Source: an uncultured Gammaproteobacteria bacterium (GTDB lineage Bacteria > Patescibacteriota > Microgenomatia > UBA10105 > UBA927). From it: a stretch of 49,658 nucleotides of DNA. The notes beneath the pieces were generated by a model. It saw nothing but the letters and a program-made list of their open reading frames with translations, ran no database searches and had not been told where the DNA came from. Positions 1 through 49,658 of this stretch are shown here, piece after piece. Each line of letters starts with the position of its first letter. The stretch's first letter is position 1. The position numbers were made by a program, and so were the translations under genes. The stretch spans positions 1 to 49,658 of the forward strand of contig CAYIWI010000002.1 of the NCBI GenBank assembly GCA_964367065.1, in the 5' to 3' direction.

Positions 1-330
1 GCGGCACCCGAGCAACTCGTGCCCAACATGTCCGTGAGCGCTACGATTATAACCGCGACCAAAGAGAGTGTTCTGGTCGTTCCCTCTGCGGCCATCCGCC
101 AGCAAGGCAGCCAGTCAACGGTTCGAGTCCTGGTGCGCGCCAGCGCTGAGGAGGTACCCGTGGAGACGGGCTTGACATCCGATACGCAGACGGAAATTAT
201 CTCCGGGATCAGTGAAGGAGATACGGTGGTGACGGGCGAAAACGGTTCGGCAAGCTCCACGAGCACGTCTTCTCCATTTGGCGTTCGTTTCGGTGGGTTT
301 GGCGGTGGTACCATGCGCACCGGCCGATAA
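1..330 (+). CDS. efflux transporter periplasmic adaptor subunit (HlyD/MacA family), C-terminal fragment; 5' end lies outside the window
   Basis: The frame is open from nt 1 into ORF 19..330. The C-terminal segment (VLVVPSAAI..VRVLV..VETGLTSD.QTEIISGISEGDTVV) looks like an adaptor beta-barrel and is followed by a Gly/Ser tail. It sits directly upstream of a MacB-like ATPase and FtsX permease. Confidence 0.6.
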   Translation, partial: AAPEQLVPNMSVSATIITATKESVLVVPSAAIRQQGSQSTVRVLVRASAEEVPVETGLTSDTQTEIISGISEGDTVVTGENGSASSTSTSSPFGVRFGGFGGGTMRTGR

Positions 331-340
331 CCAGCTTACC

Positions 341-1018
341 ATGATCCACGTCGCCCATATATCCAAAGTATACGATAAAGATCTCGTACAGACGACTGCG
401 CTTGCCGATGTTTCCTTTGATGTTAGCGACGGAGAGTTTGTCGCCATCATGGGTCCTTCCGGCTCGGGCAAGTCAACCCTGATGCACATCTTAGGCGCAC
501 TGGATGTCCCTACCAGCGGAACGTACACGATCGGCGGAAAGGAAATCAGAACATGCACGGAAGAGGAACTGGCCAAAATCAGAAATAAAAACATCGGCTT
601 TGTGTTTCAGGCGTATAACCTGCTTCCCCGAACGACTGCTCTGGCAAACGTGATGCTTCCCATGATCTACGGGGGCGTTTCAAAGGAGAAACGGGTTCCT
701 TTGGCCGCAAAACTGCTTGCTGATGTGGGTCTGGGTGACCGCATGCATCACAAATCCAATGAGCTTTCCGGCGGCCAGCAGCAGCGGGTCGCCATCGCCC
801 GCGCCCTTGCAATGAACCCGTCGATCCTGCTTGCCGACGAGCCGACCGGCAACCTCTCCACACAGCAGGGAGAGGAGATTATCGCAATTTTTCAGAAACT
901 CAATGCCCAGGGGCATACCATCGTCATGATTACCCATGAAGCGTATATTGCCAGCCACGCCAAACGCATCATCCACCTGAAAGACGGGAAGATTGTGGGA
1001 GATACAAAAATTCATTAA
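341..1018 (+). CDS. ABC transporter ATP-binding protein (MacB/LolD-like)
   Basis: Walker [10 protein letters not shown], signature [14 protein letters not shown] and Walker [10 protein letters not shown] are present. I moved the start to ATG 341 ([11 protein letters not shown]), because the ORF-track start at 278 overlaps the upstream gene. Confidence 0.92.
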
Positions 1019-1020
1019 CT

Positions 1021-2247
1021 ATGGAATACAGAGAGCTTGTTGGCTCGGCACTGGAAGCACTGGCGGCGAATAAAATGCGCACGGCGCTGGCGACACTGGG
1101 CATCATCATCGGTATTGCCGCAGTGATCACCCTCGTCTCATTGGGTCAGGCAGGCCAGGTGTCGGTGGAGGCGCAGATTCAGTCGCTCGGGTCCAATCTT
1201 CTGACCGTCATTCCCGGCGCGTTCCGTCCGGGTGATTTCCGCAGTGCGTCGGGTACCGCCACCACCCTCACACTTGAAGATGCGTTGGCAATCCGGGATA
1301 CACTCGCAGGCCGGGGCGTAACGAACGTGTCGGCGGAGCTTCTGCGCCGGGCGGCGGTGGTGACCGGAAAGCGCACGACCAACACCCAGGTAGTGGGCGT
1401 CATGCCCAATTACCAGAGTATCCGAAAAGTGGAACTAACTAGCGGAGCATTTATTTCCCAATCGGACCTCACGGCGCAGTCGAAAGTCGCCGTGTTGGGA
1501 CCCACGGTGGTCACGGATCTTTTCGGTGAAGGAGCACATCCGGTCGGAGCATCGGTGCGCATTAACAAAACGAGTTTCAAAGTGATCGGAACGACCGTTG
1601 CCAAAGGAGGTTCCGGATTCGGCGGGAACCAGGATGACACGGTGTTCGTGCCGTTATCCACGGCCCAAAAACAACTGTTTGGGGTCTCGTACGTCGGGTC
1701 AATTTCGGTGGAGGTGACGAAGAAGGAAGAGATGGAGGGCATACGAACCGAAATCGGCTACCTCCTCTTGTCGCGTCACAAAATACAGAATGCGCAAAAT
1801 GCAGATTTCTCTATTTTTTCGCAACAGGATATTTTGGGAGCTGCCGCACAGATCACCGGCACGTTTACCGCACTCTTGTCGGGCATTGCGGCCATTTCGC
1901 TTTTGGTCGGAGGCATCGGCATCATGAACATCATGCTTGTGACCGTGATTGAGCGCACGCGGGAAATCGGCCTTCGCAAGGCACTCGGTGCAACACCGCG
2001 CGTGATCGTTAGTCAATTTTTAATTGAATCCGTTCTGCTGACCGTCGTGGGAGGAATTTTGGGCATGCTGTTGGGAATTGCGCTGTCCTTTACCATCGCA
2101 CTGGTTATTCATTTGCCCTTCACCGTCTCCCCCGCCGCGGTTATGCTGGCAATCGTCGTATCCGGGGGCATCGGAATTCTTTTCGGATGGTATCCTGCGC
2201 AGAAAGCTGCAAAACTCTCGCCCATTGAAGCATTGCGGTACGAGTGA
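1021..2247 (+). CDS. ABC transporter permease, MacB/FtsX family
   Basis: It has an N-terminal TM, a large periplasmic MacB_PCD-like domain and a C-terminal FtsX 3-TM block (ERTREIGLRKALGA). It starts 3 nt after the ATPase gene. Confidence 0.9.
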   Translation: MEYRELVGSALEALAANKMRTALATLGIIIGIAAVITLVSLGQAGQVSVEAQIQSLGSNLLTVIPGAFRPGDFRSASGTATTLTLEDALAIRDTLAGRGVTNVSAELLRRAAVVTGKRTTNTQVVGVMPNYQSIRKVELTSGAFISQSDLTAQSKVAVLGPTVVTDLFGEGAHPVGASVRINKTSFKVIGTTVAKGGSGFGGNQDDTVFVPLSTAQKQLFGVSYVGSISVEVTKKEEMEGIRTEIGYLLLSRHKIQNAQNADFSIFSQQDILGAAAQITGTFTALLSGIAAISLLVGGIGIMNIMLVTVIERTREIGLRKALGATPRVIVSQFLIESVLLTVVGGILGMLLGIALSFTIALVIHLPFTVSPAAVMLAIVVSGGIGILFGWYPAQKAAKLSPIEALRYE

Positions 2248-3597
2248 TCACCGCTCGGGATGCCGGCGGATGGTGTAGGTTATGGGGTAGTAAAGAAACA
2301 CCGCGGGCACATCCTCCATGAGCCGTTTTTGAAAATCCACATACAGGTTTTTTCTTTTTTCCCGGTCCCCTTCCTGGCGTGCGTCTTCCAGAAGTTTATC
2401 GATTTTTGCATTTGCATAGCCGGTGATGTTGGTTTTGGCCGATGCCTGGGTTGAGTGCCAAAATGCGTACTGATCCGGATCCGGCGGGATATCTATGGCA
2501 GTGACGATGACCTGGTAGTCGGAGGGGATGGTGCGCTCGACGCGGACAGCGGTGGAGAGTCCGAGGGCTGACCAGCGGCCGGCAATGACCTGGGCCAGAT
2601 CGACATACGAAGGAAATGTCGTGATGGTGACGGAAGAAGTTGTGGCCACGAGGCTGCTCTCGAACAATTTTTTTGCTCGGGGAACATCCTCATCATAGAT
2701 GCGCACGCTATCGGTGTAGGCCCACGACGTTTTGCTTATGGGAGAAATAGCCTGTTCCTCCCGCTGCCGCGGTATGCTGTATGCCAGTGCCTGGCGCAGG
2801 AGTTTTTCTTTAAGGATCGTGTCCCGCATGTTAAAAAATACGCCGACGATGCGCCGGTACGAAACGTGCTGGTCCACCTGCGGGGTGCCCCATTGAAGAA
2901 GCGGATCCTTGGAGCTCACACCCTCCAGCACATCCACATCTCCTAATTTATAGGCGAGGATGGCTGCGGCTTCCGTGTGGTAGAACCGGAATTCATACGC
3001 GGGTCCCTCTTGCTTGCCAACGGGGACAAGCTTGAGATATTCTACGGCGTCCCCTTTGAGCCGAATTGCGGCAACGCGATAGTCTCCCACACCGATGAGG
3101 CCTCTTCGGAACAAGGGCTTGGATACGACGGTTTCAAACGGACCGTACGCAGCCGGAAGCTGGACGCGAAGGGTTGTTTCGTCAACCGGAGTGAACGTGA
3201 CGTCGCGTATGTTATAGTTAATGTCGGAAGCGGTAAGTTTTTTCCCATCATGCCAGGCAGTCTCAGGATTCAGGTGAAAGACATACGTTTTGCCCGAGTC
3301 CGTCGCTTCCCATCTGGTCGCCACCGCCGCCGCGGCGGATCCGTCAGCGGTGAGCCGGGTAAGCCCGATGCTGACGCGGCGCTGAATTTCCTCAGGCAGC
3401 GTGGTGGGAGTAAATTCCCCGACGATGCCGATGCGCTCAACACGAACGGACGCACGAAAAAATGCCAACGGTTGGGCGCGCGCTGCTAAAAACGCAAGAC
3501 TAATTCCCAGTAGGCACCCGGCAGCAATTGCTTTCCAATACTTACGGCTCAGTTCGGATATGAGCCACCAGAAGAATCGTCCGCGACCAAGCAACAC
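2248..3597 (-). CDS. ABC-type substrate-binding protein, family 5 (peptide/nickel-like), with N-terminal membrane anchor
   Basis: SBP_bac_5-like motifs are present (GKTYVFHLNPETAWHDGKKLTASDINYNI; DPDQYAFWHS), along with an N-terminal hydrophobic helix. No cognate permease is adjacent. Confidence 0.7.
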   Translation of the reverse strand: MLLGRGRFFWWLISELSRKYWKAIAAGCLLGISLAFLAARAQPLAFFRASVRVERIGIVGEFTPTTLPEEIQRRVSIGLTRLTADGSAAAAVATRWEATDSGKTYVFHLNPETAWHDGKKLTASDINYNIRDVTFTPVDETTLRVQLPAAYGPFETVVSKPLFRRGLIGVGDYRVAAIRLKGDAVEYLKLVPVGKQEGPAYEFRFYHTEAAAILAYKLGDVDVLEGVSSKDPLLQWGTPQVDQHVSYRRIVGVFFNMRDTILKEKLLRQALAYSIPRQREEQAISPISKTSWAYTDSVRIYDEDVPRAKKLFESSLVATTSSVTITTFPSYVDLAQVIAGRWSALGLSTAVRVERTIPSDYQVIVTAIDIPPDPDQYAFWHSTQASAKTNITGYANAKIDKLLEDARQEGDREKRKNLYVDFQKRLMEDVPAVFLYYPITYTIRRHPER

Positions 3598-3608
3598 CCT
3601 GACCTCCT

Positions 3609-3827
3609 TTATGTGCGAATGATGAGGTTTGCAATCGATGTAATGAAAAAGAGAATGGCAAACAGAATGGTGGCGCTAAACAGAACCTTTTCCGCTCCCC
3701 GTTTGGTGCGATAGAATTCTCCTCCGCCCCAGGCGCTGCCGAGGCCCCCTTTACTGTTTTGAAGCAGTATACAGGCGATGAGGGCGATGGTTATGACGAT
3801 GTGACTCACTAAAAGAATGGTACCCAT
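3609..3827 (-). CDS. secG: preprotein translocase subunit SecG
   Basis: A 72-aa two-TM protein with the SecG signature LLQ.SKGGLG..WGGG. A GGAGGG site lies 4 nt upstream of the ATG. Confidence 0.85.
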   Translation of the reverse strand: MGTILLVSHIVITIALIACILLQNSKGGLGSAWGGGEFYRTKRGAEKVLFSATILFAILFFITSIANLIIRT

Positions 3828-3840
3828 AAAACCCTCCTAT

Positions 3841-4836
3841 CTAGAGAATATTGATAAGCACCTGACTTAAGCGTTCGCTATCGTGCCGGATGAGACTTCG
3901 GACAAGCGGATCACTTTTCGACTTCGATACCTCCACGGGACTGGCCACTGGCGCCCGTACGACGGCATAATATGCGCGGCTGGGCAGGTCATCTACGACG
4001 GGTTGCTCATGATATTTGGCATAGACGGAAAGCGCCCGTTTGGGGATTGCGGCGGTATTGACGATTGCACAATCGATGGATCTGCCGATGAAACGCTCCA
4101 GTGTCCGGATGTGATCGGAGGCGGTAAAGTTATACGTTTGCCCGTATTTCGTCATCAGATTGACGACGTATACAATGGTAGCGCGGGCCCGCGCGAGCGC
4201 AGCAGATATGCCGTCAACCAGCAGGTTGGGCACCAGACTGGTGTACATATCCCCCGGGCCCAGAACCACAAGATCCGCCTCCCGGATGGCGCGGGTTGCC
4301 TCGGGATTGGCAGACGCCTTGGGGTGAAGACGCACATCGACGATTTTCAATTTACCATCGTGGCGCGGTTCATCAATGAGGTGTTCCTCGGCGATGACCT
4401 GTCCGTCCTCGTAGGTAGCTAAGAGGTTCGTATCGGTAAACGACACGGGTATGACGGTGCCCCGAATGCGCAGCACCCGGCCGGTTTGGCGGATAGCCTC
4501 GGCTTGGGAGCCCAAAATATCAGACAGAGCCGCCATGAATAAATTCCCAAACGTCATGCCGCGCAATCCCCTGCCGCGGGCGAAGCGGTACATGAAGAGT
4601 TTCCGAAGCAGCCCCACGCCGCCGTTTTCTTCGGAAAGAGCCACGAAGCACTGCCGGATATCGCTGGTCGGCAGGAGGCCAAACTCGTCCCGCAGCCGTT
4701 TGTTGCTGCCGCCCGAGTCAGCCATCGTGACAATGGCGGAAAGGTGGTGCGGATATTGTTTGAGACCCTTGAGGACCACAAACGTGCCGGTTCCTCCGCC
4801 GATGGTTACAATGCGTTTTATTTTTCTTTTGCCCAT
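3841..4836 (-). CDS. yvcK: YvcK/CofD-family protein (gluconeogenesis factor-like, UPF0052)
   Basis: The N-terminal IVTIGGGTGTFVVLKGLK motif is present and the protein looks YvcK-like across its full length. Confidence 0.85.
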   Translation of the reverse strand: MGKRKIKRIVTIGGGTGTFVVLKGLKQYPHHLSAIVTMADSGGSNKRLRDEFGLLPTSDIRQCFVALSEENGGVGLLRKLFMYRFARGRGLRGMTFGNLFMAALSDILGSQAEAIRQTGRVLRIRGTVIPVSFTDTNLLATYEDGQVIAEEHLIDEPRHDGKLKIVDVRLHPKASANPEATRAIREADLVVLGPGDMYTSLVPNLLVDGISAALARARATIVYVVNLMTKYGQTYNFTASDHIRTLERFIGRSIDCAIVNTAAIPKRALSVYAKYHEQPVVDDLPSRAYYAVVRAPVASPVEVSKSKSDPLVRSLIRHDSERLSQVLINIL

Positions 4837-5241
4837 CTAATCCTCGCTTACTTTATGAAGCATATTGGTGATGATGGTAATCAACAGTGAGGAAGCAACG
4901 AGTGCCACGGAGTAGGTGAGATGAACCGAAGGCGCGATAAATCCCAACCCCGATAGTCCCGGGAACGTCCAGGGGGCAATGGTGACGTCGGGAACCAGGA
5001 TGGTTAAAAGATATATGACAATGACGTTGATAAGCCACGAGACAAGGCCGAAGGTAATAATATTGAGGGGGATGAAGAGAATGGAGAGGATCGGTTTGAC
5101 GATAAGAAGGAGGAGGCTCAGCACTGCTCCTGCCAAAAAAAGTACCGGCCAGCCGCCGGAAATACGGATGGTCGGCAAGAGTTGGGCGGCAAACCACAGG
5201 CCAAACACGTTGAATACAAAGACCCGCAGAAGATACTTCAT
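4837..5241 (-). CDS. small 4-TM membrane protein, phage-holin-family-4/YvlD-like (DUF360)
   Basis: A 134-aa protein with four hydrophobic helices and the family-typical IVKPILSILFIPLNIITFGL segment. Its start overlaps the uvrC stop by 4 nt. No other phage genes are nearby. Confidence 0.6.
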   Translation of the reverse strand: MKYLLRVFVFNVFGLWFAAQLLPTIRISGGWPVLFLAGAVLSLLLLIVKPILSILFIPLNIITFGLVSWLINVIVIYLLTILVPDVTIAPWTFPGLSGLGFIAPSVHLTYSVALVASSLLITIITNMLHKVSED

Positions 5242-6587
5242 GTGGGCTCAATCGTATCAAATCCGCGGGATCGAAGCAACTTGTGGTAGGACAGGGCGAA
5301 GCGGTGGGCCTCATCGCGGATGCGCTCAAGGACATGAAGGCCGGGGTTGGTTGCCCCCAACCGGAGTGTTTTCCAGCGGCCGTGCGGGAGCGGGACGATA
5401 ACTTCTTCAAAGCGTTTCGCAAGACCGACGATAGGAAGCGTATGGTTCAATTGTTGCATTGCTTTCATTGCTGCGGAGACCTGTGGTTTTCCCCCATCAA
5501 TAACCAAAAGGTCAGGGAATGGCCATTCTTGGTGAGATAATCTTCGGGTAATAACTTCTGCCATCATGGCAACGTCGTTTGGTCCGCCAGCTGGCGGATT
5601 GCGACGTATGCGAAATCGTTTGTACTGACTTGTATCCTTATTACCGTTGGTCAGTACCACCAATGACCCCGTGGCAAAGGTTCCGGCAATGTTGGAGATA
5701 TCAACGCATTCGATGCGAGTTGCGCGAGTAAGCTCGGGAATATACGGCGCAAGAATTACCAATAAACCATCAAGCTCCGTTTTTCTAATATCCTCGATTG
5801 CCGTATCACTTTCCACATAGACCATAGGATCGTACGATTTTTGGAGAAGTCGGGAGAGATGTTGTATGTGATTGCGGATCTTTTCTGCTTCTTCAAACTG
5901 CTGGTGAGCAGCCAATGTTTGCATCTGTTTGGTAAGATCGCTGGTGACACGGCCGGATTTGCCGGACAATATCTGCTTCAGCCGGAAAATATTGGTCCGG
6001 TATTCATGCACCAGCGCGGTCTTGGTTTCCCCCTCTTTCAGACCAACGATAACGGACGGGCATGGTGTACACAGGCCCAGGTGCGTATAAAAGCACGGGT
6101 TACCGGTTCGGCGTTTTTGGGTGCAATACGGTATCGTGTGCCGCAGGTGGTGCAGCATCGCTCGGACAACGGTTGCAGACGGAAACGGCCCGAACAACGC
6201 ATCGTTTCTTTTGAGCTTCTTGGGAATGTCTGTGCGCCGAACCGTGCGCACGTGGGGCAGTTCTTCGGAGAGCGTTATGAGGACATACAACGGACTTTTA
6301 TCGTCTTTGAGAGCGACATTATACTTCGGCGCAAGGTCATGGATAAGCTTTGCCTCAAGAAGCAGCGCGTCAAACTCACTGGCCGTGTGTATGGTTTCAA
6401 TATCGGCAATTTGCGAAACGAGCAATTGTGTTTTTGGGCCGATGGCGTCCCGCACCCAGTATTGGGAAACGCGCTTTTTGAGATCCTTTGCCTTGCCAAC
6501 GTAGAGGACCCGCCCGGTTTGGCTGCGATAGAGGTACACACCCGGTGTGTGCGGGAGGCGGGCAATTAGCGTTTGAAGATCTTCCAT
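5238..6587 (-). CDS. uvrC: excinuclease ABC subunit C, short form lacking the C-terminal (HhH)2 domain
   Basis: It has a GIY-YIG N-terminus (PGVYLYRSQTGRVLYVGKAKDLKKRVSQY), a UVR motif (QQFEEAEKIRNHIQHL) and an RNase-H-like endonuclease region (IECVDISN...RDEAHRFA). The protein is 449 aa and ends at ...FDTIEPT. Confidence 0.9.
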   Translation of the reverse strand: MEDLQTLIARLPHTPGVYLYRSQTGRVLYVGKAKDLKKRVSQYWVRDAIGPKTQLLVSQIADIETIHTASEFDALLLEAKLIHDLAPKYNVALKDDKSPLYVLITLSEELPHVRTVRRTDIPKKLKRNDALFGPFPSATVVRAMLHHLRHTIPYCTQKRRTGNPCFYTHLGLCTPCPSVIVGLKEGETKTALVHEYRTNIFRLKQILSGKSGRVTSDLTKQMQTLAAHQQFEEAEKIRNHIQHLSRLLQKSYDPMVYVESDTAIEDIRKTELDGLLVILAPYIPELTRATRIECVDISNIAGTFATGSLVVLTNGNKDTSQYKRFRIRRNPPAGGPNDVAMMAEVITRRLSHQEWPFPDLLVIDGGKPQVSAAMKAMQQLNHTLPIVGLAKRFEEVIVPLPHGRWKTLRLGATNPGLHVLERIRDEAHRFALSYHKLLRSRGFDTIEPT

Positions 6588-8353
6588 AGGACGACGACGG
6601 CTGCGATAGCGACGACGACCAGCGGAATAAACAGCACATACGTTGGCGCGATATCGAAAAAGCTGGTGGTTGTGGCATCGCCAACGCGTACGCCGATCGT
6701 TCCGCGGCGTGCAGCGGTACCTGCCGGAACTGTCAAATTGAGCGGGATGGTGATCGCGCCGTAGGGAGGGACAACAGAAAAAGTTTTGTCGTAGGTCAGA
6801 TCAACCGGCGTTGCCTGCAGGGAAACCGAAACGTCCCGCACCGCGGCTTGTCCGGTATTTTGTATCACGACCGATCCTTGCTGGGGCACACCTGCGGTAA
6901 CTTTTTTGGGGAACACAATGGTGGTCGTGAGTGCTGGGGTTGCAGGGACGGCGGATCCCTGGGCAAAGCCGACGAGCACGTCCTTGCCCTGTTTTCCCTC
7001 CTTGCGATACGATCCGGGCGGCAGGGGCGTGGTGCTTGATTTACCGTGGTTGACAAAGGCAACGTGGTTGAAATCCAGCTTGTCGAAATAATTAATTCCT
7101 CCGGTTGTTTTTCCCCACGTCGGGTCAACGGGGATCCAAATGCTCTTTTCACTATCGTAATACTCCGGCCATGCGTGCAACACATCAGCCACAAAGGACA
7201 GGGGCCGCAGCGTCGCGTTGTTGGTGTAGGCGTACCCGACCACCTCGCGTGCGGGTATGCCTGCTGCGCGGGCCATCGCGACAAACAAATCGGTAAATTC
7301 CATGCAGAGAGAATTTGCCGGAGACGCCAGCGCTGCCACGGCTCCTTTGCGGATCGGGTTTTGCTTCACCCGGCTGTCATCATAGGAAAGTGTGCCAACG
7401 ACGTAATCATAGATTTCCCGCGGTGTCCGATACTGGTTGGCGAGGCTGATGATTTTTGGGTTTTGTGTTTCCCAGTACTGGTCGCTGACGAGGTATTCGT
7501 TGGGATTAATGAACTCCCGGTATCCCTCTTTGGCAGACAACGTGACTGCTGCGGTGGCGTACACGGTGATATCCAGCGACGCGTTGGGTGCAAGCTGATA
7601 CTCAGCAAGCCAATTGCCATCAGAGTCAGCGGTGACGGAGAGGGGTTTGGGCGTGATATCAGAGACGGTAATGGTTTGATATGCAGTATCCGGAGGGAGA
7701 GCTATATGAGCCGTGGAAGGCGTAACGCCGGGGTTTTCTATGTGATACGAAAGCGCCATGGAGAAAAACTGTCTGGTGCCGTATGCCGCGCTTATGCCGC
7801 CGCGGGTAAGCTGCGCCTTGGTCCAGGTGTTGGCAGCCCCCGGAGCCGGAACCATGTACGCATTTGGCCCGAAAGACTCCGGAGTTGACAGGTTTACGGA
7901 ATAGGAGCCGATGTCCGGATCATCCGTGACGCCCGGGATGTTCACTTCCCAGATGCTTCCGTTCTTTTGCGCAATGTCGCCGTTTTCGAAGCGCAGGGTA
8001 AACTGCATGGTTTTCCCCAGGCCCACGACCTGTTCGTTGAAGGTCAGAAGAATTTCGGTTTTTCCGTCTTTTTGGCTGATGGCCGGTGAGATGGGTCCGC
8101 CGCCATCGTATGCGATGATATTTTTAAGGTGGACGGAATCGATGAGGATGGCGTACTTCTTGGGGTACAGGTTGGACAGCTTATTGGTAAGAGCTATGTT
8201 TTGCGTAACGATGGTGGTGCCGCCGGGAGAAATCGAGTACTGTACGTTGTAATCTGCGCGGAATTCTCCCGCCGCAAGCACCAGCGGCGCAATAAACAAA
8301 TAAACGAATAAACTAATAAACGAATAAACGAATGTGAAAAAAATCTTTTTCAT
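6566..8353 (-). CDS. transglutaminase-like domain protein with N-terminal signal/anchor and C-terminal TM anchor
   Basis: The transglutaminase core is present: C..F...ARAAGIPAR.V.GY, then HAWPEYY, then WIPVDPTW. The N-terminus and C-terminus are both hydrophobic. Confidence 0.75.
   Translation of the reverse strand: MKKIFFTFVYSFISLFVYLFIAPLVLAAGEFRADYNVQYSISPGGTTIVTQNIALTNKLSNLYPKKYAILIDSVHLKNIIAYDGGGPISPAISQKDGKTEILLTFNEQVVGLGKTMQFTLRFENGDIAQKNGSIWEVNIPGVTDDPDIGSYSVNLSTPESFGPNAYMVPAPGAANTWTKAQLTRGGISAAYGTRQFFSMALSYHIENPGVTPSTAHIALPPDTAYQTITVSDITPKPLSVTADSDGNWLAEYQLAPNASLDITVYATAAVTLSAKEGYREFINPNEYLVSDQYWETQNPKIISLANQYRTPREIYDYVVGTLSYDDSRVKQNPIRKGAVAALASPANSLCMEFTDLFVAMARAAGIPAREVVGYAYTNNATLRPLSFVADVLHAWPEYYDSEKSIWIPVDPTWGKTTGGINYFDKLDFNHVAFVNHGKSSTTPLPPGSYRKEGKQGKDVLVGFAQGSAVPATPALTTTIVFPKKVTAGVPQQGSVVIQNTGQAAVRDVSVSLQATPVDLTYDKTFSVVPPYGAITIPLNLTVPAGTAARRGTIGVRVGDATTTSFFDIAPTYVLFIPLVVVAIAAVVVLWKIFKR
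8291..8333 (-). repeat. five tandem 8-nt units (plus strand AATAAACN; coding strand TT[C/A/T]GTTTA) inside the signal-peptide codons of the transglutaminase-like gene
   Basis: Read directly from the plus strand: aataaaca aataaacg aataaact aataaacg aataaacg aat. An A7 run follows at 8337..8343. Confidence 0.9.
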
Positions 8354-8381
8354 TAGGTTATTGGATTATTCGATTATTAGC

Positions 8382-11303
8382 CTATTCTAGTATTTTTTTG
8401 AGGTATTGTCCCGTGTATGACTGTTTTACCTGCGCCAGATGGTGCGGCGTACCCGTCGCCACGACTCGGCCGCCTGCGTCTCCGCCATCCGGCCCCAAAT
8501 CGATAATCCAGTCCGCGTTTTTGATGAGGTCCAGGTTGTGTTCGATGACCACCACGGTGTTGCCCGCAGCCGTCAGGCGGTGAAGGACTAAGAGGAGCTT
8601 TTCCAAATCGGCAAAGTGGAGGCCGGTGGTAGGCTCATCTAATATATAGAAGGTGCGGCCCGTGGCGCGCCTGGAAAGTTCGGTGGCGAGCTTGACGCGT
8701 TGGGCTTCCCCGCCGGACAAGGTCGGGGCGGGCTGGCCCAAATGGATATAGCCCAACCCCACGTCTTCGATCGTTTTGAGTTTTTCCGAAAGTGCCCAGT
8801 GGTGGCTGAAAAATTCCCGTGCCTCTGAAATCGTCATATCCAAAACCTGGCTGATATTTTTCCCATGAAATTGAACTTCCAGTGTTTCCGCGTTATACCG
8901 GGATCCGTGGCAGACGTCGCAGGTGACGTAAATATCAGAAAGGAACTGCATTTCGATTTTTTTCTGGCCCTCCCCTTCGCATGCCTCACAGCGGCCGCCT
9001 CCTCCCTTGGAGGAGACGTTAAAAGAAAACCTGCCCGGCTCATAGCCGCGCAGATGTGCCTCCTGCGTGTTGGCAAAAATTTCACGGACGGGAGAAAAGA
9101 TGCCCGTGTAGGTGGCCGGATTGCTTCGCGGCGTCCGGCCGATCGGAGACTGATCGATGAGAATTACTTTATCAATGGCTTCTAAGCCATCGATGCGAGC
9201 GTGCGCTCCGGGCTTTTCTTTTGCAAAGGGGTTGAAATGTGCGGCGAGTGCCCGGTAGAGCGTTTCGACGATGAGTGTGGATTTACCGCTCCCGGATACG
9301 CCGGTGACGGCTATGAGCCGGCCTACGGGAAACGAAACGTCTATGTGTTTGAGATTGTGCTCCGAGGCAGCGACCACGGTTACGGTGTCAGAAGGGCCGG
9401 AAGACTTCCCAACAGTTGGCCGCGCAATCGTTTTTTCTCCGGTAAGGTATTTTCCGGTTAATGAGTGGTTATTCTTTTTTATATCGCCAACGGTCCCTTG
9501 TGCGATAATTGCTCCGCCGTGTTCTCCGGCTCCGGGACCAAAATCAACGATCCAATCCGCATGTTCCATGGTTTCCCGGTCGTGTTCGACCACGATGACC
9601 GTGTTACCCAAATCCCGCAGCCTCTTGAGGGTATTGACGAGCATCACGTTGTCTTTCTGGTGCAGCCCGATGGATGGCTCGTCTAAAACATAGAGCACGC
9701 CGGACAAACCGGACCCGATTTGGGATGCCAGACGGATACGCTGCGCTTCCCCGCCGGAAAGCGTGGTGGCGGAGCGGGAAAGCGTAAGATAATTGAGCCC
9801 CACGGCGTCCAAAAACGCCAGCCGGCCTCCGATCTCTTTCACAATCGGCGCGGCAATGGCCTCTTCGGTTTTACCCGAAAGGTTTTTGGGCAAGTGACCT
9901 ACCCATTCCAGACCATCGCGTACCGAAAGATCCGTGACGTCGGCGATGGAAAACCCGTCAACGGTAATGGTCAGTGCTTCCTTTTTAAGTCGTTTGCCGC
10001 GGCATGCCGCGCAGATTTCCTCACGCATATACTTTTCTATTTCCGCGCGCACGAAATCCGACGCGGATTCACTGTACCGGCGCTTGAGTTCCGGAATAAT
10101 GCCGCGGTAGGGCTCCTCAATGGTCGTGAGGTCGCCAAACCTGTTTTGCCCTTTTACCAGGTACGTTTTGTCTCCGGTGCCGTTCAAGAGCACGCCCATC
10201 TGCTTTTTGGTGAGTTTACCAAGCGCCAGTCTCGGGTCAATGTCGTGAGTAGCCGCCACCGTAGTGATAACGCGCGCAAACCATGTGTCGTGGAAAAACA
10301 TCCGGGCAAACGGGAGAATTCCTCCCTCGGTGATGGACAACTCTTTGCGGATAACCAGATCGGGATCAACAGTCAGAATGTTGCCTAACCCGCTGCAGCT
10401 GGAGCACGCGCCGTGGGGCGAGTTAAAAGAAAAGGATCGCGGTTCAATTTCGGGGAGAGAGATATTGCACACCGGACAGGAGAATTTTTCAGAGAAGATG
10501 TGATCGGTCACGTGTTTGGGCTTATCCGGAATAGCAAACCCGCTGTCTTGAATTTCCCCCACGACGACGAGTCCTTCAGAGAGGGCAAGAGACTGCTCTA
10601 CTGCTTCGGAAATTCGACTGCGCAGCGCATTGAACGTTTTTGCATCGAGGGTGAGTTTGTCCACAACGACATCTATCGTATGTTTGTTGGTTTTAATAAG
10701 GACAATATCTTCATCAATGTCAAAAAAAAGACCGTCCACACGCACCTGGCGGTACCCTTTGGCGCGTACATTATCAAACAGGCCGGTAAATTCACCCTTC
10801 CGGTCCCGTACGACCGGGGCCATGATCGCGAACCGGTAGTGCTTTCGGGTTTTATGTTGCAGCGCATCCCCGGCACGCTTGATGATCTGTTCCACAATCT
10901 GCTGGGACGACTGGCGGCTGATTTCGCGGCCGCAATTGGGGCAGTGGGGGTGTCCGATGCGCGCAAACAGGAGGCGCAGGTAATCATAGATTTCCGTCAC
11001 GGTGCCCACGGTGGAACGCGGGTTGTGCGAGCCGGATTTCTGGTCGATGGAAATGGACGGCGATAGGCCTTCGATGCTGTCTACGTCAGGTTTGTCCATG
11101 ACGCCTAAAAATTGCCGTGCATAGGAGCTTAACGACTCCACATAGCGGCGCTGCCCCTCGGCGTAAATCGTGTCAAAGGCAAGTGATGACTTGCCGGATC
11201 CCGAAAGACCGGTAAACACGATAAGCTTATTTTTGGGAAGCTCGAGTGTAATGTTTTTGAGATTATGCTGGCGTGCGCCCTTAATGCGAATGACGTTTTC
11301 CAT
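8382..11303 (-). CDS. uvrA: excinuclease ABC subunit A
   Basis: Two ABC modules are present ([14 protein letters not shown]; [10 protein letters not shown]; two LSGGE.QR signatures) plus Zn-finger cysteines. I placed the start at ATG 11303 ([17 protein letters not shown]), which matches canonical UvrA N-termini. Confidence 0.96.
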
Positions 11304-11352
11304 ATCCAAAATGACCACCGATAAACCGTGGCAGAGGAATTATATCACGTGA

Positions 11353-13365
11353 TTAATTCAGTGAGGCAATAGTGTCCCTCAATTTTGCAGCCAGTTCGAA
11401 GTCCAGGTCGCGGCTCGCAACACGCATGGCTTTGGTTAGTTTCCCGACGAACTTTCGTGTATCAAAGGGCGTCATGGCATCCAGCTGGGTTTGGGAGATG
11501 CCGAGAAGTTCCTGGACTGTGGCTTCGTGACGCTCCTGTTCTTTTTCCACCAGGCGCTGCCGGATGGGTTTTTGGATCGATTGGGGCGTTATACCGTGCT
11601 TTTTATTATATGCCTCCTGCACCGCACGTCGGCGACCAACTTCCTCCAGTGCATTTCGTATGGAATCTGTGATCGTATCCGCATAGAGAATTACGCTGCC
11701 CTGCACGTGGCGCGCGGCGCGGCCCATGGTTTGGATAAGGCTGATTTTACTGCGCAGGAACCCCTCCTTATCCGCATCGAGTATCGCAACCAATGCTACT
11801 TCCGGAAGATCCAGTCCCTCCCTGAGCAAATTAACGCCGACGATCACATCGTAGGTGCCGGCCCGCAGGTCTGCCAAAATATCGCTTCGTTCAAGCGTGA
11901 GGATATCGGCGTGTAGATAATGGACCTTGATGCCCTTTTCTTTCAAAAACGCCGAGAGGTCTTCCGCCATTTGCTTGGTGAGGGTGGTCACCAGCACCCG
12001 TTCTTTTTTGGCAACGCGCTGCTGAATTTCCTTGAATAGGTCGTCAATTTGTCCCTCTACGGGTCGCACGGAAACAAGCGGATCGAGGAGGCCTGTGGGT
12101 CTGACGAGCTGCTCCACAGTAGCCTCTGCGCGACCTGTCTCCCACGCATCCGGAGTGGCAGAGGCATAGATGGTTTGCGGCATACGGCGTAAAAATTCGT
12201 CAAACCGCAGCGGCCGGTTGTCGATGGCCGCAGGCAGACGGAAACCGTAATCAATCAGCGTCTGCTTGCGGCTCCGGTCGCCGTTGTACATACCGCGGAT
12301 TTGCGGGATCGTCTGGTGCGATTCATCAATGAGCAGAAGCCAATCCTTGAAGGATGCGATCCTTCCGGTTTGCGAGGCTTCGTCAAAATAGTCCAGCAAT
12401 GTATACGGGGGCTCCCCCGGCTTTCTGCCGTCGAAATACCGCGAATAATTTTCAATGCCGTTGACGTACCCCAGCTCGCTGATCATTTCCAGATCATAGG
12501 TCACGCGCTGTTGGATGCGCTGCGCCTCGATGAGCTTATTGGTGCTTTTAAAGTAGGCAACTTGTGCCTCAAGGTCGTTTTGAATTTCCTTAAATACTTG
12601 TTTATACCTTGCCGGATCAGTCATGTAGTGCTTGGCCGGATAAATGACGGTGCCCGGAAGCTCTTCGATGGTTTTACCCGTCAGCGGATCAAATTTGTCT
12701 AATTTGACTAATTTGTCCAATTTGGTGACAAAACGAATTCCGGTATCTTCATATGCCGGAAACACGTCAATGGTGCCGCCCCGAACGCGAAAGGTGCTCC
12801 GGTGAAAGCCGTAGTCACTCCGCTCATACTGCAGCTGGACCAGGCGCTCCACAATGCTTTCGCGGCTCACGTTCATGCCGGATTTGAGTTCCAGCACAAA
12901 ATGCCCGTATTCCTTGGGCGAGCCGATGTTGTAAATGGAAGAAACCGAAGCCACGACTATGGTATCCGGACGGGTGAGGATATTGGTTGTTGCAGCCAGG
13001 CGCAGCTTATCGATTTCTTCGTTTATCTCGGTTTCCTTTTCTATGTACGTGTCTGTTTGGGGGATATAGGCCTCGGGTTGATAATAATCATAATAGGACA
13101 CAAAGTAGGAAACCGCGTTGTTGGGGAAAAAGTCACGGAATTCCTGATACAGTTGAGCTGCAAGCGTTTTGTTATGCGAAATCACCAGGGTCGGCCGCTG
13201 GACGGCCTGAATGACATTGGCGATGGTGAATGTCTTGCCGCTGCCGGTGACCCCCAAAAGCACCTGTTCTGTCGCACCCGACCGAAGGCCACGGTTGAGT
13301 GCCTCAATTGCTTCTGGTTGGTCGCCGGCGGGCGCAAACGGGGCGTGGAGAGAAAAGTGTTTCAT
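11353..13365 (-). CDS. uvrB: excinuclease ABC subunit B
   Basis: Helicase motifs are present (GVTGSGKTFT, DESH, and a C-terminal UVR domain with FELAAKLRD). The protein is 670 aa. Confidence 0.96.
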   Translation of the reverse strand: MKHFSLHAPFAPAGDQPEAIEALNRGLRSGATEQVLLGVTGSGKTFTIANVIQAVQRPTLVISHNKTLAAQLYQEFRDFFPNNAVSYFVSYYDYYQPEAYIPQTDTYIEKETEINEEIDKLRLAATTNILTRPDTIVVASVSSIYNIGSPKEYGHFVLELKSGMNVSRESIVERLVQLQYERSDYGFHRSTFRVRGGTIDVFPAYEDTGIRFVTKLDKLVKLDKFDPLTGKTIEELPGTVIYPAKHYMTDPARYKQVFKEIQNDLEAQVAYFKSTNKLIEAQRIQQRVTYDLEMISELGYVNGIENYSRYFDGRKPGEPPYTLLDYFDEASQTGRIASFKDWLLLIDESHQTIPQIRGMYNGDRSRKQTLIDYGFRLPAAIDNRPLRFDEFLRRMPQTIYASATPDAWETGRAEATVEQLVRPTGLLDPLVSVRPVEGQIDDLFKEIQQRVAKKERVLVTTLTKQMAEDLSAFLKEKGIKVHYLHADILTLERSDILADLRAGTYDVIVGVNLLREGLDLPEVALVAILDADKEGFLRSKISLIQTMGRAARHVQGSVILYADTITDSIRNALEEVGRRRAVQEAYNKKHGITPQSIQKPIRQRLVEKEQERHEATVQELLGISQTQLDAMTPFDTRKFVGKLTKAMRVASRDLDFELAAKLRDTIASLN

Positions 13366-13423
13366 GTGACTGTAGTTTCGGATAAAGTTTTATTTTGATC
13401 CAGTTTTTACGTATTCGATCCTA

Positions 13424-13452
13424 TTGACAATTCGGTGTTTCTTCAGCATACT
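13424..13452 (+). promoter_or_regulatory. candidate sigma70-type promoter of lexA (TTGACA-17 nt-CATACT), ending 10 nt before the ATG
   Basis: TTGACA is at 13424..13429 and CATACT at 13447..13452. There is no Shine-Dalgarno sequence before ATG 13463. Confidence 0.5.
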
Positions 13453-13462
13453 GTATTGTACT

Positions 13463-14086
13463 ATGCCCGCCACGCTTTACGCCAGAGAACGACAGCTTCT
13501 TGATTTTATCACGCAGTTCATCCAGCGCTATGGGTACGCGCCGACGCTTAAGGAAATCGCCGAGGCCGTAGGCTTGGGATCGCTTGCTACCGTACACGAG
13601 CATATCGATAAACTGCGCATCAAAGGTTTTATCCGAAAGCTCGACGGGACGGCCCGCGGGCTCGAAGTGGTCGATCAATACCGGTCGGGCAGTGCCGTGA
13701 CCGCAGTGGAATTACCGGTATTAGGGTTTATCGCGGCAGGCGCGCCGCTTGAGCCGTATACGGACCCGAATTTCTATGTTTCCGTGGCCCCCGGCATGAT
13801 CGCCAACAACCGCGCAAGCTACGTTTTGCAGGTTAAGGGATCGTCCATGATTGACGACGGCATTATGGACGGAGATTATGTGGTCATTCAGCACCAGCAG
13901 GATGCGCAAAACGGTGATATCGTCGTGGCACTGTTGCCCAACGGCCTAGCGACGCTCAAGCGGATTTATTTTGAAAAAGACCGGATTAAACTCATGCCTG
14001 CCAATGCCCAGATGTCTCCGATTTTTGCCACGCACGTCAAAATACAGGGGAAGGTCGTGGGGCTGATACGCAGATATATCAGTTGA
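13463..14086 (+). CDS. lexA: LexA repressor (S24 peptidase)
   Basis: It has an N-terminal wHTH (RERQLLDFI..YGYAPTLKEIAEAVGL), the cleavage site AAG, catalytic GSSM (Ser) and a LKR (Lys) segment. I moved the start to ATG 13463; the ORF-track start at 13424 is a TTG inside the promoter. Confidence 0.92.
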   Translation: MPATLYARERQLLDFITQFIQRYGYAPTLKEIAEAVGLGSLATVHEHIDKLRIKGFIRKLDGTARGLEVVDQYRSGSAVTAVELPVLGFIAAGAPLEPYTDPNFYVSVAPGMIANNRASYVLQVKGSSMIDDGIMDGDYVVIQHQQDAQNGDIVVALLPNGLATLKRIYFEKDRIKLMPANAQMSPIFATHVKIQGKVVGLIRRYIS

Positions 14087-14702
14087 CCCGGCGCGAACCC
14101 TTCCTTTTGCGGTATGCGCCTGCTGCATGAATGATAATCGGCAGGAGTGATGCCGCGACGATCAGGAAAATCACATATTCGTAGTTGTGTTTGATAATGG
14201 GGATGTTTCCCAGGAGGTACCCCAGTGTGGCAATGCCGACGCTCCACAGAAACCCGCCCAGGAAGTTATAGAAAATGAATGTCTGATAATGCATTTTTGC
14301 GGCGCCGGCCACGATTGGCGCAAATGTACGCACGAACGGGACGAAGCGGGCAAGCACTATGGTTTTGGCGCCGTTTTTCTCATAAAAGCGCTGTGCTTCG
14401 AGCAAATGATGGCGCTTAAACAAAAATGAATCTTCACGCTCAAACAATTTACTCCCCACCTTGTGCCCGAACCAGTAGCCTACGTTATCACCCAAAATGG
14501 CAGCGGAGAAGGTAACCACCAGAAGAATGGGATAGTTAATAAGCCCCTGTGAAGCCAGAACGCCGGCGGTAAACAGCAAGCTGTCGCCGGGGAGGAAAAA
14601 TCCGAAAAATAGCCCGGACTCGGCAAACAGCACTGCCCATACGCCGATAAGCCCAAGGGTTTTGATAAGGAGTTCGGGGTTGAGGAGGACGTCAAGATTC
14701 AT
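14079..14702 (-). CDS. dedA: DedA family membrane protein
   Basis: The SNARE-associated/DedA signature is present (ESGLFFGFFLPGDSLLF...ARFVPFVRTFAP). Confidence 0.85.
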   Translation of the reverse strand: MNLDVLLNPELLIKTLGLIGVWAVLFAESGLFFGFFLPGDSLLFTAGVLASQGLINYPILLVVTFSAAILGDNVGYWFGHKVGSKLFEREDSFLFKRHHLLEAQRFYEKNGAKTIVLARFVPFVRTFAPIVAGAAKMHYQTFIFYNFLGGFLWSVGIATLGYLLGNIPIIKHNYEYVIFLIVAASLLPIIIHAAGAYRKRKGSRRVN

Positions 14703-14726
14703 AAATAAAAACGCGCGGTCATGCGC

Positions 14727-14732
14727 TATAAT
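14727..14732 (+). promoter_or_regulatory. -10 box TATAAT located 6 nt upstream of the rsmI ATG (leaderless-type arrangement)
   Basis: Read directly from the sequence: gcgcTATAATgattgtATG. Confidence 0.5.
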
Positions 14733-14738
14733 GATTGT

Positions 14739-15536
14739 ATGGGAACACTGTTCATTGTGTCAACACCGATCGGGAACCTGGAAGATATCACCATCCGTGC
14801 CATAAAAACGCTGTTTTCCGTGGATATCATCGCCTGCGAGGATACGCGAAGAACAGGACTATTGTTAAATGAATTAAAGAAACGATACGGTAGTCTTTAT
14901 TCTTCGAGCGAGGAGTCTTCGACGAGTCGAGAAGTTCATGCCGAAAGTTCTCGACTTCGCTCGAACAATAAGTCAGAACCAAGGCTGCTAAGCTACTATG
15001 ATCAAATTGAGCAATCAAAAACTCCTGAACTCATCGAACTACTTGAACAGGGAAAAGAAGTCGCATTGGTCAGTGACGCCGGAACGCCTCTTGTCTCCGA
15101 CCCGGGCTACAAACTTGTCCGAGAAGCAATCAGACGAGGTATTACAGTGGTAAGCATCCCCGGCCCGACTGCCGCAATAGCCGCGCTTACCGCAAGCGGA
15201 CTTCCGACAGACAAATTTTTATTCCTCGGCTACCCGCCGGAAAAATCATCGCATCGCATCAGACTCTTTGAATCTCTTTCAGAAGTGTTCAAAAGACCTC
15301 GCCTTGTCGAAGCAAGGCGAGGTCTTGATAAATCCCCGACGTTTATCTTCTACTGCGCGCCACATAAACTTGTACAAACGCTTGAAGACATGAAGCAAAC
15401 ACTTGGCGACATCGATATTGTCATCGCCCGGGAACTGACCAAGGTTCACGAGGAAGTATGGCGAGGAAGCATTTCAGAGGCGATTGTTGAGTTTCAGTTA
15501 CCTAAAGGCGAGATAGTCCTGCTTTTTTGCTTATAA
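14739..15536 (+). CDS. rsmI: 16S rRNA (cytidine1402-2'-O)-methyltransferase RsmI, carrying two in-frame palindromic insertions
   Basis: TP-methylase fold motifs are present (LFIVSTPIGNLEDIT.RA...ACEDTRRTG; SDAGTPLVSDPG; ARELTK.HEE). The start at ATG 14739 (MGTLFIV) matches canonical N-termini. Confidence 0.9.
   Translation: MGTLFIVSTPIGNLEDITIRAIKTLFSVDIIACEDTRRTGLLLNELKKRYGSLYSSSEESSTSREVHAESSRLRSNNKSEPRLLSYYDQIEQSKTPELIELLEQGKEVALVSDAGTPLVSDPGYKLVREAIRRGITVVSIPGPTAAIAALTASGLPTDKFLFLGYPPEKSSHRIRLFESLSEVFKRPRLVEARRGLDKSPTFIFYCAPHKLVQTLEDMKQTLGDIDIVIARELTKVHEEVWRGSISEAIVEFQLPKGEIVLLFCL
14900..14971 (+). repeat. 72-nt palindromic repeat element, copy 1, in frame within rsmI (encodes SSSEESSTSREVHAESSRLRSNNK)
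   Basis: It is ~89% identical to the reverse complement of 29183..29253. Internal inverted repeats are TTCGAGCGA/TCGCTCGAA (outer) and GTCGAGAA/TTCTCGAC (inner). Confidence 0.85.
15294..15325 (+). repeat. perfect 13-bp-stem, 6-nt-loop palindrome in frame within rsmI (encodes KRPRLVEARRGL)
   Basis: Read directly from the sequence: AGACCTCGCCTTG tcgaag CAAGGCGAGGTCT. Confidence 0.9.
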
Positions 15537-15554
15537 TTTTTCTCTGTCAAACAT

Positions 15555-15824
15555 TCAATGATCTGCAGGAGAGGTCATAATTGTCAGGTGATGTTTAGGG
15601 GCGCGACACTGATGCTTATGAAGATTGGCTAAGTGCCTATATGCAGATGATCTTGTTATATCCTGACCAAACGCTAGATAAGCGTCTGCAGGAAGCGAAC
15701 TCCATTGAATATACTCATCCCTTATAGTCATTCGTTCTTTGAACTCTCGATCTAGACAGAACAGCGATAAACTATACGGTCTTACTTCTGTCTCCGCGGG
15801 TCGTTGATCCACCATTTTTGTCAT
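15555..15824 (-). CDS. hypothetical small protein (89 aa from ATG 15824); no recognisable family
   Basis: This is an ORF downstream of acs in a stretch that looks AT-richer than its neighbours. Its own near-consensus promoter lies just upstream. I recognise no motifs. Confidence 0.3.
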   Translation of the reverse strand: MTKMVDQRPAETEVRPYSLSLFCLDREFKERMTIRDEYIQWSSLPADAYLAFGQDITRSSAYRHLANLHKHQCRAPKHHLTIMTSPADH

Positions 15825-15832
15825 AGGGCCAT

Positions 15833-15856
15833 ATAATAGCACAAATTGCGCGTCTG

Positions 15857-15860
<4 letters not shown>
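15833..15860 (-). promoter_or_regulatory. candidate promoter TTGACA-16 nt-TATTAT, 8 nt upstream of ATG 15824, overlapping the acs stop codon
   Basis: The minus strand reads TTGACAgacgcgcaatttgtgcTATTATatggccctATG. Confidence 0.45.
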
Positions 15861-17619
<1,759 letters not shown>

Positions 17620-17623
<4 letters not shown>

Positions 17624-18738
17624 TTCGCAGTTTCGCCGGCTCTTTTCACAAATTTTTTATCCAGCCGTTCAAGATTTTTTACCACTCCCGTGTACTCCAT
17701 TTCATCCTGCGGTCCCATGGCCGGGTTAAAAAATCCCTGGCTGCGCATATCGATGGTTTTCTGCGCAGCCTTTTGGCGGATGACGTCCCAGAACGGTTGG
17801 TCAAACAAGTCCACCGCTTCGGTCAGTTTGCCCTCGTGCACGCAGTAGCCGGCTGCTGTTACAATCGTCGGGCCGTCAAAAAACGAAATAATGGAATTTT
17901 GTTTCACCGGCATAACCGCGACGTGATGCGATCCTCTGTTATCGCCCAGCACATAATGGGCAAGAGCCCACGGCGAAAGAACTTCTCCGGTTGAAGGAAA
18001 CTGTTTCTGGGTTCGGACAATCGCTACCGGATCATCTTTACCGACGTACTTACCGGCGATGTTGTGGAGCCTGCTGGTTGACGCAACGGCTGCGATAAGA
18101 CCGGTTGCGTTTTCCACAATCTTCTCTATCACATACCGGTTGGGATCACGGAGAAGCGTGGCAATATCATAATAGTCCTGCGGCACCTTGAGGGTGATCA
18201 CCTTGTCCGCTTCCGTATGATTGACGTCCATAATCGTATAGGTAAACCCCTCATGCATTTCAGGAGCCAGGAGGAGTCCTGCATTATGGTACGGGTCGGC
18301 AAATGCGCTAAACAGCGGATAGTTGAAAACACCGGGCCCGCACTTGTCCGCGGCAAACAGGATGAACGGTTCGGCAGCACGCTCTTCAATTTCCATTTCG
18401 CATGATCCCGGGCCCATGCCTCGGACATTGCCGGAGAATGCGTCTTTCAAAAGATCCTGGCCCGCACCGTACAGCCCCTGGCTTTTAGCAATAGCAGTGG
18501 TCGCTACAAACGTATCCCACGCAAACTTATGAATGTCGCTGTGGTCAACGCCTTTGGTGTGGACCATGAGAAGCGCGATGTCATCTCCGGTAAAGGAAAC
18601 CCTGGCATCCGTCAGGAGTCCCTGTTTTATGGCGCCGGAGACGCGCTCCCTTGCAGTGGCAAGCATGGCATCACTGGGCCGGTTGTGCCCGCCGACGGAT
18701 CCGGTATCTGCTTTGATGACGGAGATGGTAGTTTTCAT
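17620..18738 (-). CDS. fbp: bifunctional fructose-1,6-bisphosphate aldolase/phosphatase (class V FBPase, archaeal type)
   Basis: The N-terminus TISVIKADTGSVGGH and the LYGAGQDLLKDAFSGNVRGMGPG block are characteristic of the FBP aldolase/phosphatase family. The protein is 372 aa. AAAGGAGG lies 4 nt upstream of the ATG. Confidence 0.88.
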
Positions 18739-18739
18739 A

Positions 18740-20395
18740 TTACCTCCTTTGAACGGTTACATCTGCCAATAAATTATTACCGGTCATCTCAGTTGGCACC
18801 GGGATCCCCAAAAATGAAAGGATGGTCGGTGCCACATCCGCAAGTCTGCCTGCCGGAAGCGTAACCGGTTGTGATGCAAGTGATCGATCGATAAACATAA
18901 ACGGTACCGGAAAGGTGGAGTGCTCGGTATCCATTTGCCCATCGGGGCCGAGCATCTCTTCCACATTACCATGGTCTGCGGTAACCACGCAAGTGCCGCC
19001 GCGTGCTAATACTGCGGTCACAATCCTTCCCACACAGCTGTCCGTCACTTCGCACGCCGCAATAGCTGCCTGAATGTTTCCGGTATGCGCCACCATATCA
19101 GGGTTGGCTAAATTGATAAGGAAAAACGAATAGACGTCTATGGAAAGCCGGTCCAGAATTTTATCCGTTAATTCCGGGGCGGACATAGCCGGCATCGCGT
19201 CATACGTGGCAACTTTAGGCGACGGCACGATCAGGCGGTCTTCACCGGGAAACGGCGTTTCGTGCAACCCACTGAAGTAGTACGTGACAAAACGTTCTTT
19301 TTCCGTTTCCGACAGCCGGAGCTGGCGCAGGTTATGATCGGAAAGCACCGCTCCTAAGGTATTTTTCAGCGGTTCCGGCGGGTAGGCCACGACGCAGGGC
19401 AAATCCCGCTCGTACTGCGTCATCGTGACAAAAAATAAATTTGGAAGCTTGACCTTTCTGGTAAAAGGAATGTTGCGTGTGTCCTCTTCCACTAGATGTT
19501 TGTGGTAGTACTTGACCGCATAAGGATCAAATGACGCGGGAGCCTTGTATTCTTCAAAATTTGGCAGGACGAATGCACGCGTCAGTTGCCTGGGACGATC
19601 AATACGGTAATTAAAAAATATAACCGCGTCGTGATTGCTTACGCGCGGATACGGGTTGCCGGAGGGGTCTAAAATAATGGTCGGCTCGATAAACTCATCC
19701 GTTTTTCCCGCCTGGTGTGATTGGTCAATTGCAACGGCCGCACTGGACGCAGTACGGTCAATCACTTCCGTGAGCGCCGTGTATGCTGCTTCGGTTCTCT
19801 CCCACCGATGATCGCGATCCATCGCATAATATCGGCCTATGATCGTGGCAATAGCACCGACGCCCTGGCCCTGTATGCGTTCCTCGACATCGGCCACAAA
19901 TCGTTTTGCCGAAGTCGGGGGAGAATCGCGTCCGTCGGTAAAAAGGTGCAGGAATGCCTTGCACTCACAGGAGTGTTGTGTTTTATATTGAGAAAGAAGC
20001 GTAAGAAGTGCCCACAGATGTTCACGGCTCGAGTGTACGCCTGCATCGCTGATAAGACCCATCAGGTGCAGGTGGGAGCGGTGTTCCTGCACGTAGCGGA
20101 TCGCTCCCAAAAATGCGTCGTTGGTAAAAAAACTCCCGTCCGTTATAGCCATATTGATGCGCGGTAAGTCCTGATACACCACCCGTCCGGCTCCGAGGTT
20201 GATGTGTCCGGTTTCCGTATTGCCGTCTTCGCCCGGCGGCAGTCCCACGTCTACGCCGGAGGCCGTCAGTTGCGCATGCGGGTAGGATGCCCAAAGTTTG
20301 GGCACATGCTCAAGTTTGGCTAGAGAAATTGCATTGCCGGGTCCGGGCGCAGCCAATCCCCAACCATCCAATACGATGAGTGCAAGTGGCTTCAT
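18740..20395 (-). CDS. gpmI: 2,3-bisphosphoglycerate-independent phosphoglycerate mutase
   Basis: It is similar along its length to iPGM (LIVLDGWG; GNTETGH.NLGAGR; ADHGN) and carries an insert of ~25 aa relative to Bacillus GpmI. Confidence 0.95.
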   Translation of the reverse strand: MKPLALIVLDGWGLAAPGPGNAISLAKLEHVPKLWASYPHAQLTASGVDVGLPPGEDGNTETGHINLGAGRVVYQDLPRINMAITDGSFFTNDAFLGAIRYVQEHRSHLHLMGLISDAGVHSSREHLWALLTLLSQYKTQHSCECKAFLHLFTDGRDSPPTSAKRFVADVEERIQGQGVGAIATIIGRYYAMDRDHRWERTEAAYTALTEVIDRTASSAAVAIDQSHQAGKTDEFIEPTIILDPSGNPYPRVSNHDAVIFFNYRIDRPRQLTRAFVLPNFEEYKAPASFDPYAVKYYHKHLVEEDTRNIPFTRKVKLPNLFFVTMTQYERDLPCVVAYPPEPLKNTLGAVLSDHNLRQLRLSETEKERFVTYYFSGLHETPFPGEDRLIVPSPKVATYDAMPAMSAPELTDKILDRLSIDVYSFFLINLANPDMVAHTGNIQAAIAACEVTDSCVGRIVTAVLARGGTCVVTADHGNVEEMLGPDGQMDTEHSTFPVPFMFIDRSLASQPVTLPAGRLADVAPTILSFLGIPVPTEMTGNNLLADVTVQRR

Positions 20396-21660
20396 TGGGA
20401 AAATAATTCACTTTCTATTTGAAGGAGCCTGTTGTATTTGGCCACACGTTCTCCGCGGGCCGGGGCACCAAATTTAACATACTCGCTAGCAACCGCAACA
20501 GCCAGATCCGCGATAAACGTATCGTTGGTTTCTCCGCTTCTGTGGGAAACGATGCATTTCATATCGTGCGCTCTTGCCAGTGCCACGACCGCCAGGAATT
20601 CAGAAAGCGTGCCGATTTGATTAGGCTTGAGGAGGATCGCATTGCAGGCCTTTTCGTCAATCGCGCGCGCGAGCCGCTCGGGATTGGTGACCAACAAGTC
20701 ATCGCCGACGATCAGAATATCTCTTCCCACTTCCCGGGTAAGCGTGGCCCACCCGGCCCAGTCATCCTCTTCGAGAGGATCCTCAAGGAGCAGGAGCCGG
20801 TATTTCGTGTTGAGCTCCTTAAGATAATCTATAAATTGCCGGCCGGACAACAGTTGGGGCTTGTCTTTGATCTGATAGCCCCTGGGCGTTTTAAACTGGC
20901 TTGCCGCAATATCCATGCCGAAAAATACATCGGTGCCGAAACGATATTTGGTCGCCTTTATCGCTTCCATGAGGAGCTCAAGGGCTTCCATATTGGTAAA
21001 TAAGTTCGGAGCAAAGCCGCCCTCATCTCCCACGCTGTGAATGGCATTGCGGTAAGCCAGGATCTGTTTGAGGTGATGGTAGAGTTCCGCGCCGATCTGA
21101 AGCGCATCATGGAACGGTTTGTTTGACGCGGGGATGACCATAAATTCCTGAAAATTCAGGTTCCCTGCCCCGTGTTTCCCGCCGTTGATGATATTAAACA
21201 GCGGCGTGGGTATGCGTTCGATTTTAGCGGCTGCAGGTCTGCCTGCAAGCTGGGTAAGGTAGCGGTACAGCGGCTGCTTGGTGTGGTTGGCTGCGGCGGC
21301 TGCAACAGCCAGGGAAACGCTTAATATGCTGTTGGCGCCGAGTTTACTCTTGTTGGGGGTTGCATCCAGGGCAATCATGGTTTCGTCGATTTTTTTCTGA
21401 TCCAGTGCATCCAGGCCCACGAGTTTCGGAGCAATAATGGTATTGACGTTGGTTACCGCAGTTAATACTCCCATGCCGTTATAGCGGTTTTCATCTTTAT
21501 CCCGAAGTTCCACTGCCTCATATTTTCCCACCGATGCTCCGGACGGGGCCGATGCGGTACCGCGGTAGCCGCTTTGGAGAATAACCGTCGTTTCTATTGT
21601 TGGGTTTCCGCGGGAGTCAAGGATCTCGCGTGCGGTGATAGAATAAATGGCAGAATCCAT
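20392..21660 (-). CDS. eno: enolase
   Basis: Canonical enolase motifs are present (REILDSRGNPT.E; SHRSGETED-like SHRSGETNDTFIADLAV). Confidence 0.97.
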   Translation of the reverse strand: MDSAIYSITAREILDSRGNPTIETTVILQSGYRGTASAPSGASVGKYEAVELRDKDENRYNGMGVLTAVTNVNTIIAPKLVGLDALDQKKIDETMIALDATPNKSKLGANSILSVSLAVAAAAANHTKQPLYRYLTQLAGRPAAAKIERIPTPLFNIINGGKHGAGNLNFQEFMVIPASNKPFHDALQIGAELYHHLKQILAYRNAIHSVGDEGGFAPNLFTNMEALELLMEAIKATKYRFGTDVFFGMDIAASQFKTPRGYQIKDKPQLLSGRQFIDYLKELNTKYRLLLLEDPLEEDDWAGWATLTREVGRDILIVGDDLLVTNPERLARAIDEKACNAILLKPNQIGTLSEFLAVVALARAHDMKCIVSHRSGETNDTFIADLAVAVASEYVKFGAPARGERVAKYNRLLQIESELFSQ

Positions 21661-21666
21661 AGAATC

Positions 21667-21672
21667 AGTATA
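21667..21672 (-). promoter_or_regulatory. -10 box TATACT located 6 nt upstream of the eno ATG (leaderless-type arrangement)
   Basis: The minus strand reads aagaTATACTgattctATG. A weak -35 (TTCGAT) lies 17 nt upstream. Confidence 0.45.
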
Positions 21673-21799
21673 TCTTATTGCGTGTTAAAATCGAAGAGAC
21701 TTCTGAGGTAAAAATGTATTTCAGAACTCAGAACTCAAATCTCAATGACCAACGCGGTAAAAGAATTTTATAAAATCTTCCCACCTTGTTGTGTTCTGG

Positions 21800-24097
21800 T
21801 CATTGAGTTCTGGGTTCTATTTTAATGATCTTTTTCCTTACCAATTTCTTTTCCGCCTCTGCGATCGTTTCGCGTACACGGTCCACGGCATCGGGGTTGA
21901 CGGAGACGCTTGTGATGCCCCACGAGACCAGTTTGTCTACGAGTTCCGGATAATCCGACGGCGCCTGGCCGCACATGGAGACGGTGACGCCGCGTTTGAC
22001 ACACGTTCGAATAACCCGCTCAAACGCCCATAAAACCGCTTCATCCATTTCATTAAAGTCGTGTGCCACCTCCTGGTTGTCCCGGTCGGTTCCCATAATA
22101 AGCATGGTCAGGTCATTGGACCCGATGGAAATTCCGTCGATGCCCACATCCAGATAGCGGTCCAAAATGATGACATTGGTCGGAAGCTCGCACATCATCC
22201 AGAGCTTGAACGTGGGAGACCTGAGAAGCCCATTGCTTGCTACGATTTTTTTGACCTCGAGCATCTCCTTGGGTGTACGCACAAACGGGATCATCAGGTT
22301 GAGATTTTTGAGGCCGTATTTATTGCGCACGAGCTTGATGGCCTCAAGCTCAAGATCAAAGACCTGGGAGTCGGCTATATAGCGGGCAGCGCCCCGGAAC
22401 CCCAGCATTGGGTTTTCCTCGGGCGGCTCAAACGCGGCGCCTCCTTTGAGGTTTCGATATTCGTTGGTTCTGAAGTCGGTGGCCCGGTACACTACGGGTC
22501 TGGGTGAGAATGCGCGACAAAAGGTTTCCAGACCATCGGCGAGCTTTTGGATGAATACCCGCTGCTTTTTGTCCGCGATAAATTTGCGCGGGTGTGTACC
22601 GATATCGGCAACCATAAACTCCGCCCGCAGAAGCCCCACCCCGTCCACATTCATCTTCGACACGGCCTGCGCCCGGCTTACCTCGGCCAAATTCACATAC
22701 ACTTTCGTCGCCGTCTTCAGTTTTTTCGAATTGGCCGAATTAGACAAATTTGCCAAATTTGGCTTTTGCGCCACCGCTCCTTTATACACATCCCCCGTGG
22801 ATCCGTTGACGGTGATCACCATGCCGTCGTTTACAAGTTTTCTGACATCCTTCGCACCAACGACGGCAGGAATTCCCAGCTCTCGGGAAACGATTGCTGC
22901 GTGCGACGTTCTGCCGCCGCGCTCGGTAAGAATGGCCACGGCTTTGCGCATCGCAGGGACAAAATCAGGATTGGTTTGTTCCGCCACCAGCACGTCACCA
23001 GCGACGATCTTATGGATTTCTTTTGCTGAAGTTAGTTTCTTCACCGGTCCCGATGCTATCCCCGGGGATGCAGGGTCCCCTTTCACCAAAACCTCATTGG
23101 TGATCGACGATGTTGTAGTAGCAACCGTTTGCTTGCCAAGGGTCGTCACGGGACGTGTCTGCACGAGGTACACGCGATCGTTTTCTACGGCCCACTCCGC
23201 ATCCTGGGGAAAGTAATAGTGCTTCTCGAGTTTTTTACCAAGCTTAGCCAGTTCAATAATCGTATGATCCGGTAGTTTCTGCTTGTTTGCCTGAGATGGC
23301 GAAACTGCAAGAATTGCATTTTTGGCGCCCTTCTTGGTCATGAGTTTTTCCTGGCTGCCGATTTGTTTGACCAGTATCGCATTGGAACCCTTCTCCACCT
23401 CATAGTGATCGGGCGTGACAGCTCCCTGGACGATCATTTCTCCCAGTCCGTAAATCGCTTCGATGACGATTTTACTTTTATCATTGGTCACCGGATCCAC
23501 GGTAAACATGACGCCCGACGTGTCTGAGGCAACCATCCGCTGCACGGGCACGGCAATGCCCACACGGAAATGATCAAAGTGATTCGTCTGCCGATAGAAG
23601 ATGGCCCGGGCGGTAAACAGCGATGCCCAGGCTTCTTTTACTTTTTCAATAACATTGGCTTCTCCCTGCACATTAAGAAACGTGGACTGCTGGCCGGCAA
23701 ATGACGCACCCGGCAAATCTTCCGCGGTAGCGGAGGACCGTACCGCGACAAGGGCGTGTTTCAGGACGTTGCCCCCCAGACGAAAATATGCGCGGATTAT
23801 GTCGCTGGCGACTTCTTTGGGAAACTTCGACCGCATTATAAGCGTTTGTACGCTCTTGGCGGTTTTTTCAAGCTCCCTGGCGTTGTTTACGTCTAAACCC
23901 AGCAACAGTCGCTCAATTTTTCCCTTAATGCCGGCATCGTCCAAAAATTTTTGGTAGGCGGCAACGGTAACGATAAATCCGGTCGGCACGGGAAATCCGG
24001 CCTGTGTCATTTCCCCCAAATTTGCTCCTTTTCCCCCAACCGATCCGATATCCCCTTTGTCCACGTGAGAAAACGCAACGATGTAGCGCGGTGTCAT
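21800..24097 (-). CDS. ppsA: phosphoenolpyruvate synthase (pyruvate, water dikinase)
   Basis: It has an N-terminal ATP-grasp (GGKGANLGEM), the phosphohistidine segment GGRTSHAAIVSRELGIP and a C-terminal PEP-utilising TIM barrel. Confidence 0.94.
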   Translation of the reverse strand: MTPRYIVAFSHVDKGDIGSVGGKGANLGEMTQAGFPVPTGFIVTVAAYQKFLDDAGIKGKIERLLLGLDVNNARELEKTAKSVQTLIMRSKFPKEVASDIIRAYFRLGGNVLKHALVAVRSSATAEDLPGASFAGQQSTFLNVQGEANVIEKVKEAWASLFTARAIFYRQTNHFDHFRVGIAVPVQRMVASDTSGVMFTVDPVTNDKSKIVIEAIYGLGEMIVQGAVTPDHYEVEKGSNAILVKQIGSQEKLMTKKGAKNAILAVSPSQANKQKLPDHTIIELAKLGKKLEKHYYFPQDAEWAVENDRVYLVQTRPVTTLGKQTVATTTSSITNEVLVKGDPASPGIASGPVKKLTSAKEIHKIVAGDVLVAEQTNPDFVPAMRKAVAILTERGGRTSHAAIVSRELGIPAVVGAKDVRKLVNDGMVITVNGSTGDVYKGAVAQKPNLANLSNSANSKKLKTATKVYVNLAEVSRAQAVSKMNVDGVGLLRAEFMVADIGTHPRKFIADKKQRVFIQKLADGLETFCRAFSPRPVVYRATDFRTNEYRNLKGGAAFEPPEENPMLGFRGAARYIADSQVFDLELEAIKLVRNKYGLKNLNLMIPFVRTPKEMLEVKKIVASNGLLRSPTFKLWMMCELPTNVIILDRYLDVGIDGISIGSNDLTMLIMGTDRDNQEVAHDFNEMDEAVLWAFERVIRTCVKRGVTVSMCGQAPSDYPELVDKLVSWGITSVSVNPDAVDRVRETIAEAEKKLVRKKIIKIEPRTQ

Positions 24098-24100
24098 AGC

Positions 24101-25174
24101 TTACCCCTTTCGTAATTGTTTCTTAAAATAATCTACCCAAGGAATGGCGACCGGATCACTATCATGAAGCATGGCCAAATAGAAGCTGGTAAATCCCGAA
24201 AGGACGTACGCTTCCAATACTTGTGCAAGCGGCGTGGGCCCTGTAAGCGCTACGTCGTATGTCTTGATCTGTTGTTTTGCAAGCACTTCGTGGGTTACGG
24301 CAAACCGCCGCAGTATGCGATGGGAATAAAGGGGGGACTGGAAAAAGACAAATAATGCGGTTTGGGAGAGCCTGCGGGGCAAACCTAATCCTTCCATGAG
24401 ATGATGATTAAGCTCAGGAATTACCCGCGGGTCCGAGATCATTTTGGCTGTTTCGTTGAGTTGATTGGCAAACCCGTTGCCGAAACCCTTCAAAAATTCC
24501 GCCGTGATGACGAATGGGTGTGTGTTGTCGATGGCAATAGCCAGCTGTTTGGCAGGGTTTTGCGCCGTGGGTACGTCTTCTGTGTAGCGTTCAGTCATCG
24601 ATCGGGCATAGGCAATCGCTTCGGTCACTTCCTTTTCCTCAATATCGATGACCTGTAATGCTTTCAGAAGTCCCAGGTGCCCCATAAGGAGATACCCGGC
24701 GCCGATTCTGGGCTGGCCGCAGGGATTATGCGTCGGGGTAAACTGATACATAGGTGCAGCCTGTTTTTTTAACAGATCCGCAATTGGACCACCATGTATA
24801 ATGCCGGTGAGTTTCGCGCCCCGCTTGACAGCATCCTGACCGCAAGACAGCACCTCTTCCGTCGTGCCGGAGTATGAGGAAAGGATGACGAGCGTATCGC
24901 CATCTACATACGCAGGAAGCGTATAATCTTCAACTATTTCATACGGCTCTCGGATACGGTCGCGATAGAGTTCCTTGATGGTTTTGGGCGTAAAGCGCGA
25001 GCCGCCCATACCGGAAACGACGATGTTATAGATAGGCTGGTACTGCTTGGGGAAAACAATGGCAGACGCTTCCTTCCATGCCTGTTGACACTGGTCTGCA
25101 AACTGTTTGGTAGAGGCAAGCACGCCGCTCGGATCAAGTTGTTGTATGGCCTTCACATTATCCAGGGTGTTCAT
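24101..25174 (-). CDS. bifunctional phosphoglucose/phosphomannose isomerase (SIS-domain, archaeal-type PGI/PMI)
   Basis: A SIS domain is present (VVSGMGGS..; ILSSYSGTTEE), followed by the C-terminal bifunctional PGI/PMI region. Confidence 0.75.
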   Translation of the reverse strand: MNTLDNVKAIQQLDPSGVLASTKQFADQCQQAWKEASAIVFPKQYQPIYNIVVSGMGGSRFTPKTIKELYRDRIREPYEIVEDYTLPAYVDGDTLVILSSYSGTTEEVLSCGQDAVKRGAKLTGIIHGGPIADLLKKQAAPMYQFTPTHNPCGQPRIGAGYLLMGHLGLLKALQVIDIEEKEVTEAIAYARSMTERYTEDVPTAQNPAKQLAIAIDNTHPFVITAEFLKGFGNGFANQLNETAKMISDPRVIPELNHHLMEGLGLPRRLSQTALFVFFQSPLYSHRILRRFAVTHEVLAKQQIKTYDVALTGPTPLAQVLEAYVLSGFTSFYLAMLHDSDPVAIPWVDYFKKQLRKG

Positions 25175-25176
25175 GG

Positions 25177-26532
25177 TTATTTCTTTTTCCCGCCGAGCGA
25201 TTCTATTTGAGCAATCAACACGTCAGTTTTTTGCTGAAGAATTTCATGGTTATCCGCTTCCACGTTGAGCCGGATAAGCGGCTCGGTATGCGAGCCTCGG
25301 ATATTAAACCACCAATTATCGTACCACACACTGAGGCCGTCCAGTTCGTCAACGGTTTTGGCATCGATGAATGACCGCTTGATGGCGGTAATGGTGCCAG
25401 CGGCATCCGGCACGGAAAAGTTAATCTCTCCGCTATCAGGGTATTTGGCAAATTCGTCCACAATTTCCGAAAACTTGCAGGAGTCGCGGCTTATAAGCTC
25501 CAACACCATGAGTGCCGTACCCACACCGGTCTCTGAATTAAAAAAGTCGCGGTGATAATAGTGCCCGGAATGTTCTCCTCCAAAAATTGCGTGGTACTGC
25601 CGCATGTAGTTTTTCATATAACTGTGTCCGACGCGTACCCGCCGGGACTTCCCTCCGTAGCGCGCCACTGTTTCCGGCACAATTCTGCCGCACACGGCAC
25701 TGTAGAGGATGTATTCACCGGGATGTTTTTTTAACATATTTTTTGCAAGCATCGCGGTGACAATGGTACCGGATACAAATCGTCCGCGATCATCGATAAA
25801 AAAAACGCGATCCGCATCGCCGTCAAACGCAAGTCCCACGTCTGCATGAACCTCACGCATTTTTGCCGCAAGATCGGCATTGTTTGTTTCTATAAGCGGG
25901 TTGGGTACATGGTGCGGGAAGCTTCCGTCCAGTTCGAAATACAACGGTGTGAGGCGTATGGGCAATCCTTCAAACACCATGGGTACCAGTTTTCCGGCCA
26001 TGCCGTTGCCTGCATCCGCGACCACCGACAGGGGCTTCAACTGCGAGATGTCCACCAGGGAAAGAACTTTTTGTTTCCACTCGCTCCATACGTCAAGATG
26101 CGTCACGGGACTCGGGTTTTTGGCCGCAGGGAGCGGGTCCTGCCGCACGAGGTCCCGGATGGCAAACAAGCCGCTGTCAGAGTTGACGCCGACCGGCCCC
26201 TTTTTGACAATTTTGAGACCATTGTACTGGGGAGGGTTATGGGATGCCGAAATCATAATGACGAGGTCGAAGTCTGCCGTTCCCGCTAAAAAATACGCAA
26301 TCTCCGTACCGGTTTCCCCGGCATCACCCACCGCCACACCCATGGCAGTAAATGCGGATATCAGGGCATCGCTTAATTCCTTGCCGCTTGTACGCATATC
26401 GCGGGCCACTGCCACACGTTTGGGTTTGAAGTATTCCACAATGGCGCGGCCGATGAATCCCACGACCTGGGCATTCAATTGATCCGGGTATGTGCCACGG
26501 ATGTCATAGTCTTTAAAGAAAGAAAGATCCAT
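25177..26532 (-). CDS. phosphomannomutase/phosphoglucomutase
   Basis: The alpha-D-phosphohexomutase motifs are present: the active-site SASHNP, the metal-binding DGDADR, and GGEHSGH. Confidence 0.92.
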   Translation of the reverse strand: MDLSFFKDYDIRGTYPDQLNAQVVGFIGRAIVEYFKPKRVAVARDMRTSGKELSDALISAFTAMGVAVGDAGETGTEIAYFLAGTADFDLVIMISASHNPPQYNGLKIVKKGPVGVNSDSGLFAIRDLVRQDPLPAAKNPSPVTHLDVWSEWKQKVLSLVDISQLKPLSVVADAGNGMAGKLVPMVFEGLPIRLTPLYFELDGSFPHHVPNPLIETNNADLAAKMREVHADVGLAFDGDADRVFFIDDRGRFVSGTIVTAMLAKNMLKKHPGEYILYSAVCGRIVPETVARYGGKSRRVRVGHSYMKNYMRQYHAIFGGEHSGHYYHRDFFNSETGVGTALMVLELISRDSCKFSEIVDEFAKYPDSGEINFSVPDAAGTITAIKRSFIDAKTVDELDGLSVWYDNWWFNIRGSHTEPLIRLNVEADNHEILQQKTDVLIAQIESLGGKKK

Positions 26533-26538
26533 AGGGAG

Positions 26539-27228
26539 TTAGAGATCAATAAGGATGCGTTCGATATGTTGGGAGATGGTCAGTGCCGAGGAACCTGTTT
26601 TGACGCCTAATTCTGCCGCGAGGAGTTGTTTCTCCATAGCCAAGATTTGTTCCATCGTAAAGAATCGCGCCTGCTTTGTCAATCGCGCAAGTTGCCAGGG
26701 AACAATACCCACCGGTACAACTCCTCCGGAGAGTTGCACAAGAATTCGCAGCCTTCTCACCAGGAGCGTAAAGATGAGTTCTGCTGCGGAGTGCTCCAGG
26801 GTCTTCTGATATAAAGAAAGCAACTGTATTGTATGAGAAGGTCGAAGTGCGTCCAGAAAGGAAAAGATAATCGCAGGGATCTTAAACAGGTTTCCTTCAA
26901 CGTGAGATCCCAGATACTTGATTATGGACGGACCCACTTCCTTTTCCTCCCAGAGAATGATCGTTGCGGATTCTGCTGAGCGTTTCAGAATGTCTCCTAC
27001 ATGCTCCATGGCTTTGGGTTTTTTCCCGAGTGTTGTCAGAAGATTTTCAATAATGATGGCGGTGGCTCCCCCGAAAACCGATTGCGACTCGATGGCTTGT
27101 ACCAGTATGTTTTCGTCGGCAGTTTTACCGTTGAGGATGCGCAGATCCAAATGGGAGAACTTTTTTCTCAACGCCAGCAGTGCCGCGCGTGAAGACTGCC
27201 GATCATCTCCGTGCAAAAGAATAATCAT
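26539..27228 (-). CDS. holA: DNA polymerase III delta subunit-like protein (short HolA)
   Basis: The overall pattern is HolA-like (the N-terminal LLHGDD start, and the C-terminal helical domain with ELIFTLLVRRLRILVQL). At 229 aa it is shorter than a canonical delta subunit. Confidence 0.5.
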   Translation of the reverse strand: MIILLHGDDRQSSRAALLALRKKFSHLDLRILNGKTADENILVQAIESQSVFGGATAIIIENLLTTLGKKPKAMEHVGDILKRSAESATIILWEEKEVGPSIIKYLGSHVEGNLFKIPAIIFSFLDALRPSHTIQLLSLYQKTLEHSAAELIFTLLVRRLRILVQLSGGVVPVGIVPWQLARLTKQARFFTMEQILAMEKQLLAAELGVKTGSSALTISQHIERILIDL

Positions 27229-27614
27229 GGGGATCTCCTTGCCGAGTTTTTATAGAGCACAAAAAATCGTTCAACGCTGCGATGGTCAATACGGGTGTGC
27301 CTGCCGCGATGGGGCACGAGGGCCCCGGAGAAATTTTTGGGAATGTGCATGAGTTCGTGGATGATGACGCGCGTTTTGTCATCGGCTGGTAGGTGATCAA
27401 AATGCTGTGAGAGTACCTCAATGATGTAATGGGGAGGGTGTTTGATGGCCATTTGCCAAATTTTTGGGAAACTCCAGATCCTGGCGCGTGCCCGGCTGGA
27501 AGACTTGGTGCTTCGCATGCACGTAATTTTCTGGGGATCGATATGGGGAAACGGCACACGCGGCACGATCCGCTTCACCATCATTTCTATATCCGGTGCT
27601 GGAGCAAGTTCCAT
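27225..27614 (-). CDS. small predicted Zn-metallopeptidase (HExxH; SprT-like/archaeal-type)
   Basis: The motif VIIHELMHIP...H is present. I moved the start to ATG 27614 (MELAPAP), 1 nt after the nudix stop, because the ORF-track start would overlap nudix by 71 nt. Confidence 0.5.
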   Translation of the reverse strand: MELAPAPDIEMMVKRIVPRVPFPHIDPQKITCMRSTKSSSRARARIWSFPKIWQMAIKHPPHYIIEVLSQHFDHLPADDKTRVIIHELMHIPKNFSGALVPHRGRHTRIDHRSVERFFVLYKNSARRSP

Positions 27615-27615
27615 A

Positions 27616-28029
27616 TCACAAAGACAGTAATATTTCCTGCAGTAAGCTTTTGTTCGTTTTCGGATATCCAACAATGGTCGCGGCAAGCGCCAACGATGTC
27701 CATTTTGCCTCCTGTATGCCTTCTTCCTTTTGGGGGTTGGGTGGCTCGTTGCTCGTTGTCATAAAGAGGAAATACAGAACAGTTTTCTTAATAAGACCAT
27801 TTCGTCTGTACCAATAGGTGATGGGGGAAAGTTTTTTTACCAGCGTCAGTCCCCGTATGCCTGTTTCTTCAAAAATTTCTCGCCCAGCTGCTTGTTCGGC
27901 TCCTTCGCCCTTTTCGATGAGACCCTTCGGAAACGTCCAGGTGCCGTTCATATCCTTGATCAAAAGCACTTGCCAACCGTTTCCGCGCCGACGGACCACG
28001 ACGCCACCTGCGGATCGTTCTTCTTTCAT
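27616..28029 (-). CDS. NUDIX hydrolase
   Basis: The Nudix box is present (GLIEKGEGAEQAAGREIFEETGI). Confidence 0.88.
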   Translation of the reverse strand: MKEERSAGGVVVRRRGNGWQVLLIKDMNGTWTFPKGLIEKGEGAEQAAGREIFEETGIRGLTLVKKLSPITYWYRRNGLIKKTVLYFLFMTTSNEPPNPQKEEGIQEAKWTSLALAATIVGYPKTNKSLLQEILLSL

Positions 28030-28280
28030 TTCGTTACTAAATATACCACATCGCCTTCCTTTACCGGAGCATCCACTTTGACACCTGCGGAATCGCCGGG
28101 TTTGACTTCCTTTACTTGCTCATGTTCCACCTGAAGCGATGAGACGACCTGGGTAAACTCCTTATCATGCCCGGAAATACGCACCGTATCGCCGGCTTTT
28201 AGCGGCTGGTTGGTAACTTCGATAACCGCAACGCCTATTTTATCGTAATAGTGGCTGATTTTCCCGATTTGGACATCCAT
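28026..28280 (-). CDS. small beta-barrel protein, translation-elongation-factor domain-2-like
   Basis: An 84-aa protein with the pattern IGVAVIEV....LKAGD.V.I.G.........S.......V.E...GD..G.K, as in EF-Tu domain II-like single-domain proteins. Confidence 0.45.
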   Translation of the reverse strand: MDVQIGKISHYYDKIGVAVIEVTNQPLKAGDTVRISGHDKEFTQVVSSLQVEHEQVKEVKPGDSAGVKVDAPVKEGDVVYLVTK

Positions 28281-28283
28281 TGA

Positions 28284-29546
28284 TTATTCACCTCCTTTGT
28301 AATACTTCTTCCCTTTTATTCTATCAGGTAACAGACTCTCTGCGCTATACGGTTGGTAGCCGCGGCCGTAACCTAATCCTTTCATAAGCTTCGTCGGTGC
28401 ATTGCGAATCGGTAAGGGGATAGGAAGGTTTCCCAACTGTTTCACGTCTTCAAGCGCGCGAAAATACGCATCATAGGCGCTCCGGTCTTTTTTAGCCAGG
28501 GAAAGGTAAACAACACCGTGGGCAAGATTTTCCTGACACTCGGGATAGCCGATCTTGTTACACGCATCAAATACCGCATCGGCAACCACGAGTGCCGTGG
28601 GCTGTGCCATGCCGATGTCTTCGGAGGCAAAGACTACCATGCGCCGTGCAATAAACAGCGGATCTTCGCCTGCCGCAACCATGCGCGCCAAATAATAGAG
28701 TGCCGCATCCACGTCACTGGCCCGCATGGATTTGATGAAGGCGGAAATGGTGTTGTAGTGCTCATCGCCGACCCGGTCGTACTGAAGCATTTTACGCTGT
28801 GCCGCTTCCTCGATATGTGCAGTCGTAAACTTGACAGGGTCTGACCCTGTCAAACGCGCGGCAATTTCAAGGATGGTCAGAAGTGCCCGGGCGTCACCAT
28901 TGGAAACTTCCAGTAAAAACCCGCGCGCATCGTCTGAAATAGATCGTTTGAGGTATGCTAGTCCTCGATCAATAAGTGTACTCAATTCCTTTTCGGTAAG
29001 CGGATTGAGTACAAAAACTCTGCATCGTGAGAGGAGAGGAGAAATGACTTCAAAAGAGGGGTTTTCGGTCGTTGCGCCGATAAAAATAATCGTTCCTTTT
29101 TCCACATGGGGCAATAAGGCATCTTGCTGTGCTTTATTAAACCGGTGGATCTCATCAAGAAAAAATATCGTCCGTTGCGGTATTATTGTTCGAGCTTGTC
29201 GAGAACTTCCTTGATGAACTTCTCGACTCGTCAAAGACTCCTCGCTCGAAGAAGAGAGAGTATTGAGCCTATCTTTTGCCTCTTTGACAACTCTCCGTAC
29301 ATCGGCGAGCGTAGCGCTGACGGCAGAATGCGACTCAAAGTGAGCATTCGTAAGCGTTGCCAAAAGGTGGGCAAGGGTCGTTTTGCCGCACCCGGGAGGT
29401 CCCCAAAATATCATGGAAGGCAAAAAACCGGAAGTGAGGAATTTTCTGATAATGCCGGATTCACCAACAAGATGGGCTTGCCCGATGAGCTCATCAAGCG
29501 TTTGAGGCCTGAGGATTTCTGCAAGCGGCCGGCTCTCGGTCATCAT
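28284..29546 (-). CDS. rarA: replication-associated recombination protein A (AAA+ ATPase RarA/MgsA) carrying an in-frame palindromic insertion
   Basis: Walker A GPPGCGKTT, Walker B FFLDEIHRFNK.QQD and the C-terminal MgsA domain (HYNTISAFIKSMRASD..AALYYLARM) are present. Confidence 0.92.
   Translation of the reverse strand: MMTESRPLAEILRPQTLDELIGQAHLVGESGIIRKFLTSGFLPSMIFWGPPGCGKTTLAHLLATLTNAHFESHSAVSATLADVRRVVKEAKDRLNTLSSSSEESLTSREVHQGSSRQARTIIPQRTIFFLDEIHRFNKAQQDALLPHVEKGTIIFIGATTENPSFEVISPLLSRCRVFVLNPLTEKELSTLIDRGLAYLKRSISDDARGFLLEVSNGDARALLTILEIAARLTGSDPVKFTTAHIEEAAQRKMLQYDRVGDEHYNTISAFIKSMRASDVDAALYYLARMVAAGEDPLFIARRMVVFASEDIGMAQPTALVVADAVFDACNKIGYPECQENLAHGVVYLSLAKKDRSAYDAYFRALEDVKQLGNLPIPLPIRNAPTKLMKGLGYGRGYQPYSAESLLPDRIKGKKYYKGGE
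29183..29253 (-). repeat. 71-nt palindromic repeat element, copy 2, in frame within rarA (encodes SSSEESLTSREVHQGSSRQARTII)
   Basis: Its reverse complement aligns with 14900..14971. The differences cluster in the inner loop, and there is a 1-nt indel near the 3' end. It lies in the same orientation relative to the host reading frame as copy 1. Confidence 0.85.
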
Positions 29547-29550
29547 AGGT

Positions 29551-29556
29551 ATTGTA
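29551..29556 (-). promoter_or_regulatory. -10 box TACAAT located 4 nt (7 nt) upstream of the first (second) ATG of rarA
   Basis: The minus strand reads gaggtgTACAATacctATGATG. Confidence 0.4.
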
Positions 29557-29603
29557 CACCTCTCAAACTTCGTACACCACCAAAGCGAGATGGCTGCATA
29601 GTG

Positions 29604-29609
29604 TATAAT
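29604..29609 (+). promoter_or_regulatory. -10 box TATAAT located 8 nt upstream of the tdk ATG
   Basis: Read directly from the sequence: agtgTATAATaccattatATG. There is no Shine-Dalgarno sequence. Confidence 0.45.
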
Positions 29610-29617
29610 ACCATTAT

Positions 29618-30193
29618 ATGAAACCTCAAAAAACGGGCTACCTGGAAGTCATTGCAGGACCCATGTATTGCGGCAAAACCGAAGAGCTTATCCGTCAGGT
29701 CAAGCGTGCGTCCATTGGTAAAAAACAGGTGCAGGTATTCAAGCACGTCATTGATACGCGCTACGGCAAAGCGAAAAAAATCTTCTCCCACGCGGGATTA
29801 AGCTTTGAGTCGGAACTTATTTCCAAAGCATCTCACGTACTCAACCGTCTGCATCCGAAAACGGATATCGTGGCCATTGATGAAGCGCAGTGGTTTGGCG
29901 AAGACCTCGTGGCTGTTGTGGAAACACTGCTTGCTCGCGGCAAGCGCGTGCTGGTGTCGGGTCTGGCAATGACCTTTGACCGGCAACCGTTTGCACCGAT
30001 CCCGACCCTTATGGCAATGGCAGATAAAGTGACCAAGCTTTCCGCCGTCTGCGTCGTGTGCGGCGAGGAAGCGGTGTTTCACAAGCGCATCGGAAAAAAG
30101 AAAACCGTCAATCCGCTCAAGGCAGACCCCTCCCTCGTCGGCCGCTCCGATGCGTACGAAGCCAGGTGCCGGAAGTGCTTCCATAAGCCATAA
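29618..30193 (+). CDS. tdk: thymidine kinase
   Basis: The P-loop GPMYCGKTEEL, the DEAQF-like IDEAQWF and the C-terminal Zn-binding cysteines (C.VCG...C..C) are present. Confidence 0.94.
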   Translation: MKPQKTGYLEVIAGPMYCGKTEELIRQVKRASIGKKQVQVFKHVIDTRYGKAKKIFSHAGLSFESELISKASHVLNRLHPKTDIVAIDEAQWFGEDLVAVVETLLARGKRVLVSGLAMTFDRQPFAPIPTLMAMADKVTKLSAVCVVCGEEAVFHKRIGKKKTVNPLKADPSLVGRSDAYEARCRKCFHKP

Positions 30194-30245
30194 TCATTTC
30201 ATTTTTTCTTTGTTTTTTGTTACAATACATTTGTCCTTATTGATA

Positions 30246-30318
30246 GGCGCCATCGTCTAGCGGCCCAGGACAATGGGTTTTCAGCCCATTTACACCGGTT
30301 CGAATCCGGTTGGCGCTA
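30246..30318 (+). tRNA. tRNA-Glu (anticodon UUC); the 3' CCA is not encoded
   Basis: I folded the cloverleaf by hand: acceptor GGCGCCA/TGGCGCT (with a G1-U72 wobble), the D-arm TCGTCTAGCGGCCCAGGAC typical of tRNA-Glu, anticodon stem ATGGG/CCCAT with loop TTTTCAG, and T-arm CCGGTTCGAATCCGG. Confidence 0.9.
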
Positions 30319-30321
30319 CTC

Positions 30322-31458
30322 ATGCTGAGCATCTTCTCCGTATTCGCTCTCTGGCGGATTGTAGATCTTCTCATAGCCATCATGGCCCCGTCACTCCTTG
30401 TCCACAACGTGCCGTTTCGCTTTGCCTACATTATGGAACGCGGCCTTTTGCCGGATTTCCTTACGGGTTTTGCCAATTTTGACGGTGTACACTTCCTCCA
30501 CATCGCCACGAGCGGCTATGCCACCTATGAGCAGGCATTTTTCCCGCTCTACCCGCTTCTCGTACGGATGGTCACTGCGTTCACCCACAGTCCGTTTCTG
30601 GCCGGCTTTTTACTCTCAAATGCGGTATTTTTGGCAAGTCTGGCAATACTTCTAACCTATGTTAAAAAAATAACCTCCAGCGGTGCGGCCCGGTGGACGC
30701 TCCTGTTTCTTCTTGTCTTCCCCACGTCATTTTTTTTCGGCAGTGTGTATGCCACGAGTCTTTTTTTCTTTCTGGTACTCTGCACATTTCTTTTCATTGA
30801 TCGCAAGAAGTATGGGTTGGCAGGCGCCTGTGCCTTTTTGGCCTCGCTGACGTGGATCGGCGGCATATTCCTTGTTATCCCGCTAGGCCTTGCGCTTTGG
30901 CAGGACAAAAAACGGTTCTTGGCATCCTTGCGAAGCCTTGCAATTCTCGCGGCTCCGTTTTTGGGTGTGGGCCTGTATATGGCGTATCTGGCGCGTACCA
31001 CCGGCGACCCGCTATTTTTCTACCACGCGCAGCCCGCGTTTGGGGCGAACCGATCGACAGGCATTATCCTCCTGCCTCAGATTCTCTATCGATATATCCG
31101 GATATTCACCACAGCTCCACGGGACATTGTCTACGCGGTGGCGCTGTTTGAACTCATTACATTTACCCTGGTGCTTTCCGTCCTTGTGTATGATCTATAC
31201 AAGGTTTGGCACGCCAAGGCAGGACTAGCGCGAACCCAACGATTGGGGCTGTCGCTCTTTTCATTTGCAACACTCGTCTTGCCGACACTCACCGGTACGT
31301 TTTCCTCGCTTCCGCGCTATGCATTGTTCTCCGTCGCATATTTTGTCCGGCTGGCCGAGATGCGCTCCTTCCTTCTTAAGACCATCGTTTTACTTCTTTT
31401 TATCCTGGCCCACATCGCAGCCTTGGTACTCTTTATCCAAGGATATTTCGTGGGGTAA
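30322..31458 (+). CDS. polytopic membrane glycosyltransferase-like protein (GT-C fold, PIG-V/mannosyltransferase-like)
   Basis: It has about 10 TM helices and the N-terminal motif FANFDGVHFLHIATSGY...AFFPLYPLLVR typical of bacterial PIG-V-like proteins. The start at ATG 30322 is 4 nt after the tRNA-Glu discriminator base. Confidence 0.6.
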   Translation: MLSIFSVFALWRIVDLLIAIMAPSLLVHNVPFRFAYIMERGLLPDFLTGFANFDGVHFLHIATSGYATYEQAFFPLYPLLVRMVTAFTHSPFLAGFLLSNAVFLASLAILLTYVKKITSSGAARWTLLFLLVFPTSFFFGSVYATSLFFFLVLCTFLFIDRKKYGLAGACAFLASLTWIGGIFLVIPLGLALWQDKKRFLASLRSLAILAAPFLGVGLYMAYLARTTGDPLFFYHAQPAFGANRSTGIILLPQILYRYIRIFTTAPRDIVYAVALFELITFTLVLSVLVYDLYKVWHAKAGLARTQRLGLSLFSFATLVLPTLTGTFSSLPRYALFSVAYFVRLAEMRSFLLKTIVLLLFILAHIAALVLFIQGYFVG

Positions 31459-31463
31459 GCCGT

Positions 31464-32210
31464 ATGATTGTTACTGCATATAAAACAGACAAAATAACCA
31501 CGCGAGCGAGCCTTTTTCCGATCCTGGATCAATACCTGCCAAAACTGGCGGGCGGCGATATCGTGATCATCACTTCCAAAATCGTCAGCATCTGCCAAGG
31601 CAGAGTGGTAGCGAGAGACGGCACGACAGATAAATATGCGCTTATCCGCCGCGAGGCAGACGCAACAATAGAAGATGCAAAGCTTAAACGCTGGGGCGTT
31701 ATTCTAACGATCAAAAATAACATCATCATCCCCAACGCGGGCGTTGATGAAAGTAACGGCAACGGTTCCTTTATCCTCTGGCCCAAGGATATCCATGCAA
31801 CCGCGGCTACCGTCTGGCGCTATCTTCGCAAGAAACATAACCTCAAACATCTTGGTGTCATCATCACTGACAGTCACACTACAGCGCTTCGTTGGGGTAC
31901 GACGGGCATGGGGCTGGCTTGGGCAGGGTTTGAGGCACTCAACAATTATATTGGCCATCCGGACATTTTTGGAAGGAAACTCCGCGTGACCAAAGCGAGC
32001 ATCCTTGATGGTTTATCTGCAGCTGCAGTGGTTACCATGGGCGAAGGAAATGAGCAAACGCCGCTTGCGGTTATACGCGACTGCACGTTTGTCACGTTTC
32101 AGGATCGACCGCCAACAAAAGGTGAATTTGCCGCTCTTCGGATTAGCCTGGGCGAGGATATTTTCTCACCGCTTCTTACTGCAGTGCGGTGGAAACAAAA
32201 GAAGAAATAA
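31464..32210 (+). CDS. F420-0:gamma-glutamyl ligase (CofE)-like protein / putative gamma-glutamate ligase
   Basis: The F420_ligase-type pattern is present (GDIVIITSKIVS..QGR; NAGVDESN; ITDSH). Confidence 0.7.
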   Translation: MIVTAYKTDKITTRASLFPILDQYLPKLAGGDIVIITSKIVSICQGRVVARDGTTDKYALIRREADATIEDAKLKRWGVILTIKNNIIIPNAGVDESNGNGSFILWPKDIHATAATVWRYLRKKHNLKHLGVIITDSHTTALRWGTTGMGLAWAGFEALNNYIGHPDIFGRKLRVTKASILDGLSAAAVVTMGEGNEQTPLAVIRDCTFVTFQDRPPTKGEFAALRISLGEDIFSPLLTAVRWKQKKK

Positions 32211-32213
32211 TCA

Positions 32214-32219
32214 TATAAT
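32214..32219 (+). promoter_or_regulatory. -10 box TATAAT located 6 nt upstream of the P-type ATPase ATG
   Basis: Read directly from the sequence: atcaTATAATagaaggATG. Confidence 0.45.
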
Positions 32220-32225
32220 AGAAGG

Positions 32226-34784
32226 ATGGAAAAACGTGCAGGACTTTCTTCGGCAGAGGCAAATCGCAGACTCGCCCGATTCGGCCCCAATACCATAGTC
32301 CACGCGCAGGCAAGCACCCCCCTGCAACAGTTGCTTTCGCAATTTGTCAGCCCCTTAGTCATTCTTCTAGTTATTGCAACAGTCCTTTCCCTTGTTTTGG
32401 GTGAGACGCTTGATGGCGTCCTCATCCTTACCATCGTCGTTTTAAACGCGCTTTTAGGCTTCGTGCAGGAATATAAAGCCGAAAAAGCCCTCGCAGCGCT
32501 CAAAAGGATGACTGTTTCCACCATACGGGTTATCCGTGACGCTGTACAAGGGGAAATAGACAGCTCACTTCTGGTTCCCGGAGACGTCATCATCCTGGAA
32601 GAAGGCGACAAAGTGCCTGCCGATGCGAAATTATTGGAAAGCATGCACATGGAAATGAATGAGGCGTCGCTGACCGGGGAATCCATGCCGGTTGAGAAAA
32701 ACAGCAGTGAACCGGGGAAAAATACGGTCTACTTGGGCACGATTGTGACGCACGGCCGCAGCGTTGCGGAGGTTCTCTCTACCGGCGCGGCCACAAAATT
32801 CGGCACCATCGCCGTCAAACTCTCCCAAATGAAAGAAGGAAAAACACCGTTGGAGAAAAAACTCGCTGCTGTTGCCAAGCAGCTGGGCGTGCTCGCCGGC
32901 GGCGCTGCCCTTGCCGTTTTCGGCATCGGATACCTGCGGCAACACCCTGTCATTGAGGGTGTGTTGACCGCCATAAGCCTGGCCGTTGCCGCCGTGCCGG
33001 AAGGCTTGCCGGCGGTGATCACCATCACCCTCGCAATCGGCACACAGCGCATGGCAAGGAAACGCGCAATACTTCGGAAACTTGCGGCCATAGAAGCATT
33101 AGGAAGCATTACCGTGATCGCAACCGATAAAACCGGTACCATCACGAAAAACGAGATGCGGGTAGCGGATGTATGGCTTGGCGGGCGTATCTACCGCGCC
33201 GATGATGCCGCTATTCGGCGGGCAAACGTGTTCCCGAAGCTCACTAAAATCGCTTCTTTGTGCAACAATGCGAGCCTGGCACCCCGGGAAAACCATGATG
33301 ACTATGACGTCGTCGGCGACCAGACCGAGGGATCGCTCCTTCTGTTTGCCGCTGACCATGCCGTGAATATTCCCCTATTGCGGGAGCAGGGCACACTGGT
33401 TGAAGAATTCCCGTTTGACCCCACGACCAAAACCATGAGCGTGGTGTGGAAAGAAGACGCTGTCACAACCGTCCTGACGAAAGGCGCACCGGAGTCCGTG
33501 CTTGCGGCAAGCAGCCGTGTTGCCGGTCCCAAAGGAGAGGTGCCACTCACCCGCGAGAAAAAAGAGCAAATTTTTGAAGCCTTTGAAGCGTTTGCCAAGC
33601 AAGGGTTGCGAGTGATCGCATTTGGCATGAAGAAAATTTCGTGGAACGGCCAAATCCGCCAGGAAGCCGAATCCAACCTGACGTTTATCGGCTTTGTCGG
33701 CATTGCGGACCCCGCACGGGAAGAAGTCAAAGATGCCATCCGTATCGCTGAAGAGGCAGGGATCGCCACCGTCATGATCACCGGAGATAATGAGCTGACC
33801 GCTCTGGCTATTGCCAAACACATCGGGCTTATGAAACGGGGCGAAGAGGTGATGACCGGCAAGCAGTTTGCTTCCCTTTCCGATCCCCAAAAACGTCGGG
33901 TCTTGCCGGGAGTCCGTGTATTTGCGCGTACAACCCCGGAGCAAAAACTGGAAATCGTCCGCCTCTTGCAGGAGGCCGGACATGTGGTGGCCGTCACCGG
34001 CGACGGCGTCAACGATGCCCTGGCGCTCAAACAAGCAGACGTGGGCGTGGCTATGGGGATCGCAGGCACGGATGTGGCCAAGGAAGCCGCAGATATGATT
34101 GTGACGGATGATAATTATGCAACGATTGTGGAAGCGGTATCTGAAGGACGGGTAATTTTTGACAACATGAAGGCGTCGGTCAAATATCTGATCGGCTGCA
34201 ATATCGGAGAAGTGTTAGCCATTTTAGGCGGAGCGCTCCTTGGCTGGCCGTTCGTCCTTACCCCGCTCCAGATTCTCTACGTTAATCTGGCTACCGATGG
34301 CCTACCCGCACTTGCTCTGGCGGTCACTCCCAAACATCACGCCATTATGAAACGAAAACCCAGAACCGGCACGTCGCTTTTTACGAAATTCGATCTCCTG
34401 TGGTTTGCTGAAGTGACCGTGCTTACCGCAGCTACGACGCTGATCGCCTTCTGGATCGGCATGCAGTCGGCAAATATTGAAGTGGCAAGGGCACTTGCCT
34501 TCACCGTGGTCATTCTGGCGCAGCAGTTTATCTTCTGGGATGTGGCCGCGGCTGACCGCCAGCTTCTCAACAGACATACACTGGGGAACTGGTGGCTGAT
34601 CCTGCCGTTTCCGATCATGGCAGTGCAGCTTGCCATACTCTACGTGCCCGCAGCCAATCGCATCTTTACTCTCAGCGCACCGGAGTTTCCTCTTCTTTTG
34701 TTGAGCTTTTTGATAACATCCGGCATGCTTCTGATAGCCGGTTTGCGCAAACGCTTCCTGCGGAAATTTTTTTACGAAAGCTAA
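32226..34784 (+). CDS. cation-translocating P-type ATPase (P2/Ca2+-type)
   Basis: The motifs TGES, PEGLP (TM4), the phosphorylation site DKTGTIT, and TGDGVNDA are all present. The protein is 852 aa. Confidence 0.94.
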   Translation: MEKRAGLSSAEANRRLARFGPNTIVHAQASTPLQQLLSQFVSPLVILLVIATVLSLVLGETLDGVLILTIVVLNALLGFVQEYKAEKALAALKRMTVSTIRVIRDAVQGEIDSSLLVPGDVIILEEGDKVPADAKLLESMHMEMNEASLTGESMPVEKNSSEPGKNTVYLGTIVTHGRSVAEVLSTGAATKFGTIAVKLSQMKEGKTPLEKKLAAVAKQLGVLAGGAALAVFGIGYLRQHPVIEGVLTAISLAVAAVPEGLPAVITITLAIGTQRMARKRAILRKLAAIEALGSITVIATDKTGTITKNEMRVADVWLGGRIYRADDAAIRRANVFPKLTKIASLCNNASLAPRENHDDYDVVGDQTEGSLLLFAADHAVNIPLLREQGTLVEEFPFDPTTKTMSVVWKEDAVTTVLTKGAPESVLAASSRVAGPKGEVPLTREKKEQIFEAFEAFAKQGLRVIAFGMKKISWNGQIRQEAESNLTFIGFVGIADPAREEVKDAIRIAEEAGIATVMITGDNELTALAIAKHIGLMKRGEEVMTGKQFASLSDPQKRRVLPGVRVFARTTPEQKLEIVRLLQEAGHVVAVTGDGVNDALALKQADVGVAMGIAGTDVAKEAADMIVTDDNYATIVEAVSEGRVIFDNMKASVKYLIGCNIGEVLAILGGALLGWPFVLTPLQILYVNLATDGLPALALAVTPKHHAIMKRKPRTGTSLFTKFDLLWFAEVTVLTAATTLIAFWIGMQSANIEVARALAFTVVILAQQFIFWDVAAADRQLLNRHTLGNWWLILPFPIMAVQLAILYVPAANRIFTLSAPEFPLLLLSFLITSGMLLIAGLRKRFLRKFFYES

Positions 34785-34787
34785 ACA

Positions 34788-34817
34788 TTTACGTCTGGGT
34801 TGCTAAATTGATATAAT
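34788..34817 (+). promoter_or_regulatory. candidate promoter of tRNA-Lys (TTTACG-18 nt-TATAAT), with the -10 ending 8 nt before the mature 5' end
   Basis: Read directly from the sequence: TTTACGtctgggttgctaaattgaTATAATaacaccgcGGGCC. Confidence 0.45.
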
Positions 34818-34825
34818 AACACCGC

Positions 34826-34901
34826 GGGCCGATAGCTCAACTGGTAGAGCAATTCCCTTTTAAGGAATTGGTTCTGGGTTCGAGTCCCAGTCGGCTCACC
34901 A
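34826..34901 (+). tRNA. tRNA-Lys (anticodon UUU) with the 3' CCA encoded
   Basis: I folded the cloverleaf by hand: acceptor GGGCCGA/TCGGCTC, the D-arm TAGCTCAACTGGTAGAGC, anticodon stem ATTCC/GGAAT with loop CTTTTAA, T-arm CTGGGTTCGAGTCCCAG, then ACCA. Confidence 0.92.
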
Positions 34902-35058
34902 AAGGTGGAATCGAGTCGCCTAGGGTGAATATTGAGCAAAATCCCGAGTTGTCAAGGCTATTCCACCTCCAATGAGCCATGTTATTTGACTAAACCAAGG
35001 AACTCGGAAAGATATTGAGGAAGTTGGTCTATCAATTTACGTTCTTCTACTATTTGGG

Positions 35059-35466
35059 CTAAAGCGTCACATTCTCGATGTGGTTGAAGTATTTGAGGGT
35101 TTTATCGAAGTCCAGCTCGATGCCGATCACGTCAATGCGCAGGGAGTCCGGTAATTCCGGATGAATGAGTTTGTAGTATTGGGCTGTTTGCACGACCTCC
35201 CGAAGTTTCCTGGGTGTAACCGACTCTTCCGGCTTACCGAACTTGTGACCGACGCGGGTTTTTACTTCTACAAAAACGAGTATGTTGTCTTTGAGAGCCA
35301 CGATATCCAGCTCTCCGTACCGTTTTTGAAAATTCCGTTCAACGATGACATATCCGTGACTTCGAAGATAGTCACATGCCAGATTTTCTCCGTGTTTCCC
35401 TAAGTCTTTTTTGCGGAGATCTTTTTTACGCGGCGGTGGCGGGTCGAACGTGAACCGTTGTTTCAT
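35059..35466 (-). CDS. yraN: YraN-family endonuclease (UPF0102)
   Basis: The pattern GENLACDYL...GY.I.ERNF....GELDIVA......VFVEVKTR is characteristic of YraN. The gene overlaps the rplS 3' end by 41 nt. Confidence 0.85.
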
Positions 35467-35845
35467 TGATGCGCGTAGCAGCCTTGCCCGTGCGGCCGCG
35501 CAGGTAGTAGAGCTTGGCGCGTCGAACGTCTCCGCGCTTCTTTACTTCGATTTTCTTAATCCACGGAGACACGATGGGAAATATGCGCTCGATTCCGATC
35601 GCTCCGGCACCGATTCTCCGTACTGTAAACATGGTGTTTTCGCCCGATCCGCGGATGGCAAGAACAATGCCTTCAAAAACCTGGGTGCGCTCATGAGTTT
35701 CCTCGTGAACTTCGCGCTTGGTTTTGCCGGATACTTTTTCTTTTTCTATAAGTTTATAGTGCACGCGCACGGTATCGCCAACATGAAACTCGACAGTTTT
35801 TTTTGTCTCACCCTCATCGCAAGTCCACACGCTCATATTTGCCAT
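35426..35845 (-). CDS. rplS: 50S ribosomal protein L19
   Basis: The pattern GDTVRVHYK...[13 protein letters not shown]...[33 protein letters not shown] is present. It carries an insert of ~11 aa and short terminal extensions relative to E. coli and B. subtilis L19. Confidence 0.94.
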
Positions 35846-35851
35846 GGGAAT

Positions 35852-35880
35852 ATTGTACCAGCTAGCCTCGGAAAGAACAA
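35852..35880 (-). promoter_or_regulatory. candidate promoter TTGTTC-17 nt-TACAAT located 6 nt upstream of the rplS ATG (inside the pyrG 3' end)
   Basis: The minus strand reads TTGTTCtttccgaggctagctggTACAATattcccATG. Confidence 0.5.
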
Positions 35881-37517
35881 GCCTCTATGTAGGAAAGAAA
35901 TATGGGATGAGGCCGAAGGGGCCGGCTTCGATATTCTGGGTGATACTGGGTGCCGAGAAAAAACGGATGCACAGACTTAGAGAGTTCAATAATCTCAACC
36001 AAATGCTCAATCACGCTCCTCCCGGCCAATATCATCCCGGATTGCTCAAGCTGATTGGCATATGCATCATTAAATTCATAACGGTGTCGGTGGCGCTCAC
36101 CGACGATGCGGTTTTTCGGATCATCATAGGCCTTGTACGCCGTATAACTGGCGTCCGCTATAGTTTCGGGGGTGACCCGGCACTCCCAACGCCCCAGTCG
36201 CATCGTGCCACCGTAGGCACGGCGTTTAAGGATATCCTGTTGCCCGGAAATCATGTGGATGACCGGGTGTGTAGTATCCGCGTCGCACTCCAGCGTATGG
36301 GCGCCTTTCAGACCCAATACATTCCGTGCATATTCAACAACGGCCAGCTGCATACCATAGCAGAGACCCAAATACGGAATTTTATGGACGCGCGCGTACT
36401 CGATGGCCATGATTTTTCCTTCAACTCCCCGCGGTCCCCAGCCGATCGGTACAATGATGCCGTCAACGCCTTCCAGTTCCGCCAAATTTCCCTTTTCCAA
36501 CTTTTCCGCTTGAATCCATCGTACCGTGGTATCCACACCCTTGTCCCAGCTGGCGTGGTCTATGGCATCCATAAGGGCTGCGTAGCTATCGCGCAGCTGA
36601 TATTCGCCGGTTGCAAAGTATTTGCCCACAATCGCGATGGTAATAGCCTTCGCTTTTTTGCTATGCACCTTCGCGACCATCTCCTCCCAACGTTTCATAT
36701 CGAGTTTTTTGTGCGCTAGTCCCAACATGTCCAAAATTTTTTCATCCATCTTCTGACTGGCTAGGTGGAGAGGCGCCTCGTAGGGCGTTTTCATGTCGAC
36801 GCTGTCGATCACATTTTCCGGATCCACGTTACAGAACAGCGCAAACCGGGCGCGCCGGCGCGCATCCATGGGTTTTTCTGAACGCGTCACGATGAAATCC
36901 GGCTGGATGCCCATGGAGTTGAGTGTCCGTACTGAAAGCTGCGTGGGCTTGGTTTTGGGCTCGCCCAGGTGCTGCGGCGTGGGCAGATAGCTTACGTGGA
37001 CGTGGATTACCGAGTTTTTTTTGTTGCGGGAAAGGATGCGTGATGCCTCATAATAGAGCGCATTTTGATACTCACCGGCAGTGCCTCCCAGTTCCACCAC
37101 CACAATGTCCGCGTTCTCCTTTTCTCCTGCCTCCTGGATACGCTTGAGAATTTCATTGGTCACATGCGGGATAGCTTCTACATCTTCACCGTCGTATCCA
37201 AAATTCCGTTCGCGCTCAATGACCGTCTTATAGATTTGCCCCATGGTAATGAAGTTATGGCGTTCCATGTTTTTGTCGAGGAATTTTTCATACGTTCCCA
37301 TATCCATGTCCGCCTCGGTCCCGTCTTCGCACAAAAACGGATCACCGTGTTCAATGGGATTGATGAGCCCCGCGTCCATGTTGAGGTAGTTTTCACACTT
37401 CACCGGGGTAACGCGGTAACCTCTATTTTGAAGAAGCAGGGCGATGGAGGCAGTGGTGACTCCTTTCCCAAGGCCGGATATCACTCCGCCGGAAACGAAG
37501 ATAAATTTCGTGGGCAT
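35862..37517 (-). CDS. pyrG: CTP synthase
   Basis: The N-terminus [15 protein letters not shown] is present, and the C-terminal glutamine amidotransferase domain has GLCYGMQ and the HRHRYEFN block. Confidence 0.97.
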
Positions 37518-37522
37518 AATCT

Positions 37523-37551
37523 ATCCTATCAAAAATACAGGGTTGTGTCAA
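37523..37551 (-). promoter_or_regulatory. candidate promoter TTGACA-17 nt-TAGGAT located 5 nt upstream of the pyrG ATG
   Basis: The minus strand reads TTGACAcaaccctgtatttttgaTAGGATagattATG. Confidence 0.55.
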
Positions 37552-37612
37552 AAAAGTAAAGGGTGTGAGTTGAAGCTCAGTCTTGTCTTCTTCTTGCTTC
37601 TTCATAGAAAAC

Positions 37613-37939
37613 CTAGCGCGCTTCAAGTGTTCTGGCATCGCCATAGGAAGCTTCTTCTTGTAAACCCGCGACACTGTATGGCTCTCGTGCTTCAATAAGG
37701 TGAAAGACGGTTGGACCGTCTCTTCCTCCTCCGTCTATTTTCTCTATGAGCCCTTGTTCCCGTAACGCGTTTACCCATCTGCGGGCGGTTTCATAATGTA
37801 CATCTGCCGCTGCCATTATGTCCGGCAGGGTAAACACACCTAGTGCCCTCATCGCTTCTTCAACTTCCTCACGTCTGTTTACCCCGGCCCAACCGCCCAT
37901 GGGAGGAGAAATATCAAATGTGAGTCGTTCTCTTCCCAT
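37613..37939 (-). CDS. hypothetical small protein with a probable winged-helix DNA-binding domain
   Basis: A helix-turn-helix-like segment is present (FTLPDIMAAADVHYETARRWVNALREQGLIEKI). I set the start at ATG 37939, because the ORF-track TTG at 37987 lies upstream of an intrinsic terminator. I recognise no family. Confidence 0.35.
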   Translation of the reverse strand: MGRERLTFDISPPMGGWAGVNRREEVEEAMRALGVFTLPDIMAAADVHYETARRWVNALREQGLIEKIDGGGRDGPTVFHLIEAREPYSVAGLQEEASYGDARTLEAR

Positions 37940-37947
37940 TACGTCAC

Positions 37948-37970
37948 AAAAAATCCGCGCAGATGCGCGG
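37948..37970 (-). terminator. intrinsic terminator-like hairpin (CCGCGC-ATCT-GCGCGG followed by ATTTTTTG) downstream of upp
   Basis: The minus strand reads CCGCGCATCTGCGCGGATTTTTTG, a GC-rich 6-bp stem with a 4-nt loop and a T6 tract. Confidence 0.65.
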
Positions 37971-38041
37971 TATGAGTATGCGGACAATGAATAATCGGTA
38001 ATCCCTCATGAGACATGCGGGCATTACCCTATTCCTCCTCT

Positions 38042-38071
38042 AGCGTACCGCACAAACTAAAATACTGTCAA
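38042..38071 (-). promoter_or_regulatory. candidate promoter TTGACA-18 nt-TACGCT immediately downstream of the upp stop codon
   Basis: The minus strand reads TTGACAgtattttagtttgtgcggTACGCTagaggagg. Confidence 0.35.
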
Positions 38072-38081
38072 GGAGGAAAAA

Positions 38082-38705
38082 TTATGTTCCGAAGTAGCGG
38101 TCGCCGAAGTCTCCCAGGCCCGGCACGATGTACGCGCGGTCATTGAGGTGCGAGTCCACAGCTGCGGTGATAATGGGCACATCGGGGTGGTTTTTTTGTA
38201 CGCGCTTGATCCCCTCCGGCGCGGAAACAATAGAAACGGCAACCATCCGTTTGGCGCCCTTTTGCTTGACGGCAACAAGAGTATCATCCATCGATCCGCC
38301 GGTTGCCAACATCGGATCAATCACGAGAACAATGTGCGTAGAAAATATTTTTGGTATTTTTTCATAGTAGGCCCGGGCGATTGCCGTTTTCTCATCGCGC
38401 TCAAGACCGATAAATCCCACGGACACCGCGGGCAAAAAGTCGCGAAGCGCAATAAGCATGGCCAGACCCGCACGAAGGACGGGGACGACGATGACGTCAT
38501 CCTTAAGCTCTTTGCCGGAAAATGGTGCCAGGGGAGTCTCGATCTTTTTTTCCTTGAGAAGCATGTGCTTTGTGGCCTCGATAAGAAGAATTTTCGACAC
38601 GACATCCGCGTGCCGCCGAAACTCTTCGGTCCCAGTATCTTTATCCCGGATGATCGTAAGGGAGTGGTCTATGAGCGGATGTTCTACGACCGTGACATGT
38701 TTCAT
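38082..38705 (-). CDS. upp: uracil phosphoribosyltransferase
   Basis: The pattern V.HPLI.H.LT..RDK.T....FR is present, together with the PRPP loop VLVIDPMLATGGS and the C-terminal YIVPGLGD.GDR.FGT. Confidence 0.94.
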   Translation of the reverse strand: MKHVTVVEHPLIDHSLTIIRDKDTGTEEFRRHADVVSKILLIEATKHMLLKEKKIETPLAPFSGKELKDDVIVVPVLRAGLAMLIALRDFLPAVSVGFIGLERDEKTAIARAYYEKIPKIFSTHIVLVIDPMLATGGSMDDTLVAVKQKGAKRMVAVSIVSAPEGIKRVQKNHPDVPIITAAVDSHLNDRAYIVPGLGDFGDRYFGT

Positions 38706-39355
38706 AACGCTCTTTTCTCCTGCAAAAACTTCTTTCCGTGACCGACCGTCGTGTTGATGGGCACTCCCTTTTTACACAGTTCGCAATCCGCAGCGTCCAC
38801 CGCAGAAGCCTGAAGCACCCCAAGCGACGAAAAGGGTGCACCCACAGTCTCACGATTTACGTTCTTAGGGTCGCGGTTAACCATAACGCAGACCGCCACC
38901 ACATTACCGCCAATAGCACGCACCGCATCCACAGCTTTCTTCACCGATATACCGGTCGTCGTGAGATCCTCAATGACCAAGACCTTCTTTCCTTTCACGA
39001 TTTTATCGTAGCCGCGACGAAATATCTGCTCGCTTTCTGCAGCCGAAGCAGTGGTGCCTTTGTCTTTTTCCGTATAAGCACTCATCACTTCCTTACCCTT
39101 AAGCTGCGATAGGTGATACGCGGTCCACTGGGAAAGAATCGTGCCGCCGACCGCTGGGGCCGCTACGACGTCGATGTCAACATCCTTAAACTTCTCCGCA
39201 AACATGCGGCCAACTAGAGAGGTTTCCGCCGTATGCGGATACAGGGCGTCCTTATTAATATACACGCTCCCGTGCTTGCCGGAAGTGTACACAAAATGAT
39301 CATCGGTCAACACTGCACCAATTTTTTTGAGAATTGCTACCACATCATCGACCAT
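38702..39355 (-). CDS. pyrE: orotate phosphoribosyltransferase (long/type-2-like PyrE)
   Basis: The PRTase PRPP loop VLVIEDLTTTG and the N-terminal HFVYTSGKHGSVYINK pattern are present. Its position inside the pyr operon supports the call. A GGAAGGAG site lies upstream. Confidence 0.78.
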   Translation of the reverse strand: MVDDVVAILKKIGAVLTDDHFVYTSGKHGSVYINKDALYPHTAETSLVGRMFAEKFKDVDIDVVAAPAVGGTILSQWTAYHLSQLKGKEVMSAYTEKDKGTTASAAESEQIFRRGYDKIVKGKKVLVIEDLTTTGISVKKAVDAVRAIGGNVVAVCVMVNRDPKNVNRETVGAPFSSLGVLQASAVDAADCELCKKGVPINTTVGHGKKFLQEKRAL

Positions 39356-39408
39356 TTGGTGCTCCTTCCTGCTATCATGTAACGGTACATGGTAGCATAT
39401 TTACGGTA

Positions 39409-40230
39409 CTACTTTCGATACCTGTTGATATCCACCTTCAATTTTTGTGCCTCGACTCTCGCTTTTTGTGCAAAATCTTCGTCGTTTGAGGCAAAAATAA
39501 TACTGCGGGATGAGTTGATGATAGCGTTTTTGCCTTGACTGTCAACACCTGCTTTGATGGTTTTTTCAACATCTCCTCCTTGTGCGCCAATGCCGGGAAC
39601 CAACAAAGCCATGTCCCCCACAATACGTCGTACAATCTCAAGTTCCCCGGGGTAGGTGGCACCAACGACTAAGCCACAGTTTCCATTTTCGTTCCATTCA
39701 TTTGCCACTTTCCCAGCAATCACTTGGTAAAGTGGCTTACCGTCAGTAACAAGATCCTGAAGTTCCCCAGCTCCGGGGTTAGATGTCCGGCAAAGAATAA
39801 AACTCCCCTTCTCTTTCCGCTCAAGAAATGGAAGTATCGCATCCTTCCCTAAGTAAGGGTGCAAGGTAATTGCGTCAGCGCCAAGGTAATCAAATGCAAA
39901 TTGGACATACCCTTCATTTGTGCTTCCTATATCTGCCCGCTTCGCGTCCAGAATAATCACAACCTCCGGGTACTTCTCCCTCAGGTAATCGCAAGTCATT
40001 TTCAGTTCTGCGATGCCTTGTACTCCCCTTGCCTCATAAAAGGCGCTGTTGGGCTTATAGGCGCACACAAGGTCATGCGTTGCGTCAATGATAGCTTTAT
40101 TGAAGGTAAACTGCGGAGCATTACCGCCTTGCAAATGCGCAGGAAGCTTATGTAACTCACTGTCCAGCCCTATGCAAACAAGAGAATTTTGCTTTTCAAC
40201 AATGGCGTCAAGTTTTTGGTAGAACGTCAT
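39409..40230 (-). CDS. pyrF: orotidine 5'-phosphate decarboxylase (type 2)
   Basis: The motifs LVCIGLD and ILDAKRADIG are present, and the 273-aa length is typical of type-2 ODCases. Confidence 0.9.
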   Translation of the reverse strand: MTFYQKLDAIVEKQNSLVCIGLDSELHKLPAHLQGGNAPQFTFNKAIIDATHDLVCAYKPNSAFYEARGVQGIAELKMTCDYLREKYPEVVIILDAKRADIGSTNEGYVQFAFDYLGADAITLHPYLGKDAILPFLERKEKGSFILCRTSNPGAGELQDLVTDGKPLYQVIAGKVANEWNENGNCGLVVGATYPGELEIVRRIVGDMALLVPGIGAQGGDVEKTIKAGVDSQGKNAIINSSRSIIFASNDEDFAQKARVEAQKLKVDINRYRK

Positions 40231-40233
40231 AGA

Positions 40234-41151
40234 TTAGTGCGCAACACCCACGAGTTCTTTGAGGTTATTGATCCCTTCCTTTTCCATATATGCGATCAAG
40301 CCTTGCTTGATTTCCTGGTAGACACCGTACCCTTTAAAATACGTTGCTGAACCGACACCAACAAGTGTGGCGCCGGCCATCATCATTTCTATGACGTCCT
40401 CCCACGTCGAAACGCCGCCCATACCGATGATTGGAATCTTTACCGCTTCGTAAATGTCATACACACAGCGTACGGCAATGGGCTTGATCGCAGGCCCGGA
40501 TACACCGCCTCGCTTTGCACCCAAAATTGGCTTTCTTCGGCTAATATCTATGAGCATCCCGGGCCCGGCCGTGTTGATCGCGACAATTCCATCGGCTCCC
40601 GCATCTTCGCACGCGCGGGCAACCTCGGCGATGTTGGGCACATTGGGAGTAAGCTTCGCAAGTACCGGTACCTTGCCGGCTATCTTTTTGACCGCGGAAA
40701 CGGCAGTAGCCGAAGATTCGCACCCTAGACCTAAAGCTTTCCCCATGTCGTCATCGACATTGGGGCAACTCAGGTTAAGCTCAAAAAGCTGTGGGTTGAG
40801 CGGACACAGCTCTTGAGCAAACCGTTCAAAATCCTTGACTTTCGTCGCAAATACACTCACGATAACGGGAACCGGTGACGTCTTCAAAAATTCTTTAATC
40901 AACGATTTTCCCTTGACGAGTCCGGGTCCACGAAGACCAACGGAATTAAGGAAGCCCTGCTCATACTTTGCTATCCGCGGAAGCGGATTACCCTCGCGTG
41001 GCTCAATAGTTAATGATTTCGTGGTAATCCCGCCTGCTCCGGCTTTAATCGCGCGCTCGTGATCCGCCGGGATTTCCTGCGCGATACCGGAGGGAAGAAT
41101 AAGCGGGTTCGGAAACTTCACACCGCAATAGGGTACCGTCAAATCTGCCAT
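40234..41151 (-). CDS. pyrD: dihydroorotate dehydrogenase, class 1 catalytic subunit
   Basis: The motifs NLSCPNV (the catalytic Cys), GGVSGPAIKPIA and IIGMGGV are present. No pyrK-like gene is adjacent. Confidence 0.9.
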   Translation of the reverse strand: MADLTVPYCGVKFPNPLILPSGIAQEIPADHERAIKAGAGGITTKSLTIEPREGNPLPRIAKYEQGFLNSVGLRGPGLVKGKSLIKEFLKTSPVPVIVSVFATKVKDFERFAQELCPLNPQLFELNLSCPNVDDDMGKALGLGCESSATAVSAVKKIAGKVPVLAKLTPNVPNIAEVARACEDAGADGIVAINTAGPGMLIDISRRKPILGAKRGGVSGPAIKPIAVRCVYDIYEAVKIPIIGMGGVSTWEDVIEMMMAGATLVGVGSATYFKGYGVYQEIKQGLIAYMEKEGINNLKELVGVAH

Positions 41152-41172
41152 TATGTACTCCTTTCCCTCATA

Positions 41173-42213
41173 CTATACGAGCTGGCCGTCTTGAACAAGG
41201 GTTTTGCCTCGCAAGACAACCTTTTCGGCCTTCCCATAGAGTTCCCACCCATCAAACGGGCTCCAGCCGCACTTCGTTTCGTAGCCGTCTTGCCCAACAA
41301 TGTAGGGCTTTTCCGTATCAAGTTCAATATACGTGTTTGCCTGATCAGGAATGGAAAAAATCCGCTTGGGATTTTCATAAAGCAATGTCGCAATGTCGCC
41401 ATGCGGCAATTTTTTCTCCTTCACTGCCTTCCATAACAACCCCAACGTCGTCTCCAGTCCCGGTACGCCAAATGGCGGCGTAGCGCTTTCCTTCTCTCTC
41501 TTGGTGTGCGGTGCGTGGTCAGATTCCACAAGGTCTATAGTATGGTCGGCAAGCCCATCCCAAAGAGCCTGGCGGTCTGCCGTACCGGCGATAGCTGGCT
41601 TTACTGCCGCGAAATTTCCGAGCTTCTGGATGTCTGCTTCGGTTAAAAATAAGTGGTGAGGGGTAACCCCTGCAGTCACGGCTTGATTCTTCTGCTTTGC
41701 CTTCCGCACGTGGTCTATATCATTTTGTGTTGCAACGTGGCACACATGGAGGCGACGTCCGTACGTCTGCGCAAGACCGATGCAGGTTGACAGGGTCTCG
41801 CCCTGTCCATGCACCAATATCGGCTTCTCGCTTTCCCATGCGCGAAATACTTGCTCAAGCACTTTTTCCTTCTCAATAAGGAGTCCTCCGGTCGTGTGGC
41901 TCGCATAGATTTTAAGGCCAAAAACGTGCCGATTTTGCCACGCGGCAGGGAATGTGTCGAGATTGCGTCCGTCCGTTCCGTAATGAAATCCCACATCGCA
42001 CACGGATTTTTGCGACGAAAGGGCTATCTTTTCGTGCAGTCGATCGATGGAGACAGTGGGAGCCGAGGGGTTATTGGGCATATCAATCACAAAAGTGAAT
42101 CCGCCGGTTACCGCAGCCCGCGTACCTGTTCTAAAATCTTCCTTATTCGTTACTCCCGGCTCACGAAGATGAACATGAACATCAATAAACCCGGGGAATC
42201 GCTGTAAAGACAT
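41173..42213 (-). CDS. pyrC: dihydroorotase (short form, 346 aa)
   Basis: The metal-binding motif DVHVHLREPG lies 10 residues from the N-terminus, and amidohydrolase His/Asp positions are present (HVCHV, ESDHAPH). The usual N-terminal adjacent-domain strands of type I enzymes are absent. Confidence 0.85.
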   Translation of the reverse strand: MSLQRFPGFIDVHVHLREPGVTNKEDFRTGTRAAVTGGFTFVIDMPNNPSAPTVSIDRLHEKIALSSQKSVCDVGFHYGTDGRNLDTFPAAWQNRHVFGLKIYASHTTGGLLIEKEKVLEQVFRAWESEKPILVHGQGETLSTCIGLAQTYGRRLHVCHVATQNDIDHVRKAKQKNQAVTAGVTPHHLFLTEADIQKLGNFAAVKPAIAGTADRQALWDGLADHTIDLVESDHAPHTKREKESATPPFGVPGLETTLGLLWKAVKEKKLPHGDIATLLYENPKRIFSIPDQANTYIELDTEKPYIVGQDGYETKCGWSPFDGWELYGKAEKVVLRGKTLVQDGQLV

Positions 42214-42215
42214 AG

Positions 42216-43139
42216 TTATCGCGTCAGTATGAGTGCCAACAGTGCCATGCGCATGTACATGCCATTGGGGATCTGCTGGGTCAGGTACACCGCGCGCGGA
42301 TCGCTGTCAACATCGGTTTCAATTTCGCCGACGCGCGGAAACGGATGCATGAGGATAGCGTTTTTGTTGAGCTTTTTCATCGTCTCAGGGGTAATCACGT
42401 ATGCATGCTTGACGCGCTCATATACATCCAGGTCAGTAAAGCGCTCCTTTTGCACACGGGTAACATAGAGCACATCTGTGGTTGCAAGCACGTCATCAAG
42501 CTTATCCATTTCCGCAACGTGGATACCCGCTTGTTTTGCTTTTTGCAGTCGCTCGGGTGGCATAGCAAGAACTGAAGGAGATACTAAGTTGACAACTTTG
42601 GGTTTATACAGTGCCAATAATGTCAAAAGCGAATGCACCGTTCTGCCGTTTTTGAGATCTCCCACTAACGTGATCGTCAATCCGTCAATCTTGCCAAATC
42701 GATCGATGATGGTAAAAAGGTCAAGAAGCGCCTGGGTCGGGTGCTCGCCCGGCCCGTCACCGGCATTGATCACGGGTTTTTCCGTGGCATCTGCAGCCGT
42801 ATGGCTGGCTCCCACGGTCGGATGGCGAAGCACAATAACGTCCGAAAAGCTGGCAAACGTCCGCACCGTATCGGGCAAGCTCTCTCCCTTTGCAACAGAT
42901 GAATACACCACTCCCTGGAGGGGAATAATACCTCCTCCCAGGCGCTGCATCGCGGCGATAAACGAGCCGAACGTGCGGCTGGACGGCTCATAAAAAAGAG
43001 CGGTCATGATCTTGCCTTTGAGGATATCCGTGGCTCCGTGTTTGACGACCACATCCCGCATCTCCTTCGCTTTTTCCACGACTGCCGCAATATCCTCGCG
43101 GGTAAACTGGTCGGCGGATAAAATGTCTTTTTTATACAT
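42216..43139 (-). CDS. pyrB: aspartate carbamoyltransferase catalytic subunit
   Basis: The motifs SSRT.GSF, HPTQALLD and HPFPR are present. The protein is 307 aa. Confidence 0.95.
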   Translation of the reverse strand: MYKKDILSADQFTREDIAAVVEKAKEMRDVVVKHGATDILKGKIMTALFYEPSSRTFGSFIAAMQRLGGGIIPLQGVVYSSVAKGESLPDTVRTFASFSDVIVLRHPTVGASHTAADATEKPVINAGDGPGEHPTQALLDLFTIIDRFGKIDGLTITLVGDLKNGRTVHSLLTLLALYKPKVVNLVSPSVLAMPPERLQKAKQAGIHVAEMDKLDDVLATTDVLYVTRVQKERFTDLDVYERVKHAYVITPETMKKLNKNAILMHPFPRVGEIETDVDSDPRAVYLTQQIPNGMYMRMALLALILTR

Positions 43140-43142
43140 ACA

Positions 43143-46100
43143 TTAGTTATACTCATTCCATGAACGGATTTCCAGATCTTCCATACGGTACCGTTCCAAC
43201 GATTCCACAAACAGATATGCCGACTGGGCGTTGGTGAATATAGGAATGGCAAGATCGATCGACATGCGGCGCATAATGTATCCATCGCTTTGTCCTTTGG
43301 TTACTTCAGACTTGGTGTTGTCAGTAAAGCGCTCGGGAAGAACAACCGAAAACCCTACGGTTCTCTCCTTAAGAAGATCCATAAAATTCGGATGCACGCC
43401 CTCATGAAGTTTTCCGACCAGCTGAGAAGCAATCCCGTGACGCTTTAAAAATTCGTGCGTGCCGCGGGTGGCAAATACCGTAAATCCCAGGCGATGGAGA
43501 CAGGCCGCACCTTCCAGAAACGCTGCCTTCCCCCCCGCACCTCCCAGGCTTAAAAATACTGCCTTTTTTTCCGGAAAATGCATGCCGGTAGAAAGCAGAG
43601 CTTTGAGATATGCCTCATATTTATCCCTGCCAAATGCCGCCACTTCGCCGGTGGAGCTCATCTCGACCCGAAGCACCGGATCGGCCCCCCGTAATCTCTT
43701 AAAGGAAAATTGCGGCACCTTCACCGCTACAGCGCGCATGGGTTTCTCGCTCACTGGTTTGACGTGTTTGCCCAGCGCTACATCGGTTGCCAGCGAAATA
43801 AAATTTTCCCGCACGACTTTGCTGACAAACGGAAAACTGCGGGAAGCCCGCAGGTTACACTCAATCACGTACGGAATTCCGTGAGAAACCAAAAATTGTA
43901 TATTAAACGGTCCATTCACGCGAAGTTCCCTGACTATGCGTCGTGCGGCATCTGCGATATCTTTTTGCACGGCCGGCGATAGGGAAAACGCCGGCAACAC
44001 CAGTGTGGCATCACCCGAATGTACCCCTCCATGCTCCACGTGTTCGGATAATGCGGAGGCAATAATACTGCCCCTTCCCGCTACCCCGTCAAAATCGCAT
44101 TCGGTTGCTCCCTGTAAAAACCTGCTGATGACCAGCGGATGCCGCCGGATATCAAGATCCAGATGCTTGAGATACGCGGTAAGCTGTGCCTCATTTTCAA
44201 TAACGAGCATGGCCCGTCCCGACAATACGAACGAAGGGCGAAGAAGTACCGGAAAGCCGATCTTTTTCGCCATTGTCAGTGAGTGAACTACCGAATGCGC
44301 TTCTTCCCACGCGGGCTGCGCGATATCTAACGCATCGAGCAGTTTGCTAAATGCATGACGATCCTCTGCCGCAACGATCGTTTTGGCATCGGATCCCAAA
44401 ATCGGTATGCCCAGGCGATCAAGCTTCGGTGCGAGATTGTTGGGAATCTGTCCGCCAACAGAAAGCATCAGGGGTGACTTTTCCAAATCATAGATATCCC
44501 GCACGCGTTCAAGGGAGAGCTCTTCAAAATAGAGATAATCGCTGTGATCGTAATCCGTGGAAACAGTTTCCGGGTTACAATTGACCATGACGGTTTTGAT
44601 GCCGTGATGCCGCAGTCTCGCAACGGTGGTTACCGCGCACCAATCAAATTCTACGGAGGTACCGATGGCGTACGGACCGCCTCCCAATACGATGACCTTC
44701 TTCTCCTTTGTTGGAATATGATCTGAGGAGCGAGCAGCGTAGGTCATGTATACATAATTTGTCTTTGCAGGGAACTCTCCGGCCATGGTGTCAATGCGCT
44801 TCACATACGGCTTGATGGCATACCGCATTCTTAATCGCCGCACCGCATCTTCGCTTGACTCACCAAACCGTGCAATCTGCGCATCGGAAAAGCCCTGACG
44901 TTTGGCATCGGCAAGAAGTTCAGGCTTGAGTGGCTCGCGCATAAGTCTGCGGTAGGTAGCAACGATTCTCTCCAACGAAAATAAATACCATGGATCTATA
45001 CCGGTCAGTGTGGCAATTTCCTTCGTGGTTATCCCGCGAGCCAAGGCAGCGCAAATCACGAATAACCGCTTCGCATCAGGAGTACTCAGACGTTTTCGGA
45101 TGGCAGCTCCGGAAAGCCGCATAAGTGTTTCATCTATCACCCCCTCATAACCCTGGTTGAGCATCCGTACCCCCTTTTGAATAGCCTCCTTAAACGTCCG
45201 CGCGATGCTCATCACCTCGCCGACGCTTTTCATCTCACTGCCGATGGTGGGATCTACTCCTTCATATTTTTCCAAATCCCAGCGCGGAATTTTTACCACC
45301 ACATAGTCAAGCGCCGGCTCAAAAAACGCACTCGTACATTTGGTGACGGTATTTCGAAGCTCCGGAAGCGTTTTGCCCAGAGCCAGCTTTGCGGCAACAT
45401 AGGCCAGGGGGTACCCCGTTGCTTTAGACGCTAGCGCGCTAGAACGCGAAAGCCGGGCATTCACTTCGATAATCCGGTACTCGCCGGTTTCGGGGTGCAG
45501 GGCAAACTGGATATTGCATTCCCCGACGATTCCCAGTTCCCGGATTGTGTCTATGGATATCCGCCGCAACATATAGTATTCACGGTCGTTAAGTGTTTGC
45601 GAAGGCGCCACAACGATCGATTCCCCGGTGTGGATACCCACGGGATCAAAATTCTCCATGTTGCAGACCGTGACACAGTTGTCATCCCTGTCCCGAACCA
45701 CTTCATACTCCACCTCTTTCCAACCGTAAAGGCATTCCTCCAGGATTACCTGACTGCCGAGTGCGAATGCATTCGCAAGAAGCAATCTGAGAACTTTCGC
45801 ATTTTGGGCAACACCGCTGCCCGTTCCGCCCAGGGCAAAACCCGTGCGCAGCATCACCGGATACCCGAGCTGTTTTGCCAGCGCCAAACCCTCGCCTACT
45901 GACGTTACGACCTTGCCTTTTGCGGTTTTAAGACCGATGCGATGCAATCGCTTGGCAAACAGTTCACGGTCTTCAGTATCGATAATTGCCTGAATCGGCG
46001 TGCCCAAAATGTCCACGGCATGGCGCCTCAAAATTCCCTTCCTATGCAGTTCTATACCGCAGTTGAGCGCGGTTTGTCCGCCGAAAGAAAGGAGGATTGC

Positions 46101-46343
46101 GTCGGGTTTTTCTTTTGCGATGATCTTTTCAACAAAATAGGGCGTCACCGGCAAAAAATAGATGCGGTCCGCGCCTCCTTCGGAAGTCTGGATCGTCGCA
46201 ATATTGGGGTTCACCAGAATCACTTCTTTGCCTTCTTCCTTGAGGGCCTTAATCGCCTGTGTTCCGGAATAATCAAACTCACCGGCTTCGCCGATTTTTA
46301 AAGCTCCTGATCCTAATAAGAGTACTTTTTGTATCCGTTTCAT
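43143..46343 (-). CDS. carB: carbamoyl-phosphate synthase large subunit
   Basis: It has two ATP-grasp halves and an MGS-like C-terminus. I moved the start to ATG 46343 (MKRIQKVLLLGSGALKIGEAGEFDYSG), which overlaps the carA stop as ATGA. Confidence 0.97.
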   Translation of the reverse strand: MKRIQKVLLLGSGALKIGEAGEFDYSGTQAIKALKEEGKEVILVNPNIATIQTSEGGADRIYFLPVTPYFVEKIIAKEKPDAILLSFGGQTALNCGIELHRKGILRRHAVDILGTPIQAIIDTEDRELFAKRLHRIGLKTAKGKVVTSVGEGLALAKQLGYPVMLRTGFALGGTGSGVAQNAKVLRLLLANAFALGSQVILEECLYGWKEVEYEVVRDRDDNCVTVCNMENFDPVGIHTGESIVVAPSQTLNDREYYMLRRISIDTIRELGIVGECNIQFALHPETGEYRIIEVNARLSRSSALASKATGYPLAYVAAKLALGKTLPELRNTVTKCTSAFFEPALDYVVVKIPRWDLEKYEGVDPTIGSEMKSVGEVMSIARTFKEAIQKGVRMLNQGYEGVIDETLMRLSGAAIRKRLSTPDAKRLFVICAALARGITTKEIATLTGIDPWYLFSLERIVATYRRLMREPLKPELLADAKRQGFSDAQIARFGESSEDAVRRLRMRYAIKPYVKRIDTMAGEFPAKTNYVYMTYAARSSDHIPTKEKKVIVLGGGPYAIGTSVEFDWCAVTTVARLRHHGIKTVMVNCNPETVSTDYDHSDYLYFEELSLERVRDIYDLEKSPLMLSVGGQIPNNLAPKLDRLGIPILGSDAKTIVAAEDRHAFSKLLDALDIAQPAWEEAHSVVHSLTMAKKIGFPVLLRPSFVLSGRAMLVIENEAQLTAYLKHLDLDIRRHPLVISRFLQGATECDFDGVAGRGSIIASALSEHVEHGGVHSGDATLVLPAFSLSPAVQKDIADAARRIVRELRVNGPFNIQFLVSHGIPYVIECNLRASRSFPFVSKVVRENFISLATDVALGKHVKPVSEKPMRAVAVKVPQFSFKRLRGADPVLRVEMSSTGEVAAFGRDKYEAYLKALLSTGMHFPEKKAVFLSLGGAGGKAAFLEGAACLHRLGFTVFATRGTHEFLKRHGIASQLVGKLHEGVHPNFMDLLKERTVGFSVVLPERFTDNTKSEVTKGQSDGYIMRRMSIDLAIPIFTNAQSAYLFVESLERYRMEDLEIRSWNEYN

Positions 46344-47407
46344 TTTTCGAGTAATGAAAATATCCAATTTGTGTCGAATGGGCCGGGGTTTCCTTCCGGA
46401 TGAAACTGCGTACTCCAAATCTTCCGATTGACACTAATGAGCCCCTCGTTTGTGTGGTCATTGAGATTAATAAACCATTCCGTAAATTCCGCCGGCATCG
46501 TCTTGCGGTCGACTACATACCCGTGGTTTTGTGATGTGACATACGCTTTCCCGGTAGTGGCATCCAGACACGGTTGGTTAAGCCCCCGATGCCCGTAGGG
46601 AAGTTTGTATGTATCTGCCCCGAGCGCCAGTGCCAACAGCTGGTGCCCCAGACAAACACCCAAAAAAGGAATGTTTTTACCCAGAATCTTTTTGATATTG
46701 GCAATCGTTATGCCGCAGTCCTTCGGATCTCCCGGGCCGTTGGAGCACACCACGCCATCAGTGTCGTTTGTGAATGGCAAAGGATCCATATTCCACGGAA
46801 TGCGCTTCACCGCATATCCGCAGTTCAAAAGCTCACGCAAAATTCCATGCTTCACTCCGCAATCAATAAGGAGCAACCGTTTCCCATTATGTTTCCTTGG
46901 TTGGTAATCGATAATTTCCCGAAGACTTACTCTGGGCACAAGATTTGTGAGGATGGTTTCATCCCATGTAAACAGTTTTTTAGGAGAAATCACACCCCGA
47001 AGTGCCCCTTTCTCACGGATTTTTTGCGTTAATGCGCGCGTATCGACGTGGGCGATGCCGGCAACGCGGTGCTCGGCCAACCATTCGGAAAATGACTGAT
47101 GCATCTGGTAATGCGACGGCGTTTCCACATCGGAAGAAACCACCACGCCCTGCGTCCAAATACGTTCGGATTCAAAATTTTCCATAAGGTGAGTGGAGAG
47201 AATTTTGGGCTTTGGCACGCCGTAATTCCCAATAAGCGGATACGTAAATACGAGAATTTGGCCTGCAAATGATGGGTCAGTCAGGCTCTGGCAATACCCG
47301 GTCATGGCAGTGGAAAACACCACCTCTCCCATCGACTCACCAAAATACCCAAATGCTTCCCCTTCTATGATTTCCCCGTCTTCAAGGCAAAGGTACGTTT
47401 TCAGCAT
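46340..47407 (-). CDS. carA: carbamoyl-phosphate synthase small (glutaminase) subunit
   Basis: The N-terminus LCLEDGEIIEGEAFG is present, and the GATase triad segment has GVCLGHQLL and FHPE. Confidence 0.95.
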   Translation of the reverse strand: MLKTYLCLEDGEIIEGEAFGYFGESMGEVVFSTAMTGYCQSLTDPSFAGQILVFTYPLIGNYGVPKPKILSTHLMENFESERIWTQGVVVSSDVETPSHYQMHQSFSEWLAEHRVAGIAHVDTRALTQKIREKGALRGVISPKKLFTWDETILTNLVPRVSLREIIDYQPRKHNGKRLLLIDCGVKHGILRELLNCGYAVKRIPWNMDPLPFTNDTDGVVCSNGPGDPKDCGITIANIKKILGKNIPFLGVCLGHQLLALALGADTYKLPYGHRGLNQPCLDATTGKAYVTSQNHGYVVDRKTMPAEFTEWFINLNDHTNEGLISVNRKIWSTQFHPEGNPGPFDTNWIFSLLEK

Positions 47408-47443
47408 AAAAAAATCCCAGTGCTCCGTCTTTGGCTCCTGGGA
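47408..47443 (-). terminator. leader hairpin plus U7 tract abutting the carA start codon (terminator/attenuator-like)
   Basis: The minus strand reads UCCCAGGAGCCAAAGACGGAGCACUGGGA UUUUUUU AUG. There is a 6-bp outer stem with an imperfect inner GCC/GG(A)GC pairing. There is no Shine-Dalgarno sequence. Confidence 0.5.
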
Positions 47444-47447
47444 CTAA

Positions 47448-47476
47448 ACTATAGCAACCTGACAGCATCCTGTCAA
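47448..47476 (-). promoter_or_regulatory. near-consensus promoter TTGACA-17 nt-TATAGT for carA, with the -35 overlapping the CBS-gene stop codon
   Basis: The minus strand reads TTGACAggatgctgtcaggttgcTATAGTttagtccc. Confidence 0.6.
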
Positions 47477-47955
47477 CCCCGGCGTTTCTTTTTCCGTCCA
47501 TCCCCCTTTTGCAGATGTTTTTGAAAAAGCGCGGTAAATATGTCCCCTTTGGTCACCATGCCCACGACAATACCGCCGTCGGACAATACCGGCAATTGAT
47601 TGACCCGCCGCACAATCATGCGGGAAAGCGCACGCATAACCGGTGTGTCTTCGAACGTAAAAATAACCCGCGTAGACATAACATCTTTTGCTTTAAGCCC
47701 TATGCGATCCCGGATTTTACGCTCCATCGCTTCATAATCACCGGGAGCCGCAAACTCATCCACATACTCCCTGTAGTCCGGATAGAGGGACTTGAGAAGG
47801 TCTTCTTTGGTCACCAGTCCCACCAATTTATTGGTCCGGTCGACCACCGGCACCGCATTGACCTTTTTCCGCACAATCAACCGCCAAAGCTCGCGGAACG
47901 TGGTACGTTCGCGCACTTTTGCCACACGCCGGGTCATGACAGACGAAACATTCAT
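47473..47955 (-). CDS. CBS-domain pair protein
   Basis: It has two CBS repeats (VMTRRV..V......FREL.......KVNAVPVVD..NKLVGLVTKEDLL; VMSTRVIF.......V..AL.......VNQLPVL.DGG.VVGMVTKGDIF). Confidence 0.85.
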   Translation of the reverse strand: MNVSSVMTRRVAKVRERTTFRELWRLIVRKKVNAVPVVDRTNKLVGLVTKEDLLKSLYPDYREYVDEFAAPGDYEAMERKIRDRIGLKAKDVMSTRVIFTFEDTPVMRALSRMIVRRVNQLPVLSDGGIVVGMVTKGDIFTALFQKHLQKGDGRKKKRRG

Positions 47956-47974
47956 AGGGGTCTTGTTCGTAGCG

Positions 47975-48003
47975 AGTGTACCCCAGAGCGGTCACCCTGT
48001 CAA
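47975..48003 (-). promoter_or_regulatory. candidate promoter TTGACA-17 nt-TACACT upstream of the CBS-domain gene
   Basis: The minus strand reads TTGACAgggtgaccgctctggggTACACT, with 19 nt between the -10 box and ATG 47955. Confidence 0.5.
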
Positions 48004-48022
48004 CCACAGGCCGACGCCTGGT

Positions 48023-48454
48023 CTAAGACGGCAGAAGTGACGGGGATCGATATTTTTTGCGTCTCAGAACCTTGAGTTCAACAAGCGAACGGCGAAGTAT
48101 TGCCTGGGCAGCAGCGAGTTCTTCGCCCTTTACCCCCTTGGCGATTGCTTCTCGGGCAGAAGATTCCGCGCGCTTAATTTCCGCTTCGTTGAGTTCATCC
48201 GCATGAAATGCCCGTGATACCAGCACCGAGGCACCCCGACTCGTCACTTCTATGAACCCTCCGCCAACGGCCAAAAAATACTCTTTGTTGCCGCTCGTTA
48301 CTTTAATTTCGCCTTCCGAAAGCGAACAAAACAACGGCGTATGATGCGCAAGCACTTCGATCATTCCGCGTGAGGTGGGAACGCTGACCGCATCAACTTC
48401 TTCCGAAAACACCTTCCGATCCGGGCTGACGATCTCGAGTAGAAAAGCCGTCAT
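48023..48454 (-). CDS. atpC: F0F1 ATP synthase subunit epsilon
   Basis: The N-terminal beta-sandwich pattern is present (L.IVSPDR.VF...VD.V.VPT..G.IEVL..H.PL...L..GEI.V), followed by a C-terminal helical hairpin. It lies directly downstream of atpD. Confidence 0.9.
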   Translation of the reverse strand: MTAFLLEIVSPDRKVFSEEVDAVSVPTSRGMIEVLAHHTPLFCSLSEGEIKVTSGNKEYFLAVGGGFIEVTSRGASVLVSRAFHADELNEAEIKRAESSAREAIAKGVKGEELAAAQAILRRSLVELKVLRRKKYRSPSLLPS

Positions 48455-48455
48455 A

Positions 48456-49658
<1,203 letters not shown>

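Follow-up and report, generated by a model that had tools for sequence, protein, structure and literature searches.

The segment at 14897..14971 of the window, as we call the whole 49,658-nt stretch of DNA analysed here, belongs, by our estimate (a probability of about 70%), to a family of small palindromic DNA elements that are dispersed, non-coding, RPE-like or MITE-like (RPE, Rickettsia palindromic element) and non-autonomous, and that would be read through by their host genes as tolerated loops. The family is dispersed over diverse host genes whose reading frames are retained, orthologues of these genes have empty sites, the base pairs of the element covary, and its conservation is at the level of nucleotides. 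An earlier note on this DNA had taken the segment for a selfish hairpin repeat behaving as RPEs do, and our analysis supports that reading, each of the suggested checks covered here coming out in its favour, with the element as an analogue of RPEs rather than a member.

Results

Two copies in rsmI and rarA

Exactly two copies of the element are present in 49.6 kb (~1 per 25 kb), and the covariance model finds one in each of the loci that we fetched. Copy 1 (14897..14971, + strand; covariance-model score 101.5 bits, E=3e-31) is an in-frame insertion in rsmI (14721..15536, + strand), the gene for 16S rRNA (cytidine1402-2′-O)-methyltransferase (TP_methylase/RsmI), which is intact on both sides of the insert and whose true start is likely the ATG at 14739. 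Copy 2 (29184..29255, − strand; 85.6 bits, E=6e-26) lies in frame in rarA (28284..29546, − strand), a full-length ORF for the AAA+ replication-associated recombination protein RarA/MgsA. Both represent the short 70-nt form; copy 1 is of subtype A (right end GACTTCGCTCGAACAATA, peptide YSSSEESSTSREVHAESSRLRSNN) and copy 2 of subtype B (right end GAC-AAGCTCGAACAATA, peptide SSSSEESLTSREVHQGSSRQARTII). Pairwise alignment of 14900-14971 (+) with 29183-29253 (−) bears out the inverse pair of ~89% identity that had been noticed, with 88-89% over about 72 nt. Within the window a 37-nt core is present exactly two times, with an expectation of 0.00 from 100 shuffles, and according to a repeat search the pair is the sole long repeat in the window and its longest inverted repeat, with none comparable. 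Both copies are indeed sense to their host ORFs and have a reading frame in common over most of their length, encoding SSSEESSTSREVHAESSRLRSNNK in rsmI and SSSEESLTSREVHQGSSRQARTII in rarA. The 1-nt indel near the 3′ end that had been described is also present; both hosts stay in frame, and the frame of the last seven codons is altered (SSRLRSNN versus SSRQARTI). Differences between the copies had been assigned to the inner loop, which holds in that they cluster in the loop of hairpin 2; they are also concentrated at the 3′ junction.

The outer and inner palindromic arms proposed from the sequence are real. In copy 1, the 5′ arm of the outer stem, or terminal inverted repeat (TIR; 14897..14911, + strand; TTATTCTTCGAGCGA), pairs with 14957-14971 (TCGCTCGAACAATAA) with a single C.C mismatch, the arms being 15 nt long and 93% complementary. 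Inside lie a remnant of hairpin 1 (14915..14923, + strand; GTC-TTC-GAC), where full-length copies have a 6-9 bp hairpin of variable sequence, and hairpin 2 (14925..14956, + strand), whose arms AGTCGAGAAGTT and AAGTTCTCGACT (12 nt, 92% complementary) surround a hypervariable loop. The stem of hairpin 2 is invariant in eight copies. Loop identity amounts to 27-55%. Taken by themselves, the two short copies have modest fold z-scores (-2.9 and -1.9); it is the wider family that supports the structure. A degenerate third copy had been suspected in rplS at 35687-35716 and is rejected here: at this position the covariance model returned nothing at E<=10 with filters off, and the best local alignment reached a score of 11, as do 13% of random windows.

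The proteins closest to RsmI and RarA come from MAGs labelled ‘Patescibacteria group’, ‘Microgenomates group’ and ‘Candidatus Gottesmanbacteria’. All genes of the window are housekeeping genes, among them those for an ABC transporter, UvrABC, LexA, glycolysis, thymidine kinase, a P-type ATPase, L19, CTP synthase, the pyrimidine pathway, CarAB, ATP synthase and two tRNAs. Neither a transposase, integrase or Y1/RAYT gene nor a parent IS with matching ends was seen in the 49.6-kb window or the fetched flanks. Five independent assemblies from Hainich groundwater well H43 have the rsmI copy without a single base difference, so that it is not an assembly chimera; this possibility is ruled out also by the presence of the family in data from unrelated sites.

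Protein context of the inserts

Consistent with the claim that the peptides are missing from canonical RsmI and RarA, residues 52-86 of RsmI stand in place of four residues of E. coli RsmI (structure 5HW4), and residues 96-122 of RarA replace a single residue of E. coli MgsA (structure 3PVS), between a helix that stops at about residue 95 and the Walker B strand (126-131). AlphaFold models, a check suggested in the earlier note, were built with orthologue alignments and depict both inserts as low-confidence loops between folded core elements: RsmI residues 64-83 are coil with pLDDT<50 surrounded by a confident core, and RarA residues 99-120, likewise with pLDDT<50, form a loop between confident core elements. 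These predictions place the inserts at surface positions compatible with the host fold. In hosts whose sequence permits checking, Pfam matches are kept on either side of the insert. Every intragenic copy examined preserves the reading frame of its host without a stop codon (the RarA inserts measure 75 and 84 nt), which argues for translation and against bypass or splicing; as judged from the reading frames, the insert is probably translated. Predicted tryptic peptides across the insert include EVHAESSR and YGSLYSSSEESSTSR.

Full-length form and conservation of the stems

Full-length copies of the element (L017, L019, L020/L023, L021 and L028) measure 105-118 nt and possess a TIR of 16-18 bp (GTTCTCTTCGAGCGAG...CTCGCTCGAAGAGAAC), which forms the closing stem of a four-way junction with three hairpins; fold prediction for the L028 copy yields a clean four-way junction of -69.6 kcal/mol. 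Hairpin 1 varies in sequence and is always self-complementary (GTCCGCC..GGCGGAC, GTCCCG..CGGGAC or GTCCGATGC..GCATCGGGC). The window copies correspond to a reduced 70-nt derivative, in which hairpin 1 has shrunk to GTC-TTC-GAC and hairpin 3 is lost, and which has itself spread to several genes. Over the short and long forms the terminal arms comprise 13-18 bp, with compensatory changes at the outermost pairs between forms, and with 70-118 nt the element is small and has no coding capacity of its own. TA is found on both sides of seven of the eight short copies; in the long form, which itself has no TA flanks, the aligned positions belong to the TIR. No unambiguous target-site duplication was found at these loci; the empty RarA sites are much diverged.

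Covariation, which had been named as a check, was evaluated on a 12-copy alignment with an explicit structure. Pairing persists across the copies, with changes that compensate for one another: paired cells make up 88.7%, compared with 36-46% when partners are slid, six pairs have changed on both sides, and the covariation score exceeds that of 500/500 shuffles. Rfam 15 contains no covariance-model match to the element, whether in the long copies or in the window, and a tRNA-like or ribozyme reading of the four-way junction was rejected, as neither ARAGORN nor Rfam supports it.

Among RsmI orthologues, identity at codon positions 1, 2 and 3 amounts to 0.78, 0.86 and 0.46 in the flanking gene, to 0.97, 0.97 and 0.905 in the stems of the element, and to 0.46, 0.55 and 0.27 in the loop of hairpin 2 (third positions of stems versus flanks, Fisher p ~1e-20, calculated over pairs that are not independent). 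The constraint thus falls on the nucleotides of the stems instead of on the peptide. Such strong conservation of the stems between orthologous copies speaks against our main reading, since neutral selfish DNA does not readily account for it.

A dispersed family in unrelated genes

Searching for further copies had been recommended, and they were found in other unrelated genes and other genomes. A scan of metagenome contigs with a pattern over the conserved left half gave 14 loci, 13 of them true (the remaining one, L027, matched by chance within a low-complexity acidic protein), to which we added contigs fetched via orthologues. In total, at least seven unrelated host gene families in several Microgenomates genomes carry the element. 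It is inserted in frame in RsmI of several lineages, in RarA of the window and of L031/L032, in a SAM-dependent methyltransferase (L024, from a genome of 41% GC), in an M24 aminopeptidase/peptidase (L025) and, at an inter-domain linker, in a GT4 glycosyltransferase (L020/L023/L030). A TsaD/TsaB-family protein (L021) has it read in another frame (FFERGV...), and in the head domain of a CCA-adding enzyme (L019) the insertion is antisense, yet in frame. Of the intergenic copies, one takes up precisely the space between convergent genes for HIT and S1-domain proteins (L017), and another lies upstream of a class I aminoacyl-tRNA synthetase gene (L022/L029). A distant relative with a different outer stem resides in frame in DinB (L033). 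At L018 two elements abut with one TA common to both, and truncated copies persist at L015 and L018.

Most copies are intragenic; the family is, however, not confined to ORFs, to one frame or to one orientation, as intergenic, antisense and second-frame copies demonstrate, and both orientations and more than one reading frame are used. The same orientation and frame (SSSEES...) recurs at five of the seven independent intragenic sites, with five of the six frames open. A scan of reference-genome contigs with a 19-mer core produced five matches, all by chance and restricted to the core, and viral contigs gave none. When a 33-column peptide profile was compared with 1.8 billion representatives, the single match was another RsmI; the power of this search is insufficient for a count of hosts. 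The family is specific to groundwater Microgenomates-group Patescibacteria (Gottesmanbacteria-like).

Spread, empty sites and turnover

The derived right end of subtype B, GAC-AAGCTCGAA, is common to the rarA copy of the window and the methyltransferase copy at L024, and the subtype A end GACTTCGCTCGAA to the RsmI, M24 and L022 copies. Subtypes that cross hosts and genomes in this manner are evidence for copy-and-paste spread, as far as can be read from sequence. Between unrelated loci the element is 84-92% identical, compared with just 68-71% for the genes flanking rsmI between the same genomes, which range from 38 to 52% GC.

Alignment of orthologues, another of the checks put forward, showed the insert to be lineage-specific. 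Among 121 RarA sequences (the window and its 120 closest homologues), the site is empty in 118, including the nearest ones at 83-84% identity (P0123 and P0124); the insert occurs only in the window, in its own cluster (P0122) and in the more distant P0126 (76%), at an identical position in the 121-sequence alignment. An ancient shared linker is thereby ruled out, the nearest RarA orthologues being without the insert. Filled and empty RarA sites align cleanly at the DNA level. By the RarA tree, ((window, L033, L034), L031), the insert was either gained twice or gained once and then cleanly lost. The RsmI site, by comparison, is hypervariable: 40 of 117 orthologues are above the modal spacing, with at least four recognisable peptide families (about ten of the SSSEES type, others of the types VIPAxAGIQ..LDPRF and PALTKSRHGES). 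L012 and L016 have the insertion point and the DNA of the left flank in common and differ in subtype, which implies that a resident copy was remodelled, converted or replaced. No presence/absence polymorphism within a population was seen.

Hairpin insertions beyond the family

In a syntenic comparison of three genomes (11 housekeeping proteins, window versus L035 and L036, insertion blocks of >=7 aa), the DNA of 8 of 19 lineage-specific insertion blocks forms strong hairpins (z<-2.5, with several blocks between -6 and -7), compared with 3 of 198 control segments (1.5%; Mann-Whitney p=6e-5). The hairpin inserts have near-perfect stems of 12-17 bp and lie in frame at shared sites, namely UvrA ~225, UvrB ~417, AMP-ligase ~431 and two sites in RsmI. 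A single site may hold different palindromes depending on the lineage, some of them from dispersed families of their own. There are thus indications that in-frame hairpin insertion extends past the family studied here. A broader proposition combines two parts: that many small-palindrome families have repeatedly entered permissive or structure-prone sites of essential genes and are a major unrecognised route to protein length in Patescibacteria, and that the studied family is under sequence-specific purifying selection and dual-coding, its stems serving a DNA or RNA function (for example, as the recognition site of a lineage-specific protein) in addition to being translated. Taken as a whole, we regard this proposition as tentative and rather doubtful.

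Discussion

Proposed mechanism and alternatives

We propose that the element is, or formerly was, mobilised in trans by an enzyme encoded elsewhere; transposition and its mechanism are inferred. In gene-dense genomes, copies would last only if their length is a multiple of three and free of stops in the host frame, and if the site is a tolerant loop or an inter-domain linker. The element would then be translated as a disordered, hydrophilic loop, probably nearly neutral for the host. The nucleotides of the stems and TIR may be conserved by the needs of the element itself, that is, recognition for mobility and hairpin integrity, and conversion between copies possibly aids stem conservation.

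The main rival to this mechanism is a domesticated cis-acting nucleic-acid signal, whose stems would be a DNA or mRNA binding or processing site for a conserved protein, kept within ORFs by purifying selection with the peptide as a by-product; candidate roles are nuclease/RNase processing, mRNA stability, translation pausing and a nucleoid or uptake signal. Stems that are 90-97% identical at all codon positions in RsmI orthologues, next to flanks with third positions saturated at 46%, together with a loop free to vary, speak for such a signal, and so do a sequence unchanged over genomes of 38-52% GC, pairing kept via compensatory changes and the intergenic copy that exactly fills the convergent-gene gap at L017. 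Nevertheless, we consider it unlikely, because the element is sporadic among close orthologues (absent from 118 of 121 RarA and ~90% of RsmI orthologues) and hence dispensable, its hosts are functionally unrelated, truncated copies persist at L015 and L018, no Rfam family matches, and a density of ~1 per 25 kb is low; the occurrence of both orientations argues in particular against a signal at the RNA level. Selection for a functional peptide module, such as a Ser/Glu-rich linker or modification site moved between genes by recombination, would agree with a hydrophilic, predicted disordered peptide and with the same orientation and frame at five of seven independent intragenic sites though five of six frames are open. 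We judge this very improbable, since conservation is flat over codon positions and disappears from the loop codons, the reverse of what selection on a protein would leave. Moreover, the C-terminal peptide of the RarA and L024 copies is changed by the 1-nt indel, other frames are used for the TsaB-family and CCA-enzyme copies, and intergenic copies exist.

Two further explanations dispense with a mobile element or with a translated insert. Hairpins might arise in situ by fold-back or template-switch repair at fragile sites, with the likeness of the rsmI and rarA copies due to ectopic gene conversion. The many different near-perfect hairpins at the same protein sites across lineages fit this idea, as does the common insertion point of the different subtypes at L012 and L016; yet generation in situ cannot yield one 70-110 nt sequence in at least seven unrelated genes of several genomes with subtype signatures across hosts, and the arms are not copied from adjacent host sequence, so that we hold it to be improbable. 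That the segment is an untranslated intervening sequence, cut from the mRNA or bypassed like the mitochondrial ‘byp’ hairpins and the gap of T4 gene 60, is barely credible: a stable hairpin within an ORF is the sole resemblance, and the kept frame, the lack of stops and the domains on both sides are constraints not expected of a sequence that is skipped. Our preferred reading remains a mobilised palindromic element tolerated in frame.

Relation to known repeats

The closest counterparts are the Rickettsia palindromic elements RPE-1 to RPE-10 (Ogata et al. 2000, as summarised in PMC10969869), which a 2024 review of prokaryotic MITEs treats as an exceptional case (PMC10969869). Like these, the present element is a dispersed palindromic repeat in frame in unrelated housekeeping genes of a reduced genome, is read through (here by prediction) as hydrophilic peptides at positions compatible with the fold, occurs also between genes, belongs to one of several co-existing families and has no known transposase. 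It differs in host (Patescibacteria instead of Alphaproteobacteria), in size (70-118 nt, compared with about 100-150 nt), in the four-way junction with a 16-18 bp TIR of its full form and in near-identical stems across genomes of 38-52% GC. The element is therefore best described as an analogue of RPEs, set apart by its Microgenomates-group host, and sequence relatedness would not be expected.

Other small repeats resemble it in part. MITEs with TA-flanked TIRs, such as Correia/CREE of Neisseria, RUP of pneumococcus and other IS630/Tc1-mariner derivatives, lie mostly between genes, and their parent IS can be identified. They have in common with the present family that they are small, non-coding, multicopy and hairpin-folding, with TIRs, and TA flanks seven of eight short copies here; however, these copies are mostly intragenic and in frame, and the TA may belong to the TIR instead of being a duplication. 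REPs are extragenic by definition, 20-40 nt long and marked by a GTAG motif, and their genomes encode a RAYT (Y1) transposase. REP/BIME and REPIN sequences are likewise short hairpin repeats with conserved stems and variable loops, whereas the present element is intragenic and without GTAG, and no Y1 gene was seen in the window. The byps of yeast mitochondrial protein genes are skipped by ribosomes and may lie out of frame, and ERIC and BOX are rarely intragenic. GC-cluster/‘byp’ elements, intragenic ERIC/BOX and the small dispersed repeats of cyanobacteria are likewise small mobile hairpins tolerated in coding sequence, with several families co-existing, and differ in genetic system and sequences. 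Full-text literature searches (palindromic, MITE and in-frame elements) found no description of in-frame palindromic elements in CPR/Patescibacteria, in agreement with the earlier note, in which the feature was not known to be described for this kind of genome. The family is previously undescribed; its kind, RPE-like, is known, and the phylum is new.

Implications

Inserts of this type inflate protein lengths, split domain matches (as with the PolyA_pol head domain at L019) and produce spurious shared ‘motifs’ across CPR proteins. The near-invariant stems, set against saturated synonymous sites, offer a testable handle on whether the element is selfish or co-opted. Rickettsia is the textbook and near-unique case of selfish palindromes in frame in essential genes. 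The family described here provides a clear second case from an unrelated phylum with likewise small, gene-dense genomes, which suggests that genome reduction repeatedly leads to hairpin elements within genes.

Additional hairpin inserts in rsmI and other genes

The rsmI gene carries a second RsmI-specific insert, KRPRLVEARRGLDKS (15293-15326, + strand), that is without counterpart in E. coli RsmI. Its DNA forms a perfect in-frame hairpin with a 14-bp stem, AAGACCTCGCCTTG-tcgaag-CAAGGCGAGGTCTT (fold z=-7.1), and related peptides are found at this site in the RsmI orthologues P0003, P0008 and P0015. At RsmI site 1, where the studied element is inserted, we also observed a further repeat family, whose translation reads VIPAxAGIQ...LDPRFRGDD. 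It is present in the orthologues P0019, P0021, P0023, P0025, P0090 and P0098 and at 10103-10240 of L036, a syntenic relative of the window; a large ORF of L022/L029 contains DNA related to this family (1727-1762 of the fetched locus L022). The family resembles peptides that numerous spurious ORFs from environmental genomes encode.

The sequence GGAAGGATGCGAT is the core of a second dispersed hairpin family in the window. A full in-frame hairpin insert of this family lies at 16291-16334 within the AMP-ligase gene (15857-17623, - strand); it is missing from L036, and the second syntenic relative, L035, has a different palindrome instead. A mini-palindrome of the family is located in uvrB (12344-12366), and pyrF, the OMP decarboxylase gene (39409-40230, - strand), contains 21 nt that match one hairpin arm exactly (39828-39848). 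The motif is also present in the fetched locus L025. Two other local inverted repeats, a perfect 11-bp palindrome TTGACAGGGTC-G-GACCCTGTCAA within rarA (28831-28853) and a repeat with 26-nt arms of 77% complementarity within the transglutaminase-like gene (8209-8286), are not insertions relative to L035 or L036.

Both L035 and L036 display in-frame, near-perfect hairpins of 15-17 bp in UvrA (around residues 225-251) and UvrB (around residues 417-447), which are identical in position but different in sequence between the two relatives. No hairpin insert is seen at these positions in UvrA and UvrB of the window. The UvrB palindrome of L036 recurs with 98% identity in the intergenic region between the UvrB and LexA genes in L012, L013 and L014.

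Variation and synteny at rarA

At position 29226, in the rarA copy of the studied element, the window reads SSSEESLTSREV, whereas SSSEESSTSREV stands in P0122, which represents the 90%-identity cluster containing the window's RarA (GTCTTCGAC in P0122 versus GTCTTTGAC in the window). This difference is a population-level SNP within the hairpin-1 remnant.

In GCA_016218185.1 (L033, 256-1549), a DinB/IMS polymerase gene, called there as two overlapping ORFs, is positioned directly upstream of rarA. The corresponding region of the window (29543-30184, - strand) holds a thymidine kinase gene on the opposite strand instead (29618-30193, +), and its minus strand has just short ORFs that do not match; synteny between the window and L033 is therefore broken there. 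The DinB/IMS gene of L033 harbours an in-frame hairpin insert, ALSLRGVFSDEAISKDCHASLAMTT (591-674), with a 13-bp outer stem (TTGTCATTGCGAG / CTCGCAATGACAA) unlike that of the studied element. Common to both, however, is GCGAGGAGT...CGACGA...CTTCGCTCG, and the two may be members of one superfamily.

Follow-up and report, generated by a model that had tools for sequence, protein, structure and literature searches.

The DNA analysed here is a single stretch of 49,658 nucleotides (hereafter the window); its source is an ultra-small groundwater bacterium. It carries an rsmI gene of 271 codons, whose product matches Pfam TP_methylase at 103 bits, and within this gene lies a hairpin at 15293-15326 that is translated in frame. 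The hairpin arms, AAGACCTCGCCTTG (15293-15306) and CAAGGCGAGGTCTT (15313-15326), form a perfect 14-bp stem with 100% complementarity around a 6-nt loop. An earlier note had read a 13-bp stem with a 6-nt loop at 15294-15325 directly from the sequence, and this reading was correct, with the stem proving one pair longer on each side. When folded as single-stranded DNA, the hairpin has 15 pairs, including one T-G, at -17.4 kcal/mol (z = -7.6), and none of 200 shuffled sequences was equally stable. A terminator or known RNA was set aside, with no Rfam match and no terminator-like site at the hairpin. The features of the locus are as follows:

14721..15536, + strand: host gene rsmI, 16S rRNA C1402 2'-O-methyltransferase; frame unbroken across the hairpin
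14897-14971, in rsmI: 72-nt in-frame palindromic element; further copies in rarA and upstream of aspS
15288..15290, + strand: TTC tag, 2 bases 5' of the doublet; found already in the empty sites of orthologues
15291..15326, + strand: 12 codons, K191-L202, KRPRLVEARRGL, in place of one codon (TCT or CCT) of the empty-site orthologues; net +33 nt
15292..15306, - strand: left REP-type unit AAAGACCTCGCCTTG, reverse complement CAAGGCGAGGTCTTT; compared with units beside RAYT-like genes in contigs L256, L240 and L245
15293..15326, + strand: inverted doublet (REPIN-like), 14-bp stem and 6-nt loop; identical stems at further loci
15307..15312, + strand: spacer or loop, tcgaag; sequence and length (3-15 nt) differ among copies
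15313..15327, + strand: right REP-type unit CAAGGCGAGGTCTTG; compared with the same units in L256, L240 and L245

In the 791-kb genome from which the window derives, perfect hairpins number 13 when the stem must reach 14 bp and 18 when 13 bp suffice, and 20 first-order Markov simulations produced neither class. Lowering the limit to 12 bp gave 26 observed hairpins against a simulated mean of 0.4. This genome-wide comparison, akin to the one with shuffled controls that the earlier note had proposed for coding sequences, places long stems far above chance (18 versus 0 at 13 bp or more), and the rsmI hairpin is excluded as a chance product.

Comparison with orthologues indicated that the hairpin is an insertion. 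Alignment with RsmI from E. coli (PDB 5HW4) leaves a 12-residue gap precisely at the hairpin-encoded KRPRLVEARRGL, in agreement with the 11-12 extra residues claimed previously. The insert is missing in 28 relatives, among them a same-genus genome, and the closest RsmI orthologues are without it. Two orthologues (P0006 and P0011) have matching flanks of the form TTC-TCT/CCT-GATAAA from which exactly 33 nt are missing, the empty site reading GTG TTC TCT GAT AAA. Empty and filled orthologues share 62-75% DNA identity, and a divergence of 25-28% in the DNA of the empty-site orthologues keeps the insertion boundaries from being fixed to the base; within these limits the filled/empty comparison displayed no target-site duplication. 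The AlphaFold2 model of RsmI places the insert between helix 176-191 and strand 207-212, with a mean pLDDT of 66 compared with 94-96 in the flanking blocks, so that it is predicted to occupy a tolerant site of the C-terminal domain. The RsmI loop of other orthologues also houses other, unrelated hairpins.

Among RsmI orthologues collected on protein similarity, with no selection for palindromes, four others have a hairpin at this very junction. That of P0004 has a perfect 15-bp stem, as does that of P0016, in which four positions per arm differ and all four are compensated, whereas the P0009 hairpin is imperfect and that of P0029 has decayed. The stem variant of P0016 was found base for base in copA and at one intergenic site of other genomes. 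In the window's own copy, a C-to-T change in the right unit is paired with a G-to-A change in the left arm and is thus likewise compensated. Across the 12 copies compared, 95% of cells were paired and both sides changed in 7 of the 15 pairs; compensated cells numbered 24, whereas shuffles gave 8.9 +/- 2.1 and none of 500 reached the observed value. Copies elsewhere are translated in other frames into unrelated peptides (GSRLVSKQGETP in aspS, QGLALRTQGEAL in a glycosyltransferase, RPPLAGSQEVV in copA). These data show that base pairing is conserved and not the peptide sequence. In a tree of RsmI (206 columns, 7 well-supported branches) the filled sites were scattered, but the short alignment and few supported branches do not separate repeated gain from repeated loss.

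The same stems recur elsewhere in the genome, in its relatives and in metagenomes, which confirms the suggestion that the hairpin belongs to a dispersed family. Its members are built from a 15-nt unit, CAAGG-N5-CCTTG, present twice in inverted orientation, with the consensus unit CAAGG-CGAGG-CCTTG and the overall pattern AAGGCCTCGCCTTG..CAAGGCGAGGCCTT; across copies the stem is 14-15 bp, the spacer 3-15 nt and the doublet 33-36 nt. The window's own genome has three doublets and one single unit with a common core, the doublets lying in frame in rsmI, in frame in aspS and in the intergenic region upstream of wecB. Altogether, 12 doublets were found in 5 of 81 same-family genomes (the window's own and 4 of the 80 others), where about 0.01 would be expected by chance and reversed-pattern controls yielded none; carrier genomes hold 1-8 doublets each. 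Counted unit by unit, the family has 7 in the window's genome (G000), 15 in G001, 7 in G004, 7 in G009, 5 in G017 and 3 in G003 against 0-1 per genome in the reversed-pattern controls. In addition, 35 metagenome contigs, from Hainich and other groundwater samples, contain the exact 28 specified bases of the doublet. In-frame hosts are rsmI, aspS, copA, recJ and glycosyltransferase genes; seven D1 doublets in the metagenome contigs are read in frame within long ORFs with confirmed Pfam domains, and the conserved arms have no stop codon in any frame. A scan of 185,579 genomes for the exact core returned at least 120 loci, a number that says little on distribution because about 140 are expected by chance for its 18 specified bases. 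The scan also brought up a Gottesmanbacteria relative, JACREP01 (G001), with several copies.

A short tag was also found beside the doublets. TTC stands 0-4 nt 5' of the doublet's AAG(G/A) in 21 of 34 flanks, compared with 7.4% of control AAGR sites (P = 7e-16), and in 36 of 72 flanks among the metagenome copies. Neither GTAG nor CGTC was found as a tetranucleotide at the unit end in this family.

The element family is associated with a gene for a RAYT-like Y1/HUH tyrosine transposase. In 6 of the 35 metagenome contigs, the doublet is 5-40 nt away from a Y1_Tnp gene; in L256 this gene has doublets on both sides, and in L240 and L245 it has a doublet on its 5' side and a single unit on its 3' side. 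Both sides of the Y1 gene in G004 carry GACAGGGTCTCGCCTTGTC, which is exactly the left arm of the aspS copy, and all five genes of the subfamily examined are flanked by units of the form [C/A]A[A/G]GG-N5-CC[C/T]T[G/T]. A doublet beside or around a Y1 gene is the signature of REP/REPIN-RAYT systems. The Y1 proteins of L256 and of the window's genome are 228-231 residues long. The L256 protein matches Pfam Y1_Tnp at 50 bits (cut-off 23), the scores for this domain ranging over 26-50 bits, above the cut-off, and the motifs HFH (NHFHLL) and YIHRNP can be read from the sequence. The sole NCBIfam match was REP_Tyr_transpos (NF047646), at 39-44 bits and below its cut-off of 80. Against solved structures, the only match was ISDra2 TnpA, which was insignificant (E = 0.46), and for this reason the protein is left without a structural assignment. 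The window's genome has a RAYT-like gene (C19:8115-8819) with 44-53% identity to others of the subfamily, flanked by a sister unit, AAAGGTTAAACCTTT. As no RAYT-like gene flanked by the exact rsmI-type unit was found in this genome (93% complete, 76 contigs), the rsmI copy may be an immobile fossil there.

Given the recurring stems, the empty sites and the associated transposase genes, the rsmI hairpin is very likely a copy of a miniature REP/REPIN-type mobile element, consisting of two inverted 15-nt units with a short spacer, that landed in frame in a tolerant loop. We infer transposition of the family by analogy with characterized RAYT and IS200/IS605 enzymes. By this analogy, binding of the transposase to the unit, folded in single-stranded DNA, would be followed by a cut beside a short tag, probably TTC, and the doublet would then be moved or copied into a new TTC-containing site without target duplication. 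In such tiny, gene-dense genomes many insertions would strike genes, and the survivors would be only in-frame copies (33-36 nt, with stop-free arms) in permissive surface loops. The 11 residues added to RsmI were most likely tolerated as a passenger rather than selected as an adaptation.

An artefact of assembly or amplification is scarcely credible as the source of the hairpin: the metagenome-assembled genome is fragmented into 76 contigs and chimaeras can make palindromes, but the insert preserves the reading frame, the family was found again in many independent data sets, and we reject this reading because independent assemblies from other sequencing runs (L182, L184 and L186) share the hairpin at the identical junction. 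Template switching creates and perfects inverted repeats. Birth of the palindrome in situ through an error of replication, whether called a quasi-palindrome template switch or a strand switch, is an origin raised in the earlier note. It could account for the exactly complementary arms, but is very improbable and was rejected because a local copying error cannot yield one sequence at different loci. Identical 14-15-bp stems are found at unrelated loci, in four other same-family genomes and in 35 metagenome contigs, some of the dispersed stems adjoin a transposase gene, and the empty-site orthologues hold no partial template for an arm; template switching could, nevertheless, help to maintain arm complementarity. 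An adaptive change of the protein, in which the 11 mostly basic residues (KRPRLVEARRGL) alter RsmI, for example in its contact with rRNA, would suit an arginine-rich peptide in an enzyme that binds 16S rRNA, and several lineages keep the insert. It is, however, highly unlikely, and is rejected because the peptides differ among copies, the same DNA in other genes being read in other frames; furthermore, the closest orthologues lack the insert, model confidence at the insert is low and it is pairing rather than peptide that is conserved.

We also considered whether the hairpin, rather than riding along passively, is a DNA or mRNA structure that has been domesticated and is kept by selection, which on balance is unlikely. 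Such a structure could offer the Y1 protein or some other factor a place to bind, could modulate the stability or translation of mRNA, or could act as a signal in replication or repair, and these roles are compatible with a REP-type origin. In favour of selection, two species whose overall identity is 82.3% match perfectly over 50 nt that take in the aspS copy with its loop and flanks, a run exceeded in this comparison only by one of 56 nt at a catalytic motif; such conservation is surprising for a purely neutral passenger. In the same direction, the rsmI stems stay perfect through compensated changes in genes that are only 67-73% identical. Classical REPs, moreover, are reported to influence mRNA stability and to bind proteins (PMC3733652). 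Against this, there is no Rfam match and, unlike in a terminator, no T-run after the hairpin; many orthologues lack the hairpin with no visible consequence; loops, spacer lengths and reading frames vary among copies; decayed copies such as that of P0029 are known; and perfect stems are also explained by recent re-insertion or conversion from a current master copy.

A wider reading, which we hold to be doubtful, is that REP-type doublets and Y1 transposases in Patescibacteria form a long-lived system that prefers coding over intergenic DNA, with some copies functional. It would involve repeated strikes on the same loops in RsmI, AspRS, CopA and glycosyltransferases, overwriting of resident copies at the identical junction by the current master variant (D1 or D2), and purifying selection on at least some copies, such as the aspS hairpin, 100% conserved across species, as nucleic-acid elements. 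If true, it would imply a transposase-driven process that diversifies protein loops and also plants structured DNA or RNA signals within ORFs.

The accepted home of REP/REPIN-RAYT systems is the intergenic DNA of large proteobacterial genomes. A miniature REP-type element in a Patescibacteria genome of approximately 0.8 Mb with almost no intergenic space would add a phylum to the known range of such selfish DNA and bring it into coding sequence, with in-frame placement in permissive loops of essential genes as its route of persistence. It may explain part of the many short lineage-specific protein inserts of this radiation, and it carries a warning for annotation that such inserts may be mobile DNA rather than adaptations. 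With a hairpin of 15 nt and an enzyme of 230 residues, the system is compact and could serve as a testable model for DNA recognition by HUH transposases, and the co-varying arms, together with one copy conserved across species, raise the question of domesticated copies.

Among the systems compared, the 72-nt palindrome of the same gene and genome is likewise in frame, hairpin-forming and dispersed but differs in sequence and length. The suggestion that the rsmI hairpin is a minimal member of that family was not upheld; similarity is marginal (Smith-Waterman 11 versus 7.5 +/- 1.4 in shuffles, P about 0.03), and the two were therefore not grouped, the hairpin having its own family. In G001 a doublet lies upstream of aspS, where the window's genome has a copy of the 72-nt element. 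Unlike MITEs, which are 70-300 bp with the terminal inverted repeats of a parent IS, the insertion is 33 nt and shows no target-site duplication. With the IS200/IS605 elements (IS608 and ISDra2) and their hairpin-bearing non-autonomous derivatives it shares a Y1/HUH enzyme, a DNA hairpin as recognition element, a short conserved sequence 5' of the hairpin that could be a target or cleavage site, and the lack of target duplication. It differs from them in having no distinct left and right ends around a gene, so that the mobile unit would be the doublet itself, and in the insignificant similarity to solved TnpA proteins (E = 0.46). The Rickettsia palindromic elements (Ogata et al. 2000, as summarized in PMC3733652 and PMC10969869) are also in-frame palindromic repeats in housekeeping genes of a reduced genome, in tolerated surface loops. 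As described in these summaries, they are approximately 100-150 bp, CGTC-tagged and restricted to Rickettsia, with no dedicated transposase known for them, whereas the present element is 33-36 nt, TTC-tagged, found in Patescibacteria and adjoins a Y1 transposase gene.

The classical REP/REPIN-RAYT systems (Nunvar 2010; Bertels & Rainey 2011, PMC3116915; Di Nocera 2013, PMC3733652) differ in several respects, with units of approximately 20-40 nt in doublets of 70-110 nt compared with 15 nt and 33-36 nt here, GTAG or CGTC in place of TTC, and tens to hundreds of doublets per genome compared with 1-8. They are extragenic, whereas a large share of the present copies are in frame in housekeeping genes; the host here belongs to the Patescibacteria (Gottesmanbacteria), to which the literature searched ties neither RAYT nor REPIN; and the transposase scores below the NCBIfam equivalog cut-off. 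What is shared is a short palindromic unit at dispersed, non-homologous loci, its arrangement in inverted doublets that form hairpins and vary in their spacer, the presence of these units beside a gene for a single-domain Y1/HUH transposase (flanking it in six metagenome contigs and G004), compensatory changes between arms, and several sister families per genome, each with its own transposase gene. Intragenic REPs are occasionally seen in the classical systems too, and different REPs have been found at about the same site of one gene (PMC3733652).

The ORF that contains the palindrome is identified by homology as rsmI: its product matches Pfam TP_methylase with 103 bits, among solved structures its best match is E. 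coli RsmI (5HW4, E = 1e-46), and the name on its public homologues is 16S rRNA (cytidine1402-2'-O)-methyltransferase. The sequence at window positions 15294-15325, AGACCTCGCCTTG-tcgaag-CAAGGCGAGGTCT, is present as the earlier note described it, a perfect 13-bp stem with a 6-nt loop, and one extra pair per side brings the actual stem to 14 bp with 100% complementarity (15293-15326). As single-stranded DNA it folds with -17.4 kcal/mol (z = -7.6 against shuffles). In the assembly of the window's genome (G000; 791,540 bases, 76 contigs, 93% complete) 13 perfect hairpins reach a stem length of 14 bp or more and 26 one of 12 bp or more; 20 first-order Markov simulations gave none and a mean of 0.4 respectively. 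A chance origin is excluded.

Clustering divided the G000 hairpins into several families, and the core CTCGCCTTG/CAAGGCGAG is common to the rsmI hairpin and two other G000 hairpins, which bears out the proposal that it belongs to a dispersed hairpin family. The rsmI hairpin and its relatives are doublets, i.e. two inverted 15-nt REP-type units with a short spacer.

The rsmI gene and further doublets or units in G000 (C-numbers are its contigs)
Window 14721-15536, + strand: rsmI ORF, 271 codons, hairpin in frame
C43:4316-4349: doublet in aspS, in frame, peptide GSRLVSKQGETP
C58:4262-4294: intergenic doublet, after a stop codon and before a wecB-like gene begins
C43:2288: single unit

Of the 81 genomes in this taxonomic family only five have the doublet, 12 copies altogether, where reversed patterns gave none and approx. 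0.01 copies would be expected by chance. The same-genus genome G001, with ~83% DNA identity to G000, has 15 units, and a scan of public metagenome contigs returned the exact 28 specified bases in 35 contigs. The earlier alternative of a quasi-palindrome template-switch insertion is ruled out by these identical copies dispersed elsewhere. The same 14-17-bp stem was also seen in contigs binned to unrelated phyla, one labelled Dehalococcoidales (L083) and two labelled Gammaproteobacteria (L033 and L109); as L109 and contig C3 of G000 are similar over several kb at 67-76% DNA identity, L109 may be a misbinned Patescibacteria contig.

The hairpin is absent from the RsmI of 28 relatives, the same-genus genome included. 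Two of 87 database RsmI homologues, P0006 (GAA GTG TTC TCT GAT AAA) and P0011 (GAA ATG TTC CCT GAT AAA), have the same flanks with one codon where the window has twelve (GAA GTG TTC AAA AGA ... GGT CTT GAT AAA), a net difference of 33 nt, confirming that the hairpin is an insertion relative to these orthologues. Four further homologues, picked by protein similarity alone and having 62-75% rsmI DNA identity to the window gene, have a hairpin at exactly this junction. That of P0004 (AAGGCCTCGCCTTGC/GCAAGGCGAGGCCTT) has a perfect 15-bp stem; that of P0016 (AAGACCACCTCTTGC/GCAAGAGGTGGTCTT) is perfect too, each arm differing at four positions and every change being compensated; that of P0009 combines 13 Watson-Crick pairs with a wobble and a mismatch; and that of P0029 is decayed. 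Stems identical to those of P0016 are also found within a copA-like ATPase gene of genome G069, where they keep the frame, and between genes in genome G060; this variant is therefore a dispersed sub-family and not a product of local drift. An assembly artefact is ruled out as well, since the junction is shared by homologues from independent assemblies. In an RsmI tree (insert columns left out, weakly resolved) filled and empty sites are intermingled and two well-supported clades contain both, and different hairpins occupy the same loop in P0035 (-55 kcal/mol) and P0071. Judged from these sequences, the rsmI insertion site is dynamic, and its five doublet copies may represent one old insertion kept complementary, one overwritten by the variant current in each genome, or repeated insertion at one TTC site.

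At the protein level the hairpin encodes residues K191-L202, and 5HW4, when aligned, lacks 12 residues at exactly that point, in agreement with the ~11-12 extra residues first noticed. In an AlphaFold2 model (88-sequence alignment, mean pLDDT 82.7) residues 191-202 fall between helix 176-191 and strand 207-212, with a mean pLDDT of 66 at residues 191-200 and of 94-96 in the preceding blocks, consistent with a tolerated surface linker. The same doublet DNA is read in different frames in other genes and yields unrelated peptides, therefore there is no selection on a common peptide, and an adaptive peptide is ruled out as the cause of the insert.

In a comparison of 12 copies, the five in rsmI included, 95% of cells are paired and both sides have changed in 7 of 15 pairs. 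Compensated cells total 24, where shuffles gave 8.9 +/- 2.1 (0/500 as high), a figure to be read knowing that finds made with a palindromic pattern are bound to pair across the 9-bp core and that the five rsmI copies are free of this bias. At 21 of 34 genome flanks a TTC precedes the doublet by 0-4 nt on its 5' side, compared with 7.4% at all G000 AAGR sites (binomial P 7e-16), and on 36 of 72 flanks of metagenome copies; the flank opposite TTC is frequently NN-GAAA. As TTC and GATAAA are both already in the empty rsmI sites, the tag may be a target preference outside the mobile DNA.

The doublet family is physically associated with a Y1/HUH transposase gene. Genes matching Pfam Y1_Tnp, about 225-260 codons long, are present in 23 of 25 relatives, with two in G000. 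One of the latter, C19:8115-8819, has on both sides the palindrome AAAGGTTAAACCTTT, which shares the AAGG-N5-CCTT design of the rsmI unit and is the commonest such unit in G000 (13/27). The five genes examined in its subfamily, at 44-53% mutual identity, have each their own [C/A]A[A/G]GG-N5-CC[C/T]T[G/T] flanking unit, and that of genome G004, GACAGGGTCTCGCCTTGTC, is base for base the same as the aspS hairpin's left arm. The decisive evidence comes from six of the 35 metagenome contigs, in which a gene of the subfamily (phmmer E about 1e-86 to 1e-92) has the exact doublet 5-40 nt away: in L256, whose transposase scores 50 bits on Y1_Tnp, doublets stand ~35 nt 5' of the ATG and 5 nt past the stop, and in L240 and L245 the gene has a doublet on its 5' side and a single unit on its 3' side. 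For the G000 proteins NCBIfam gave one match only, REP-associated tyrosine transposase (RAYT), at 39-44 bits, below its cut-off of 80. No transposase gene flanked by the exact rsmI unit was found in the 93%-complete G000 assembly, and the rsmI copy there may have lost its mobility.

In G004 a third GGTCTCGCCTTG unit (G004:C5:6865-6876; L174) lies within the RAYT-like CDS that GGTCTCGCCTTG units flank. The second G000 Y1_Tnp gene, C37:4661-5374, is of another subfamily, with the 23-nt inverted repeat CCATGTTAA(C/A)TACGTTCAAACAT on both sides and no short hairpins, and resembles the TIR-flanked tyrosine transposases ('TIRYT') of Di Nocera et al. (PMC3733652).

By analogy with characterised RAYT and IS200/IS605 enzymes, the transposase would recognise the folded unit in single-stranded DNA, cut beside the tag and move or copy the doublet with no target duplication; with hardly any intergenic space, the survivors would be in-frame copies in permissive loops. 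The canonical doublet measures 15+3+15 = 33 nt, and its conserved arms have no stop codon in any frame.

The aspS copy bears on whether the hairpin is instead kept as a functional structure. The aspS loop is as dynamic as that of rsmI: the hairpin is found only in G000 and G001, 28 other relatives lacking it and several having other inserts there. With its flanks (C43:4307-4356) it forms a 50-nt stretch that is 100% identical in two species whose overall identity is 82.3%, and in the 2.4-kb alignment only a 56-nt run at a catalytic motif is longer. A neutral-passenger model fails to explain this stretch, which favours a retained function; on the opposite side, neither an Rfam match nor a terminator signal was found at the rsmI hairpin and many orthologues lack it. 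A functional structure is the less likely reading.

Just 5' of the aspS start (C43:4081-4208 vs L035 of G001), G000 has a copy of a different, 72-nt palindromic element and G001 a 33-nt doublet, so that one site holds two different hairpin elements. Window 28831-28853, in rarA, is an 11-bp perfect palindrome (TTGACAGGGTC-T-GACCCTGTCAA) encoding LTGSDPV, the outer part of which matches the unit flanking the G004 transposase gene; doublets on C17 and C33 and a RecJ gene of metagenome contig L250 contain the same TGSDPV peptide and DNA, and from its sequence RarA seems to carry two different palindromic inserts. Two different GT4 glycosyltransferases (metagenome contigs L254 and L255) have the doublet in one and the same loop, which immediately precedes the conserved YFLFVG/YYLSVG strand, and a copA-like ATPase has stem variant D1 in one lineage and D2 in the other (L258 vs G069:C102), in the same loop at different junctions. 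Sister families lie in frame in genuine housekeeping genes, among them those for NAD(P)H-hydrate dehydratase, RecG, a MiaB-like radical-SAM enzyme and a methyltransferase (C16, C21, C9, C24; family A copies with 17-20-bp perfect stems), an M50 peptidase, PheT and acs, the acetyl-CoA synthetase gene, where window 16291-16334 is a 44-nt in-frame quasi-palindrome of the GAAGGATGCGATCC..GGATCGCATCCTTC type (family A). Four long palindromes (C1:21377-21406, C14:13063-13100, C5:25342-25379 and C36:1618-1665) are centred on the octamer GCGGCCGC, which occurs 27 times in G000 against ~12 expected from length and composition; the ATTGACAAC..AACGC arms common to two of them suggest operator-like sites.

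REP-RAYT systems are defined by a transposase gene with flanking repeats, the arrangement seen here (PMC3116915, PMC3733652). Intragenic REPs, even different REPs near one site of one gene, are known from Proteobacteria, and Rickettsia is the classic case of palindromic elements in frame (PMC3733652); compensatory changes in the arms of REPINs, inverted REP doublets that form a hairpin, have also been described (PMC3116915). Our library search found no literature linking RAYTs or REPINs with the Candidate Phyla Radiation. Compared with the known systems, the rsmI-type doublet is miniature, its tag is TTC and not GTAG or CGTC, its copy number is very low, a high share of its copies is genic and in frame, and its host belongs to a different phylum. 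The rsmI doublet family is therefore a variant of the known REP/REPIN-RAYT kind, differing in size, tag, copy number, location and host.

Follow-up and report, generated by a model that had tools for sequence, protein, structure and literature searches.

An in-frame copy of a dispersed palindromic repeat in the ATPase core of RarA in a Patescibacteria genome

What is the block of about 25 residues that stands between Walker A and Walker B in the RarA protein encoded here, and how does a conserved gene come to carry it? The host gene, rarA/mgsA, is a 420 aa ORF on the minus strand at 28284..29546 of the 49.7-kb stretch of DNA that was analysed (the window). Its product has the full set of parts that defines RarA/MgsA, namely an AAA+ module with Walker A and Walker B motifs, an AAA_assoc_2 lid and an MgsA_C domain. 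The Pfam matches are to MgsA_C (8.9e-50), AAA_assoc_2 and AAA, the best relative in the PDB is E. coli MgsA (3PVS; E 1.8e-88), and the fold of the AlphaFold model resembles both 3PVS and RFC subunits.

Both nucleotide-binding motifs are intact. Walker A (GPPGCGKT, residues 49-56, 29379..29402, minus strand) is invariant in the alignment of homologs, and the Walker B strand (IFFLDE, residues 127-132, 29151..29168, minus strand) starts four residues past the insert. The insert itself occupies residues 98-122 (29181..29255), in the helix-to-strand loop that lies after the helix following Walker A and just before the Walker B strand, and the translation around it reads ...VRRVVKEAKDRLNTL SSSSEESLTSREVHQGSSRQARTII PQRTIFFLDEIHRFNK. 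Protein and codon alignments with the closest insert-free homologs (P0002/L004 and P0003/L003), in which the loop has 5 residues, delimit the whole expanded loop as residues 95-124 (29175..29264, minus strand), made up of NTL, the element and IPQ. A phmmer alignment with 3PVS pairs residues 6-95 with 14-103 and residues 123-399 with 105-391, breaking exactly at the insert; because the blocks end at 103 and resume at 105, a single residue of E. coli MgsA is replaced by the insert. A preliminary description of this locus had read the protein in the same way, had placed the insert between the two Walker motifs and had called the E. coli linker short, and on each of these points our analysis agrees with it. 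In the AlphaFold model, residues 100-121 have a pLDDT below 50 and are flanked by a confident helix (80-107) and strand (126-131); on this model the insert would be exposed at the surface. It is presumably translated as part of RarA, and the tryptic peptides predicted to span it are LNTLSSSSEESLTSR and EVHQGSSR.

The insert consists of DNA that is found a second time in the window, as had been claimed. A 40-nt pattern of the element matches only at 14900..14939 (plus strand) and 29214..29253 (minus strand), with no match in any of 100 shuffled sequences; a repeat search pairs 14891-14955 with 29198-29262 as 65-nt arms of 88% complementarity, and an nhmmer profile built from seven copies agrees with both. 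Copy 1 lies in frame in rsmI (14898..14970, plus strand), is of the 73-nt subtype and translates as YSSSEESSTSREVHAESSRLRSNN. Copy 2, in rarA, spans 29184..29255 on the minus strand (nhmmer E 5.5e-22; it also aligns with the rsmI copy and with five from other contigs), within 2 nt of the 29183..29253 first proposed; it is of the 72-nt subtype and supplies 24 codons, SSSSEESLTSREVHQGSSRQARTI.

The element family is 72-73 nt long, with variants up to 92 nt, contains no transposase gene and is bounded by 13-nt terminal inverted repeats, TATT(C/G)TTCGAGC, that start with TA. In the rarA copy the 5' repeat was placed by pattern search and alignment at 29243..29255 on the minus strand (TCTTCTTCGAGCG; consensus TATTCTTCGAGCG), and the 3' repeat, read on the plus strand, by pattern search at 29184..29196 (TATTGTTCGAGCT). 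Of the 13 positions of the terminal repeats (TATTCTTCGAGCG / TATTGTTCGAGCG), 12 agree in the rsmI copy and 10 in the rarA copy, whose palindrome is modest: RNA folding gives z = -1.98 for the sense strand and also -0.80, compared with -2.46 and -3.23 for the rsmI copy. Hairpin and terminal repeats are kept across the seven copies, all of which retain the outer stem. The left arm has two GAGTC motifs, and an unpaired part of it, GGAGTCTTCGACGA, is the best-conserved stretch of the element; copies retrieved by DNA pattern were chosen for an intact left arm, which inflates left-arm conservation, and only L018, L019 and L020 are free of this bias. Position 29233 (minus strand) of the rarA element is polymorphic, the codon being TTG (Leu105) in the window and TCG (Ser), the element consensus, in L012 from the same aquifer well.

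The rsmI and rarA copies differ by one base (GACTTCGCTCG versus GACAAGCTCG), and this difference, as had been noted, alters the frame of the last codons only (LRSNNK in rsmI, QARTII in rarA). It had been read as selection to restore the host frame, but it is no repair peculiar to the rarA copy: the 72-nt form (CAAGCTCG, ...SSRQARTI) is common to the rarA copy and the copy in an unrelated methyltransferase (L009), and the 73-nt form (CTTCGCTCG, ...SSRLRSNN) to rsmI, L010, L018 and L019. The two forms are pre-existing length subtypes, each present where its length preserves the host frame.

With the copies from groundwater contigs included, the element DNA turns up in protein genes of four unrelated kinds, namely rsmI, rarA and the genes of a UPF0020-like methyltransferase and of an M24 peptidase, as well as in two intergenic gaps. 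In-frame copies lie within the SAM methyltransferase of L009 (...AVGSL[YSSSEESSTSREVQGNSSRQARTI]AVLDPFCGMGT) and the M24 peptidase of L010 (...PSTV[YSSSEESSTSREVHRDSSRLRSNDI]ILLDFGA). L005, L007 and L011 have an intergenic copy with leuS downstream, and in L008 a copy fills the space separating two ORFs of the minus strand, to both of which it is antisense; relative to neighbouring genes, intergenic copies occur in either orientation. Because the same DNA recurs in other genes and in intergenic gaps, we regard the element as dispersed, presumably mobile DNA and not as a feature of RarA. The rsmI element sits at one orthologous position across several syntenic genomes; truncated copies, in frame in rsmI, are seen in L020 and P0154. 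Two copies fall within the window and a third, in the M24 peptidase, comes from the same sequencing run, while pattern scans of genome and metagenome collections returned 1 and 6 loci, counts that are unusable for copy number because the window's own contigs are not among the returns. The RarA homologs are named in their sources as Patescibacteria group or Candidatus Gottesmanbacteria, and not as Rickettsia or Rickettsiales.

Searches at the protein and RNA levels returned little. A 30-position peptide profile run against 1.84 billion representatives recovered only P0241 and two low-complexity proteins; P0241, on contig L021, is a chimera in which the 5' part of rsmI is joined to the 3' part of the M24 peptidase gene inside the element. 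A doubled-peptide profile gave no scored candidates in a word-indexed protein database, the element pattern had no match in viral contigs, plasmids or phages, an Rfam search of the element found no RNA family, and a promoter and terminator scan gave no signal attributable to it.

All five coding insertions share one orientation and frame +1, with the peptide YSSSEESSTSREV...; this frame is stop-free and, having the lowest GRAVY (-1.55 and -1.40) of the five stop-free frames, the most hydrophilic. Were open frames used equally, the chance of one-frame usage would be (1/5)^3 to (1/5)^4, or about 0.008 to 0.002. From the shared orientation and the most hydrophilic frame of all five insertions we deduce a filter on tolerated translation. 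Six independent assemblies, drawn from several samples, all carry the rarA ORF intact (99.8-99.98% identity), and the window branch of rarA has a dN/dS of 0.08, indicating purifying selection; together these rule out pseudogene status for the insert-bearing gene. The insert-bearing gene is not decaying, in line with the earlier argument that the insert is tolerated, and the possibility raised at that time, of stops or frameshifts in other strains, is answered by the six intact assemblies. To call the two hosts essential-type genes was an overstatement, since rarA/mgsA and rsmI are both dispensable in E. coli.

The pattern of conservation differs between the element and its hosts. At codon positions 1/2/3, the identity between the window's rsmI and that of L018 is 0.88/0.96/0.88 in the element and 0.80/0.88/0.42 in the rest of the gene; against L019 it is 0.88/0.88/0.83 and 0.73/0.84/0.41, and for rarA of the window against L001 it is 0.92/0.68/0.68 and 0.83/0.89/0.44. 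Third positions are 68-88% identical within the element compared with 41-44% in the host genes, the binomial P for this excess being 5e-6, 3e-5 and 0.013 in the same order. What is conserved in the element is its nucleotide sequence and not its peptide, the three codon positions being about equally conserved. This evenness upholds the earlier claim that the peptide is not what selection maintains, but as a denial of any peptide selection the claim goes too far, given that five of five coding copies are read in the most hydrophilic frame.

The insert is lineage-specific. Of the 120 closest RarA homologs, 118 lack it and have Walker A and Walker B 45-50 aa apart; a spacing of 74 or 77 aa is confined to P0001 and P0005. 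The latter, from a non-sister Gottesmanbacteria lineage (locus L001), has a different element subtype at exactly the same site as P0001. With the insert removed, P0001 is nearest to the insert-free P0002 (89.5%) and P0003 (87.9%), and P0005 ranks only 20th; the nearest relatives of P0005 are the insert-free P0009 and P0004. Each bearer proved closer to its own insert-free neighbours than to the other bearer in 98 of 100 bootstrap resamplings, taken on pairwise identities and not on trees. The L001 element has two substitutions (GAGAGAGG and CGAATCG) and a longer right arm in common with the intergenic copy of L008, and not with the rarA copy of the window. Recent lateral transfer of an insert-bearing rarA segment was considered and ruled out, because the identity between the window and L001 does not rise around the insert. 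The related insert in the non-sister RarA is most likely a second, independent insertion of another subtype at the same permissive or preferred site.

Our data suggest a model in which the segment is one copy of a short, non-autonomous, hairpin-forming dispersed repeat that circulates in groundwater Candidatus Gottesmanbacteria, is mobilised in trans, survives in genes where it is in frame and is kept up at the nucleotide level; we consider this very likely. Copies would be spread in the fashion of MITEs by a putative trans-acting transposase, whose ORF would have the terminal flanks TATTSTTCGAGCG. A coding copy would survive only where its total length preserves the host frame, where the stop-free, very hydrophilic and near-neutral frame is the one read, and where the loop that it enters is permissive and lies across the alpha/beta fold from the nucleotide site. 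Its translation would then be a disordered loop rich in Ser, Glu and Arg, either neutral or slightly deleterious. It may be nucleotide-level processes, and not peptide selection, that maintain the sequence of the element, the candidates being recent or repeated insertion, homogenisation among copies, and constraint on the hairpin or on transposase-binding arms.

The window, the fetched loci, plasmids, phages and viral contigs yielded no transposase or full-length IS with the terminal repeats of the element. A search of the window for a longer element with these repeats returned just the two known copies and chance-level matches, and none of its ten largest other ORFs is a transposase. No consistent direct repeat of the kind left by target duplication is seen at the filled and empty rarA sites or in the flanks of ten copies. 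The filled sites (window, L001) differ from the empty ones (L003, L004) by 3 nt more than the length of the element, in a loop that evolves fast; the TA with which most copies start and finish is suggestive only as regards target duplication, and neither 72 nor 73 nt plus a 2-nt duplication adds up to a multiple of 3.

The occupied loop in two RarA lineages might instead go back to one insertion in an early Gottesmanbacteria ancestor, inherited vertically and cleanly deleted through its hairpin in most lineages, with the window and L001 as survivors of what would still be a mobile repeat. The identical position in P0001 and P0005 fits such a history, as do a window-to-L001 identity of 75% in the element, close to the 72% over the whole gene, the single orthologous position of the rsmI element in several syntenic genomes, the proneness of palindromes to deletion and the in-frame truncations in L020 and P0154. 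However, 118 of 120 homologs would each have had to restore a loop of 4-5 residues, and because the last common ancestor of the bearers, on midpoint rooting, takes in the entire 120-sequence tree, many independent precise losses would be needed. Third positions far better conserved than those of the host are also unexpected in an old passenger, and the two rarA copies are of different subtypes; we judge a single ancient insertion to be rather unlikely. The same synonymous-position conservation, well above the host background, would suit a sequence co-opted for a function of its own, be it an mRNA hairpin tuning translation or stability, a DNA site bound by protein or a flexible Ser/Glu-rich loop, and the conservation of GGAGTCTTCGACGA, the single frame and orientation of every coding copy and the occupation of the same loops in different lineages point in this direction. 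Against it stand the unrelated nature of the host enzymes, the two orientations of the intergenic copies, the near-universal lack of the insert in close RarA homologs and the decay of copies by truncation (L020) or loss of pairing (the rarA copy of the window); the element has no Rfam match or promoter- or terminator-like signal, and its left-arm conservation is in part an artefact of copy retrieval. Co-option strikes us as improbable.

A discrete hairpin-forming block within a conserved gene also recalls intervening sequences, which Patescibacteria rRNA genes carry, and the segment might be removed from the RNA or by protein splicing to leave a mature RarA without it. Frame and orientation would then be irrelevant, yet the element is always in frame, stop-free and read in its most hydrophilic frame. 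A self-splicing intron or intein was rejected, with no Rfam match to be found and with 25 residues, far below mini-intein size and devoid of intein terminal motifs; removal is very improbable. Scarcely credible, too, is an insert that arose as an artefact of assembly, or one that is an ordinary loop of this lineage, born of local duplication and not mobile DNA: assemblers do mis-join at the element, as in L021/P0241, but rarA is in frame on either side of the insert, the insert recurs in all six assemblies, and the same 72-73 nt stand in unrelated genes and intergenic DNA. Beyond the trans-mobilised repeat that we prefer, we tentatively entertain a stronger version, possible though doubtful, in which an active coding palindrome with site preference has repeatedly entered the same loops of housekeeping enzymes across Gottesmanbacteria lineages (RarA at least twice, RsmI possibly several times), always in the frame of a harmless disordered peptide and with its nucleotide sequence maintained independently of the host gene.

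The element is apparently a MITE-like coding palindrome that acts like the Rickettsia palindromic elements (RPE), and apparently one that is unreported in Patescibacteria. Related coding palindromes were reportedly found in Wolbachia by Ogata in 2005. We know of no report that RPE show, as is seen here, synonymous-position conservation above that of the host gene. In the summaries given by PMC2229807 and PMC10969869, RPE (Ogata et al., Science 290:347, 2000, and Genome Res 12:808, 2002) are likewise small palindromic repeats with terminal inverted repeats of about 12-13 bp, located between genes and in frame within conserved housekeeping genes (here four host gene families and two intergenic sites), with a stop-free frame that codes for a conserved peptide in each family. 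Those summaries also describe insertions compatible with fold and function (the gmk case), assign no mobilising enzyme or target duplication, and concern a reduced-genome, host-dependent bacterium. The Gmk protein of R. conorii has reportedly been compared in forms with and without its RPE. The present element differs in belonging to another phylum (Patescibacteria/Gottesmanbacteria), in its length of 72-73 nt (72-92 with variants) against 105-146 bp in the summary of PMC2229807, and in occupying the same protein loop in non-sister lineages; the likeness drawn here is one of features.

With the MITEs that have TA termini (Correia/NEMIS, ERIC, and RUP mobilised by IS630-Spn1; PMC2229807) the element shares a size below 200 bp, the lack of a transposase gene, terminal inverted repeats with 5'-TA at both ends in most copies, a long stem-loop and dispersed copies, and occasional in-frame fusions are described for ERIC and the 107-bp Correia element (PMC2229807). 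It is shorter than is typical of these MITEs, has no cognate IS in the window, fetched loci, plasmids, phages or viral contigs searched, and shows a high coding share (4 of 6 independent sites, a small sample). REP/BIME sequences mobilised by RAYT transposases are also short palindromic repeats conserved at the nucleotide level and present in many copies, but REPs are 20-40 nt long, have a GTAG/CGTC tag at one end and are extragenic (PMC3733652), whereas the element is at least 72 nt long, starts with TATTC and lies inside genes; identity with REP/BIME fails on these three counts.

In practical terms, the element produces chimeric contigs (L021), and MAG proteins may be misannotated by homology, or have their structures mispredicted, on account of it. 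Synonymous sites are saturated in the hosts and the element is well conserved; this contrast, together with the re-use of a loop in non-sister lineages, raises the question of whether insertion is targeted or merely filtered by selection. The element is a concrete source of lineage-specific loops in Patescibacteria proteins; if the site-preference reading is true, it would be a homing-like in-frame mobile element and could be a general source of lineage-specific insertions in this group. In-frame coding palindromes have hitherto been seen as peculiar to Rickettsia and Wolbachia, and the same phenomenon is found here in Patescibacteria. Its recurrence in a second large group of reduced-genome, host-dependent bacteria suggests that it may be a recurrent outcome of this lifestyle, with its dense coding, scant intergenic space and weak selection.

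The rarA gene of the window (28284..29546, minus strand) encodes a product of 420 residues, identified as RarA/MgsA by its Pfam domains (MgsA_C, 8.9e-50; AAA_assoc_2; AAA), and source names assign the host organism to a Patescibacteria/Candidatus Gottesmanbacteria MAG. The protein carries an insert at residues 98-122 (29181..29255), around which it reads ...VRRVVKEAKDRLNTLSSSSEESLTSREVHQGSSRQARTIIPQRTIFFLDEIHRFNK, between Walker A (GPPGCGKT, residues 49-56) and Walker B (IFFLDE, residues 127-132). The preliminary description had placed the second copy of a palindromic element here; pattern, inverted repeat, profile and motif positions all agree with this. A 40-nt pattern of the element matches the window only at 14900..14939 (plus strand, in rsmI) and 29214..29253 (minus strand) and gave no match in 100 shuffles; an inverted-repeat search of the window returned 65-nt arms with 88% complementarity; and a profile of seven element copies locates the rarA copy, on the minus strand, at 29184..29255 (E 5.5e-22).

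Alignment to E. coli MgsA (3PVS; phmmer against the PDB) pairs RarA residues 6-95 with 14-103 and 123-399 with 105-391; this break around the insert indicates that it stands in for a single residue of the E. coli protein, which is indeed short at this point, as had been remarked. In an AlphaFold model built on a 14-sequence alignment the AAA+ module is confident (pLDDT 80-90), with 3PVS and RFC clamp-loader subunits as structural matches, and residues 100-121 have a pLDDT below 50. This stretch is bounded by a helix (80-107) and the Walker B strand (126-131), and the model thus puts the insert at the N-terminal end of that strand. In P-loop, Rossmann-like topologies the N-terminal end of such a strand faces away from the nucleotide site; by analogy with this general fold, the insert would lie opposite to the site.

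The spacing between Walker A and Walker B is 45-50 residues in 118 of the 120 best RarA homologs, and 74 and 77 residues in the other two, P0001, the window allele with one substitution, and P0005. In the closest relatives, P0002 (89.5% identity with the insert excluded) and P0003 (87.9%), the loop at this site is five residues long, and their DNA shows a clean 75-nt gap relative to the window. Six contigs, assembled independently from several samples of a single well, contain the intact insert-bearing allele at 99.79-99.98% identity to the window; the contig names suggest that the wells are those of the Hainich groundwater aquifer. One of these contigs (L012) differs from the window at two positions over 9.4 kb, one of which, 29233, falls in the element: the window encodes Leu105, and L012 encodes Ser, the element consensus. 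A linked substitution pair in the thymidine kinase gene (29965 and 29968, within 29618..30193) sets the window apart from five of the six Hainich contigs (L013-L017). A three-taxon Nei-Gojobori decomposition gives dN 0.043, dS 0.52 and dN/dS 0.08 for the window branch, and neither these values nor the six assemblies show any sign of pseudogenisation. The window rarA is under purifying selection, in keeping with the proposal that the insert is not inactivating, and we infer that it is translated. Two more loops of RarA hold lineage-specific insertions in P0005, P0029, P0033 and P0038 (alignment columns 243-254 and 415-427; for example KGQTLKGKKNSLKGSD and LPASATPKALQAG); in this clade RarA tolerates insertions at several sites.

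The element follows the consensus TATTCTTCGAGCGAGGAGTCTTCGACGAGTCGAGAAGTT-(variable loop)-AGTTCTCGAC(TTCG or AAG)CTCGAACAATA, in which the terminal inverted repeats, 13 nt long, pair as an outer stem; a second, inner stem has 9-10 bp, and besides the variable loop the left arm includes a block of 14 nt that stays unpaired. RNA folding gives a weaker hairpin for the rarA copy (z = -1.98) than for the rsmI copy (z = -2.46 and -3.23). No Rfam family matches the element, and a promoter and terminator scan gave no signal attributable to it. Elsewhere in the window, an 8-nt unit (AATAAACN) is repeated about five times in tandem at 8291..8333, where uvrA (8382..11318, minus strand) meets a transglutaminase-like ORF (6566..8353, minus strand), a stretch that is probably non-coding because its period is not a multiple of three. 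In a 139-nt gap between two minus-strand genes there is also a 22-nt inverted repeat (21730..21818; 86% complementary, 45-nt spacer) that extends over the beginning of ORF 21800..24097; it could be a further small palindromic element or a hairpin with a regulatory role.

Further copies were recovered by DNA pattern scans of public genomes and metagenomes, and they show that the element is dispersed DNA rather than a RarA-specific feature. It lies in frame in a UPF0020-like SAM methyltransferase (L009; ...AVGSL[YSSSEESSTSREVQGNSSRQARTI]AVLDPFCGMGT) and in an M24 Xaa-Pro peptidase (L010; ...PSTV[YSSSEESSTSREVHRDSSRLRSNDI]ILLDFGA); it is intergenic about 140 nt upstream of leuS at three loci (L005, L007, L011); and at L008 it fills a 99-nt intergenic gap, antisense to both genes and with an extra internal hairpin. 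On L006, an unrelated JGI metagenome contig, a truncated left arm (TTCGAGGGAGGAGTCTTCGACGAGTTGAGAAAT; 2499..2533) stands alone, with no right arm, in DNA that seems to be non-coding. No relative turned up among plasmids, phages or viral contigs. The L009 methyltransferase also has ...GGNDTLRLRSGQAFQ... at 2485..2530, which we take to resemble the translation of another repeat family. In the Creatinase_N part of the L010 peptidase gene, GGTTCTCGACTACGCTCGAACAACA (1901..1937) shares 22 of 25 positions with the right arm (nhmmer E ~5e-4), is read in another frame (EVLDYARTT), and could be a relic of an older second insertion or a chance match. A contig of ERR3858135 (L021) encodes a chimeric gene (P0241): its nucleotides 1-282 match window 14689..14970, the 5' part of rsmI, and 210-1525 match L010 2275..3590, the 3' part of the M24 peptidase, at 98.7%, and the two parts meet within the element that they share. 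Mis-assembly at the repeat is the likeliest cause, a real recombinant being less likely; the contig shows the rsmI and peptidase element loci together in one sample.

All five coding insertions (window rsmI, window rarA, the rarA of L001 that encodes P0005, and the L009 and L010 genes) have the same orientation and start at codon position 1, with the common reading (Y/S)SS(S/R)EES.T.RE... Five of the six frames of the element core are stop-free, and the one in use is the most hydrophilic (GRAVY -1.55 and -1.40) and nearly uncharged. Such agreement has a chance of ~0.002-0.008 if the open frames are taken as equally used, which points to a selective filter on translations that a protein tolerates. 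The two window copies align over ~73 nt with a single 1-nt indel that alters only the last codons, as had been described (LRSNNK in rsmI, QARTII in rarA). The indel recurs across loci: a 72-nt subtype (CAAGCTCG, ...SSRQARTI) is found in window rarA and L009, and a 73-nt subtype (CTTCGCTCG, ...SSRLRSNN) in window rsmI, L010 and two rsmI ortholog loci, L018 and L019. It is therefore a pre-existing polymorphism of the element family and not a repair in the rarA copy. The L001 copy is 81 nt long, also 0 mod 3.

The rsmI orthologs, found by protein search and thus free of DNA-pattern bias, share the position of the element, and their loci are syntenic (LexA, DedA-like, rsmI). Identity at codon positions 1/2/3 between the window and L018 is 0.88/0.96/0.88 in the element and 0.80/0.88/0.42 in the rest of the gene; the values for L019 are 0.88/0.88/0.83 and 0.73/0.84/0.41, and for rarA of the window and L001 0.92/0.68/0.68 and 0.83/0.89/0.44. 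The third-position excess is significant in each case (binomial P 5e-6, 3e-5 and 0.013), and the element is conserved as nucleotides, not as peptide. The observation made in the preliminary description is confirmed and its interpretation partly supported: the length class preserves the host frame at each coding site, yet through two pre-existing subtypes rather than local restoration, and the suggested selection on frame rather than peptide agrees with the nucleotide conservation but is too strong in view of the use of one hydrophilic frame in every coding copy. An old passenger drifting as a neutral loop would not be expected to be less saturated than host synonymous sites, as the element is. 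Three explanations remain: copies younger than the host divergence, through repeated insertion; homogenisation against other copies; or constraint on the DNA or RNA, such as transposase recognition or the hairpin. In a further rsmI ortholog (P0147; L020 10145..10188, GCA_040961665.1) the element is reduced to its left ~42 nt (YSSSEESLTNRDVH), in frame with LLSYYD, evidence of decay through loss of the right arm with the frame kept; P0154 resembles P0147 in this truncation. The RsmI loop that holds the window copy (14898..14970) contains other repeat-like peptides in other Gottesmanbacteria, a VIPA.AGIQS...LDPRFRGDD-like one in P0139, P0143, P0145 and P0141 and ..PALTKSRHGESLSKR in P0125, P0129 and P0137, and may be a hot spot for several in-frame insertion families.

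The second insert-bearing RarA, P0005 (L001/L002), comes from a different well of the aquifer and carries SSREESSTNREAHNGSSLRHLADRTIK exactly where the window protein has its insert. A single ancient gain in RarA could account for this if many precise losses had followed, which we consider unlikely. When the insert is left out of account, P0005 ranks only 20th among the homologs of the window protein (79.7%), and P0009 and P0004, to which it is closest, are insert-free. In a neighbour-joining tree rooted at the midpoint, the two bearers are united only at the ancestor of all 120 sequences, and 98 of 100 bootstrap replicates of the pairwise identities place each bearer nearer to its insert-free neighbours than to the other. 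Host dS between the two genes is saturated (>2), and there is no local rise in identity near the insert, which makes a recent transfer of the rarA segment unlikely. Two substitutions and a longer right arm link the L001 element to the intergenic copy of L008 and set both apart from the window rarA copy, whose closest relative is the window rsmI element. On kinship, tree, resampling, dS and subtype together, the likelier account is that a single RarA site, permissive or preferred, received two independent insertions.

We propose that the element is a MITE-like palindromic repeat, non-autonomous and dependent on a putative enzyme for its movement; its coding insertions would persist only where the host frame is kept, where the hydrophilic frame is exposed, and where the loop leads into a beta-strand on the side opposite the active site. 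The sequences at all four host sites, RTIFFLDE (Walker B), VLDPFCGMG (methyltransferase motif I), ILLDFGA and LLSYYD, agree with this, and the sites may all be loops preceding a strand.

The closest analogue is the Rickettsia palindromic element (RPE). RPEs are palindromic repeats with ~12-bp terminal repeats and uncertain target duplication, both intergenic and fused in frame in many conserved genes, with the gmk case tested and tolerated (PMC2229807, PMC10969869); R. felis has 728, of which 85 are inside ORFs (PMC1166351). The element described here behaves alike but is best placed outside the RPE family: it occurs in a different phylum and has half the length. In size, terminal repeats and TA termini it agrees with a MITE; it does not belong to the REP elements. 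A full-text literature search, of incomplete coverage, did not turn up comparable elements in either Patescibacteria or the Candidate Phyla Radiation. The element extends coding palindromes, so far regarded as nearly unique to Rickettsiales, to another reduced-genome radiation, and raises the question of whether they are targeted to specific loops or merely filtered by selection.
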